From: Piromyces finnis finn
Lineage: Eukaryota; Fungi; Neocallimastigomycota
Reading direction: 5' to 3'
DNA length: 64,000 nucleotides
Assembly: GCA_002104945.1 (NCBI GenBank)
Contig: MCFH01000053.1
Span: 124,001 to 188,000 of the forward strand
The notes beneath the pieces were generated by a model. That model saw nothing but the letters and a program-made list of their open reading frames with translations, was not told the DNA's origin and ran no database searches. The translations under genes were made by a program, and so were the position numbers. This document shows, one piece after another, positions 1-64,000 of this stretch (positions are counted from its first letter, which is position 1; each line of letters begins with the position of its first letter).

Positions 1-112
1 ATATAATTATTTAAAAGAATAATTGAAATATCATATTAAATTTCAAGACAATTAATTTTTTTTTTTTTTTGATAATTTGCTTTTTCTTTAATTTTGTTTT
101 AATGATTAATAG

Positions 113-437
113 ACATAATGCTTCTCTTGTTACTTACGGTGGTATGTCCAAGCAACCACTTACTTTTGGTACTGGACCATTTATTTTTAAAAACTTAAAA
201 GCCTGTGGTTTCTGGAACTCTCGCTGGAATAAGGAAGCTTCAAAGAAGGATAAGCAATATATGTTTGATGATCTTTGTGAACTTATTCGTGGAGGTTATT
301 TAGCTGAACCATGGCATGATGAAACTAAGTGGGAACTTAGTGATGATAACAAAACTTTAAACAGAAAATTCATGAAAGCACTTAGCAAAGCAGGAGCTAG
401 CTTCGGTAACAAGAAACAAATCTTAACTTTCGAATAA
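113..437 (+). CDS. Last exon of a trans-2-enoyl-CoA/2-enoyl-thioester reductase (MECR/ETR1-like, MDR family); upstream exons lie outside the window
   Basis: Acceptor TAATAG at 107-112, then an open frame to TAA 435-437 encoding LVTYGGMSKQPL...FIFKNLKACGFW...GNKKQILTF. This matches the MECR/Etr1 C-terminal VTYGGM...FIF...GFW pattern. Confidence 0.75.
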
Positions 438-889
438 ATTATATATTTAAATAAAAATTTAAAAACGAAAAAATTAAAAATTATTAATAAGCATAAAAAT
501 CAATTTATATAATATGATTTATTAAAATAATCATGTTTAAATATTCAATTTTATATTTATTTTAAAATAAGCAAGTTATTTTTTAATTTTTAAAAAAAAA
601 AAAAAAAAAATATATATGATGATATAAATAATAGTTTTCAATTTATCCATTTTATAACACTTTATAATGAGTAATGAATAATAAATTAATATAACATAAT
701 AATATGTATGTAAATTTAATTTTTATTTAAAATAAATTAAATAAATTAAATAAATTTTATTAAATTTAAAGGTTAGAATATAAATGATGAACGTATAACC
801 TAATCTTTAATAATATAGACATTGTCTATTTAATTACATTTATTTTTTCAATAAGAATGTTAAGCAAGATATTAAAATATTTATATATA

Positions 890-1200
890 AGATGTTCCTA
901 AAGACATTTGAATGAACAGCTTTATAGTTCATCGGGGTCTCATGTTCCATATGTAGAAGGTCTCACAGCTTTTCTTACTAAAACAATCCCTATCATTAGT
1001 AGCTCAATGAAACTCCTTTTTTATAGGTTAATAAGATATCTAACGTAGTCAAGAGTGCCGACGTCGTACCAATATGACAAAGGAACATTCCTAATGTTTT
1101 GTACACAGGGTTCAATGTTAGTATTTCTTCGAATGAAACCATTATGAACTCATAGGAGAGTTTAATAACCATCACACTATTATACTTGATACTCTCTTTT
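890..1200 (+). mobile_element. 5'-truncated, degenerate 3' fragment of a LINE related to, but distinct from, the element at 12650
   Basis: Frame 902-1048 reads SHVPYVEGLTAFLTKTIPIISSSMKLLFYRL. It aligns without gaps to the 1496-aa ORF C-terminus EGTPFLTVTAELLTKIMPFVIGQQWSMFKRF (P, LTK, P, F.R conserved). GC content is above the flanks, and a TATTATACT motif also occurs in the big LINE 3' end. Confidence 0.55.
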
Positions 1201-3303
1201 TATTTTATTTAATTTATTAGGTAGGGACTAATCACATATAGTATGAATTGCAGAGTTCATTGAACTTTTATGCAACTTAAATAATTATTTTATATTATTT
1301 TATATTTATATTTTTATTTATTATTTATTATATCAATATGTATTATCACCTAATATTATGTAATATCACAAATTAAATAAATAAATAAAAGATGTGTATT
1401 CTTTCCTAGTCTAAAAAAAAAAAAGAGATGTTCCTGTGTAAAATATTAAATAAAATAGTATTCTCAACAACAATTTCATAATCACTATTATACTCTTGGT
1501 TTTATTCATTTATTTATTTGAAGAAAAAATTAAAAATAAATATTAATAAACATATTAAGTTTTTATTATTTATTTTAATATTCATAAAAATTATAGAAAC
1601 AAAGAAGAAACATCATAAAATTTATATACAAAACAGCATTAAACCATTAATCTTTACTGCAAAAACTCTCTATATATAATTATATAATAATTAATTATTA
1701 TATGTATGTAAAATTTAGAAGATAAGTCTAAATCATGATTGGGTTAGAAGAATAAGAATTGTGGCGCTTATTGGTTAAATATTAAAATAATTGTGTAACC
1801 TGAAAACATATTGAAAAATTGAAATAATAAACAAAAAAAAAATTAAAATTTTATTATTATATTTTATTCTTTTAATATTAGTAAAAAAAGAGTATTATTA
1901 ATATTAATATATAAATATAATATTAATAGTAGTTTTATTATTATGTTATTTTACTAAATATCGTTTTATTTACAATAACTATTTAAAAATATTTTTTTAA
2001 TATTTATTATTAATTTTTTAATGCAATATTTTTTTTTATAAAAATAAATATTTCCATTTTCAATAATTAAAAAAAATTAATATTAATATTAAAATTTTTA
2101 TTTTTTAATCTATTTATAATAAAACTAGCTTTTAAACGTTTTTAATTCAAACAAAAAAAAGTAGGTTCAAAATAATTATATATATAATATAATGAAAATA
2201 TTTATGTATATATTAATATATATAGTTTTTTATGTATAATCAAATTATAAATATTAATATATTAAAATATACAATACATATATATGTTTATGTATTATTT
2301 ATACAATTTATGTATATATTAATTATATACATTGTATAAATAATATTTATTCAATATATATACATACATTCTTTTATTTTAAGGTATTTTTTTGTAAATA
2401 TATTACATGAAAATTTTATATTTTATCTATTACATTTATTTTTCATAATAAAAAATATTTAATTATAAAATATATTATATATAATATAATAATATATATT
2501 AAATTATTAAATTATAAATTTTCTTTTTTATTACAAAATAAAAATTATTATTTATTCTTCCTTAACAAATAGTTATAATAAAGTAAACATCAAAAATAAA
2601 TTATAATATTATTCTAAAAAGGAAACGAAATTGTAAAGAATTATTTTTAAAATGTTTTAACTATTATATATATAGTAGAAAGAGGGGAAAACAACATTTA
2701 ATATTGTTCAATTATCAAAAATTAAATAAACCTTTGTTTATTCAAACTTTAAAAATTATTTTTTTTGTTTATAATATCAGTTAAAAAATAAAAGTAATCA
2801 ATCAATAAAAGAGTATTATATATATAAATAAAAAGAATAATTTAATTTCAATATAACACTAAAGTAAAATGTTATAATATTGGAATAATTTATAAGTATT
2901 TAAATTCAATAAAATATAATCAATCAATTAGATAATCAGTAAATCAATCAATCAAAAATAAATAAATAAATAAAAATTGGAAGCATTAATCAAAATTTAG
3001 AAATAATATTTTTAATTTGATTTCTTATTTTAGTATCTAGAAAATAAAAAAATAATCAATATTAACTTACACATAAAACTAACTTATTTTTTATTTATAT
3101 TTTCATACTTCATAAAATTATTTAAATTTTAAATTTAAACATTGTAATTTAAAACAAATATCGAAAAAATAAACAAACCGGGATTACAAATTCAATAACA
3201 TATTAAAATAACAACACAACAATAAATAATATATATAATTAATAATATATCAAAAATAAATAAAAATTTAGTTTTTAAATTATACTTACAAAATTAATAA
3301 AAA

Positions 3304-5376
3304 ATGGTAATTTTTTTTATTAAATAATAATTTCTAAATAAACTTGTAATTAATTTATTATTAAAAAAAATTAAATAAACCAATATATATAATAGGCTGT
3401 TATTAGACGAAAGAATGTTAAAAAGGGTTTAAGTTTCACTCTCATGAGTGTTGGTTTGTATAATACTTTTTAACATTTTTACTTTAATAAAATGAATGTG
3501 TTTTTTGAATAATGAATTTAATTTAATAAATTATTATTTATTAATATAGGAGCATCTGGTCTTGGTAAGTCCACTTTCATTAATGCTTTATGTGAATCTG
3601 CTGTTTTTGATAAGAAAGATTATTCAAACCCAGAACAAGCTGCTGTTGAAAAAACTGTTGAAATTACTCCAATCACTGTTGATTTAGAAGAAGACGGTAT
3701 TAAATTATCTTTAACTATTATTGATACTCCAGGATTTGGTGATAATATTAACAATGAAAGATGGTAATAATATATTATTAAGTATTAATTAAAAATATAT
3801 TTTGAAAAGTTAATATTTATTAAAGCTTTTCTTTCCTTCCATGCTTTTGTATATTTATGAATACATTATGTTATTATATATATTTTAATTAGCTTCAATG
3901 ATATTTTAAATTATATTGAAGCTCAATATGATTATGTTGTATCAGAAGAATCAAGAATTAGACGTAATCCAAAATACCAAGTAAATACTTATATTATAAA
4001 GGAATTATTAAAATATTTAAATCAAAAAAAAAAAAAATTATGGAAATAATAAGCGAATTAATAAATGACGCATATATATTATTTTAAAAGGATAACCGTG
4101 TCCATGCTTGTATATATTTCATTCCACCAACTGGTCATGCGTAAATATATGAATATATGAATTACAATTTATTTTTAAATTGCTTATAAATTTTTAATAA
4201 TTATTGATATAATTAATTAAATGTCTTTTTTTTTTTTTTTTATATATATATAAAAGTCTTCGTGAATTAGATATTGAATTCATGAGACGTTTAGGATCTC
4301 GTGTTAATGTTATTCCAGTTATTGCTAAAGCTGATTCTCTTTCCCCAGCTGAATTAGTTGATTTTAAAAAAAGAGTAAATTTATTGAATATATGAATTTA
4401 ATAATAATTAATGAAAAGGAATAATTTTATTGATTTTAATTATTATAGGTAATGGAAGATATTGAATATTACAAGATTCCAATTTACAATTTCCCATACG
4501 ATGATGAAATTGATGATGATGAAACTATTGAAGAAAATAATGAACTTAGAGTAATGATAATATAATTTATAATTAATTTAATTATATGAAAATTATTTAT
4601 AATAATAACATCATTAATGATAAAAATAATAACAATAGGCTTTATTACCATTTGCTGTAGTTGGTAGTGATGATGAAGTTATAATAAATGGTCGTAGAGT
4701 TAGATGTCGTCAATATCCATGGGGTGTTGTTGAAAGTATATATTACATTAAATTGTATTTAATAGTTTAATGTTATTTATATATTTAAAGATTATATTAA
4801 AAAAAATTTTTTTTTGTTAATATTATTTAAAAGTTGATAATGTTAAACACTGCGATTTTTCAAAATTAAGATATATGTTATTAAGGTAAAAATAAAGTAC
4901 TTTAAATTTCAAATAAAACATATATTACTAGTTATTAATTTTTATTTATTTAAATATAATAAATTAATAATTTAAAATGTTAGTTCTCACCTTCAAGACT
5001 TAAAGGAAATTACTCATGATATTCTTTACGAACAATATCGTACTGAAAAGCTTTCCCGTGAAGGTGTTGTAGATTTAGATAGGTCAGTAAAATAATTAAG
5101 ATAAGATAAAATAGATAACAAAAGAAAGTTTAAAAAAAAAAATAAATAATAAAAAAATGATATTAAATAATTTTATAATTCAATTTTCAAAATAGTGATC
5201 TTCCAGAAAACAGATTAAAGGAAGAACAACTTAGAAGAGAAGAAGAAAGACTTCGTGAAAGAGAACTTAAGGTTAGAGCAGAACTTACTGCTAGACAAAA
5301 TGAATTACTTGCTAAAGAAGAAGCTCTTAAGAACTTAGAAGCTAAATTATCATCACAAAACAATATTAACAATTAA
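3304..5376 (+). CDS. CDC11: Septin, Cdc11/AspA type; multi-exon, first exon probably ATG only (3304-3306)
   Basis: Spliced translation: [29 protein letters not shown] (P-loop), [49 protein letters not shown] and a C-terminal coiled coil [18 protein letters not shown]; stop TAA 5374-5376. The subfamily call is less certain than the septin call. Confidence 0.9.
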
Positions 5377-5709
5377 ATTAAATAATTTTAGAGTATTCAT
5401 TATTTTTTTTATTTTAATCAAATGCAAAATAATTATATAAATTAAAAAATTAGCTAAAACTCAGTAAGAATGTAGTAAAATTGCATTCTAAACAATATTT
5501 ATTTTTATTCTAATTTTTTAATTAATGTAAAATTATTTTAAATTATATAGAAAAGAATTTTTTTTAAAAAGAAAAAATATTAACAGAAAGAGTAAAAATT
5601 ATAAATTTCATTTTTTAGATTTTATTATTTCTTATATAATATATATTATAATTTTAAAGCATAAAATAAGTTATAATTATTAAATAAGTAAAAACGAAAA
5701 CAGAAATAA

Positions 5710-5712
<3 letters not shown>

Positions 5713-5751
<39 letters not shown>
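5713..5751. repeat. (AAT)n microsatellite, about 13 units
   Basis: Direct reading of the sequence. Confidence 0.95.
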
Positions 5752-5753
<2 letters not shown>

Positions 5754-6239
5754 GATAATTAAGTAAATAGCAAAAACAAAACAAAAACAAAACAACCGAA
5801 CATTAAATAATTAAACAAAAATGAAATAAATTAAAATAAAATAATAATTCATTAAATGTAATAATGGAAAAATTTTATATAACAAATAAATAAATAAATA
5901 AATAAATAAAATATAAATATAAATATACTAATAATGATGATAATATTAATAAATACTTATAGTTTATTTTCTTTTTTATTTGTAAAAATTTCATAACATT
6001 TTAACTATTTATTGTTTTTTATTTAAAAAATTATATTCTAATATATTAATTATTAAAATAAAGTTTTTAAAATCAAAACATAGTATAAAATATAAAAAAT
6101 TACTTTTAAAGTTTATATTATAGGTATTTTCTAGTATTTATCATATTAAAACATTTTATTTCATTTTATTACACAAAAAATATTTATTTTTTCTCGAAGT
6201 AAAAATAATTTTAAAAATAATGAATTAAAAAAAAAAAAA

Positions 6240-6475
6240 ATGGATTACAATGATGATAATGAAATAGTAGCATCATCAACAACATTTCACATAGATTCAT
6301 CATTAGCAAATATATCTTCTCACTCAAATACGGAAAACAATAAAATTAATAATTATACTAATGATGATTATCAAGATAATAATGAAGATGAAAATAATTC
6401 TGGTATAAAAATACTTTGAAAAATGTTTTTTTTTTTTTTTTTTTTTCATTATTTTTTATTATTCTAATTTTATCC

Positions 6476-6507
<32 letters not shown>

Positions 6508-8148
6508 AATTATTAAAAATACAATTATATGCTAGAGCAATTATTGTTAAAGCATGGAAGAGATACTTAGATAGGAAAACATTTAAAATTTTAAAAAATT
6601 CTTTATATGAAATTGTAATTAAATTAAAATCATTTATAAATATATGTATTATATTATTATATTATATATATTTTTTTTTATTTCTAATTTTTTTTTTTTT
6701 TTTTTTTAAAAAAGAGGAAATTATGTACAGACGAAATATTAAGAAAATTAAATCCAAGAGAATCAGTATTATTTAATGATCCTTTGTCTCAAGGAAAGGT
6801 AATTATATAAATAATTGAAAATAATATAGATTATTTTTTTAAAAAAAAAATGTATATTAATAGTATATTAATTATTAATGATTAATAGATAAGATTTAGG
6901 TAATATATATATTAATAATAAAAATTACTTATGAATTACTTAAGAATAAAATTATAATTTTTTTTTTTTGTTTGTTTGTTTGTTTATTTTTATTTCTCAA
7001 AAGATTTGGAGGAGAAACTTTTCCACCATATATTTATTATAAAATTTATAGCAATGGACAAAATATTCATTATTTTAGTGGCTATAGAATTTTAAATAGT
7101 TTTTCAGATGTAATTTATTTTTTTTTTTATTATTATTATAATTATATATATTGAAATATAATAATAATTTATATTTTTTTATTTATAAGGCTTATCATGA
7201 TGCGTATAAATTAATGGGAAATAGAAATTTTGAAAAAGTAATAAATAAAGATAATGTTTGGAACAACAGTTGTGATATTTCAGATCCTTCTGATGTTACT
7301 AATAAAAAAGAATATATTCAAGTATAAAAAACTTAAAATATATAATAAAAAACATAATTAATATTATTTATATATATAATAAATTTATATATATAATAAT
7401 CGTTAAAATTCTTTTTTAAAAAATAAATATCATTTTATTAGTATATGAATTCAATGGATAAAAAACCAATATATTTAGGTGGAAGAAATAATGGATGGAG
7501 AGAATTGTCAACTTTATGTATAGTATTAATTAGCAATATAATATTATAATATTAATATAACTAAGTTATTTATAATTACCTAAAAAAAAAATTAAAATAA
7601 TTAGCGATATCTATTCCACTTTATGAGAAAGAAATTTGCAATATTTATGAAAGAAATAAAAACATATATTCTTCTGTGTCACTTAATAACAAAATCGCAA
7701 ATAGAAAAATAGCTGCAAAATCAAAAAATAAAATCAATGATAATAAAGAAGTGAAAAATAATAAGACAAAGAATAAAAGGTTTAAAAATCATATTTTTAT
7801 AATAACTTTATTTTATATTAAATATTTTTAATTCAAAAATTAGATGTGATAATATATTAAACATAATTATGTATATCATATATACTATCATATTAAAAGG
7901 AAAATTGTTAAGTTAATGAGTGAAAAAAGATCAAATCGTCAAAAACAAAAAGAAAGAATTAAAAAAATGCAACAAATGTATCAATTTGGAAAATATGAAA
8001 AAGAGGACAAGGATATTCATAATGAAAACAAAAATTTAGGTAAATATATTATGATTAGTTTCTATATGTAATAGTTATTTAAAAGTACTACATTAAAATA
8101 AAAGATTTGAATATTATACATTATTTAATAATCAAATGTATATATATA

Positions 8149-8183
<35 letters not shown>

Positions 8184-8409
8184 AGAAACAGAAGAAAATG
8201 AAGTAAGATTAACAGAAAATAATGATAGTTCTAGTAGTTACTGTTCATCTATTGAATCAGATTCTGAAAATGATGAAGATATTGATGAAAATAAAAGTTT
8301 TAATATTGATGATATTGAAAATGATGATTTCCATGATATTTATGAGTGGGCAAATGAATTATCATTTGAAAATTCATTTAATTGTGATTTTTCTAATATG
8401 AAAATATAA
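6240..8409 (+). CDS. Uncharacterised CXorf58/C11orf65(MFI)-like protein, multi-exon, with acidic C-terminal tail
   Basis: ATG 6240. Spliced segments ARAIIVKAWKRYLDRKTFKILKNSL, EILRKLNPRES, KIRFRFGGETFPPYIYYKIY..YFSG, DVTNKKEYIQY and GGRNNGWREL resemble the CXorf58 family as I recall it (RFRFRGETFPP, GGRNNSWRKL). Stop TAA 8407-8409. Confidence 0.65.
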
Positions 8410-8848
8410 ATTTTAATTAAATAATAAAAATAATATAAATAATATTTGAAAACTATCTAACCACAATTACAAAATAAAAAAAAAAAAATAAATTATTTTC
8501 ATGTTACACAAAAGATTGTAATAATAATGTAATAATAAATGATAAAAATAAACTGTTAACTAAATTTTTTTTTTTTTTTTTTTTGTTATTAACATTATAT
8601 GATAAAAATATATAATATGGATATATTTATTATATCAAATAAGTAATTTAGTTTAATTATTTTTTTGATTAAAAATATAGATTTGTAATATAAAAATTAT
8701 TTATAAATAATATTCTATACTACTATTATTAAATAATAAAACATATGTTTATATAGATAGAAAATAAATTTAAATTATATATACATGTTACATTCATATA
8801 CTACTATTTTTATAATAAATTTATGCTTATATTATTTCTAATTCTAAA

Positions 8849-10638
8849 TTACTGAACATCTTGTTGATAATTAGAGTTAGTTTTACAAGATGATTCAATT
8901 TGATTTACCTGACTTTCCAAATTTTTTCTATATTCAATAATTTCAGAATTTTCAATAACTGTTTCAACAATTGAAAAACAAAATAGAAATAGTAAAAATA
9001 TAATAATTCCTATTATCATATTAAAAACTGAGTAATGAACTGGAAATATTGATAAAAATGGAGATAAACATCCTGTTGATACCTGAATAATTGCAATTGA
9101 TACTGTTGTATTTTGCATTCCGCAATGGAAACATAATGATCGGCATTGAAAAGGATTCAATTTCATTAATTTAGCCAATGACCATCCTATTAAATAACCG
9201 AATATTGAAAGAACTATTGAAACAATATAGATTTCCCATTGACTAAATATTGTTGTTCCTATTTTTAATATTGACGATGACATGGATGCAAGAATAGCTA
9301 AACAAGCTGATAGTGACAATAATTTTGATCCATATAATGATATTGTTGGAAAATAATGAGCTACAATCCACCCAACTGATATGGGAATTAATTGTGTAAA
9401 TGAAGCTGATATTGTTTGCCAAAACTAAATTAATAATTATTAAAATAAAAATATATTTTATTAAAAATATTACTTTATAAATAATAATATCATTTTACTT
9501 ACAGGTATTAAACTACTGAGACTAATATTGTTAATGAAACTAGATACCATCATAATTAACGGATATGTTATTGTACCTTTAAAGTACAACATATTAAAAA
9601 ATATATATACATTAGTATATTTTTATTATATTTATTGTAAGATATTATTTAATATATAATATTTACTCAATAATGTCGATATTAAGCATAAGCAAATCGA
9701 TAAAGCTTTATCCCCACCTATATAATAGGCGAATATTATAGCATATAAAGAACCGGGACTACTAGCAATCATCATAACACTGTATGATTGAATATCATTT
9801 AACCGAAATAATTTTGTTAATCCAAATGCTATATAAAAATTGAATATAATCAAATATTAAAACCAGATATATATAATTTGGTAAACATTTTATATATATA
9901 ATATATTTGTTATAAAGATACCTATCAATGGAATAATAAGTGCTTGACATGAAAACACAAAAATAAATGGCATTGCTCTATTAACTTTTATCGATTTAAT
10001 AACAGTACCTTTTAATTATTTAAATATTATAGATATATGTATTAATTACTAAACTCTTAAATAATCTCTTTATATTTATTAATAGTTTTACTTAATGGTA
10101 ATCCTAATCCTACTGCAAATAAAACAAATACTGTAAAAGCTATAAGTAAAGAATCAAATAATTCTTTTTCTTTTCGAATAACATTTATTTCTATTGTTTT
10201 ATCTATTTCACTCTCACTATTATCATTAATTGCTTGAATATTTAAATGAAGTTTAGAAGTACCATAGTTTCGTCCATAAATTGTCATATTTTTATAAGTT
10301 CCATTTTGTACATATGTATTATCAATTATAATATTTTTAGGAATAATATCAAAATTATCTAAATTTTCTGAAATAAATGAAATATTTAATTTTGATGTTC
10401 CATATTCAAATTTAAATGAAAAATCTAATTCATCATCTTCTCCAACATATAGTTCATTATTAACTAAACATTCTGAGTCAATAGTTACATCTTTTTTTAG
10501 AGATATTAATTTTTCATATAATAATTAATATATAGAATAGAAATTGTAACAACGTCTAATTAATTAAATTTTAATATATTCAATAATTAATAAGATTGAT
10601 ATTATACACAAAGTAAAAAATTACAATACCATTTGCAT
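8849..10638 (-). CDS. Bile acid:sodium symporter family (SLC10/BASS, SBF) transporter with N-terminal extracellular domain; 5' end uncertain
   Basis: Spliced TM segments VLFAVGLGL, CQALIIPLIAF, IASSPGSLYAIIFAYYIGGDKALSICL and RSLCFHCGMQNTTVSIAII are typical SBF motifs. Stop at 8849-8851. The N-terminal exon does not join cleanly (see findings). Confidence 0.8.
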
Positions 10639-11879
10639 TTACGTAATAAAAAATGAGACCTTTATATTGAAAATATATATATATATTTTATTTGTCAATA
10701 ATTTTATATGATATATATTATTTATATATATTTAAAATACCATATATTATTATATAAATTATTAATTTTATAAAAGAATTGGTATTAAACATATGTGAAA
10801 TATAATAATCTTTTAAATAAAGATTTATAAAAAAAAAAAAAAAAAACACCTTGATATAATGGATTTTAATATTTATATATAATTTTATATAATATTTCAA
10901 ACTATAAAAATATTTGAAAATATTTCTATAAATCTATAAATACTTATTTTTCTTGTAATTTTATAATTATATTTATAATTAATTTCTAATAATAAAATTA
11001 AAAAATTAAAAAAAATATATTATTTTTGAATTTGATACATTATAATAAATACAATACATTATTGTAAAATGTATATTATTATATATATATTATTATAGAG
11101 TATTATGATTGGCTTAAAGTTCATTCATTAAAATAGTGAGAGAATTATATTTTATTAAAATATATATAAATAGTTAATGAATAAATTGAATTATCCTCAC
11201 ATTCATCTGTAGGTAAATTCTTACCTGAAAGATTTGCCAAAGAGCATTTCTTCAAGTAAATATGATGCAAAAAGGGTTGTTATATGAGTTTTTCATTGAT
11301 TAAAATAGCCCGTATATTAGAGGCCGCAACCCTCTTTTATACAACTGCTGATCTACCTAAAGATAAATGATTATTATTAATAATTAATTTAAAAATTTAT
11401 TTAAAATAAAAAATTGTAATAAATAATTGGAAGAAACAAATATAATATTTTGGGAGGTTGTTTAAAATAAATTTTTTCTTAAATAAATAAAATAATATTT
11501 TATTAAAATGCTAAATTAAAAAATTAATTAGTATATCAAAGCTTTTAAACCTTTTGAATAAGAATTTGATATGTTTGTTGTTGTATTTTGGTATATTCTT
11601 GAATATCAAGTTTTATGTAAAGTGTCATAAATATATTATATTTATGATAATTATTGTACAATAATTTAAATAATTTACAAATTAAAATATATAAAAAAAT
11701 TTCATATAAAAAGTATCATATATTATAGAATATGAGGATTAGGGTTTCAATTATTATATATATAAAATCTTATTTCTTACGAAAATAAAGGGTTAGTTAT
11801 TAGTGGCTTGTGTTTAATCTAACCTTTTTAAATATTTATAAAGAAAAAGTTAAATATAATTTATCTTATTAGTCTTAAA

Positions 11880-12360
11880 AAACCCTCTTGGGAACGTGCC
11901 TTCATTTATTTAATAAATGTAGTTTCTCAAGGGGGTCTACTCATGCTCATGGTACTGAGAGAGTAGAAAGAATTAAATCCAAGTATTGCGCAATGGATGC
12001 TTGGTTAGTCTTTAAGGGAAAATTATTAGGACTAAGCTCATGGTACTGAGCGATTAAAAAACATTTTATTCATCGAATTTAAGTATTTGATGAATAAATT
12101 GAATGTTTGATATTCAGGTAAGTTTGTATAGTATTTAATTAGAAGAGTAATACATTTTGTTGCTGTATTTTTTCTTTTATTCATGTATTCATGTAGTACT
12201 ACTCTTCTCTTGTAAGAATCCAATGTAGTCAACTTTAGCATTTGCATTGTATTTTTATATTCATGTAGCTATTGTTGTATTGTTCTTGTAAGAGACTGAT
12301 TCACTCTACATCATGTAAAAATACTATTCACAAGCTTTCTGGTGTCGACATTCTTGATTC
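11880..12360. other. GC-elevated, hairpin-rich repeat-like segment just upstream of the LINE; origin unresolved
   Basis: 15-bp direct repeat GCTCATGGTACTGAG at 11945-11959 and 12036-12050 enclosing two stem-loops, plus a degenerate tandem duplication at about 12150-12295. Confidence 0.35.
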
Positions 12361-12399
12361 AAATTTTTTACCAATTTAAATATTTAATGAAAAGTAAAG

Positions 12400-15300
12400 T
12401 CAAATAAGTTTAGTGTCAAAAGCGAATCGAATTTACTAACAACAAACCAAAACTAGAATTTTTAAAAAAAGTTAACAACTAGAATTCAAAAAAAAAAGAA
12501 ACTTTTAACAAAGCATCGTAACAATTTTTGTACTATCCAGTACTTTTAAGAAGAGAGAGAGAGACAGATTTTTTTCCATATACGTTATATTTATAATTTT
12601 TATTAGTATTTATTTTATATTCAATATTTTTTAATTAGAATTAATTATCATGTCAGTCCTTTATATTAAAGATAAGAATTATATCAGACGTGGTACCCGG
12701 TCTTATGGTATCCCCTTAGATGATATTCGCTCCTTCTTTATCCGTGGTATTCGGTCATGGTCAGTAAATATGCTATGGGAAAAACTCGAGGTTATTCTAG
12801 AAGATAAATTTAATTCAGTTATTAGTGTTAAATATTTTCAGACTTTCAATGATCACTTTTTCTTAGTCAAGGTTCATGGTTCATCAAAAGATTGTATTAA
12901 AATCTTACACATGTTAAAGAAGAAACTTTCAGTTACCTCAATTTCCTTTTCAGCTCGTAGTAGAAGGAATCACAAATACACTTTTTCCACACTCAAACGT
13001 AAAATTTTAGTTTCTAGTAAACATCAACATTCTATTCAACAATCATTTCAACAATCAGTTCAACAATCTCATCAACAATCCGATCTTCAACAAGATCTTC
13101 AACAAGATCTTCAACAAGTTTCCCATCATGAAAATATTCCAGATCTACAGCAAACACAATTTCAATCTCAACATTCAACAATTAATTCTAATAGTTCTAT
13201 CAACTCTGATAACAGTTCAATAGTTGATAGTTCTTCAGTTTCACAGCCATCTAGTAATAGTTCTACTTATTCCTCTGATGCATCATCCATTAATAATGAT
13301 GACTTTAATAATAGTAATAATAGCAACGATTCTTCCTCATCCTCATCCAACAAGCCTGATAACTTTTCTTTTTGTCTTAGTTGGAACACCAATGGGTGGA
13401 ATCACGAAAAGAGAGATAGTATTAGCTATTTCACAGCTATTTTCAAACCATTATTTTTATGTTTCCAAGAAACTGGTAATGGTTCTGGATCGAATACAGA
13501 TTATCCTTGTCGTGTTACTTTGCGAAACTATAGACACTTTTTCAAGAAAGCTGACGAATCAGTTCCAGGAATGAGAGGTTTATATTTAGGTTTTCACAAT
13601 TCGTGTCAAGCCTCACTTGAAAACTTCTCTGGAAAGTATATTATTTCTATTTATACTTTTAGTCTCTGGAATAGATTCAAATGCTCGATTGGAAATGTTT
13701 ATATGCCTCATAGTCATCACAACATCTATGTTGATCATGCAAAGTTAGAAGTTCGCTTGTGGTTACAAACTCATTCATCCCATCCATCGATTCTTGTTGG
13801 TGATTTTAATATGTCTAAAGTAAAATTATCCAACTGGTTATCAACTAATGGATTAGGAGATTGGGAAATTCTTCCGCTTAGAGGGTCTACTATCTCTTGG
13901 ACTCGAGGTGATCAATCTTCCGACATTGACCATGCTCTTATCAATTCGAAGATGAAAGATCTTATTCACTCTGGATCATTTATAAATAATTTTTATCCTG
14001 TATCAGACCATAAGCCACTTCTTATTAATGGTAAAATTATTCCTATGGAAGATTTTTCTAATGACTTTAATGTTCCTAAGAAAATTCTGAAATGGAATAG
14101 ATTAAAATGTATTGAGGAAAAGGAATCTATTCTTAGTCATAATAAATTCCAAATTCTTTCAGCAAAATTCAACGATCCTAATGTTTCTACAGATGAACTT
14201 TCCAAAGAATTTACTTCAACTGCTTTTTCAATTGCAGACGAGCTCAGTATTACCTCAGCAAATAATGTTATAAAGTCTTCATTTCATATTTCACAACAAA
14301 TTTTTAATCTCCAAAAAATCAAAATGAAGTTGTATAAGAGATTTAAAAAAGAAAGAATTTATGATATAGATGAATTTATTAAAAGAATTAAAATCTACCG
14401 TAAGCTCATTGATTACATCCACAAAAGATGTAATGAATTTAGGAAGCAAGAATATCTTCATTGGATTAAAACAGGATGTGAGTATATGAAGAGTCATAAT
14501 CCTAAGAAGGCCTGGAAATGGATCAAGAAAACTGCAAAAATTGGAAAAGATTCTTTCTTTATTGCTCAACCAATTAAAAATAAAAATGGAGAATTAGTTG
14601 TTGCTACGGAAGAACAACTAGAAGTGTGGCATGATCATTTCGAAAACCTTGCATCAGATCCAAGTGGTGTAAGTCTTGATTTAGAGCATTGGTATGAAGA
14701 ACCAATGAATAAACGTTTTTCACTTCCTATGCTTGATGAATGGGATATCAACCAAGATATTAGTATTGATGAAGTCAAGTCAGCTATCCTCTCTACTCCA
14801 AATTATAAAGCATCAGGTCCGGATGGTATTCCAATTGAATTTTACAAAGCATTAATTCCATCAAGTAATGATTCTAATAATGCTAAAGATAATAATTCTT
14901 CTGGTAATACCACTTCAGATAATGATGCTCATGGTTTAAATTTTATTCTTAAATTATTCAACCGTATTTGGGATGGAGACTTCCCCAACTCATGGAATGA
15001 ATCCAGTATTGTTTCTATTCCTAAGAAGGGAGATTTGACAGATTGTGATAACTATCGAGGTATATCACTTATCAATAATGGTATTAAGTTGATTTCCAAA
15101 ATTGTCACCACTAGAATCTCAGAATATGGTTTAAAGAATAATTTCATTAGACCTGAACAATTTGGTTTTCGAAAAAAGGAAGAAAGTATCAGTCTTTTCA
15201 TTTCAATCCAAGAAATATGCCGTAGACGTCAATTAGATAATAAAGAGACATATTTGGCCTTTTTAGATCTCAGGAAAGCATACGATTCAGTCCCAATCGG

Positions 15301-17230
15301 TAATATTCTCCATAAATTAGATTGTTTAGGAATCCGAGGTAAGAGTTTACAATTCATCAAAAATTTATATTTAACATCTAAGGCTAATGTCAAATTAGAT
15401 GGACAATTCTCGAAATCTTTTGATGTGAAGAAAGGAGTCCGTCAAGGTTGCCCTCTTTCTCCTATTCTCTTTAATCTCTTTATTAATGATATATTTAAAG
15501 AGTGCGAAGATCTAGGAGTCAGTTTAGGTGACACTCGATGCTGTGGTGGACTTTTTGTAGATAATATAGTTATTTGTGCTCCAACAAGAGGATACTTAAA
15601 AAAGATGCTTAGAAGAGTTAATGAATGGGCATTGTATAATGAAATGGAATTTGGTATCCAGAAGTGTTCAACGATGGTGATTCGTCCTGAATCAATAGAA
15701 AATCAGAACAAGAGAGATCCAACATTTTACTTAGCAGGACAACCCATTCCAACTACTGATTGTTATACTTATCTTGGTGTTCCATTTGATAAGAATTTGT
15801 CCCTTAAACCAGTAATTAAAACTCTTAATAACAAGGTTTTGAAAGGACTTTTCTCAGTCAGTAAATTCTTAAGAAATCCTAATATTCCTATTCCCTTCAA
15901 AAAACTAGTACTTAACTCACAAGTGATTAGCAGAGTTTCATACTTTGCACCATTACTTGGATCCAACAAAGCTAGGTCTAGGATTGCTCAGAAGCATGTT
16001 AACAATGGATTACGATGGGTTGCCGGAGTTCATAAAGCTGTATCGTTTATATCTTTATACTCTATCTCAAAAGATTTGAATATTCCTCCATTGTCAGCCA
16101 AATGTGCGTTAGCTCAGGTTAGATGTTTTAACAAATGGAAAAACTCGAATTGTATTATCTCACACCTTGTCAATTACATTCCTAAATTTAGAAAATACAC
16201 GTGGTGCAAATCAAGTAGGACACTTGATAAAAAACTAAAGAAGCATGGAGATGTTAAAGCAGTTAAAAACTTTTATTGGAAAGATCTCAAAGGGAATTCA
16301 ATCAAAGCGCAATATTATGATGATAATAAATTTATTGAAACTAAAGATTTTATTAAATTATGTTATGAATACCCAGAGTTTGCCTATGGCTTCTACTGGC
16401 TATTGAAAGCAAGAAGCGGATACAAGTTGGATGCTAGAGTTGCCAAAGCTGCTAAATTTGTTGATCCAGTTTGTCCTAACTACTGTCCATGTTGCAAGTG
16501 TGGAGATCAAAGTATTAAACATTGGTTATTAGATTGTCCAACATTTAGAGATATCCGTATTAAACATTATGATTCCATAGTCCAGCTACTAAATTTTTTC
16601 AGTCAACGTAATTCCAATAGTCCTATCAATAATAATGAAAATGTTAATATCAGTAGAGATAGCAATAACAGTAATAGTAATAATAACAATAGTAATAATA
16701 ACAATAGTAGTAATAGAAATAATAATATTAGTAATGATAGTTATAGTGATGATAATAATTCTAATTTAGATAGTAATTTAGTTAATGATAGTAATAGTTC
16801 TAATAATCCGGTGAATATTAATGTGTATGATTATTCTAGTGTGTGCAGTAAAATATTTAAATTCCTTCTTGGGGGAAGAAGTTTTAACAATATTAATTAC
16901 AATTCAAGGGAATGGAAAGAACTTTGTAAGCGTCAGATTCAATCTGGTACTAATGAAGGAACACCATTCTTGACGGTAACCGCGGAACTTCTAACCAAAA
17001 TCATGCCTTTTGTTATCGGCCAGCAATGGTCAATGTTCAAAAGGTTTGAAGCAACATCCAAGAGCGTTAATGCTGAAGAAACAGTAAGACAGGCCAGGAG
17101 GGCCAGCGCAACCAATGGAGATCATAATTTTGTTCCATGACAAAATTTTGATCTTTGGCTCGGTGTCCCATTGGAAGTCAAATACAATTATTATACTTTA
17201 GTATGATAGTGGCTTTCTTACTTTAATTAA
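12400..17230 (+). mobile_element. Full-length non-LTR retrotransposon (APE-type LINE) with a single long ORF; outer boundaries approximate
   Basis: Intronless 4.5-kb ORF with endonuclease, RT and zinc finger, followed by a short 3' UTR with a TATTATAC-TTTA-GTATGATA stem-loop at about 17189-17208. No convincing target-site duplication found. Confidence 0.9.
12650..17140 (+). CDS. LINE polyprotein: RRM-like N-terminus, Q/S/N-rich linker, APE endonuclease, reverse transcriptase (catalytic motif altered to FVDN), CCHC-type zinc finger
   Basis: APE motifs SWNTNG, CFQET, VGDFN, DIDH, SDHKP. RT motifs NYRGISL, QFGFR, FLDLRKAYDSV, GVRQGCPLSPILFNLFIND, YLGV. Zinc finger CPCCKC..SIKHWLLDC. Confidence 0.95.
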   Translation: MSVLYIKDKNYIRRGTRSYGIPLDDIRSFFIRGIRSWSVNMLWEKLEVILEDKFNSVISVKYFQTFNDHFFLVKVHGSSKDCIKILHMLKKKLSVTSISFSARSRRNHKYTFSTLKRKILVSSKHQHSIQQSFQQSVQQSHQQSDLQQDLQQDLQQVSHHENIPDLQQTQFQSQHSTINSNSSINSDNSSIVDSSSVSQPSSNSSTYSSDASSINNDDFNNSNNSNDSSSSSSNKPDNFSFCLSWNTNGWNHEKRDSISYFTAIFKPLFLCFQETGNGSGSNTDYPCRVTLRNYRHFFKKADESVPGMRGLYLGFHNSCQASLENFSGKYIISIYTFSLWNRFKCSIGNVYMPHSHHNIYVDHAKLEVRLWLQTHSSHPSILVGDFNMSKVKLSNWLSTNGLGDWEILPLRGSTISWTRGDQSSDIDHALINSKMKDLIHSGSFINNFYPVSDHKPLLINGKIIPMEDFSNDFNVPKKILKWNRLKCIEEKESILSHNKFQILSAKFNDPNVSTDELSKEFTSTAFSIADELSITSANNVIKSSFHISQQIFNLQKIKMKLYKRFKKERIYDIDEFIKRIKIYRKLIDYIHKRCNEFRKQEYLHWIKTGCEYMKSHNPKKAWKWIKKTAKIGKDSFFIAQPIKNKNGELVVATEEQLEVWHDHFENLASDPSGVSLDLEHWYEEPMNKRFSLPMLDEWDINQDISIDEVKSAILSTPNYKASGPDGIPIEFYKALIPSSNDSNNAKDNNSSGNTTSDNDAHGLNFILKLFNRIWDGDFPNSWNESSIVSIPKKGDLTDCDNYRGISLINNGIKLISKIVTTRISEYGLKNNFIRPEQFGFRKKEESISLFISIQEICRRRQLDNKETYLAFLDLRKAYDSVPIGNILHKLDCLGIRGKSLQFIKNLYLTSKANVKLDGQFSKSFDVKKGVRQGCPLSPILFNLFINDIFKECEDLGVSLGDTRCCGGLFVDNIVICAPTRGYLKKMLRRVNEWALYNEMEFGIQKCSTMVIRPESIENQNKRDPTFYLAGQPIPTTDCYTYLGVPFDKNLSLKPVIKTLNNKVLKGLFSVSKFLRNPNIPIPFKKLVLNSQVISRVSYFAPLLGSNKARSRIAQKHVNNGLRWVAGVHKAVSFISLYSISKDLNIPPLSAKCALAQVRCFNKWKNSNCIISHLVNYIPKFRKYTWCKSSRTLDKKLKKHGDVKAVKNFYWKDLKGNSIKAQYYDDNKFIETKDFIKLCYEYPEFAYGFYWLLKARSGYKLDARVAKAAKFVDPVCPNYCPCCKCGDQSIKHWLLDCPTFRDIRIKHYDSIVQLLNFFSQRNSNSPINNNENVNISRDSNNSNSNNNNSNNNNSSNRNNNISNDSYSDDNNSNLDSNLVNDSNSSNNPVNINVYDYSSVCSKIFKFLLGGRSFNNINYNSREWKELCKRQIQSGTNEGTPFLTVTAELLTKIMPFVIGQQWSMFKRFEATSKSVNAEETVRQARRASATNGDHNFVP

Positions 17231-17863
17231 AATTACTAGAATACATTATACCCAATTTTTATTCATTTGTGTTTATTTAAACATATTTTTTTTATATTTA
17301 ATTTTTTTATTACATGTATTATAATTTTAATTAAATTAATAATAAATTTTAAAATATTTGATGCCGTTAAAAAAAAAAAAAAAAAAAAAAAAAATAAACT
17401 TTTTTGTTTCAAACATTTTTTTAATTAATATTTTAAATATTTTATTAAACTAAGAAATAATAAGTAATATAATTTTTTTTATTTGTTGCTATTTATTATT
17501 TAATTAATAATACATTATTTTTTCTTGCTGTAGTTATTTTATTTATTCTTAAAATTATAAATTGTTGTTTTCTGATGTTAAGCATTCTATTAAAATAAGT
17601 AAATAAAAATTTTACTGTAATTTATATTTTAATTATTTTGAATTTTGAAAATACTTTATTTAAAATACATATTTCTTTTCCAAATATTATTTTTAAGTAA
17701 GAAAAAAAAATAAATACAAGTATATTTAATAAAAGATAAAAATGTAATAAATTAATGTTATTTCTATTAGTAATTTATTTTTTGATTTATTTTTAAAATT
17801 ATTTTATGTTATTAATTTAATTTAAAATGTACAAAAACTGCTAAGTTATCAGAATAAAATCTA

Positions 17864-20461
17864 TTACATTTTTTCTGTTGCTAAATGAATACTTAAAATC
17901 TTTAACTGATTAGATGATCTGGAATAAATACTACCATTAACACTATATTCTGATTTAATTGTACTTACTCCTTTATTTGAATATGATGTATTAATTATTT
18001 TTGTTTCTTCATCAGGGTTATATACATCATTTTTATTAGAATCAAGTAAATATTTTATCATTTTTTCTTCTTCTGCAGCTTTTTTATTTTTTAATTTTTC
18101 CAAAAAAATTCTTACGATAAACATATAAATATGATTCATTAATATATAAATCAAGTTAATTATTATTTGTAGGGAGTAATGCAAATCAAAACTATTGATT
18201 GGAATAAAGTTAACAGTTGTTAATAGAAATTGAGAAATACCATCTATACACATAATAATAGCTAAAGCTCTTATATCATGATAAGATTTTTTAATATTCC
18301 ATTCAAAAAAGATAAATATACAGGTAAATATATACAACCACAAATTAAATATTACTTGAAAATTGGCAATATTACTACCTATAGGGTGTGAATTCAAACA
18401 TACACTAAAGTTTTTATCGTTTTCTAAAATAATATTAAGCTTTTCGAATGGTGATATAATAATCATTGCGATATTTGTTACAATTTGAACTGATAATATT
18501 ATTAAGATATAGAAAACTTTGTGGTTTTCAACCCATCTTGATATTTTATTATTTTTTGGAAAATTGATTATTAGTTTATAAAGGAGTGGTATAAAAAACA
18601 TACAACTACCAAATATCATTGCAACATGACTAAATAAACAACCTTTCTTTGTTGTTTCTCCAAAATTTCCAACTAATGATGTTAGATAAAAAAGTGATCC
18701 GAGTGAATAAACTATCCAAAGGTCTAAACTTAAAAATTGGAAATATTTTTTAAATCTTGGTATAAATAGTAATATATCTGAAGCTAATACCAAATAGAAA
18801 ATAAAAAGTATTAGTATAAAGAAAAATAATCCAAGGGTTGAATGATATGAAAAATAATATATTTTTGATATATTATTAATATCAATTAATATTTGTTTAG
18901 TTGTTTTTGTTGACTTTTCATTAAAAAGAAATTCTGAAAATATTTGAGGAAATTTGAATGAAAAATAGTCATACATTTCATTAATAATATCTGACTTTTG
19001 GATTGTATTAATTTCTTTTTTAATATTACAATCTAAAATCGAGCAAATTAAATCATCGTCATAAATAGTTTTTAATGGGCTATATAATTGAAATTTTTTT
19101 GCTATAATATCTTTTTGAATATATTCTGACATAAAATATTTTAAGACTGTAACGGAAGCATTTAAATTATCTTCAGAAATATCATTAAAAATTCCTATAT
19201 TTAAACTTTTGAGATATGAACTATTAATTCCTTCTTCTTTTCCAGGCAATAATGATTTATAAAAAATATTATTATTATTAGTAAAAGTGTTCCAATAATT
19301 AGAAAATATAACATTTCCAGATTCCAATAAATGTACATTATAACTATCATCAGATTGAAATATATCATCTAACAAAATATAAAAATTTTTAATATTTTAT
19401 TTAATATTATATTCATTAAAAAAAGCTATATATATTATTAATGGTTTTTATTATGATGTATTCAATATAAATATCTTTTTTAAAAAAATAGTCATTATTT
19501 CTTATTTACTTGATGAAACATTATCTTTTAAATATTTTAATTTATCTAATGCTTCAATAGCATTTTTACTAGTCAATTCAGGTATTGGTGATTCTTTGGA
19601 ATCTCTAAAGGAATAAATAAATTCATAAAAAGAATCTATCGCTTCTTCATTAGCTATTAACCAAATATATAAATATATTAAATAAGTATATATTAATATT
19701 AATTTAAATAGATAAATAATGAATATATAGTTATTAAAGTGACAAAATTATTTATTACGTGGAAAAGAACCATCATATCCAACTAACTCATTATTATCTT
19801 CATTCTCTAATATTTCTTTTGCAGTTGCTATTAAATCATCCCATTTGGTTGGTATTTTTTTTCCGTATTTTTCAAGTAGCTTTTTATTAGAATACAATAA
19901 TTTGAATTGTAAAAATAATGGCTTTATATGCATTTTATTGTTATATTAAAAGTTATAAAATTGTTAACTGATTTATTTTTGTAATATCAAATATATTAGT
20001 ATTTTAGAAAGGAAAAAAAAAAATACCAGTCCAAACCATTGTTCGTCATTTGTACCTAACTTTATAATTTCATTTGATGAATATAAATTGATTTCTTCTG
20101 ATAATTTATCGTTTAGACTATGTAAATAGGAAGAAAATCTTCTTATTTCTTCAGATTCAAATATGAATAAATCGTATTTATTGACTTTTTTCTCTAAAAG
20201 TATTTCAATATTTAATGAATAATCATTATTCTCATAAGTGATATTTTTTTCTGTAAATAAATCAAGATTTAAATGAATATCTAAATTTTGATCATCTGAA
20301 TATTTATTAAATTCATTAGTTATTTCGGTATATAAATCTCCAAATCCATCTAGTGAATTTGCTATAATATTAATATTTATAGCATTTATTAAATTTAAAA
20401 GGAAGGAAAAACTAAAAATCCATATATACGGAATAAAAAAATTATTTGAAAAAATTCTCAT
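17864..20461 (-). CDS. Class C (GABA-B-like 7TM_3) GPCR with N-terminal periplasmic solute-binding-protein (SBP type II) domain; 4 exons (20461-20027, 19921-19759, 19653-19510, 19368-17864)
   Basis: Signal peptide; KYDLFIF and LLYSNKKLLEKYGKKIPTKWDDLIATAKEI (SBP-like); seven hydrophobic helices with the TM3 Cys (GCLF), IIN-FP and FFEWN motifs. Splice phases 0/1/1 are consistent across all joins. Confidence 0.85.
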
Positions 20462-21122
20462 ATTTATAATTATTAAAAATATAAACTATTAACGTATCAA
20501 CTATAAAAAATGAATATTAAAGATAAATTATGAATTTATTTAACATTTATTATTTTTTATTTTATTTATTTTTTTTTTTAAATATAAATATGTATTTAAT
20601 AAATAAAAAAGTTTGTATACAAAAGAAATATTAAAACTTTTTTCCTTTCCTTTTTTTTAAAGAATTTTTCCTTAATTTTAATATTATATATAAATTCAAC
20701 TTTATATAAAAAGATAACATTTATAGTTTTTCAAAAAAAAAAAAAAAAAAAAATAGATATTTATTATCTCAATAATATTGAAAGATAAAAATAATATATA
20801 TGTTTAAACTTTATTATTTAGAAATATTCTTTAGTTATTTTATTATATAATAAATATAATTTACAGGATTAAAAATAATAATAAAATAAAAAGAAAGAAA
20901 AGGAAAAATTATTTTACTAAAATTGATGTTTTCTTATTTTTCTATTTATTAAAATTGTTATTATTTTTTATTTACATTAAAACTTAATTTAATATTGAAA
21001 GTTAATAAACTTAGAATTTTATACTAAAAAAAAAAAAATTAAAAGATATAAAGATATTCATGATATAATAAAAACATTAACAAATATTAAATAATATTAT
21101 GAAAAGATCAAACAATATTAAA

Positions 21123-24100
21123 TTACTTAGTTAGTAATAAAGTAAAACCGTTACCAGCTTCAACGGATTTTAGTTGTATTGCTACTTTACGTGGTCTGCA
21201 ATATTTATTTACAAAAATTTTAAAATCAATAGATTTTAAAATATTTTTACAAGTATTACTACCTGTTCCTAAATTATAAGATTCACCATCACCCCAGCCA
21301 TATAAAATGTATTGTAGAGAATCTGATACATCTTCAATATATATTTTGTTATTCGTAGTAGTTTCATGCTTATTGTTAACAAAATTTGAATAATAATTAT
21401 TATTTACAATGGCCATACTGTGATTTGCACCACAAGCTATATGAACACAATTTTTTATTGGTTTTAATTCTTTTGGACTTAATATTGATCCTGATTCGGA
21501 ATTAAAGCCTATTTGATAACGGTCATTCTTACCACAAGCAAAAACATTTCCACTCTCAGAAAGAAATAGGGAATGAAAGTTTCCACATGCAATTTCTTTT
21601 ATAGGGGTTTGAATTAACTCTTTTATAAGAACAGGTTCTTCTTCATCAGTATCAAATGTTGTACCTAACTGTCCCCATTGATTTGCGCCAAACTTTCATG
21701 TTTTATTATTATTATTTTTTTATTTATTAAAATAATATATATATATATATATATAAATGAGTATGTATTGAATTTTGAGTTTTGGTTTAAAGTTAAAAAT
21801 TGTTTAAAAACATTTTATACATACACCATAGACATGCTTTTCTTCGTCAAGAAGAAAAGTATGATACTTTCCTGAGAAAACTCTATTAAATTTAATTTTT
21901 TTATTATTATGTAATACAGAATACTCTATAACTTCTTGATTATCTTTCTTATCATCATTAAATAATTTTAAATGTGCTAAATTTTTATTATAGTTCCTAT
22001 AAGATTTTTAATATTTATAATTAGAAAATGAGTGTAACGTTAATCAGCATCATAAAGAATTTATTAAACTTACCAATAGTAAAATTTATGATCTTTACTA
22101 ATTACATATATATATCCTTTAGAGGCAGCTACATCTATCACTTCCATTTCAAATTGTGATAACCTTATTGGTTCTTTTGTTTTTATTATTTTATTTGAAT
22201 TATCCTATTAATTATTTATATAATATTAATTAAAATATATAATCTTAAAACTCTTTAATCATAATATAATTTGATTAATAATAACTTACTGTATATGTAC
22301 CAGTCAAATATAATGATCCTTCTGCTGAACGGAATATACATACTTCTGGTCCACAAAAAATTTGAACTATTTTTATTTTATTAAAATAATTAACTTTCTT
22401 TGGCGTTGAATGATTTCCTGGATAGCCAAGTGTACCATAAGTATTATTACCAAAACTCCAAATATAATTAATGTCTTCTGAATCATCAATTTTTACAGAT
22501 TCAATAGCAAAACAATAATCTTCGCCTGAACTAACATACTCAACATCCGCTAGACATTTAATTTGTGTAAAGACAGGCACTTCAGTAATATTTTCACCTA
22601 AACCTAATGTCATATTTTCATTTCCACCCTTTAAATGAATTGTATAAAATTATAAAATTATATATTAGAATAAAAAAGTTTCGTATATAAATTATTTTAT
22701 GAATTTATGTGATATATATTATTTTAATGTTATATTTACTACAATGTAGAGTCCAGGTTTGGCTTTTTCCAATTTATTATCTTTAGCATTTATTTCGAGG
22801 TTTTTCGTGTCTTCTGAAAGCAATAATGATTCTGATTTTTCTAATAAAATAGGTTTGTCTAAAATGCTATTTTGACTATTAAAATCAATTTCAAGATTAT
22901 CTATATTTTATAAAGCATAACAAACTGTTATTAATACTATTAATTATTATTATAATTATAATTATTACATTAACAGTTGAAATTACCATTAAAAGAATTT
23001 TGGCTGTCTTCATGAAAACAATTTAAAAATAGATTATCAATTGTAGTTTTATTTTTTTCTTGTTTTGTTAATTCATAATTTAAAAATATATTACTAGTGT
23101 TTATACTGGGTGTAATATCCTTCTTTTGCTTTGAAAATTCATAATTTAAAAAAATATTACTTGATTTATAGCTTTTAATTGGCGTAGCGTCATTTTCTTC
23201 TTCATTGAAAGTATCAGATTTATTTGAATTATCAAATATATTACTATTAAATGGGGTAAATAAATTATTATTACTATTTTTATCCTTTAAAAAACTTGTT
23301 TCTTTATCATTGAAAGATTTTAAAGATTGATTTGGAGAGACACTATTTTGATTATTAAATGAAGTTAATGATTTTGGTAACCAAAATGAATCCTCAGGTT
23401 CTACAGGATCAGAAGATAATAGTTGAAAACTCTCCATTGAAGTAGCTAATCCAGTATCGGAACTAATAATATGCGTAGTTGTTTCTGTAAATATATTGCA
23501 AGAATGGGATGGACTACTTGATAAATCATCATCGTTAAATTCTACTTCTTTTGGTATGAGTTTATTATCATTGTTTTTTGAAAAAACAATGTTGTTATTT
23601 TTTGTTAATTCATCAAATCTTTCAAAATGAGATCTAAAGGCGTCAATGTCAGTTGCTAATTTCATCATATAGTCTAAATTGTTATTGCCAAAATCATTGT
23701 CTTGTTCAACATTTGAATAAAAATTAAAATTATTATTCGTTGAAGTTGTATCTGAAGAACTTTTTACTTTATCTATAAAAGATTTAGTATTTCTTAAATG
23801 AATAGGATTTTTCTTTTGTGCATTTGGTTTTGGTGTCAATGATTTTAAGTTCTTAGAAATGCTAACATTTGCTTTTTTACTAATTTTTGTTTTATTTCTA
23901 ATAATTTTTGGAGTGCAATCATTATCATCTTTATTTGAATATTTTCTTGAGATTTCTTTTCGTTTATTATTTAATTTTAAAGAAGATATTGGTGTAGAAA
24001 CTTCTGTAAGATTATCTGATTCAATAGTTGAACGTGCATTGATTGTTTTATCTATATTTTTCTTAATAACCTTTTTTATTTTTTTTTTCTGAGGTGAATG

Positions 24101-24214
24101 AATATGTGCTTTTGTAATTTTGTTTATGTTATTTAATTTATTAACTTTTTGAATTATTCTTTTCGATCTTCTAAGATTTGGTATGTTCATTAGTGAATTT
24201 TCGTCAAGCTCCAT
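21123..24214 (-). CDS. RCC1/BLIP-II repeat beta-propeller protein with a roughly 450-aa low-complexity N-terminal region
   Basis: Start MELDENSL at 24214; the ORF track's start at 24328 is an upstream TTG. Splices via 22900-22739 into repeats VSSGEDYCFAI, FGNNTYGTLG, VFSGKYHTFLL, FGANQWGQLG, IACGNFHSLFL, IACGANHSMAI, VEAGNGFTLLL; stop at 21123. Confidence 0.8.
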
Positions 24215-24345
24215 GTTAATAAATTCATATATATATAAAATAAAAAGAAGGAAAACAAATATAAGTAAAAACAAGAAGAAATAATATAAAATAAAACAAA
24301 ACAGAAAAACAGAAAATAAAATTGGCAAATTTACTATTTATTTTC

Positions 24346-24378
<33 letters not shown>

Positions 24379-25156
24379 AATATAGATAATTATTAATTAA
24401 ATTTTAATTTAAAATTTAAAATATAATTAAAATTTAAGAAGGCTTAAACAAAATTTCATAGATTTTTTTTTTTTAAAAGAAAATGTATAAAATATATAGA
24501 AATTATTAAATAATAACTTTTTAGTATTAATGATATATAGTTTTTAGTTTATAATCTTTAGTAAAAACTACTTTAAATAATTTATTTAGAGAATTTTTAT
24601 TTTGTAAAATCTTGATAGATATAACGATCTATCATTATATGATTAAAATAATTAAAAATAATTTTCCAAGTAATAAGAATACTTTATAAATAATTAATGT
24701 TTGATATTTATTACAAAAATAAAATATTTTAAACTTATTATTATTTTATATTTAAAATTTAAATAATTTTATGATTTTTTTAAATTAAACAACAAAAACA
24801 ACAAAAACAACAAAAAACAAAAAACAAACAAGTAACTTAGCTAATTATATTTATATATATTTCTTATTATCTTTTTTTTTTTTTTGAAATCTTTTACTAA
24901 AAAATTTTTGAAGTTTTTTTAAATTATTGAAAAATGAATGGATTTTACAAGTATAATTTTAAATTAAAAATAAATTAAAAAAAAATTAATTGAATCTTTT
25001 TTTAAAATTTCAAACTTTAAATATTAATAAATTCTAATTAATACTTTATATTTCTTTTGTTAACTTTTTTTTTCTTATTTATAATTTATAAAAAATACTT
25101 TATAACTTTATCTTATTTAAACTCTAAATAATTGTAAAAGCTATACTTTCAATTTT

Positions 25157-25191
<35 letters not shown>

Positions 25192-25674
25192 ACATGGGTG
25201 GAATAATAGGAGGAAAAATATTAAAGATTTTAATTCATTATTTTGAAAAAAGTTTTAATTATAATATATTTCCAAAAATTTTAAATCACAATTTTATTTT
25301 TCTGTAATAGAAAAATTAATAGGAAAATATTTTTTTTTATTATTTTAGTTCTATATTTATTATAAGAATATATATATATATATAAATAAAGTGGACGATT
25401 ATACTAGTAATGATCTATTTTTTTTTTTTTAATAAAAATGTATAAATAGAGTGAAGAAAAAAAAAAAAATCTATAAATTAAACTATCGTTTTATTATAAT
25501 TAAATAATTACAAATATTTTTTTTTTTTTTTTTAAATAAAATAAATAATGATATAATATATAAAAGATAAGGATGTTTTTCTGTTACTATGCATAATAAT
25601 AATTATTATTATTTCACAATTTCTAATGCTTTTGATGAATGAATAAACAAACTCAATATAAAGAGTTTATGAAC

Positions 25675-28664
25675 TTATTTGACATGTAAAAATTTACAAT
25701 TGTCACCGTATTTACATGTTCCTTCCTTGGAAAAGAAGACACATGGTGTTTGATTTTGGGAATAAGCTTTTTGACCATTAAAATTGGAAGGTGTTGTAGT
25801 CTTATTAGCATTATTAAATTCTTTATTATTTTCAGTTTTATTAGTAGAAGAATTGTTTACATTACTATTAGTTTGAGATGAGTTTACTATAGTAATTGAA
25901 GCGGGATTGGAACTTGAATTGTCATTATCATTTACAGTAGTTGATTTATCCTCGTTATTTGATTTATAATTCATACTTTTAGCATTTCCATTTTTTATAG
26001 AAACATCTTCATTTCCGTTTTTCTTATAGTTTGAGTATTCTGACTTTAATTTTGGATCAGAATTTTTTAACATATGTCTTGATGATTTTCTATTCATAAT
26101 ATGTCCTTTATTCATACTGTCTGTTTCATTGTAACTGCCAGTGTAATTATTACCATTACCGGAATATGATTTATATGGAGAATTAAAAGATTTTCTATTA
26201 TTTTCATAGCTGTGATTATTACGTCCATCAAAGTTATGATTATCTCCATTGTAATTATTAGCATGGATATGTAAGAATTTACAATTCTTTCCATTACTAC
26301 AACCTCTTGGATCATTATAATAATGACAAATAGTATTAGAATGGCTGTGATGAGGAATAGCTGGATCAATAGCTTCTATTGGCTTATATTCTTTAGATGT
26401 TTGACTACGATAACTTGGAGGATTAATAAAGGAAGCATGCTTACGTAATTTGTGATGATTTAAAGGAATATCTTTTTTACCATATGAGTCATATTTTTCA
26501 TGCAATTTACGATCTCCTTTTTTACCATATTTTAGGTCATTTGAAGAATATGTTGATACACGATTATTAATTCTATTTTTACTCATATCATTATTATTCA
26601 TGTCCATTGATGGATTTCTTGTGGAACCTCTATAACTATTCATATTTTGGTAACTTGATCTATGTTTTACACCACGATTTATATTAGAGGTACGTAAATA
26701 ACGAGAATTAGAACTTCCAAATCTACTGTTGTAGGATGAATTAGCATACATAGAATGATTAAGTCTACGAGAAATGTAAGAGCTTCTTGAAGTTTGAATA
26801 TGCTTGTATGGACAATGTTTACCTGCTGAACATCCTCTTGGAGTTCCATAGTAACGACAAACAGTACCACTGACATTATCTTTATCAGTTAAAGGCTTAG
26901 TAAATGTTCTCTTAAAATCTGAACCTCTGATAGATAATACTACTGGCTTTTTAGTTTTTGATTGATCTTTTTCATTATTTTCATTTTCTTGATTATCTTG
27001 ATTATTTTCTTCCGCATCTGAAAGATAATCTGGATCATTATAAGTTATATCTTTGCAATCACTATATAAATGTTTAATATCATTAAGTGATAATCCCATC
27101 ATTTTGGCAATTGAAATTCTGTTACTTTTCTTCCATCCTTTGGTTAAGATACTTAAGGCAGATTCACTAAAAAAGAAAAAAATTAATTGAAAAAAAAATG
27201 TGGGAAAACAATTAATATATGTAAAAAAAAAATAATTAGCTATTTCAAGCTAATTTTTATAATTATTATACTATTATTCCAATAGCTAAACTACAATTAT
27301 TATTCTGTATATTTTCATTAAATATTTTAAAAAACTATAGCTAATTATTTTATTATTTAAGCATATTTTTACCATTGCTTATTTGTCCAATCCATCAAAT
27401 CAGCTAAGTCCATAAGGAATGGACCATAATATTCCTTATAGTTTTCTTCAATACTCTTATCATTAACTTCATTGGACATAATGAATTTAATAATACTATC
27501 AGGTTCCCAGAAGTCTTTAAAGCTAGAAAAGAATAAAGCGAGTTCTTTTGGATAACCATTTTGAACATCATCAAGACAAGTATGATGTAATACTTGCTTA
27601 ATGAAGGAATAAATTTCATTTAGATCAGCATTGGCAGCTTCTTCTTCAGTTTGTGCTGTATTAGCGGATGCGTTTTCATTAGGAGTTTTATTACGATTTC
27701 TGATAATTTGACGACGTTGCTTTTGTTGTAAAGGTTCAATATATTTTTCAATGACGATTCTTGTAGCAAGACCAAAATGCTTAGATTCGACACCTTCTTC
27801 TTCTTCCTCTTCTTCCTTTTGACTATTTACTTGATATTCATATAAGAGATAAGAAATATATTCAGCAATTTGTTCAGTATTACCATCAGTTACTTCCCAA
27901 ATAAGTTTGATAACTTTATCTAATTCCAAATCACCAAATAATTCAGAAAATAAGGAAAGCATAAAATTTAAATATTCACTATTATTAGTTTTATCACTAT
28001 CTTCTTCAATTTCTATATTATTAATATGTTGGAATATATTTTGAAGTAATTCCTTCATATCTAAAAAAGATTACAAAAATATAATAAAAATTTAAAAATT
28101 AATTAAAATTTAATTTCCTTTTTTTTTTTTTTTATTTGCATTTTTTTTAATACATTATAATTCTACTTTACCTTTATCATTTGGGTTAAGAAGGGCTTTT
28201 AAGCTTGAAATTAAGATTGTAATAATGGCAGTAGACTTAACATTAAGTAGATCTTTTTTATTACTTGGCATAATATAATTAATAGTACTTTCAATATGTC
28301 CATTAGTTTTATTGTGAATATACTTTGTAACTAAACTGTAAATTTGATTAGCGATATCGTTGCTTTGAATGTCCTGTAAAACAGAAATAAGTGAAATAAA
28401 AAGATTTGATATATATTTTTTAGTGATGAGTGAATCTTCTTCTGTTTCCATATCATCTTGACATTTTGAAATTGGGTCAATATCATTTAAAAATTGATCA
28501 TAATCTTTTATTTCCCATTTTAAAATATCAACTTCAGAATCTTTAACAATAAAATTGAATAAATCATCAATTCCTGATAATTTAGTATTATTGATAGATT
28601 CAGTAAATATTGAAACGGCTTTTAAAATTGTTTCATTTTTCATATTATTTTCACTTGAAGACAT
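25675..28664 (-). CDS. Three-exon CCCH zinc-finger protein (3 dispersed C-x8-C-x5-C-x3-H fingers) with an uncharacterised helical N-terminal half
   Basis: ORFs 28155-28664, 27369-28058 and 25675-27102 join in phase through GT-AG introns (K-G|GT...AG|AT; TG|GT...AG|T). Fingers: CRYYGTPRGCSAGKHCPYKH, CHYYNDPRGCSNGKNCKFLH, CVFFSKEGTCKYGDNCKFLH. Confidence 0.8.
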
Positions 28665-31565
28665 TTTTATTTATTTATTTATTATTTATTTATTATTTTT
28701 TATTTTATTTTATTTTATTCCTTTTCTTTTTTTCTTTTCTTTTCTTTCTTTCCTTCTTCTTCTTTTTTTTTTTTTAAATTATGTAAATTAATAAACAATA
28801 TAATAATTAATTAGAAGACATTATTAAATTTAGAATAATTTATTGAAATTAAAATAAAAATCTATATAAATGAAAAATTAAATGTTTATTTTTCTTTTTT
28901 TTTTTTTTCATTATTTTTTTTTCTTTTCTTTTCTTAGACCTACCTTTTATAATTATAAATATTAACTGTACTATATAGATAAATTTGAAATAATTTACTT
29001 TTTTTTTTTTTTTTTTTAATAGTTTATTGATTATATTATTATTATTATTATTTTTTAGTTTTTTAATTGATTATCTAATTTTTTTTCTATAATTCTTATA
29101 TATATTATGCTTATCTATATATATTAAGAATTGTTATTATTTATAATTATATATTTCAGATTTTGATTTAATCTTTTTATTTTTACTTTTATTATTCCTG
29201 TTATATATTGAACCTTTATTTTAATATTTAATCAAATTTATTGTAAAAATTTTAAATATACGCTTTTTTTTTTTTTCTAATTAATAATAAATATTAAAAA
29301 TTAAATTTAATATATTCTAATATATTTATTTATATAATAGTTTTTTTTATGATAAAGATGGTATATACATTTCATAAATAATTCTTATATATTAATAATA
29401 TATTAGATGCTTCTTCATATTCTTTTTTTTTTTTTTTTACTTTATTGGAAATAATTAATTAATATATGCTTTCAATAAAAGCAAATTATTTAAAATATGA
29501 CGCCAATAAATTGTAATATATCTTTAATTTAAATAAATTTTAATAATAAAACCTTCCTTAATAGGAATGTTTGATTTTATGTCGTACAATATCAATATCC
29601 GCAATAAAGAAAGAAAGAAAACATTAAGTTTTTTTTTAAAACATAATATTCTTTCTTTGAAATTTCATTTATTCATCTTGAATATTAATAATATAATATA
29701 ATAATTACATAATAATAAAAATAATATTAAATATTCAATAATTAATTATTAATTAACCCTTAAACTTTATCGTTATTATTTTAGATTTTATTTAAAAAAT
29801 TTAAAAGCCATGTCTAAAATGTTAGAAAAAAATCTTATTATTATTGTATTATTGTTTTTATTATTATTTTCGAATACCAATAATTTTATTACAATATATA
29901 AAATTTTATATTTTTGAAAAATGGTCAAACAATTTTTACTATTATTAACAAAAGTGTTAATATTCTTTTATATTTCAATAATATATTGAAATAAATTAAC
30001 AATTAAATTTATGTGATTCTAATTGTACAAGTAAACTTTTAACCAATCATATTTCAATTACACACATATTATATTGGCTATTTTTGGTACATTGTATTAA
30101 TATTGTAATAAATCATGTATAAATGGAAAAAATTACTTTGCAAAATTTAAAAGGAAAATAGGAAAATAGTTTTTAAATGTTAAATTATGTTTTTATATGT
30201 ATATATGTATATATTATAATATAAATACAATGACTAGATAATTATTATAAAGTATTTTCGATAAAAAAATAAAATTATATTAACATATAAAGATATGTTT
30301 AATGTAATATATTGAATAGTGAATTTAGTTATATATAGGTGATGCTTATATAAATTTAAAATTTAGTATTATTCCAATTTTCTATAGATGATGAAAAATA
30401 ATAATGACAATAAATTAAAATGCTAAAAAAAACTATATAAATTACTTTTTTTTTTTTAAGTTTTTTTTAAATGTCAAATTATTTTTTTTATGAAAATCAT
30501 TATTATTTTTCCTTTTAAACATTGGTAATTTATTGGTAAAAATTCAGATCAGTATAATATGTGGATTTTAATTTATTATTTTATTTTACAATTATTTTAA
30601 GATTAATATTATTAATGTAATAAATAAGAAATACAATAAGCTATATATTATTAATAATAAAACCTTTGTTAACATTAATAACCTATATAAATTCTATTAA
30701 AAAAAAAAAGTAAAAAATGAAAATGTATATTTTTGGTTTATAATAAGATAAATATTTTAAATGTATGCATTTTGATAATAAAAAAAACAATTTAATAGTT
30801 TATATATAAATAATTATTTATTATTGCTCATAGAAAATAGTATTATTTTGTTATTTTAAATATATATATATATAATTTAAATAGTTATATTATTTTCATT
30901 CAGACAGAAACATAAGAATAAGTTATATAATAATCCAATATATATATGGTATTATTTCTGATTTTATATAGAATCTATAATATTTAGTAAATATATTTTA
31001 AAAATAGATCAAGTGAATTTATAAGAATATTTTGAGTAAATAACTTTAAAATATTACAAAAAAACAAAATATTTTTACAAAGTATTTTATATTTATTACT
31101 AATAGAAAATAATTTAATATTTTAAAAAAAGGAAATCTATTCATGAATTTTCTCTTTTCAAATTATACTTTATAAATTTTCAAAAATTAAAACTAAATTG
31201 GAAATATTAATTTTATTTTTCTCCAAGTTATATACCATATACATATTACAATGTAATACAATATATTAATTAAAAATGTAATTTTAAATAGAAAAAGTAA
31301 TAATAATGTTTATGTTTTAAAAAACATAATATATTTTTATTAAATATTTACCTAATTTGTTTTTCTTATTTTTATATAGAAGCAATGAAAAGTTTATTTA
31401 TAAAAAGTATCTAAAAATCTTTATACAATATTATCTTTCATTATTCTAATATATGTTTTATTATAAGATTATAAAAAAGATAATTGTTATATCATATAAT
31501 AAAAATCATTATATAGTAAATTGTTATTAATAATTAAAATTTATATTTTAATTAAGAAAAACAAA

Positions 31566-31752
<187 letters not shown>

Positions 31753-31863
31753 CAATTTCTCTATAAATATATAATTTATTTTAAAAGGGAATTTTATTTT
31801 ATTTTTTTACTACTAAAATTATTTAATTATATATGATACACTACTATTTATAATCTTTTATTT

Positions 31864-32971
31864 TTAATTACAAGAAGAGCAACATTGTCCAAAACCCATA
31901 TATCTAAAATTAAATAATTTTGTATTATATATTATTTAAAATGTTTAATAACTAACAAAATATCAAAATATTAGTGAATCTTTATTTATATTTCTATATA
32001 ATAAAGTACCTTGCATCTATTGTTTTATTATCCTTATAATAAGTATCAAAACTAGAAAATTTTTTCTTTTTATCTTTATTTTTATATCTTGCTGCTGCTT
32101 GTGGCTGTATATATATGACATAATAAAGAATAACAATATTTTAAATTATTTAATGTTAATAAGAATAATGAAATTACTAATATTTTTAGAATAAATATTT
32201 AAAATCTAAATTCTAAATATTGTATATTTTAATATTTATACATTTTGTTTTGAAAAATCCATCATTTTGATATTTTATGTATTGCTTAATTCATATAAAT
32301 TCTAAAAATAAAAAAGTAAAAAAAAAAAAAAAACATAGTTTTACTTACAGATATTAAAGAATGGAAAAACATATATATGAAAGTGTAGAGAGTTTTTAAA
32401 TTATAGTAAATAATTAATAAATAGTGTAAAATTTTGGAATCTTTTGACTCAAAACCTTTATTTTTTCTACGTTCATTTGCCAAATCTGATTTTGCTTCTG
32501 GAGCTAGGTTTTTATTATTACTACTATCATTACTATCATTACTACTATTATTAATGACAGAAATATCTTCTTCATTTATTTGATTTATTGATGCTTTTGT
32601 TTCTAATAATGATTGTGATTTATTGAAATCCTTTATATTTTCTTTTTGTACTTTTTTTATTTCAATTAATTTCGTATTCTTTCTTTTTCTTAAAAGACAT
32701 GAATCTTCATATTGTTTTTTTCTTATTTCTTTTAATTCATTAAGTACTTCATTATTTTTTTCTTTTTTTTCTTCTTCTTCTTCTTTTTTTTTTTTTTTTA
32801 AATAAAATATGTATAATTTTTCATTATTATTTTTAAAATATTATTAAAAAGATAATTGAGATTATTTTGAAATTAATAATTTTGGTCTTTATTATTAATT
32901 AAATATTAAATTAAAAAAAACTATTATATGGCTTATAGTTATAAGTTATATAAGATACCTTTTAATTTCAT
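31864..32971 (-). CDS. Predicted single-pass membrane protein: N-terminal charged coiled coil, then a SelK/SelG-like TM and Cys-rich tail
   Basis: Model exons 32971-32959, about 32783-32349, 32104-32010, 31903-31864 give MKLKEEEEE...LYTFIYMFFHSLISPQAAARYK...DARYMGFGQCCSSCN*. Phases are consistent. The start exon is tentative. Confidence 0.5.
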
Positions 32972-33164
32972 TTTATTATAGTTATAATATTGTTATAATT
33001 TAGTATTTTTATTTAAATTATTTCGGATATATTTCTAAATAAATTTTTAGAACATATCTAATATATAAAAGAATATTGTTAATAATATTTTTAATATGTA
33101 ATTTCAAAATTTTATTAAATTAATATAAAATGAAGCTAAAAAAAAAATAAATAAAAATTAACTA

Positions 33165-33315
<151 letters not shown>

Positions 33316-33446
33316 TAAATAAATAAAATAAATAAAAAAAAAAAAAAACCATTTTAAACAAAATTAATTGAGATTTTTTAAACACTAATATTTATATTTA
33401 TAAAAAAAATAAAATAAATAAACAAATACACAATTACAAAAATAAA

Positions 33447-34598
33447 ATGGGTGAATTTAAAGATATAAGAATTGTTGATAATTTTTATCAAACATCTTCT
33501 TTCTTTCCAATGCCAACAACATTAATTGGAACCATGGATGAAAATTTCGAGACTTCATTTGGAGCGTATTCCTTAGTTTTTCCATATTATATAGGTTCAA
33601 AAGAATTTTATGCAATGCTACTAGAATGTAGAAATTCCTCAAATACTTGTAAAAATCTTCTTCGACATGGTAAATGTACAATTAATTTTATGCCAGATAA
33701 TAAAAAATACTTTAAAGGAATTGTTGCTTTGGGTTATCCTGGTGATACTCCAGAACAAAAAAGAAAAACAAATATGTTCACCCCCGTAGACGGATTATTA
33801 CAAAAAGAAAAACCAGAAGGTAAATTTCCAAAAATATTAAATGAAGCATTTCAAGTTTTTGAATGTACCTGGTTAAAAGAACTTGATAATGCTCAGAATG
33901 ACGTAATTAAGGAAGAATATAATGGTCCTTATCATGATTTTAATGGTATAACAAGTCGATTTGGTGCCCATTTTATATTGAAAATAGAAAAAATATTGAT
34001 AAAAGAGAAGTATTGTAATGCCTTATTAAATGGTGTAAATAAAGATAATTTCCCTCCAATTCCAACAAATTTTGGTTATCGTGATTCCATTCATTTCTGG
34101 GAATCCCAATTTAAAAAGCCTTTTTACGAAAATATTCCTAAAAAAAATGTTGATATAGAATCAATTCGATATGCCGCAAATCGAGCAGATGATACTGTAA
34201 AATTTACAGATGAAGCTTTGGAAATGATTATTAATGTTCCACGTATATTCTTAAACACAGTTCTTAAAGGTTGTGTTAAATGGGCAAAAGAAAATAATGT
34301 CACATTAATTACTCCAGAAGAAATGAAGAAAATAAATGAAAAAAGTAGGAGTTCATAGTAGAAAGAAATAATGATAATAAAAGTTTTTTATTTATTGAAT
34401 TTAAATGAAATATATTAACTTTTTATTTTATTTTATAATTTTTTTTTTCGGGATTGTATAGGAAATAATCATAAATCATTATCTAGAAAATCAAACAATA
34501 ACGCGTTAGATTTCTGTAAATCACATTTAGTTTCCATATCAAGTATTGTTGTTTTTGTTGGTGTAGCAATTACTTTCTATATCAACAAATCTATATGA
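33447..34598 (+). CDS. Bacterial-type flavin-reductase-like (FMN split-barrel/flavoredoxin) protein with C-terminal PCP_red-like helical domain; probable second exon (34462-34598) adds a tail anchor
   Basis: FFPMPTTLIGT..SFGAYSL..CRNSSNTCKNLLRHGKCTINF..AFQVFECT fits the split-barrel flavin reductase pattern. KFTDEALEMIINVPRIFLNTVLKGCVKWAKENNVTLITPE fits the PCP_red pattern. The unspliced ORF ends at 34358. Intron 34345-34461 (GT..TATAG) extends the frame to TGA 34596-34598. Confidence 0.75.
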
Positions 34599-35301
34599 AT
34601 ATCATAATTTATATGATTATCAAATTCATTAGCAATATACAATATACATAAAAGTAATAATATTAATATAAAAATTAAGTAAACTAAGCAATATTAAACA
34701 ATATTTATTATCATTTTTGAATATATATAGTAAACAATGGAGAAATAGTAACAATAACAACAATGAATAAAAAAACAATATTATTTATTTAAGAGAACAT
34801 CAAAAATTCAAAGTTCTTATAAATTAATTATTATTGCTATTATACATTATAAATAAAAATTTATAATTATACTTGTAGCAAAAATCAAAATTCAAAAATT
34901 AAAAAAACAAGCTAAAATAATATTATATAAAATTTTATAAAATATTATTTATGGTATAACTTAATTATAAACAAAAGTCTTATATAAGATAAACCTTTTT
35001 TTAAAAACAATATTATAGCTTTTGCAATAAAAAAAATAACCAAAATTAAAAAATAACAATAATAAAAAAGCAAACAAACAAACATAAAATAAATAACATA
35101 TAAAAATTTAATTTATATTATCATCTAATAATAAACATATAAATATGTATAATACAGGATTAAATTTTATTTAAAAATAATATAAAATATTTGTAATAAA
35201 TAATAATAAAAATAAACATAATAAACATAATAATAAACATAATAATAAACATAATAATAATAATAATAATAAACATAATAATAATAAAATACTAGACTTT
35301 A

Positions 35302-35429
35302 ATATTTATTATTAATGCTTAAATTTTCTTATTTATTATTATTAAGAGTGTGAATATATAGAGACATATTTATTATTAATGCTTAAATTTTCTTATTTAT
35401 TATTATTAAGAGTGTGAATATATAGAGAC
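35302..35429. repeat. Perfect tandem duplication of a 64-bp unit
   Basis: ATATTTATTATTAATGCTTAAATTTTC...AAGAGTGTGAATATATAGAGAC occurs at 35302-35365 and again at 35366-35429. Confidence 0.9.
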
Positions 35430-37542
35430 AAAAAATGAAAACTAAGTATTTATTTTCTATCTCATTCAAATTTTTCATTTTAATTTTCATTAATTATTAA
35501 TTTCTGTATTATATGATAAAAAATAAATTAAATTGATAAATAATAACCAATAAAATTTTATCCTGACTTTTTTTTTTAAGTTTTTAAAAATGAAATTAAA
35601 TTTCATTTAGAAAAAAGATAACAAATTTTAATAATACATAATAATAATTAATTTGCAAAATTTGATAGCAATTAAACAATAATGAAATGAAATTTGATAA
35701 TATATTTTTATGCTTATTATTTCATTAATGTTAATGTTAATATTTTAATGAAGTTTATTAATATAATATATACTTAAGTAAAGGAAGTGATGATAACAAA
35801 GAGGATAAGGTATGATTTGTTGTATATATATTTTCTGTAAAAATAATATACATTCAAAAACTATTTTTTTTTATTTATATTTTTAAAATGTTATTTTTCA
35901 TTTAATCCATTCCATTTTTTCTTACAATTAAACTTTTAATATAGTTGGGAAATGAAAAATTGAAGAAATTGATTGATATTTAGCGAATAATTAAAATAAT
36001 ATAGGAAAAGAAATAGGAGGATAATTTTGGTCCATTTTATAATGTTGATAGAAATTTTTCTTTATTATTTTTTTATATACATATTTTAAATTATTGTTAA
36101 ATGTCTCAATTATTTTTCATTTTTTGTTACTAATTATATTAAGAAGTGTATGAAAAAATATGTGATTTATATAGGAAAATGACAAAAAAATATAAATAAA
36201 TTCAATAATTAGTTTTTGAGAATAATCAATGACCCCAACTTGATCTTATTTGATCCTTATGTTATTTTAATTTATAATTAAAAACAGCAACAACTAATTA
36301 ATACTATCCATTATAAAGATTAATTATATTAATTATGTAAAATAATAATGAAATTATTATTTATATTTTGTATTTATTTGATAATTCAGGTAATTTTTGA
36401 ATTAAAATTAAATAATGTATGAAAAATAAAAATAATTTATAATAAAATCAATAAAAATTAACATATGTGATATAATTTTTAAAACTTACATTTAATTCTC
36501 TAATTTTAAGCTTTTCATTTCTTTTATAATTCTATTATAATCATTATATTATTTTTTATTGTTATATAAATGAAATTAAACATTGAAGGAAAAAAAATTT
36601 GGTTATACTATATAACATTTATAGTAAGAATAGAAAAAAAATACAAACGAATAAAAAAGAACAATAAATTAAACAAATTATAAATGTAATTATATGGTTA
36701 GTGATTTTGTAAATTTGGTTAGTTTATGAGTTAATTATTGTTTTTTTTTTTTTTTTTTTTTTTTTTGATATAATAGAAGGAAAATACTAATAAAATATTT
36801 TATTAGTAGGTGCTTATATAATTATTAATATAAAATTCTAAAATTATTAAAACGTATGGTAATAATATTATTAAACATAATTTTTACTTTAAAGTTTAAA
36901 TAACTATTTACAAATAAAATATAAAGTAAATGGAGTTTATTTTCTCCAATATTAATTAAAATATATTATTTATATATTTTTTTTCTATTGAGTGCCATGA
37001 TATTGACAAGTTACTTTAAATATAATACTTCAACCTAATTTTATAAATAAAATAATATGTCATCATAATTTATAAATTTATTATAGTTTTTTTTTTCGGT
37101 AGGCTAATAATAAAAAGAAATACTTTAGAAAGCAATAACAGTAATCATTGGATACTAAAAAAAAAAAGATATAATTAGGAATAATTAATATAGAGGTATC
37201 TCTATATTAATTATTAAATGAATACTTTAATTATTCTAAAACTCATAAATCAATATGAATATTCTTATTTTAAGTATTATTAAAAATACTATTATAATAA
37301 TATTTTGCTACATTTATTTATTAGTATATTGATAAAAATACAAAAATTATATTTTTTTATTTTTATCATATATATTAAAAATTCGATAGGGAATTATTAA
37401 AAATTATATATATTTTAACTACTCCTATAATTATTTTAATAAGAGAAGAACCATAATAATAAATCTAGTTGTTGATAAGGATATAAAATATACTAAAAAG
37501 AGAATTAAGTATTAACAAAAATATACAAAGATAATAAATAAA

Positions 37543-37640
37543 ATACTAATAATACTAATACTAATACTAATACTAATACTAATACTAATACTAATACTAA
37601 TACTAATACTAATACTAATATTAATACTAATACTAATAAT
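37543..37640. repeat. (ACTAAT)n hexanucleotide repeat
   Basis: Direct reading; it is the source of the spurious ISISIS ORF. Confidence 0.9.
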
Positions 37641-39638
37641 AATGATAGTAATAATAAATTCTACAATTAATACGACTATTACTATTGCCATTACTATTAC
37701 TGTCACTACTATATAATAAATAAATATTTGAAAATATTTATTTATCTATTATGGATGATACATTATTTATTATTATTTTTTTTAAAGAAATATAAAATAT
37801 TAAAAGTCCAATAATCTCATCAAACTTCATATTCATTGAATATCATTAATAATATATTTTCAAAAGAAGCAACTTTATAAGAAAGAAAGTTATTATTAAT
37901 AAAATATCTAACTTTTTTTGTTAATTTTCTTCTGGTCTTTCCTTTTTTTATATGAGCTATTCATTCACTTATTTATTTACTCATTTATTCATTCATCCAT
38001 TCATTCATTTATTTTTAATATTTTATTTGTATTGTAAATTATTATATATATAATAAATAGGATGAATATATTAGAAGTATACACTTTTTTTTTTGGTTAA
38101 GTTCAAGGAAACACAAATAAAATTAATTTTATAATAAATGATTGACTTCCTTTGAACTTATTTCTGTATATTATAATATATTGAAGGTTATTGAAATACA
38201 ATAAGTATTTTTATAGAAAAAAATAGATAGTAATAGATCTATACCCAATAATTTTCATGAATAATATAATAATATATATTTTAAATAAATAAAAATATAT
38301 TGATAATCCATTCTAATATATTGTATCAATTCTTAATAATTAAATAAATTACAAATATATATTAGTACAATATATTCTAATCGAAACTAAATATAAAATA
38401 TCATTTTTTATTGAAAAATACTTTCAATTCTAAAATACTTTGATTTAATAGGTTAATAGAATTATATTTATTCAGACTATTATATTATAATGTTATATAT
38501 TATTTAATATAACTAATATATTGATTATAAATATATTATTTTAAATAATTTATATTAAATTTTATTTTTAATATATTGATTATTGTAAGGAATATATCTA
38601 CAAACTTTAATCTGAATAAGGATAATAATAAAAAGGTGTATCTTTGATTATTTTTATTTTCTAATGATAATAAAAAAAAAAGAGTTAGTTTTATTTTTAT
38701 TAATTGATAGTTAGCAGCTAAATAATATATTATTACTAGTTTTATCTATAGAAATACATTTTTTTGTGAGATATATAATCATTATACCAAAAATATATAT
38801 TATATAGGAGTAAGAAGGTAATTTAAAACATTTCAACATTTCTAATTTTTATTATTAGTATTATATTTTCTTTTTAATTGATATTTGAAATTAAAATATA
38901 TTTGATTACATATTAATATATTAACTATATATTATTGTAATTTAAATTTTAATATTACAAATTAAAAAATTTATAAATTTTTTTTTTTTTTCTTTATCAA
39001 CATTTTGTCATTTTATTTTATTTTATAATTACTAAATCTGTTATAATAATAAAAAAATATATAATATTTATTATTAATATAACGTTTTAGTAAGCTAGTT
39101 TATAATAAACCTTTTCTTTTTCTTTTATTTAAAGAATCAATCGTGTTTTTTTTTTAATATTCTTATTTTCTATATACTAAAAAGGAAATTTGAAGAAGAA
39201 AAAAAAAAGATTATAAATATAAAAAGAAATAACTTTAATTATAAGGTATTATATAATGAGAATTAATAATCAAAAATCAAATTTATAGAGAATAAAGAAA
39301 AGTTAAATAGATTAAATACTTATTCTTGAGGAAGAAAGTTATAAAATATTTAATCTAAATTTTTAAAAAAAAAAAGTGATATAAATAAGAAAATATAAGA
39401 GGAATAAATAAATAACAATAAATTAGATTAAAAGTATTTATATTAATATACTTATTATAATTTAAAATGAAATACTAATATATATTTTTTATACATATTT
39501 ATATAAAATATATTATGAAATTTATTTTGGATTATGAAATTTTATTAAATTTATCTTCAATCAATTAATTTAATTAAATTAACATAAAAAAAAAAAGATT
39601 TAAAAGCAAATAAATTAACAATAAAATAAATATAAAAT

Positions 39639-41888
39639 ATGGCTCAACGTCGTATAAGTGCTATTTTAAACCACCTTGCTGGTTCTGATGATTTAAATCA
39701 TGAAATAAATTATGAAAATCCAGCTGAAAGATACAATCTTAGACCAAATCTTACTTCAGCAGAAACTAAGTAAATATTTATTTGTTTATTATAAAAATAT
39801 TTTAAAAAGATTATTTATTCAAGTTGAATAAATAAAAGCAAAAATTGATTAGTATTAAAAATGAAAAAAGAAACTGGAATTATAAATAAAAAAAATATAA
39901 TTTTGAAATGTTGGAGTATATAAAAAGCAATATTTTATCACATATTGCTAAATTGCTATTAAAAAATTTTAATTTTAGATTTAAAAATAATAAAAGATCA
40001 TAAAGATTATAATAGTTTCATAGAAGATTATTATTGTTATTAAATTCATATTGTTAATCTTTAATTTTAATATATTAGACATCAATTAGTTTTAACCGAT
40101 AACAAATCTGGTCAAAAGTGGAACCTTCCAGCTCCAGATGCTAATAACAATGGTCCAATTTCCCCAGTTCAATTTATTGTTCTTCCAAAAAGGTAAATAA
40201 TAGTATAAAAAGTTTTTGAAGAGTGAATATATATTAATATTTTTTTTTACAGTAAAACTACCAATTCATTAACTGTATTAGATAACAGAACTGGTAAACT
40301 TTATGAAATTGCTATTGAAGATGATACTATTCCAGCTTTAAAATTCAAGACAATGCTTGGTCCAAATAAGAAAGAAGGAATTAGGTAAATAGATAATATG
40401 AAAATAAAGATTTAAAATATTAGGTAAAAAATATTAGGTAAAAAAAAGTATGCTAATATAATTTATTTTATTTTAATGCAGAGTTTATGATCCAGCATAC
40501 CAAAACACTGCTGTTGCTCGCTCAAAAATTACTGAAATTGATGGTGAAGCAGGTGTACTTAGATACCGTGGATACCCAATTGAAGAACTTGCCGAAAAAT
40601 CAAATTATCTTGAAGTTTCTTATTTATTAATTTTTGGTGAATTACCAAACAAAGTTCAATATGAACGTTGGTCTAATGAAATTATGCACCATACATACAT
40701 TCACATTCGTGTTATGGAACTTATGAAGTCCTTTAACTACGATGCTCACCCAGTAAGTTTGATAGATATTAAAAATAATTTAAATATATAAAAAATAGAG
40801 TTTATGAAAAAATAAATGAAACTAATATATATTGGATATTTAATATTTAGATGGGTATGTTTATCAGTTCTATTTCTGCCATGTCTACTTACCACCCAGA
40901 AGCTAACCCAGCTTTAGCTGGTAATGATATGTACAAGGTTAGTGCTACTGCTAGAACTAAGCAAATTGTTAGATTATTAGGTAAAGTTCCAACTGTTGCT
41001 GCCTGCTGTTACAGACACAGAATTGGTAGACCATACAACTACCCACAAAGTAACCTTGGTTACTGTGAAAACTTCTTATACATGTTAGATCATCTTAGTG
41101 AAGAAAACTATATGCCAAATGCTAAATTAGCTCGTGCTTTAGATGTTTTATTCATTTTACACGCTGATCACGAATTAAACTGTTCTACTGCTGCTATGCG
41201 TCATATTGGTTCTACCTTAGTTGACCCATACAGTGCCGTTGCTGGTGCTGCTTCTGCTTTATATGGTCCATTACATGGTGGTGCTAATGAAGCTGTATTA
41301 CGTATGTTAGAAGAAATCGGTAAACCAGAAAATGTTACTGAATTCTTAGAACAAGTTAAGCAAAGAAAGAGACGTTTAATGGGTTTCGGACATAGAATTT
41401 ATAAAAATTACGATCCAAGAGCTAGAATTATCAGACAAGTTGCTTACGAAGTCTTTGAAATTTGTGGTCGTGAACCTTTAATTGAAGTTGCTATTGAATT
41501 AGAAAGAATCGCTCTTTCTGATGATTACTTCGTCAAGAGAAAGTTATATCCAAATGTTGATTTCTATAGTGGTCTTATCTACAAATCTATGGGATTCCCA
41601 ACTGATTTCTTCCCAGTTTTATTCGCCATTCCAAGAGTTTCTGGTTGGTTAGCTCACTGGGTTGAATCTATCACTAACCCAGCTGCTAAGATTTGGAGAC
41701 CAAGACAAGTTTATGTTGGTGAAGGTAAGCGTAGTTATGTTCCAATGGAACACCGTTCATTGCCAGACCCAACTGAAAATGACAATAACGATAATGGATT
41801 CAATATGGAAATCCACTACGATCTTAGTAAGAGAAGTGCTGCTGCCACTTATGAAGGAAAATACAGAAAACCAGAATTAAAAGCATAA
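39639..41888 (+). CDS. Citrate synthase, bacterial GltA/plant-peroxisomal-like type, 5 exons, with N-terminal PTS2
   Basis: Spliced: [13 protein letters not shown]..., [88 protein letters not shown]. All His/Asp catalytic motifs are present; stop TAA 41886-41888. Confidence 0.95.
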
Positions 41889-43400
41889 TTTCTTTTAACA
41901 AATAACTATTATAACTAATTTTTATTTTTATAATTATGTTTATTTAATTTAACTATAATACTTTTTAGTTTAATTTGAAAAAAGAAACAAAAAAAAAAAA
42001 AAACGATAGCATTCAAAATTTTTATTACAGTATTTCCCCATCTTATTATTTTTTTAAAAATGATAGAAATTTTTATTAATATATTTTAGATATATATGAA
42101 ATAACAATTACAGAAAATCATAAAAAACATATATAAATAAATAATAATCAGTGATATAAATAAATATATAAAATAATATATCTTAATTAAAATATTAGTA
42201 TAATAATTTAATCCTTTTATATATTTTTTATTTTATTTTATTTGGAAAAGAAAAAGTTTTTTATAAACTAGATATAAAAAGATCTATATAATTATCCAAA
42301 GAAATATTCATTGATTATTAAATACCACATTAGATACTGAATTTTATCTTTTAGATTAATTAAAAAATACTTAATCGTTTTAATATTTATTAGAAGAAAA
42401 TAAGAAAAGATTGATAAAAATAAGTTAATTTAAATTAAAATAACAATAATCCAAAACAAACTTTATATTTAAAGAAATAATAATAAATAATAAAATAAAA
42501 AAAAAAAATAATAAAATAAAAAGAAAAATAGAACAACAACAAAATAATGTTAAGAATAAAAAAAAAAAAAAAAAGAAAAACCTATTATATTTCATATCAA
42601 TGAAATAAAATAGTAAATTTCAAACAAAACGATTATAACTCTTAATGTATTTAACAAATAAAACCTAAGTAAGGAAAAAAAATAAAAATTAAAAAAAAAA
42701 AAAGAATAAAATTTAAAAAAAAAAATATTTATTAAAACTTCTTTTTCATATTGCATTTATGATAATAGTTTCACAATTTAATTTAAAAATGTTTCATAAT
42801 AATTTTTACTCCTTTTTTGAAATATATATATATTTTTTATTTTATTTTCCTTTAATTTACTTTGGTGTGGAAAATTTTTATTAAATAATTAAAACAATTT
42901 AATAATTTTATAAAGTAACAATTTTTTTTTAGGTTAACTGATTTTATTTAGATCATAGCCATCTTCTACTAATATCCCTTTTTTAATTCTATAATATATG
43001 GAAATACTTTTATGTATTAATAACTTATAATAATGCAATATTAAATATATTATTTAAATTTCCATGTTTTGTTTGTATTTATTACTTTGTGTTATCATCA
43101 TATTTTTCAATAAAATACAGTTATATATATCTGTATAAATTATGAGAATTATTATTTAAATTTTAAATATTGAATTTTTTATAATTAATTGCAATTTTTA
43201 TTTTTCATCTTTTAATTCTTTTTTTTTTTTTATTAATAACACTAAAAAATAGTTAAATGTATAAAATGATATTATGATAATAAATAAAACAAACAAACAA
43301 ATATTTATATATTAAATATACTCAAAAGTAACATTCATTTATTAAATAGCAAAGATAATTAATTTTAAATTTAAAAATGTATGTATTATATATATTTATA

Positions 43401-45765
<2,365 letters not shown>

Positions 45766-46558
45766 TTTTCTTAATAAAATATCGAATGGTGCGGTTAATA
45801 TATATAATTATATATGTTAATAAGAGAAATAAGATTTTTATAGAGATTTTCAATTAAATAATTAATAGAAATTTGATATAATGAAATTTGATGGTTTATA
45901 AATTTTAAACATTGAATAAAAAATTATATCCATTTACAATATGTATTGTGTATTATTTTAAAATTAAAATATATAATATAATCTTATTAAAATTATAAGT
46001 TATATAAATTATATAATAATCCCATTTAAAATGACATTTCCAACTTAAATTTGATTTTGATTATATCATCATAAAAAAAAAAGAAAAGAAAAGAAAAAGA
46101 AAAGAAAAAAATTAATTACTTTATTCCAATGGAAATAATTGATTATTATTTTGTAATATGCTACTGTTATTTGTAATGTTTATGCTTTTAAAGTGTTAAA
46201 TGTATATTATAATAATAATATGTTAAAGATAAATTATATTGAAAATTAAAATTTTTTAATATAAAAAAATATTTGCTCGTTTTTATTATTTATTTATTTA
46301 TTTTATTTTATTTTAACATGTCTATAAAAACAAAAACTTTATAATTAATTTTTTATTAATAATTTATTTGAAATTTATTAATTTTGGTATACATAATATA
46401 AGTCTTTATTAAAAAAAAAAAAAAAAAAAAAAAATACAAAAATAAAGAAAATAATAAGCACAGAGAGAAAAAATTAAAATATTTAAAAAAAAAAAAGTTT
46501 TCTTATAATTATTTGGATAAATATATATTTTGATAATTATTATCATAATTTACCGTTT

Positions 46559-49217
46559 TTATTTCTTTAAATTAAGATTTTGATTCTCATTTTTAATTAA
46601 AGAAGCCATTTTAATGGTAGTTTCAGAAATCACCTTACCAATTTGGAAAAGTAAATTTGTTTTACTTTGTTTAAAAGCTATAGCATTATTAAGTACTAAT
46701 GATTTAAATTGAGAATCATTAATTGGCTTCATTTCTTTTTTTTTTTTTTTTTTTTTTTAATTATTGTAAAAATATTAATATTAGAAATTATTATTCATTG
46801 ATTTTTTTGTATATAATATGAAAGTAAATAAATCTATTTTCTATATAAAAACATTAGAAGAATAAAAAAAGAAAAAACTTATTTACTGTGAAGTAAGTCG
46901 CTCACTAAATGAATTATATTTGGAAAAGCTTTACATATATTAACTAATACAGGAATAACTTCGACTAAATAATCAGGTATACTTTCAACAATGTTTCCTA
47001 TTGAATATATAATATAATATAATATTAATTTCTTTCTTCTTCTTTTTAATAAAAAGATATATATAGAATATTAATATTAATAGATTACCTAAATTATTTA
47101 ATGATATTTCATTATTTATTTGATTTTGAATTTGGGAAGTAAAATTAATAAATGGTAATGCCATATGCTTAATTTTTGGTATGACAACATCCTTTGCTAA
47201 AGCATGACTAATAGTTAATAATGTTTATTTATATTATAAGCAACAAACTTATTAGCCTAATTCATATTCTTAATATAGCATAAATAAAGTTTATAATTAA
47301 TAATAAATATTTATACCTTCTAGCAACGGGATATTTCATAAATACATAACCTGACAAATGAATACCAAAAATCTGACTTTCAATATTTGTTATTGATAAT
47401 AACTCTGGTATAAAATCAAAACAAACGTCTATAATAATAAAAAATTAATAAATAACAATTAAATTAATAATAATTAATAACAAAAATAATAGTATTTACG
47501 CATTGATGGGACATATTTAACCATGTCAGGTATTATATCTACGGCATAAGTTTGAAAATGAATTAATTTAATATATTTCGGATTCTCAATGAAACGTTGA
47601 TTAATAAAGTTAAAAATCAATGAAAGTATAGCCTCTTTATGTTTTTCTTGAATATAGTTAAACCAATATTTAATTATAAATAATAAATAAAATAAAATAA
47701 AATTACTATAAATACATTTTTAAATAATTTAAATATGTAAAATATATTACCATTTGTAGACTTCTTTTTTTCTATTTGAGAAATTTCAATTAAAGTCTGA
47801 AATAATGATGTTTCTTGTATGTATAATAATGTACTTAGATGTAAATCTCTAAACATATTCTTCATATAATAAAAAAAAAAAAGTTTTTTTAATTTCTTTC
47901 ATTTTCTTCTTAAAACAATACATTTAAATTAAAATGCTTGCTAAATAATAAAATTAGTTACATTAATATTATTTCCTCTAACAAGATGAATATTATATTC
48001 ATGTCTATAATAATGTCTTGATGCCATCATTACAAATTCAAGAGTCTGATAAAAAAAATTATATAACGTAAATATAAAATGTAATTATTATAGTTGCTGA
48101 TTTCTTTTAAAATTTAAAAAAAAATTTATAATTATTTTACCAATAAAAATATTTCCAGTAACTTTGGATTTGAATATATTCTTTGATCACATGTAAATAG
48201 AATCATTGGATTTTCAATAAGATCTTGATAGTTATAATCACTTCCTCTAATTAATTTAGAATGTTTATTTAAAAATTGTTAAATATTAAATACTATTTTT
48301 ATGAAGTAAATTGGTTAATTTTTCATACCTTTTTTCTTTTTGAAAATTATTCAAAGTAGCTACCCATAATTTATTTGGAATGACAGTATTTAATGATTTC
48401 CATATTTCAACAAATTCATCTACTATTAAATCATTATCATCACTAAAATATTTAAATTTAATAATATTAGTGTTAATTTTTTTTTTTCTAATATAATAAA
48501 ACATACTTTAATTCTATAATTCTTGGAATAATTGTTGACAAAATAATATCACAATATGGGATTTTTTGATGCGTTTTTAAAGAATTAATATATCTTAATG
48601 CTTATAAATAAATAATAATATCATTAACATTAACGTCTTTAATAATAAAATTTTATTTTTTAAATAATTGTTTTGCCTAGTTTTAGTTTTATTTATAATT
48701 ACCTAAAAGAATCATTTTATTATCATTTTTTGATTGTAATAAATTTTTCTTAATATTTTCTGGATCAAACTTAATTCCTTCATTATCAATTATCATATCA
48801 TTTTTACTATTATTAATACAATTAATGATATCAACTTGTCTAAAATATGGTATAATAAGACTAGTACTTTTTATATATTTAATATTTTTGTATATTAGTT
48901 TATTTTTAATTTTTATTATTATGTAATTTAACATAATGAATTTTATATTGTTAAAATCAAATATTTACTTATTATCTATTTCTTCTTCCATAATATTATT
49001 TGTTGTATTATAAAGGTGAGGAAATTGATAAGCTATGCATTTTACAAAGCTTGGGTATATTGCACTAAATTCCTTTTTATTTTCAACATAATGTAATATA
49101 TATTTGATTGGAATATTTTCTAAAAATTTGGTTTCATATTCTAATTGAATCAAAATTATCAGTCAATAATAAGTAAAATGGATTAATAAATATTATATTA
49201 ATAGTTGTACATAATAA

Positions 49218-49266
<49 letters not shown>

Positions 49267-52200
49267 GATACCAGAAATTGTTGAATGATGTGGGAACTGT
49301 TGAACTATTTCATTAAACATTAATACATAAAATAGTAATATAATTTGTGAAGGTTGAGGTGACTCGTTAATATCTTTTAAGTAATTATAAATATGATCTT
49401 CAGGTATTTTTGTTATTGAATTTGTAGTCAAAATTCTTTCATAAAAATAGGAAAAAAATTATTGTATGTTTTTATTATTAGCATTTTTTATAATAAAATT
49501 CTATGAAATTTAACTATTATGAATTAATAAAAGAAATTTACCCTTCAATATATTCTTTTAATATTGGTTGGATTAAATGATGTATTGGTAATGATATATT
49601 TAGTATTTGATACATAATCCAATCTTTAACATCCACATTTCCTTTATGAAAAACTTTTCCTCTTAATAATTGATAAACAATTGAAAATGAGAAATTCTCG
49701 TTTTTTGACTGTTGAAAGAATTTTATTTAAATGGGTTTCATTAATATTATTTTATGAATTGAATATTTTAATGTTAAACCTATAATTATTTAACTTACCA
49801 TTTTAGTTTTAGGTAAATATAATGATCTTTTCGTTATTTCACTTTCATTTATTAATGTTTGAGTAATTAAATATCTCATCCCTGGTAATGATGTTTTTGC
49901 TTTATTTGAATAAGATAATAAAAAGTTTGTATTGTTATTATATATATATATATATTTTATTATTAAAAAGAAAACTAAATAAATACTTACGTATATCAAT
50001 ATCAATTCTCAAAATATTTCTAACAAGGTGGACAATTTCGAACATTTGATTTGTATGTGAATACACGCCAAGCATTAAAGTCATTTCAGAATATTCTGAC
50101 CTTAATAAATTTCCCATTAATTCAACTAATGATTCCTTAAAATTATAATAATAGAATTATTATTATTAATTAATTAATTAAAATTGATTACTATTAATAT
50201 AAAGAAATAAAAGAAAAAAAATACTTTTGAATATGAAGAAATCTGATCCCAACATATTAACATGAAGCATAAACTTAATTGTGTCATTCTTTAATATAAA
50301 AATAATAATGTAAATATTGTTATATTTTCTAAAAACAATATGATATATTTACTTTTTTAATATGATTTACCTGTGATTCTGAGATTGTCTAACTACATCC
50401 ATATAAAGATTAAGCTCATCTGAATCAAAATGAAGTTTATTTATTAAACCTGCTAGACCACATATAATTCGAAATGGAATATAAATATCAACTGAATCAG
50501 AATTCATTGACTATTAAAAATAAAAAAAAGTTTTAAGAAAAAGTTAGAAAATTAAATGTACATATAAAAATAGTAAAGCCAATACTTAGTAAATGATATA
50601 TACCATTTGAAACGATATTTCTTGGTGCATTTTTGATTTTATCCAGTTTATATATTGAGTGCATTGTTTATCTTGTATAAACCATTTCGAATTTTTACCC
50701 ATTACTGAATTAATGAATGTTAACTATAATATATTAAAAATATTAAAGATAAAGATAAATATAAACTTTCTTTATTTTTTTTTAAAAAAAAATAATATAT
50801 AACCTATATATTTACTTCATCATGGATAATATCCTTAGTAATAGCTAATATAATATTAGGTAATATACGCTTTTCAACTAATATATTTCTTATTGTAATT
50901 GAATGATGTGGTGCTAATTTATACATTCCAGTTAAAATATGACTATTATTGAAAAGAAAATAACATTTAATTACTAATTACTTTTCATTTTGATTATTAA
51001 ATTGTTTATTAGTTTATATCATTTATGGTGATATTAATAGTACTTTATTGATGACTGTAGTTCAGGTTTTAGTTTATATAGAGAACAGCACTGCTCAACA
51101 ACCTTTATAAATATATCGTAATATTTAATTTTAATTAAATATTGATGATAATAATAAATTTTAATATAATTATATTATTAATTTATTTACCTTGAAGAAA
51201 TTCCAAGGTGTATTCTCAACATATTGAATAATAAATTCTATTCCATATTCTAAATAACAAAATATATCTACAACAATCTTTAAAATAATAAAAAAAATCA
51301 TATATATATATATGATTTTTTTTAATATATATATATATATATTAATATTACTGTAATAATTAATTATAATAATAATTTATATTGAATTACTTCAACTTTA
51401 ATAAAATCATTTAAACAATAGCATAAAATATATAATAGTTGATAGTATAAAATTTGATTTTCTGATTTCATAGATTTTATATTTAAAAGCGGGCTATTAA
51501 AATAATTTATTGAAGGAACAGTGATATTACTTAATGAATTCCTTTGTTGAGCAAATCTCCCAGAATTATTTTTTCCATTACTATTAATACTACTTTCACG
51601 GTTTTGATTATCATTATCATTTACAAATATTTGCAATTTTAATAATTCTAGTATTATTTGACTTTATTATATAAGTATATAATGAGTATATAAAAATAAG
51701 GTTTATGAATTTCAAATTTTAAATGATTATTAATAATTTATTTTTTATTACATTATATCCTTGTTTGTCTTATCAATTTTATCTAAATTTGAAATCTGTA
51801 ATAATTAATTTTTAATTGTTAATTTATTATTAATTTTAGAAACATATAAAAAAAAAATAAATTATATTTTAAAGTAAAATAGCACTAACCAAAGCTGGAT
51901 TATTTAAGATAATATTTCCTTGTTGAAATAATTCATTATAATTTAAAAATTTAATTGCGAATAGAGCATCAATATACTATAATTAATAAAAATAAAATAA
52001 AAGAAATTTTAATATTTGGATAAATAAATTTATTTTTTTTATATCATTTATTAAATTCAACCTTTTCATTTTCTAAGGTCATATTTGGTAAATCAGACTT
52101 ATTCATTAATAATGAAACAATGTATGGTATAACTTCTGGATACTGTTAATTATATTTAATTACAAAAAGTAGCATTTTCAGATATGTTTATATTTTGAAA

Positions 52201-52350
52201 AATATTAATAACAATAAACACTTTAAAAAAAAAAAATTTAAAAAAAAAAATAATTTTATAAGACAATATTTCAATTACTTCTTCTAATGAATTTGGCAAA
52301 ATCCCATCTTCGAGAGATTTAAAAATTTCACATTTTCCATTTGTTGACAT
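46559..52350 (-). CDS. INTS2: Integrator complex subunit 2 homolog, many exons; internal boundaries only partly traced
   Basis: C-terminal exons read FINQRFIENP..IKLIHFQTYAVDIIPDMVKYVPSMHVCFDFIPELLSITNIESQIFGIHL..KYP..RS. This closely follows the INTS2 signature (FIHQMFIADP..AKLVHFQGYP..IPSMHICLDFIPEL..KQIFAIQL). Large helical protein; stop at 46559-46561. Confidence 0.75.
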
Positions 52351-52821
52351 TGTATATGGTATGGTATATAAATTGATAGAATAATTTATAAATATATGTA
52401 CTTTTCCTTTATTAATTCAAATTATTATAGCTTCTTTTAAATGTAAATTAAATATAAATTCAGAATATTAATATTTCTTAGAAAAAAAACATTATTCTTA
52501 TTTGACTTTTAAAATAAAATATTAAATAGTTTAAGAAATATTTTTTTTTACTATATTAAATTGGTTTCATTCTAATTAAAATATAATTAAAAATATAATT
52601 TAAATGGAAATTACATATTTTTGTGAAATATCACGTGTGTACTGTTTTATAATATATGGATTAAGTTTTCTAACAAAGCAAAAATGTTTATTCAAAGAAT
52701 TATAAACTTTAAATATGTGATAATTATTATATTAATGATAATATATATTTATTAAAGTATTAAAGAAAATCAAATGAAAAAGAAATATAGATAATTATTA
52801 TATGTAAATATACTTTATATT

Positions 52822-52859
52822 TTATGATAAATAATTATATTTAAAATTTAGATTGATGT

Positions 52860-52891
<32 letters not shown>

Positions 52892-53818
52892 GTTATTATT
52901 ATTATTTGTATGAGTTGTATTTTTCTTTATTAAGTATATATTTAAAAAAGGTGAAAAAAAGATATTAATAATATAATATTTATAATGTATAAAGTGCTTT
53001 AAATGTAATTTATAATATGTAATATACTTACATTTTCATCAGAATCTTGATTTTGAGTAAAGTATTGGGTATTAAGATTCGGTAATTCATATTTAGGACT
53101 TATTAAAAAAAAATATCAAAAATAATGAAATATATAAATAAAATCATATTAAATAGGAATAAATATATAAAATTAATATTTATACGTACTGTCCTTGATT
53201 ACAGTCCGGTCCTTTAGGACAAAATCCTGATATATAATTTTGACATATAATTTTACGAACATGTTTATGGCGACAATTTGGACCATGCTTACAAAATCCA
53301 CGAGCATACCAAGCACATTCTCGAACTTTTGATTCAGGATCCACATGTAAATACATACATTCTGGATTGCTACATTCACCATATTTTGAATAAAACCAAC
53401 ATTCTGGCATCTTTTTCAAATTATATTCATGAAGAAATTCACATAAATCACCTTTTTTACATAATCCACGAAGCCAATGCTTACAAACAACGGTTTTTTC
53501 TGGACGAGCATGTCTATATTGGCAATTATTTCCTTTAGCACATTGTCCTTTTTGAAAATATTTGCATGTTTCTACATTAACTATAATATTAAAAAAATTA
53601 TATTAAAAGATGTGCAATATTAATAATAATAATAATTAAGAATTCATTAATCAACTTCATTTAATTTTATTTTATTATAAATGGTTTACATGTAAATATC
53701 ATAATATTTACTTACCAGTGTTATTTTCTAATGAAATATTCAATTCATTTTTTATATATTCTTCAAATGAAAAATTTAATTTTTCTGCCTGATTTAATTC
53801 CTTTTCTAAAGTATTCAT
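52822..53818 (-). CDS. YTH1: mRNA 3'-end processing factor YTH1/CPSF30 (CPSF4), five CCCH fingers, Asn-rich tail
   Basis: KTVVCKHWLRGLCKKGDLCEFLHEYNLKKMPECWFYSKYGECSNPECMYLHVDPESKVRECAWYARGFCKHGPNCRHKH is a near-exact CPSF30 signature. The last exon is tentative. Confidence 0.93.
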
Positions 53819-54636
53819 GTTTGTATTAATGATAGTTTTTCTATTGTTGAGTGGAAAGCAATTTCATAATAATATTAATATTACATATATATTATTCTCT
53901 TTCTTCTTTCCTTTAATTTAATAAAATAAATGAAATAAAATGAAATAAAAAAAATATATTATTATTATATAACTAATAAAAGAATTAAATATATATTTTT
54001 TTTTAATAAACTGGAATTGATTTTATATTTATAAATCTATGTATAAATGATATAAAAATATGTTTAATCAGATGAAATTCAATTACTATATTGTTTGTTT
54101 TTTTAAATTAATAATTTTAATTAAATAACTAAAAAATTAATTAATAACTATATATTTATGATTATTTGAAATTAAAATATATTCTTTAATATTTTTTTTC
54201 ATTATATACTTATCTTCTTTCTTATAAGTAAGTGTATTTAATATATATAATTAATTATTTTGTAATAAAAAGGAAAAGTAATAAGGAACTTAAGAAATCA
54301 AAGAACATAATTATTAAAATAAAAAATAGATCACGAAATAAAACATTAATATTGATTAAAAGTAAAAAATCAACAAGTAATTAAATATATAATAAATAGT
54401 TGTATTATACATTTAAATTTATTTTATGAAGATCAATTAAAATACTCTTTCAGTAGTTTAACATTATTATATCATTATAATTTTATTTACAAATAAAATA
54501 ATATTATGCTTTATTTATTGAATAAATAAATAGAAAAATAAAATTATATATATTTATATGTATACTAATAATTTAACACTTTTGATTATAAAAAAACTTT
54601 AAATCAGGATAAACCATTTAACGTGAAAAAAATAAA

Positions 54637-56745
54637 ATGACTGTCGATTTATCAGAAGGAGAAAAACTTATTAAAACTTCTCCAGAAGCTGCTGTAGAAT
54701 TCTACAAAAATGTTCTCTCAACAACTTATGGTTAATATATCAAAAATTAATTATTAATTATACATTTTAGTAAAAATGAATCATACATGATTCAGAATAA
54801 TAGATATTTAAATAACACACAACAATAAAAATATAAAAATACAATTATTTAATTTATATTAAAATAATGATTATAAATTGTTCAAATAAATAAAATATAA
54901 CATTAATATTAATAATAAAAATTATTTATTAGATTTCATAAACTACATACAATTCTCAAATGATAAATAATAAATATTGTATATTATGTATTTTATTTTT
55001 AAATTTACATTTATTTAGATTCTAAGGAAGAAAATGCAAGAGCTAAGGAAATTGCAATAATTAAACTTGGTGAAATATACAGTGAACAAAAGTTTGTTTT
55101 ATAAATTTTTTAAATGTATTTTATAAATACTTTTGTTAGGTTAATTAGTATTAAAATTTTTATATAATTTATTATTTTATATAAAGAAAACCAAATGAAT
55201 TATCTGAATTAATTAGATCTTCAAGAAACTTTTTAATTTCAATTCCAAAGGCAAAAAGTGCAAAAATTGGTAATTTTCTTATATAAAACATGAAATAAAA
55301 ATGGTGATACATTACTTTCTCGTTACTGAATTGAAAATATAATTTACTTATAATAATTTAATATATAGTAAGAACATTGATTGATCTTTTTGCAAAAATT
55401 GAAAATACTTTAATTCAACAAGTTGAAATCTGTAAAGAATCAATTGAATGGGCTATTTCTGAAAAGAGAGTCTTTTTAAAGCAATCTTTACAAACTCGTC
55501 TCATTTCTTTGTAAATATAAATATAGCAATTATTAAACAAATTAAATTGTTTTTATAAAAAGTATCAAAAAAATATTAAATTCTATTTTATATATTAAAA
55601 GATATTTAGATAATAAAATGTATCATGAAGCATTAGCATTAATTGATGAATTATTAAAGGAATTAAAGCGCTTAGATGATAAAAATGTATTAATGGAAGT
55701 TCAACTTTTAGAAAGTAGAGTTTGTCACGCATTACGTAATTTCCCAAAGTCAAGAGTATGAATAAAATAATAAATAATTTTATAAATATATATATATATA
55801 TTTATAATTTATTAACGAGTACAAACACATAATTTTTCAGGCTGCATTGACATCAGCAAGAACATCTGCTAATGCAATTTATTGTCCACCTTTAATGCAA
55901 GCTGCTCTTGATTTACAATCTGGTATTTTACATGCTGAAGAAAAAGACTATAAAACTGCGTATGTTATTTTTATTTGTTATATTTATATACAAAGTATTT
56001 AACTTAATTAAATAGAAAGTTATATTTTTATTTTAAATTATTAACATTTAATCAAATGTTTTAAATTTATTTACGATATAATAATAGTTATTCATACTTC
56101 TATGAAACATTAGAAGGTTATTCTTCTCAAGATGATCCAAGAGCTGTATTAGCTTTAAAATACATGCTTCTTTGTAAAATCATGCTTAACTTAGTAAGTA
56201 GTTATCCCATTTATTGAATATATAAATTATATATTACTAATAAGTTTTTAATGAATATTATAAAAAATAGTCTGATGATGTTATGACTATTACTAGTTCA
56301 AAACTTGCTGATAAATATCAAGGTAGAAGCATTGAAGCTATGATCGCTATTGCTACAGCTCACAAAAATAGATCTTTAAAGGAATTCGAAAAAGCTTTAA
56401 ATTCATATCAAGATGGTAATTAAATATATTTATAAATATATAGTATCTCTTATAAATATGTTAATTATTATATTAATATTTATTAATAATACTATCGTAA
56501 ATTATAAATTATATAATATCTAAAAAATAATTATTTTAAAAAAAAATAATAAAGAACTTGGAAATGATATAATCATTCGTTCACACTTAGGAACTTTATA
56601 TGACACACTTTTGGAACAAAACTTATCAAAAATTATTGAACCATTCTCATGTGTTGAAATTGAACATGTTGCAAAATTAATTGATCTTCCAGCTTCACAA
56701 GTTGAATCAAAGTAATTTATTTATAAATATAAAATTAAATGAATA

Positions 56746-56791
<46 letters not shown>

Positions 56792-57180
56792 AAATATAAT
56801 TATATTATAATTATAATTATGCTTAAAATAATAAATAGGTTATCACAAATGATTCTTGATAAAGTCTTCAGTGGTATTCTTGATCAAGGTGCTGGTTGTT
56901 TAATAGTATTTGAAGAACCACCAATTGATGTAAATATATCATAGTTATTTTAATAATTAAAAATTAATTATGAAATTAATAAACTAATTATTTTATTTAA
57001 ATTAACTATTAAAAAGAAAACATATGAAACTGCTCTTGAAACTATAAAAAGTATGAGTAGTGTTGTTGAATCATTATATGACAAGGTAATGGCAATATAA
57101 ATAATGATTATTATATAAAATTAAAAAAATAATACTAATAAAATGATATTTTTGAACTTTAGGCTGCCCAATTAAACTAA
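54637..57180 (+). CDS. RPN6: 26S proteasome lid subunit Rpn6 (PSMD11), multi-exon
   Basis: [127 protein letters not shown]; last exon AAQLN* at 57163-57180. Confidence 0.95.
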
Positions 57181-58184
57181 ATACTTTAAGAAAGCAAACT
57201 AATAATAAAATAAGAATATTAATTAATATCAAATATACATTATTCATAGCAAATTGTGCATAACTACAGTAAATAAAAATCATCAATTAAAAAAGAAAAA
57301 ATTATAATAAAAATTAAAATAAAATTAATATAAAAACTAAAATAAAATAAAACTAAATAATAATAATAAAAATAATAATAATAAAAATAATAATAATAAT
57401 AATAAATTTAAAGTTTTATTTAATAACTCACAGTAATGCCTTGGTTATGTTTATATTATTAATTTATATTTTATAATAAATATAAAATATTTATATCAAA
57501 TATATATTAAAAATAAAATCAAATAAATAAAATAAAAAAAAAAAAAAAGAAAGAAAAATTATATGAAATATACAAAAAGTGCATTATTAACCTCCTTGTA
57601 TATATTGATAAAAAAAAAGAAAAAAAGAAAGAAATTTATTTTATTTATTTTTCAAAGATATATAAACTTAATATTAAAAAATAAAAAACTGTACATACAC
57701 ATTATTAATTATGTTAAAAGAAGATTTTTTAGTTTTATTATATTTACTGGGTTTTGTATTATAATAATATTGTCATAATTGTATTTTTTAATAATGTAAT
57801 TATCTTACATATTATATTTAATTATAACTTTTTTTAGTAAATTATTATGTAAATTATAAAATTTTAAATTATAATATTATTTTATATTATTTATATTATA
57901 ATTAAATTATGTAAAAAAAAAAGTGTAAAAATAGTAAAAAATAATAATAATAATAATATGTATTATTTATTATAAAATTAATTAGTATATAATATAATCA
58001 TTAATATATAAAAGAAATTTTATCAAAATTAAAAAGTTTGAACATTGTTATATTGTTTATTTCGTTTATTTCAATTAAAATACAGAAAAAAATAATGATA
58101 TTTTGAATAATTAGAGAATAACTCATTAATAAAATAAAAAAAATCAAAATAATATTTTGTTGAATAAAATAAAGTACAGAAAAA

Positions 58185-61100
58185 ATGTTCAACAATGAGA
58201 ATAATAATGAAAGTAATACAAAGTTAAGTCACCATGTTTTTCAAATTAATAGAAAAGAACCAAATTTTGATCATTCAAAAGGAAATACAAAGTATGTAAA
58301 AAAAGATATGAATATAAACATTGATGATGATGATGATGAAATAAATAATTACACAAATGATACATCTAGCAGTTATTCAATTTCTGCATTTGATTCTTTA
58401 AAAAATTATAGAAAATCAGTCAGTCCAGGAAATAGTAGAAGCAGTGTAAAAATCAATTATAAAGATAATTATGATTTCAATTATAATAATGATAATAGTT
58501 CAAATAATAAAAACATGAATATTTCTAATGATGAAAATCACATTTATCATGAAAGTACAAGTAATAATAGTATTCCTTTATCAGATAATTTTATAAATGA
58601 AAATGAAAATGAAAAAATATATATACAAGATAATAAAAACATGGAAAATAATAAAGAAAATGATATAGAGTATAAAATTAATCTTTCAAATGAGAAATTT
58701 AGAGTAATTCCGAGAAATAATAATGATGAAGAACAATTTAATGAATTATATATTAATAAAGCCTATATTTTGAAAAAATTTGATAAGATGATGGTATATA
58801 TTTATTTTAAAATTTAGTGAAAAAAAATATATGAAACTGAGCTATTCTTATAAAAATTAATTAATTTTTAGGATGATTTAGGTTTAACAACGGAAGGAAG
58901 AATGACATTAATGAATTTATCACTAGAGAAAAAATGGGAAATATTCAGAATGCAAAAAGTAATATAAATAATAATATGTAGTCTTTATTTTTCATTCTAT
59001 TTTGTTAATTAAACATTTAATAAATAATATAAATTATTTTAGGATAAAATAAATAATGAATGCAATAACCCAAATATTAATTCTAGTTCATATGACAACT
59101 CTCCAAAATATTTTATTAATCTATTAAAGAAAAACAGTATTAATACAAAGATGTTAACCAAACTACGTTTTATGATTTCAGATGATTCTTCAAAGTATAA
59201 TTATTATAATTTAATATAATTTTATAATTTAAAGTTATATATTTATATTAATGAAATTCAATTAAAAATTATAATTATTAATTTTTTTCAATAAAGTTGG
59301 TTGACAAATTTCATCAAATTAGGAGGTTATTACTACTTAAATAAAAATATTATGGAAATTGTGATAAAAGATATAAAGTAAATATATTAATAATATAATA
59401 ATATATTAATATATTCACACATTTTGACTAACCCTTAAAATTTATCAAATAAAATTTTTTTAGATGCAGTAAAGATTGGATAAATCATGAAAATTTAGTT
59501 AGATGTATTCGTGGTTTTTTCCATAGCAGGGTATATATATAATTTTTTTTTTCGGCATTTGGTTCTTTTATAAAAATCTTTTTTCTATTTTTTTTTTATT
59601 TACTGATGTTTAATATTTTATTTATTTTAATTAAATAAATATTTATTTCTTTACAATTTAAAGATTGGATTAGAAACACTTTATTCAGATCCAACACCTT
59701 TATTGTTAATAACATTATCATTATTTTATCATCAATTAATACATCTAAAAAAAAATGTTAATTATGATAATTCAGTTCAATCAATATTTTTATCATCTTC
59801 TACTGTATTACCACTTTCAAATAGAGTATTGATTTTGGATATGCTTTCTTATTTAACAAAAATTGAAACACCTTTAGGATGGAATATGGTATTAGATGCG
59901 ATGCATTGGGTATCACTTGGAAATGGAAATAAAATTGTTTATTTGGAAGATATTAAAAATAGACTCTTGTTATCAAAAGAAAAATTTAAACAAAATATTC
60001 ATTCAAAAAAGAATTTAAAAAAAGGAACATTAAAATCATTCAATTTTTCATCACTATCAATTATTCCTAAAAATCTATTAAAGCAAACATCATTTATATC
60101 ACAAAAAGGAAAAACTTTAAAAGGAATAAACGATAAAAATAAATTCAATAAAGAAATAACTAATTCCCAGAGTTTCATTAGTAATTCATCAAATGTTAGT
60201 AATTTAGATTTAACATTTTCTGAAATGTTTACAGATGAGTTTTCTTATCACTTAGCATTTACATTACTACAAGAAGAATACCAATTGCAAGGATATCAAG
60301 ATTTCAACAAAGAATCAATTGGTTTTTATCAAAAGTTAAATAGTCAAAGTAATAGCTCAGATATTTCATCATATAATCAAGAATCAAATATAACATCCTT
60401 AGAGGATTTGAGTCATGATGACTATTATACAAAGCAAAATTCATCTTTATTAAAACAGCATCAAGCCGAATTAACTTTACCAAGAAACAGGAAAATTAAT
60501 ATTTTTTCTCAAAATAATAATGAATCAAACTTAATAGATGCTTCATCATCATTATCAGTACCTAATTTAACTATTAAAAAACAACCTATAAAAGAGAATT
60601 CATACAATGAAAATGATACATCTTCTAATAATTCGGACTACTTAAATAGTCAATATACTATGAACAGTGAATCTACTATAGCAAATAATTCTTTGAACTA
60701 TTTAAGCAGCAATGTTTCATTAAATGATACTGAAAGTGAATTAAAAAAGTATAATATAAAGTATCAACATCAAATTAAAAAAGTTCAAGTTAACCAATCA
60801 GCATATAATAGCATAAATGATAACAATAAGAATTTATATGCAAATGTTCCAAAATTCTGTCCATTCACATTTTGGATGAAAGATTTTGAAGAGTGTGCTA
60901 AAGAATATAATCAGTTATTTTTAGGAAATAACTTATCTTCTAAAATTATATATAATACAATAGCTAATAAAACATACCGTTGGACCCCTATGATGGCAAC
61001 AACAAAGGAAGCAGTTAGTCAAGAACAAGCTATTAATTATATAGTAAATATATTAATATTTTTTAGATTTATGAAATTTTTAATATTTTGTGTAATTATA

Positions 61101-62090
61101 TATAATTTATTGATAATATAAATTAATGCCTTTTTACTTTTGAGTGTTCAAATTTACATTTATTATTAAGTATATTAAATAATGTTCCAGAGCAAACAGC
61201 TCAAAACCGATTAGCAATCATCAAATGCTTAAAACTATGCAGAATTGATAAAATATTCCAAGTAATAAACATATTATATAAACATATAAATATAACGTTC
61301 TTTACATTATTAATTGATATCCTTAAAATATGTTATATTATTAATTCTAGAAATTAAGTCAATCTAAAAATACAGATGTACTCAATTTAATAAATCTATG
61401 CATTAAGAAAGATTTAGCTAAAAATTTAGAAGATTTTTCATTATCAATATTTCAAATGAAAGATCATTATAATTTATATGGAACTAGCTCAATAAAGTCG
61501 ATTTCAAAAAATAAAGATTACAATGGTATCAAGAATCTTTCACGTAAAATATTAGTGAAAAAGAAAAAACATGCAAGCATGAACAATATCATTGATAATT
61601 GTGATTTTGATAAAAATTGTAATATAATTATAGATTTTTCATTGTTTATTGATTGCTTTAATATACATTATTAATTATTTTAATTTTTACTACTTTTTTT
61701 TTTTTTTAGCATGTAACATTAATGAAGGTTATACAATAATAAACCAAGACATGGATTTAAACGAAATGAAAAGTAACACATTTTCTTTTGGAGATCGCTC
61801 AAAATTATTTAGTATTCAAAATGGTAAGATATTAGTGTATAATAATATCTTAATAATAACAAAATAATTAATTTAATAATAATTATATATAAATCACTAT
61901 AGATAAAAATCGTCTAAATTCTATAAAATATAACAGTGAATCATATAATAAAATAGCTTCTTCAATTAATACTTTAAATGTTACTGATAGTTATGAATCA
62001 GTTTCAAGTGAAATAGATAGTAGTCATTTATCTCTTGCTCATAAAAGTCAAGTTATAGGAAGATCAAGTGCTAGAAAAATAAAAATTTGA
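58185..62090 (+). CDS. Formin-type GTPase-binding (GBD/FH3) armadillo-like protein lacking FH1/FH2 domains
   Basis: Spliced FDKMMDDLGL..RMTLMNLSLEKKWEIF, SPKYFINLL, LTKLRFMIS..SSWLTNFIKLGGY, LVRCIRGFF..IGLETL, RVLILDMLSYL..GWNMVLDAM match the Drf_GBD/FH3 pattern. No poly-Pro or FH2 before TGA 62088-62090. Confidence 0.65.
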
Positions 62091-63087
62091 TGACTTTATG
62101 ATTCCGATATTTCAATATCTTTATAATTCATAAAAATAAAAATTAAATAATATCATTATTCATATATATATATATATTTAAACTAGATTTTATAGATAAA
62201 TATTATAATTAGATTTGTTTTATTTAAGGGGTTTTAATTTAGTAAAAAACTTCTTTATAAATATCAATTGTTTTAATCTTAAAAATAAAAATAAAATAAA
62301 ACTATAGAAATATTAAATAAATATTACAATAAGAATTAAAATAAAATATTTTACTTTTTTTTTTTTTAATTACAAGTTAATTTTTTTTTTATATATTATT
62401 AAAAATCATATTTTTATATGGAAATAAAAAATAATACAGCATAACTCTTATTAATAAAGCTAAATTAAAGCAGTTTAATGTATAATAAGAAAGAAAATCT
62501 TATTTCTTTATTTTTATAAAAAAATTATTTATTTTTTTAAATTTGTAAAATTCTAACCTTTAAATAATTTCACAAAACAGAAAAAGACCAATAAATAATT
62601 TTTTATACTTTTTAATAATAGGATCTTTTTAATTCAAATAAAAGTAAAAGAATTAGTAAATTAAAAAGAAAATAAACAAAATTTTTCATTTTCTTTTTTT
62701 TTTCTTTTTTTTTTTTTTTTTTTCATACATACTATATATTTTTAAATAAAATAAATAAAATTACCAATATTAATAAAATATTTAAACTTTTTACATTTAA
62801 TAAAAATAATTAAAATTAAACAAAAAAAAAATAAAGATTTATAAACCATTATTACAATATAAAAGAAAACAAAATAATACTAAACAAAGAAAATAAAGAA
62901 TAAACATAAAAATAAAAAAGTAAATTAAATAAGATAAACAAAAAGTTAAAAAAATAATAATAAAAATAATAAAAATAAAAAGTAAGTATATATAAAAAAG
63001 ATTTTTAATATCCCTTAATTTACACATAACCAATTTTTATTAATATTATTTAATAATAAATAAAATGGAATTAGATATTATATTAAA

Positions 63088-63803
63088 ATGAATATTAATG
63101 TTAAAGAAACTCTTGAAAAAATAAAAAAATGGTTTTTTTTAATGCCATCTGGTACTAAGGCCATTTTTATATCTGTACTCTCTTTTTACATTTTAAAAAT
63201 CTTTTGGGCAGATGAGGTTGAAGATACATGTATAAATCCAAATATAATGTGGAGTCATATTATTACTGCTTGTAAGCTATACATAAATAATAATTATTCT
63301 ATATTTTAATGCATTAGTATTAATATATATCTTTTAATAAAAATGAAAAAAAAAAAATTCTTATCACTTCAATAGTGCCAAGATATATTCTCCATTCGTA
63401 ATAATTATATATTATAATCAAATTTATTAAAGTAATTTTGTTTTATTCATTAACATTATTTTCCTTTTCCTCTATTTTTATTCATAATTTTAATAATAAA
63501 GATTTGTTCATTCAAATATTCTTCACATTGTTTTTAATTCAATTGCATTAATTCATTTCTCATCAAATTTTGAAAAACATGTTGGAAGCGTTTTATTAGT
63601 ATATATTGTACTTTTATTTACAGTATTAATTGCAATATTATATTCATTTACAGCTCAACTCTTATCAATTTTCTTCATCAACAAATGGATGAATACTTGT
63701 ACTATTGGTATTTCAGGTGTATTATTTTCATTCATTACAATTGAAAGTCTTCAGAATGAAACTATTAAATAGTAAGTATTTATAATTAATAACCAAAAAT
63801 TTC

Positions 63804-63901
<98 letters not shown>

Positions 63902-64000
63902 TGAAATATAAATATTTATAATATAATATATATATATTTTATTTTTTTTTATTTTAAAGTATTAATGGATATGAAATTCCATCTAAATACAATCCATGGA
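63088..64000 (+). CDS. Rhomboid-family intramembrane protease (RHBDD1/RBL-like), partial, continues beyond the window
   Basis: Spliced LPRYILHSFVHSNILHIVFN (HxxxxHxxFN) and CTIGISGVLFS (GxSG catalytic Ser motif), with several TM segments. Confidence 0.8.
63805..63900. repeat. (AAT)n microsatellite, about 32 units, in a rhomboid intron
   Basis: Direct reading. Confidence 0.95.

Follow-up and report, generated by a model that had tools for sequence, protein, structure and literature searches.

The gene between positions 33447 and 34598 on the forward strand of the window, the 64,000-nt stretch of the Piromyces finnis genome that was analysed (contig MCFH01000053.1, positions 124,001 to 188,000), is best read as a two-exon gene of bacterial derivation, annotated as ORX43391.1, whose product carries the signature of a tail anchor. 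A C-terminal extension that preceded the intron is the more economical order of events, and we place the probability of the two-exon, tail-anchor reading as a whole at roughly 0.8. The exon encoding the tail is itself already known; what is new is the occurrence of intron-less, anchored homologues in rumen ciliates.

The entire window is extremely AT-rich, and the gene is flanked by DNA of 8-12% GC. Translation of the window gives a 303-aa open reading frame at 33447-34358 (+), and the frame that follows 34462 is the same one (Table 1). Joining the two at the GT/AG boundaries (exon-intron borders are marked here by a slash) restores the frame. The donor context is AAAAAA/GTAGGA, with the GT at 34345-34346, and the acceptor context is TGTATAG/GA, with the AG ending at 34461, such that the phase-1 intron splits an Arg codon, A/GA, after IN-E-K. 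The donor, the acceptor, the 117-nt interval, the TAG at 34356 and an alternative GT at 34351, all proposed in an earlier sequence-only reading, are found where that reading had placed them, and the spliced peptide it gave agrees with the translation of the 34462-34598 frame. Its description of an AT-rich intron and of coding-like GC in the exon is likewise borne out, with a GC content of 0.162 in the intron versus 0.255 in exon 2, 0.286 in exon 1 and 0.122 in the next 802 nt downstream. At the flanking base composition, 45 or more codons would stay open with a probability of ~3e-3 per frame, and the open exon-2 frame exceeds chance expectation. Nucleotide identity between exon 2 and the intron or 3' flank is uninformative in such AT-rich DNA. 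A pure (AAT)n microsatellite of ~140 nt occupies positions 33170-33310, some 140 nt upstream of the start codon, and a second AAT-type tract of similar composition at 31521-31766 gives poly-Asn and poly-Tyr open reading frames.

Table 1. Features of the P. finnis gene, in window coordinates
Feature	Position	Strand	Description
Exon 1 CDS	33447..34344	+	Residues 1-299 and base 1 of the split Arg codon; bacterial-derived core of predicted flavin-reductase-like fold
Phase-1 GT-AG intron	34345..34461	+	117 nt, GTAGGA...TGTATAG, GC 0.162
In-frame TAG within intron	34356..34358	+	Unspliced transcript would give a 303-aa product without the anchor
Exon 2 CDS	34462..34598	+	Last 2 bases of the Arg codon, 44 codons, TGA stop at 34596-34598
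Predicted transmembrane segment, 19 residues	34527..34583	+	P0001 residues 322-340; only strongly hydrophobic window of the protein
NKSI, 4 residues after the transmembrane segment	34584-34595	+	C-terminal end

The spliced product is represented throughout by the database protein P0001 (ORX43391.1; UniRef A0A1Y1UZP1), with the three bases of the split codon read together from the two exons. This protein, named "Flavin reductase like domain-containing protein" in UniRef, has 344 aa and consists exactly of exon 1, the Arg and the exon-2 peptide; exon 1 is 100% identical to its residues 1-299, and exon 2 corresponds to residues 300-344. The public P. finnis model therefore already uses the junction 34344/34462, and the exon cannot be called hidden, as it had been, given that the deposited protein is identical to the spliced product. 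The donor at 34351 (GTTCAT) was considered and rejected: it has no counterpart in the orthologues, whose donors, like the public model, align with 34345. In the orthologues the donors are GTAAGT, GTAAGA and GTAAAT, all closer to the canonical form than the GTAGGA of P. finnis.

Homologous loci in related anaerobic fungi contain an intron at the same site. In a Piromyces-like fungus belonging to the same 90% cluster as Piromyces sp. E2, genomic contigs (L189-L192) encode a 306-aa read-through product (P0123), and the contigs L187 (JGI 3300030527) and L188 (Logan SRR8270244) encode a product of 347 aa (P0124). By alignment, L187 and L188 equal the genomic contig L189 minus exactly 90 nt (GTAAGA...ATATAG), and their junction, GATAAAA/GAAAAAC, has the split Arg codon and the phase seen in P. 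finnis. The genomic contigs of a second fungus (L003-L008) contain c/GTAAGT...TATAG/gt, an interval missing from the cDNA-like contigs L001, L002 and L036, which continue directly into the transmembrane tail. Piromyces sp. E2 itself reads a/GTAAAT...TATATAG/ga at the corresponding site of its genomic contig (L009). The donor position, a TATAG/G acceptor and the split Arg codon are common to all four tailed fungal loci, and exon 2, at 137, 143, 146 and 143 nt over the four, differs in length by multiples of three only. Intron-less cDNA-like contigs with the homologous tail come from five datasets (L187, L188, L001, L002 and L036). It is the common intron position, together with such contigs in two relatives, that supports the P. 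finnis junction, and we infer that P. finnis itself splices 34345-34461; neither a word-based protein search nor a metagenome scan brought up a cDNA contig of P. finnis. The proposed exon and junction thus agree both with the public model and with relatives that splice the orthologous intron. If retained, the intron would yield predicted products of 301-306 aa, about the bacterial length, at the three loci where an unspliced product was called or read. In each of the four loci the orthologous intron has a length divisible by three (117, 168, 90 and 210 nt in the P. finnis window, L009, L189 and L003, respectively); triplet repeats may have slipped in this AAT/ATT-rich DNA, or the intron may derive from coding sequence that was in frame.

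The public model of the Piromyces sp. E2 locus (L009:3380-3808, KZ150748.1; OUM70546.1, P0002, 317 aa) has a second intron, caag/GTAATA...AATAG/at, and a protein end QDQKY. Read straight through, E2 exon 2 encodes a transmembrane tail that is a homologue of the P. finnis one, and the stretch equivalent to the second intron is kept in the cDNA-like contigs of the close relative (L187 and L188). The anchor is thus probably missing from the E2 model on account of a dubious second intron.

Conservation of the exon within the Neocallimastigomycota, which the sequence-only reading had named as a check, holds in part: the tail is present in four fungal loci, but the Neocallimastix copies lack it. In Neocallimastix californiae and N. 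lanati the protein has 303 aa and ends directly after RKKK, as annotated in three genomes. A GT is present at the homologous donor site (L010-L012:3390-3420, c/GTAAAA; the variant P0121 implies a/GT), and a search of open frames, hydropathy and GC islands within 2.5 kb downstream found no anchor exon, only low-complexity T-rich frames. Near position 3470 of L011, a hydrophobic frame that follows a possible acceptor is 10 residues long only. An island of 0.42-0.44 GC amid DNA of 5-15% GC lies further downstream of the Neocallimastix gene (L011:4550-4750) and is kept in N. lanati; its interpretation as a tRNA was rejected by ARAGORN. Because the Neocallimastix protein ends after RKKK without an anchor exon, some fungi can dispense with the anchor, which was either lost or never gained in this lineage. 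Two short fungal contigs (P0003, P0006) end before the tail region.

Exon 2 encodes a polar, partly basic linker, a moderately hydrophobic helix of 19 residues and a 4-residue end. The tail-anchor architecture suggested earlier was upheld by a hydropathy scan of P0001: the segment at residues 322-340 has a mean Kyte-Doolittle value of 2.39, the top six 19-residue windows all begin at residues 317-323, and no other window is comparable. The protein thus has the single C-terminal segment, followed by no more than ~30 residues, of a tail-anchored sequence, and the scan detected neither another hydrophobic segment nor an N-terminal signal peptide. The P. finnis segment contains three Ser, one Thr and one Gly, and AlphaFold2 models residues 290-343 as a helix. 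Over 4 fungal and 29 ciliate tails, the segment is 19-23 residues long with a mean Kyte-Doolittle value of ~2.3, the end after it comprises 1-13 residues and carries a net charge between 0 and +3, and most of the tails have a basic flank upstream. In the three fungal tails other than that of P. finnis, 21 residues make up the segment and 2-6 the end, whose net charge is +1 to +2; their upstream flanks are basic. Of the whole set, the tail of P. finnis is the least basic, with a net charge of 0 in its upstream flank and +1 in its end.

On these features the tail helix is predicted to be membrane-inserted. Moderate hydrophobicity and basic flanks are the pattern of mitochondrial, hydrogenosomal and peroxisomal anchors, although such tail signals do not reliably predict the organelle (PMC7446849); for this reason, and in view of its low basicity relative to the other tails, the P. 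finnis tail is not assigned to any one membrane. The protein resembles tail-anchored proteins such as yeast Fis1 and Gem1 and those of Trichomonas hydrogenosomes (PMC7446849) in its single C-terminal segment of ~20 residues, its moderate hydrophobicity, its very short end, the basic flanks of most orthologues and the absence of an N-terminal signal. It differs from them in that the cargo is a bacterial-derived enzyme of predicted flavin-reductase fold and the flanks in P. finnis are barely basic.

The core to which this tail is attached falls below the gathering cut-offs of Pfam, with 21.8 bits for DUF447_N versus 24 and 15.1 for Flavin_Reduct versus 27. NCBIfam returned no match for the protein, and searches of solved structures by sequence returned noise only, whether the query was the single protein or a 41-sequence profile. 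An AlphaFold2 model built from the 41-sequence alignment has a mean pLDDT of 80.5, and its top Foldseek matches are FMN-binding split-barrel flavin reductases, flavoredoxins and NbaA (E ~3e-6, target TM-score 0.6-0.69). Foldseek gave 79 PDB matches at E <= 0.001, and among the 50 matches listed almost all are flavin reductases, flavoredoxins or FMN-binding proteins. A flavin-reductase-like split-barrel fold of the core is thus supported by the model, the predicted fold of the first ~230 residues matching that of flavin reductase-like split-barrels (PF01613 Flavin_Reduct, PF04289 DUF447_N; 4z85 NbaA, 1eje, 3bnk, 2d5m flavoredoxin, 3e4v), and some sources label the bacterial homologues as members of the flavin reductase (DIM6/NTAB) family. 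The term flavoprotein, used in the sequence-only reading, is accordingly supported at the level of fold by Foldseek but not by Pfam, where the scores stay below threshold. The protein is unlike known flavin reductases in its sequence, which is 8-15% identical to theirs, in an extra helical C-terminal domain (~residues 237-300) and in the Cys residues C77, C140 and C276, which are invariant in the homologue alignment. His163 and His175 are also invariant there, and Cys61 is nearly so; this Cys/His set, unusual for flavin reductases, may point to a metal or redox-active site.

Homologues of the core number in the thousands. The bacterial ones have 305-311 aa, lack the tail and end INDKR-x-KEKKK; those with a named source belong to Anaeroplasmataceae, Anaeroplasma bactoclasticum, uncultured Mollicutes and many gut Clostridia and Bacilli, at 58-68% identity, and a metagenomic bacterial contig (L027) encodes one at 78%. 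A maximum-likelihood tree, built on the core with the tails removed, unites fungi and ciliates in a eukaryotic clade (support 99/94) that is nested among bacteria and has the bacterial protein P0013 as its sister (99/98). P0013 is encoded on a 109-kb contig beside hrcA-grpE-dnaK-dnaJ and MgtE genes. Elsewhere, too, the neighbourhoods of the bacterial homologues are unrelated and mostly housekeeping in content (thrS, gyrA, lepA, an ABC ATPase, a GNAT acetyltransferase), and no functional hint was found in them. In an uncultured Mollicutes MAG (L109) and on the P0013 contig (L193), the homologue has a BspA-type LRR_5 protein upstream and a GNAT acetyltransferase downstream, and these two neighbours in common hint at a Mollicutes-like donor lineage.

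Residence in eukaryotic DNA is indicated in P. finnis by the spliceosomal intron, the GC-poor flanks and a scaffold of 390,966 nt, and the ciliate copies, lying on telomere-capped chromosomes, are not contamination. Horizontal transfer of the gene from bacteria is well supported by the sequence comparisons, and the bacterial origin first proposed for the enzyme is confirmed insofar as the tree nests the eukaryotes in homologues of gut Mollicutes and Bacillota. Transfers from bacteria have been described both for mammalian gut fungi, for which 277 events are cited in PMC10978972, and for rumen ciliates (PMC1413528). The present gene resembles such cases in its nesting among gut Bacillota/Mollicutes, its AT-rich eukaryotic locus and its acquired intron; it is unlike earlier reports in that fungi and ciliates possess one and the same transferred gene, as a single clade, and that an anchor has been added in both. 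A literature search found no description of the gene, its tail or its presence in ciliates.

The ciliate homologues, 29 in number and 314-347 aa long, are encoded on contigs of ~1.1-2.1 kb. Those contigs that were checked are capped by (CCCCAAT)n/(GGGGATT)n and represent telomere-capped nanochromosomes; because the CCCCAAT repeat and gene-sized chromosomes are characteristic of rumen ciliates (10.1101/2022.01.05.474053), the 29 contigs are assigned to this group. Fungal transcripts had been considered as their source and were dropped on account of the telomere caps. An intron-less tail-anchored homologue with (CCCCAAT)n caps is found on contigs L017-L026, L028 and L031-L034, and L017 carries a second, N/K-rich open reading frame of 250 aa upstream on the same small chromosome. 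Each gene runs in one uninterrupted frame, without an intron, from the core through a basic linker and a segment of 19-23 residues to an end of 1-13 residues, which is basic in all but one of the 29. The fungal and ciliate tails have this architecture in common, and their sequences are not clearly alignable. The ciliates are monophyletic (100/98). In AU tests, fungal monophyly is not rejected (p-AU 0.48), and neither is a grouping of the fungi alone (p = 0.23) or of the ciliates alone (p = 0.145) with P0013. A single origin of the eukaryotic gene is favoured by the tree, not proven.

Several other explanations bear on exon 2 and its product. The exon might be an artefact of the P. finnis annotation: the mRNA would stop within the AT-rich DNA that follows the TAG at 34356, and its product would be a soluble 303-aa enzyme. 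The non-canonical GTAGGA donor and the annotated 303-aa form of Neocallimastix would fit such an arrangement. Against it stand 45 codons that stay open at coding-like GC, the splicing of a homologous exon in two relatives, and a transmembrane segment and 3n-only length differences kept over four loci; we regard it as highly improbable. Rather less remote, though still improbable, is an exon that is translated into a helix that does not span a bilayer, serving instead in oligomerisation or lying on the surface of a lipid droplet or, as a monotopic helix, of a membrane. The merely moderate hydrophobicity of the P. finnis segment and its Ser, Thr and Gly residues are compatible with this, but a length of 19-23 residues, an extreme C-terminal position and a short, mostly positive end are kept over 33 divergent tails. 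The upstream flank, moreover, remains basic in most tails while the sequence drifts, as expected of tail anchors under the rules given in PMC7446849.

The origin of the tail admits a further alternative, unlikely in our estimation yet more credible than the preceding two, namely that a new intron joined a non-coding downstream segment to a soluble enzyme and that the ciliate tails are the result of convergence. Such exon grafting would explain why each of the four tailed fungal loci encodes its tail in an exon of its own and why fungal and ciliate tails are alike in architecture but not clearly alignable, and the AU tests allow fungi or ciliates alone to group with P0013. The best tree nevertheless joins fungi and ciliates with the tail in both, and the ciliate tail is encoded without an intron. 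The fungal intron, furthermore, interrupts ancestral coding sequence at a point 6-10 codons short of the bacterial stop, and exon 2 of one fungus (L001, L003) starts with NKEK, which resembles the RNKEKKK at the C-terminus of the bacterial proteins. Since ciliate genes of this clade encode the architecture without a break in the frame, the tail probably predates the fungal intron or arose independently of it. The sequence-only reading had the enzyme domesticated by intron gain, which is doubtful when ciliates of the same clade possess the linker, the segment and the basic end with no intron at all.

The preferred reading, an extension that came before the intron, is favoured by the position of the intron inside the bacterial-homologous region, the NKEK start and the intron-less ciliates. 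Under it, a gene for a flavin-reductase-like split-barrel would have been acquired from a gut bacterium of Mollicutes/Bacillota type; the C-terminal extension would have been added first and the intron inserted afterwards in fungi, this being the more economical order. Once the protein is made, its helix would enter the membrane of an organelle or of the ER, with the enzyme held on the cytosolic side. A more specific history, which we advance tentatively and at somewhat less than even odds, is that the gene entered one rumen eukaryote, gained its anchor there and moved, already anchored, between fungi and ciliates, with the intron either inserted later at the core/tail boundary in fungi or lost in ciliates. 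Predation of ciliates on fungi is a plausible route for such a transfer (PMC7200989). If true, a gene would have passed from one eukaryote to another along with a targeting signal that it had newly evolved.

The steps by which transferred bacterial enzymes gain eukaryotic targeting information are rarely traceable. Four states are found here within one family: soluble bacterial parents, the tail-less proteins of Neocallimastix, tailed fungal proteins with an intron at the core/tail boundary, and tailed ciliate proteins without an intron. The family is thereby a compact natural series on the timing and manner in which a tail anchor and an intron are added, and it could show into which of its membranes an anaerobe with hydrogenosomes places such anchors.
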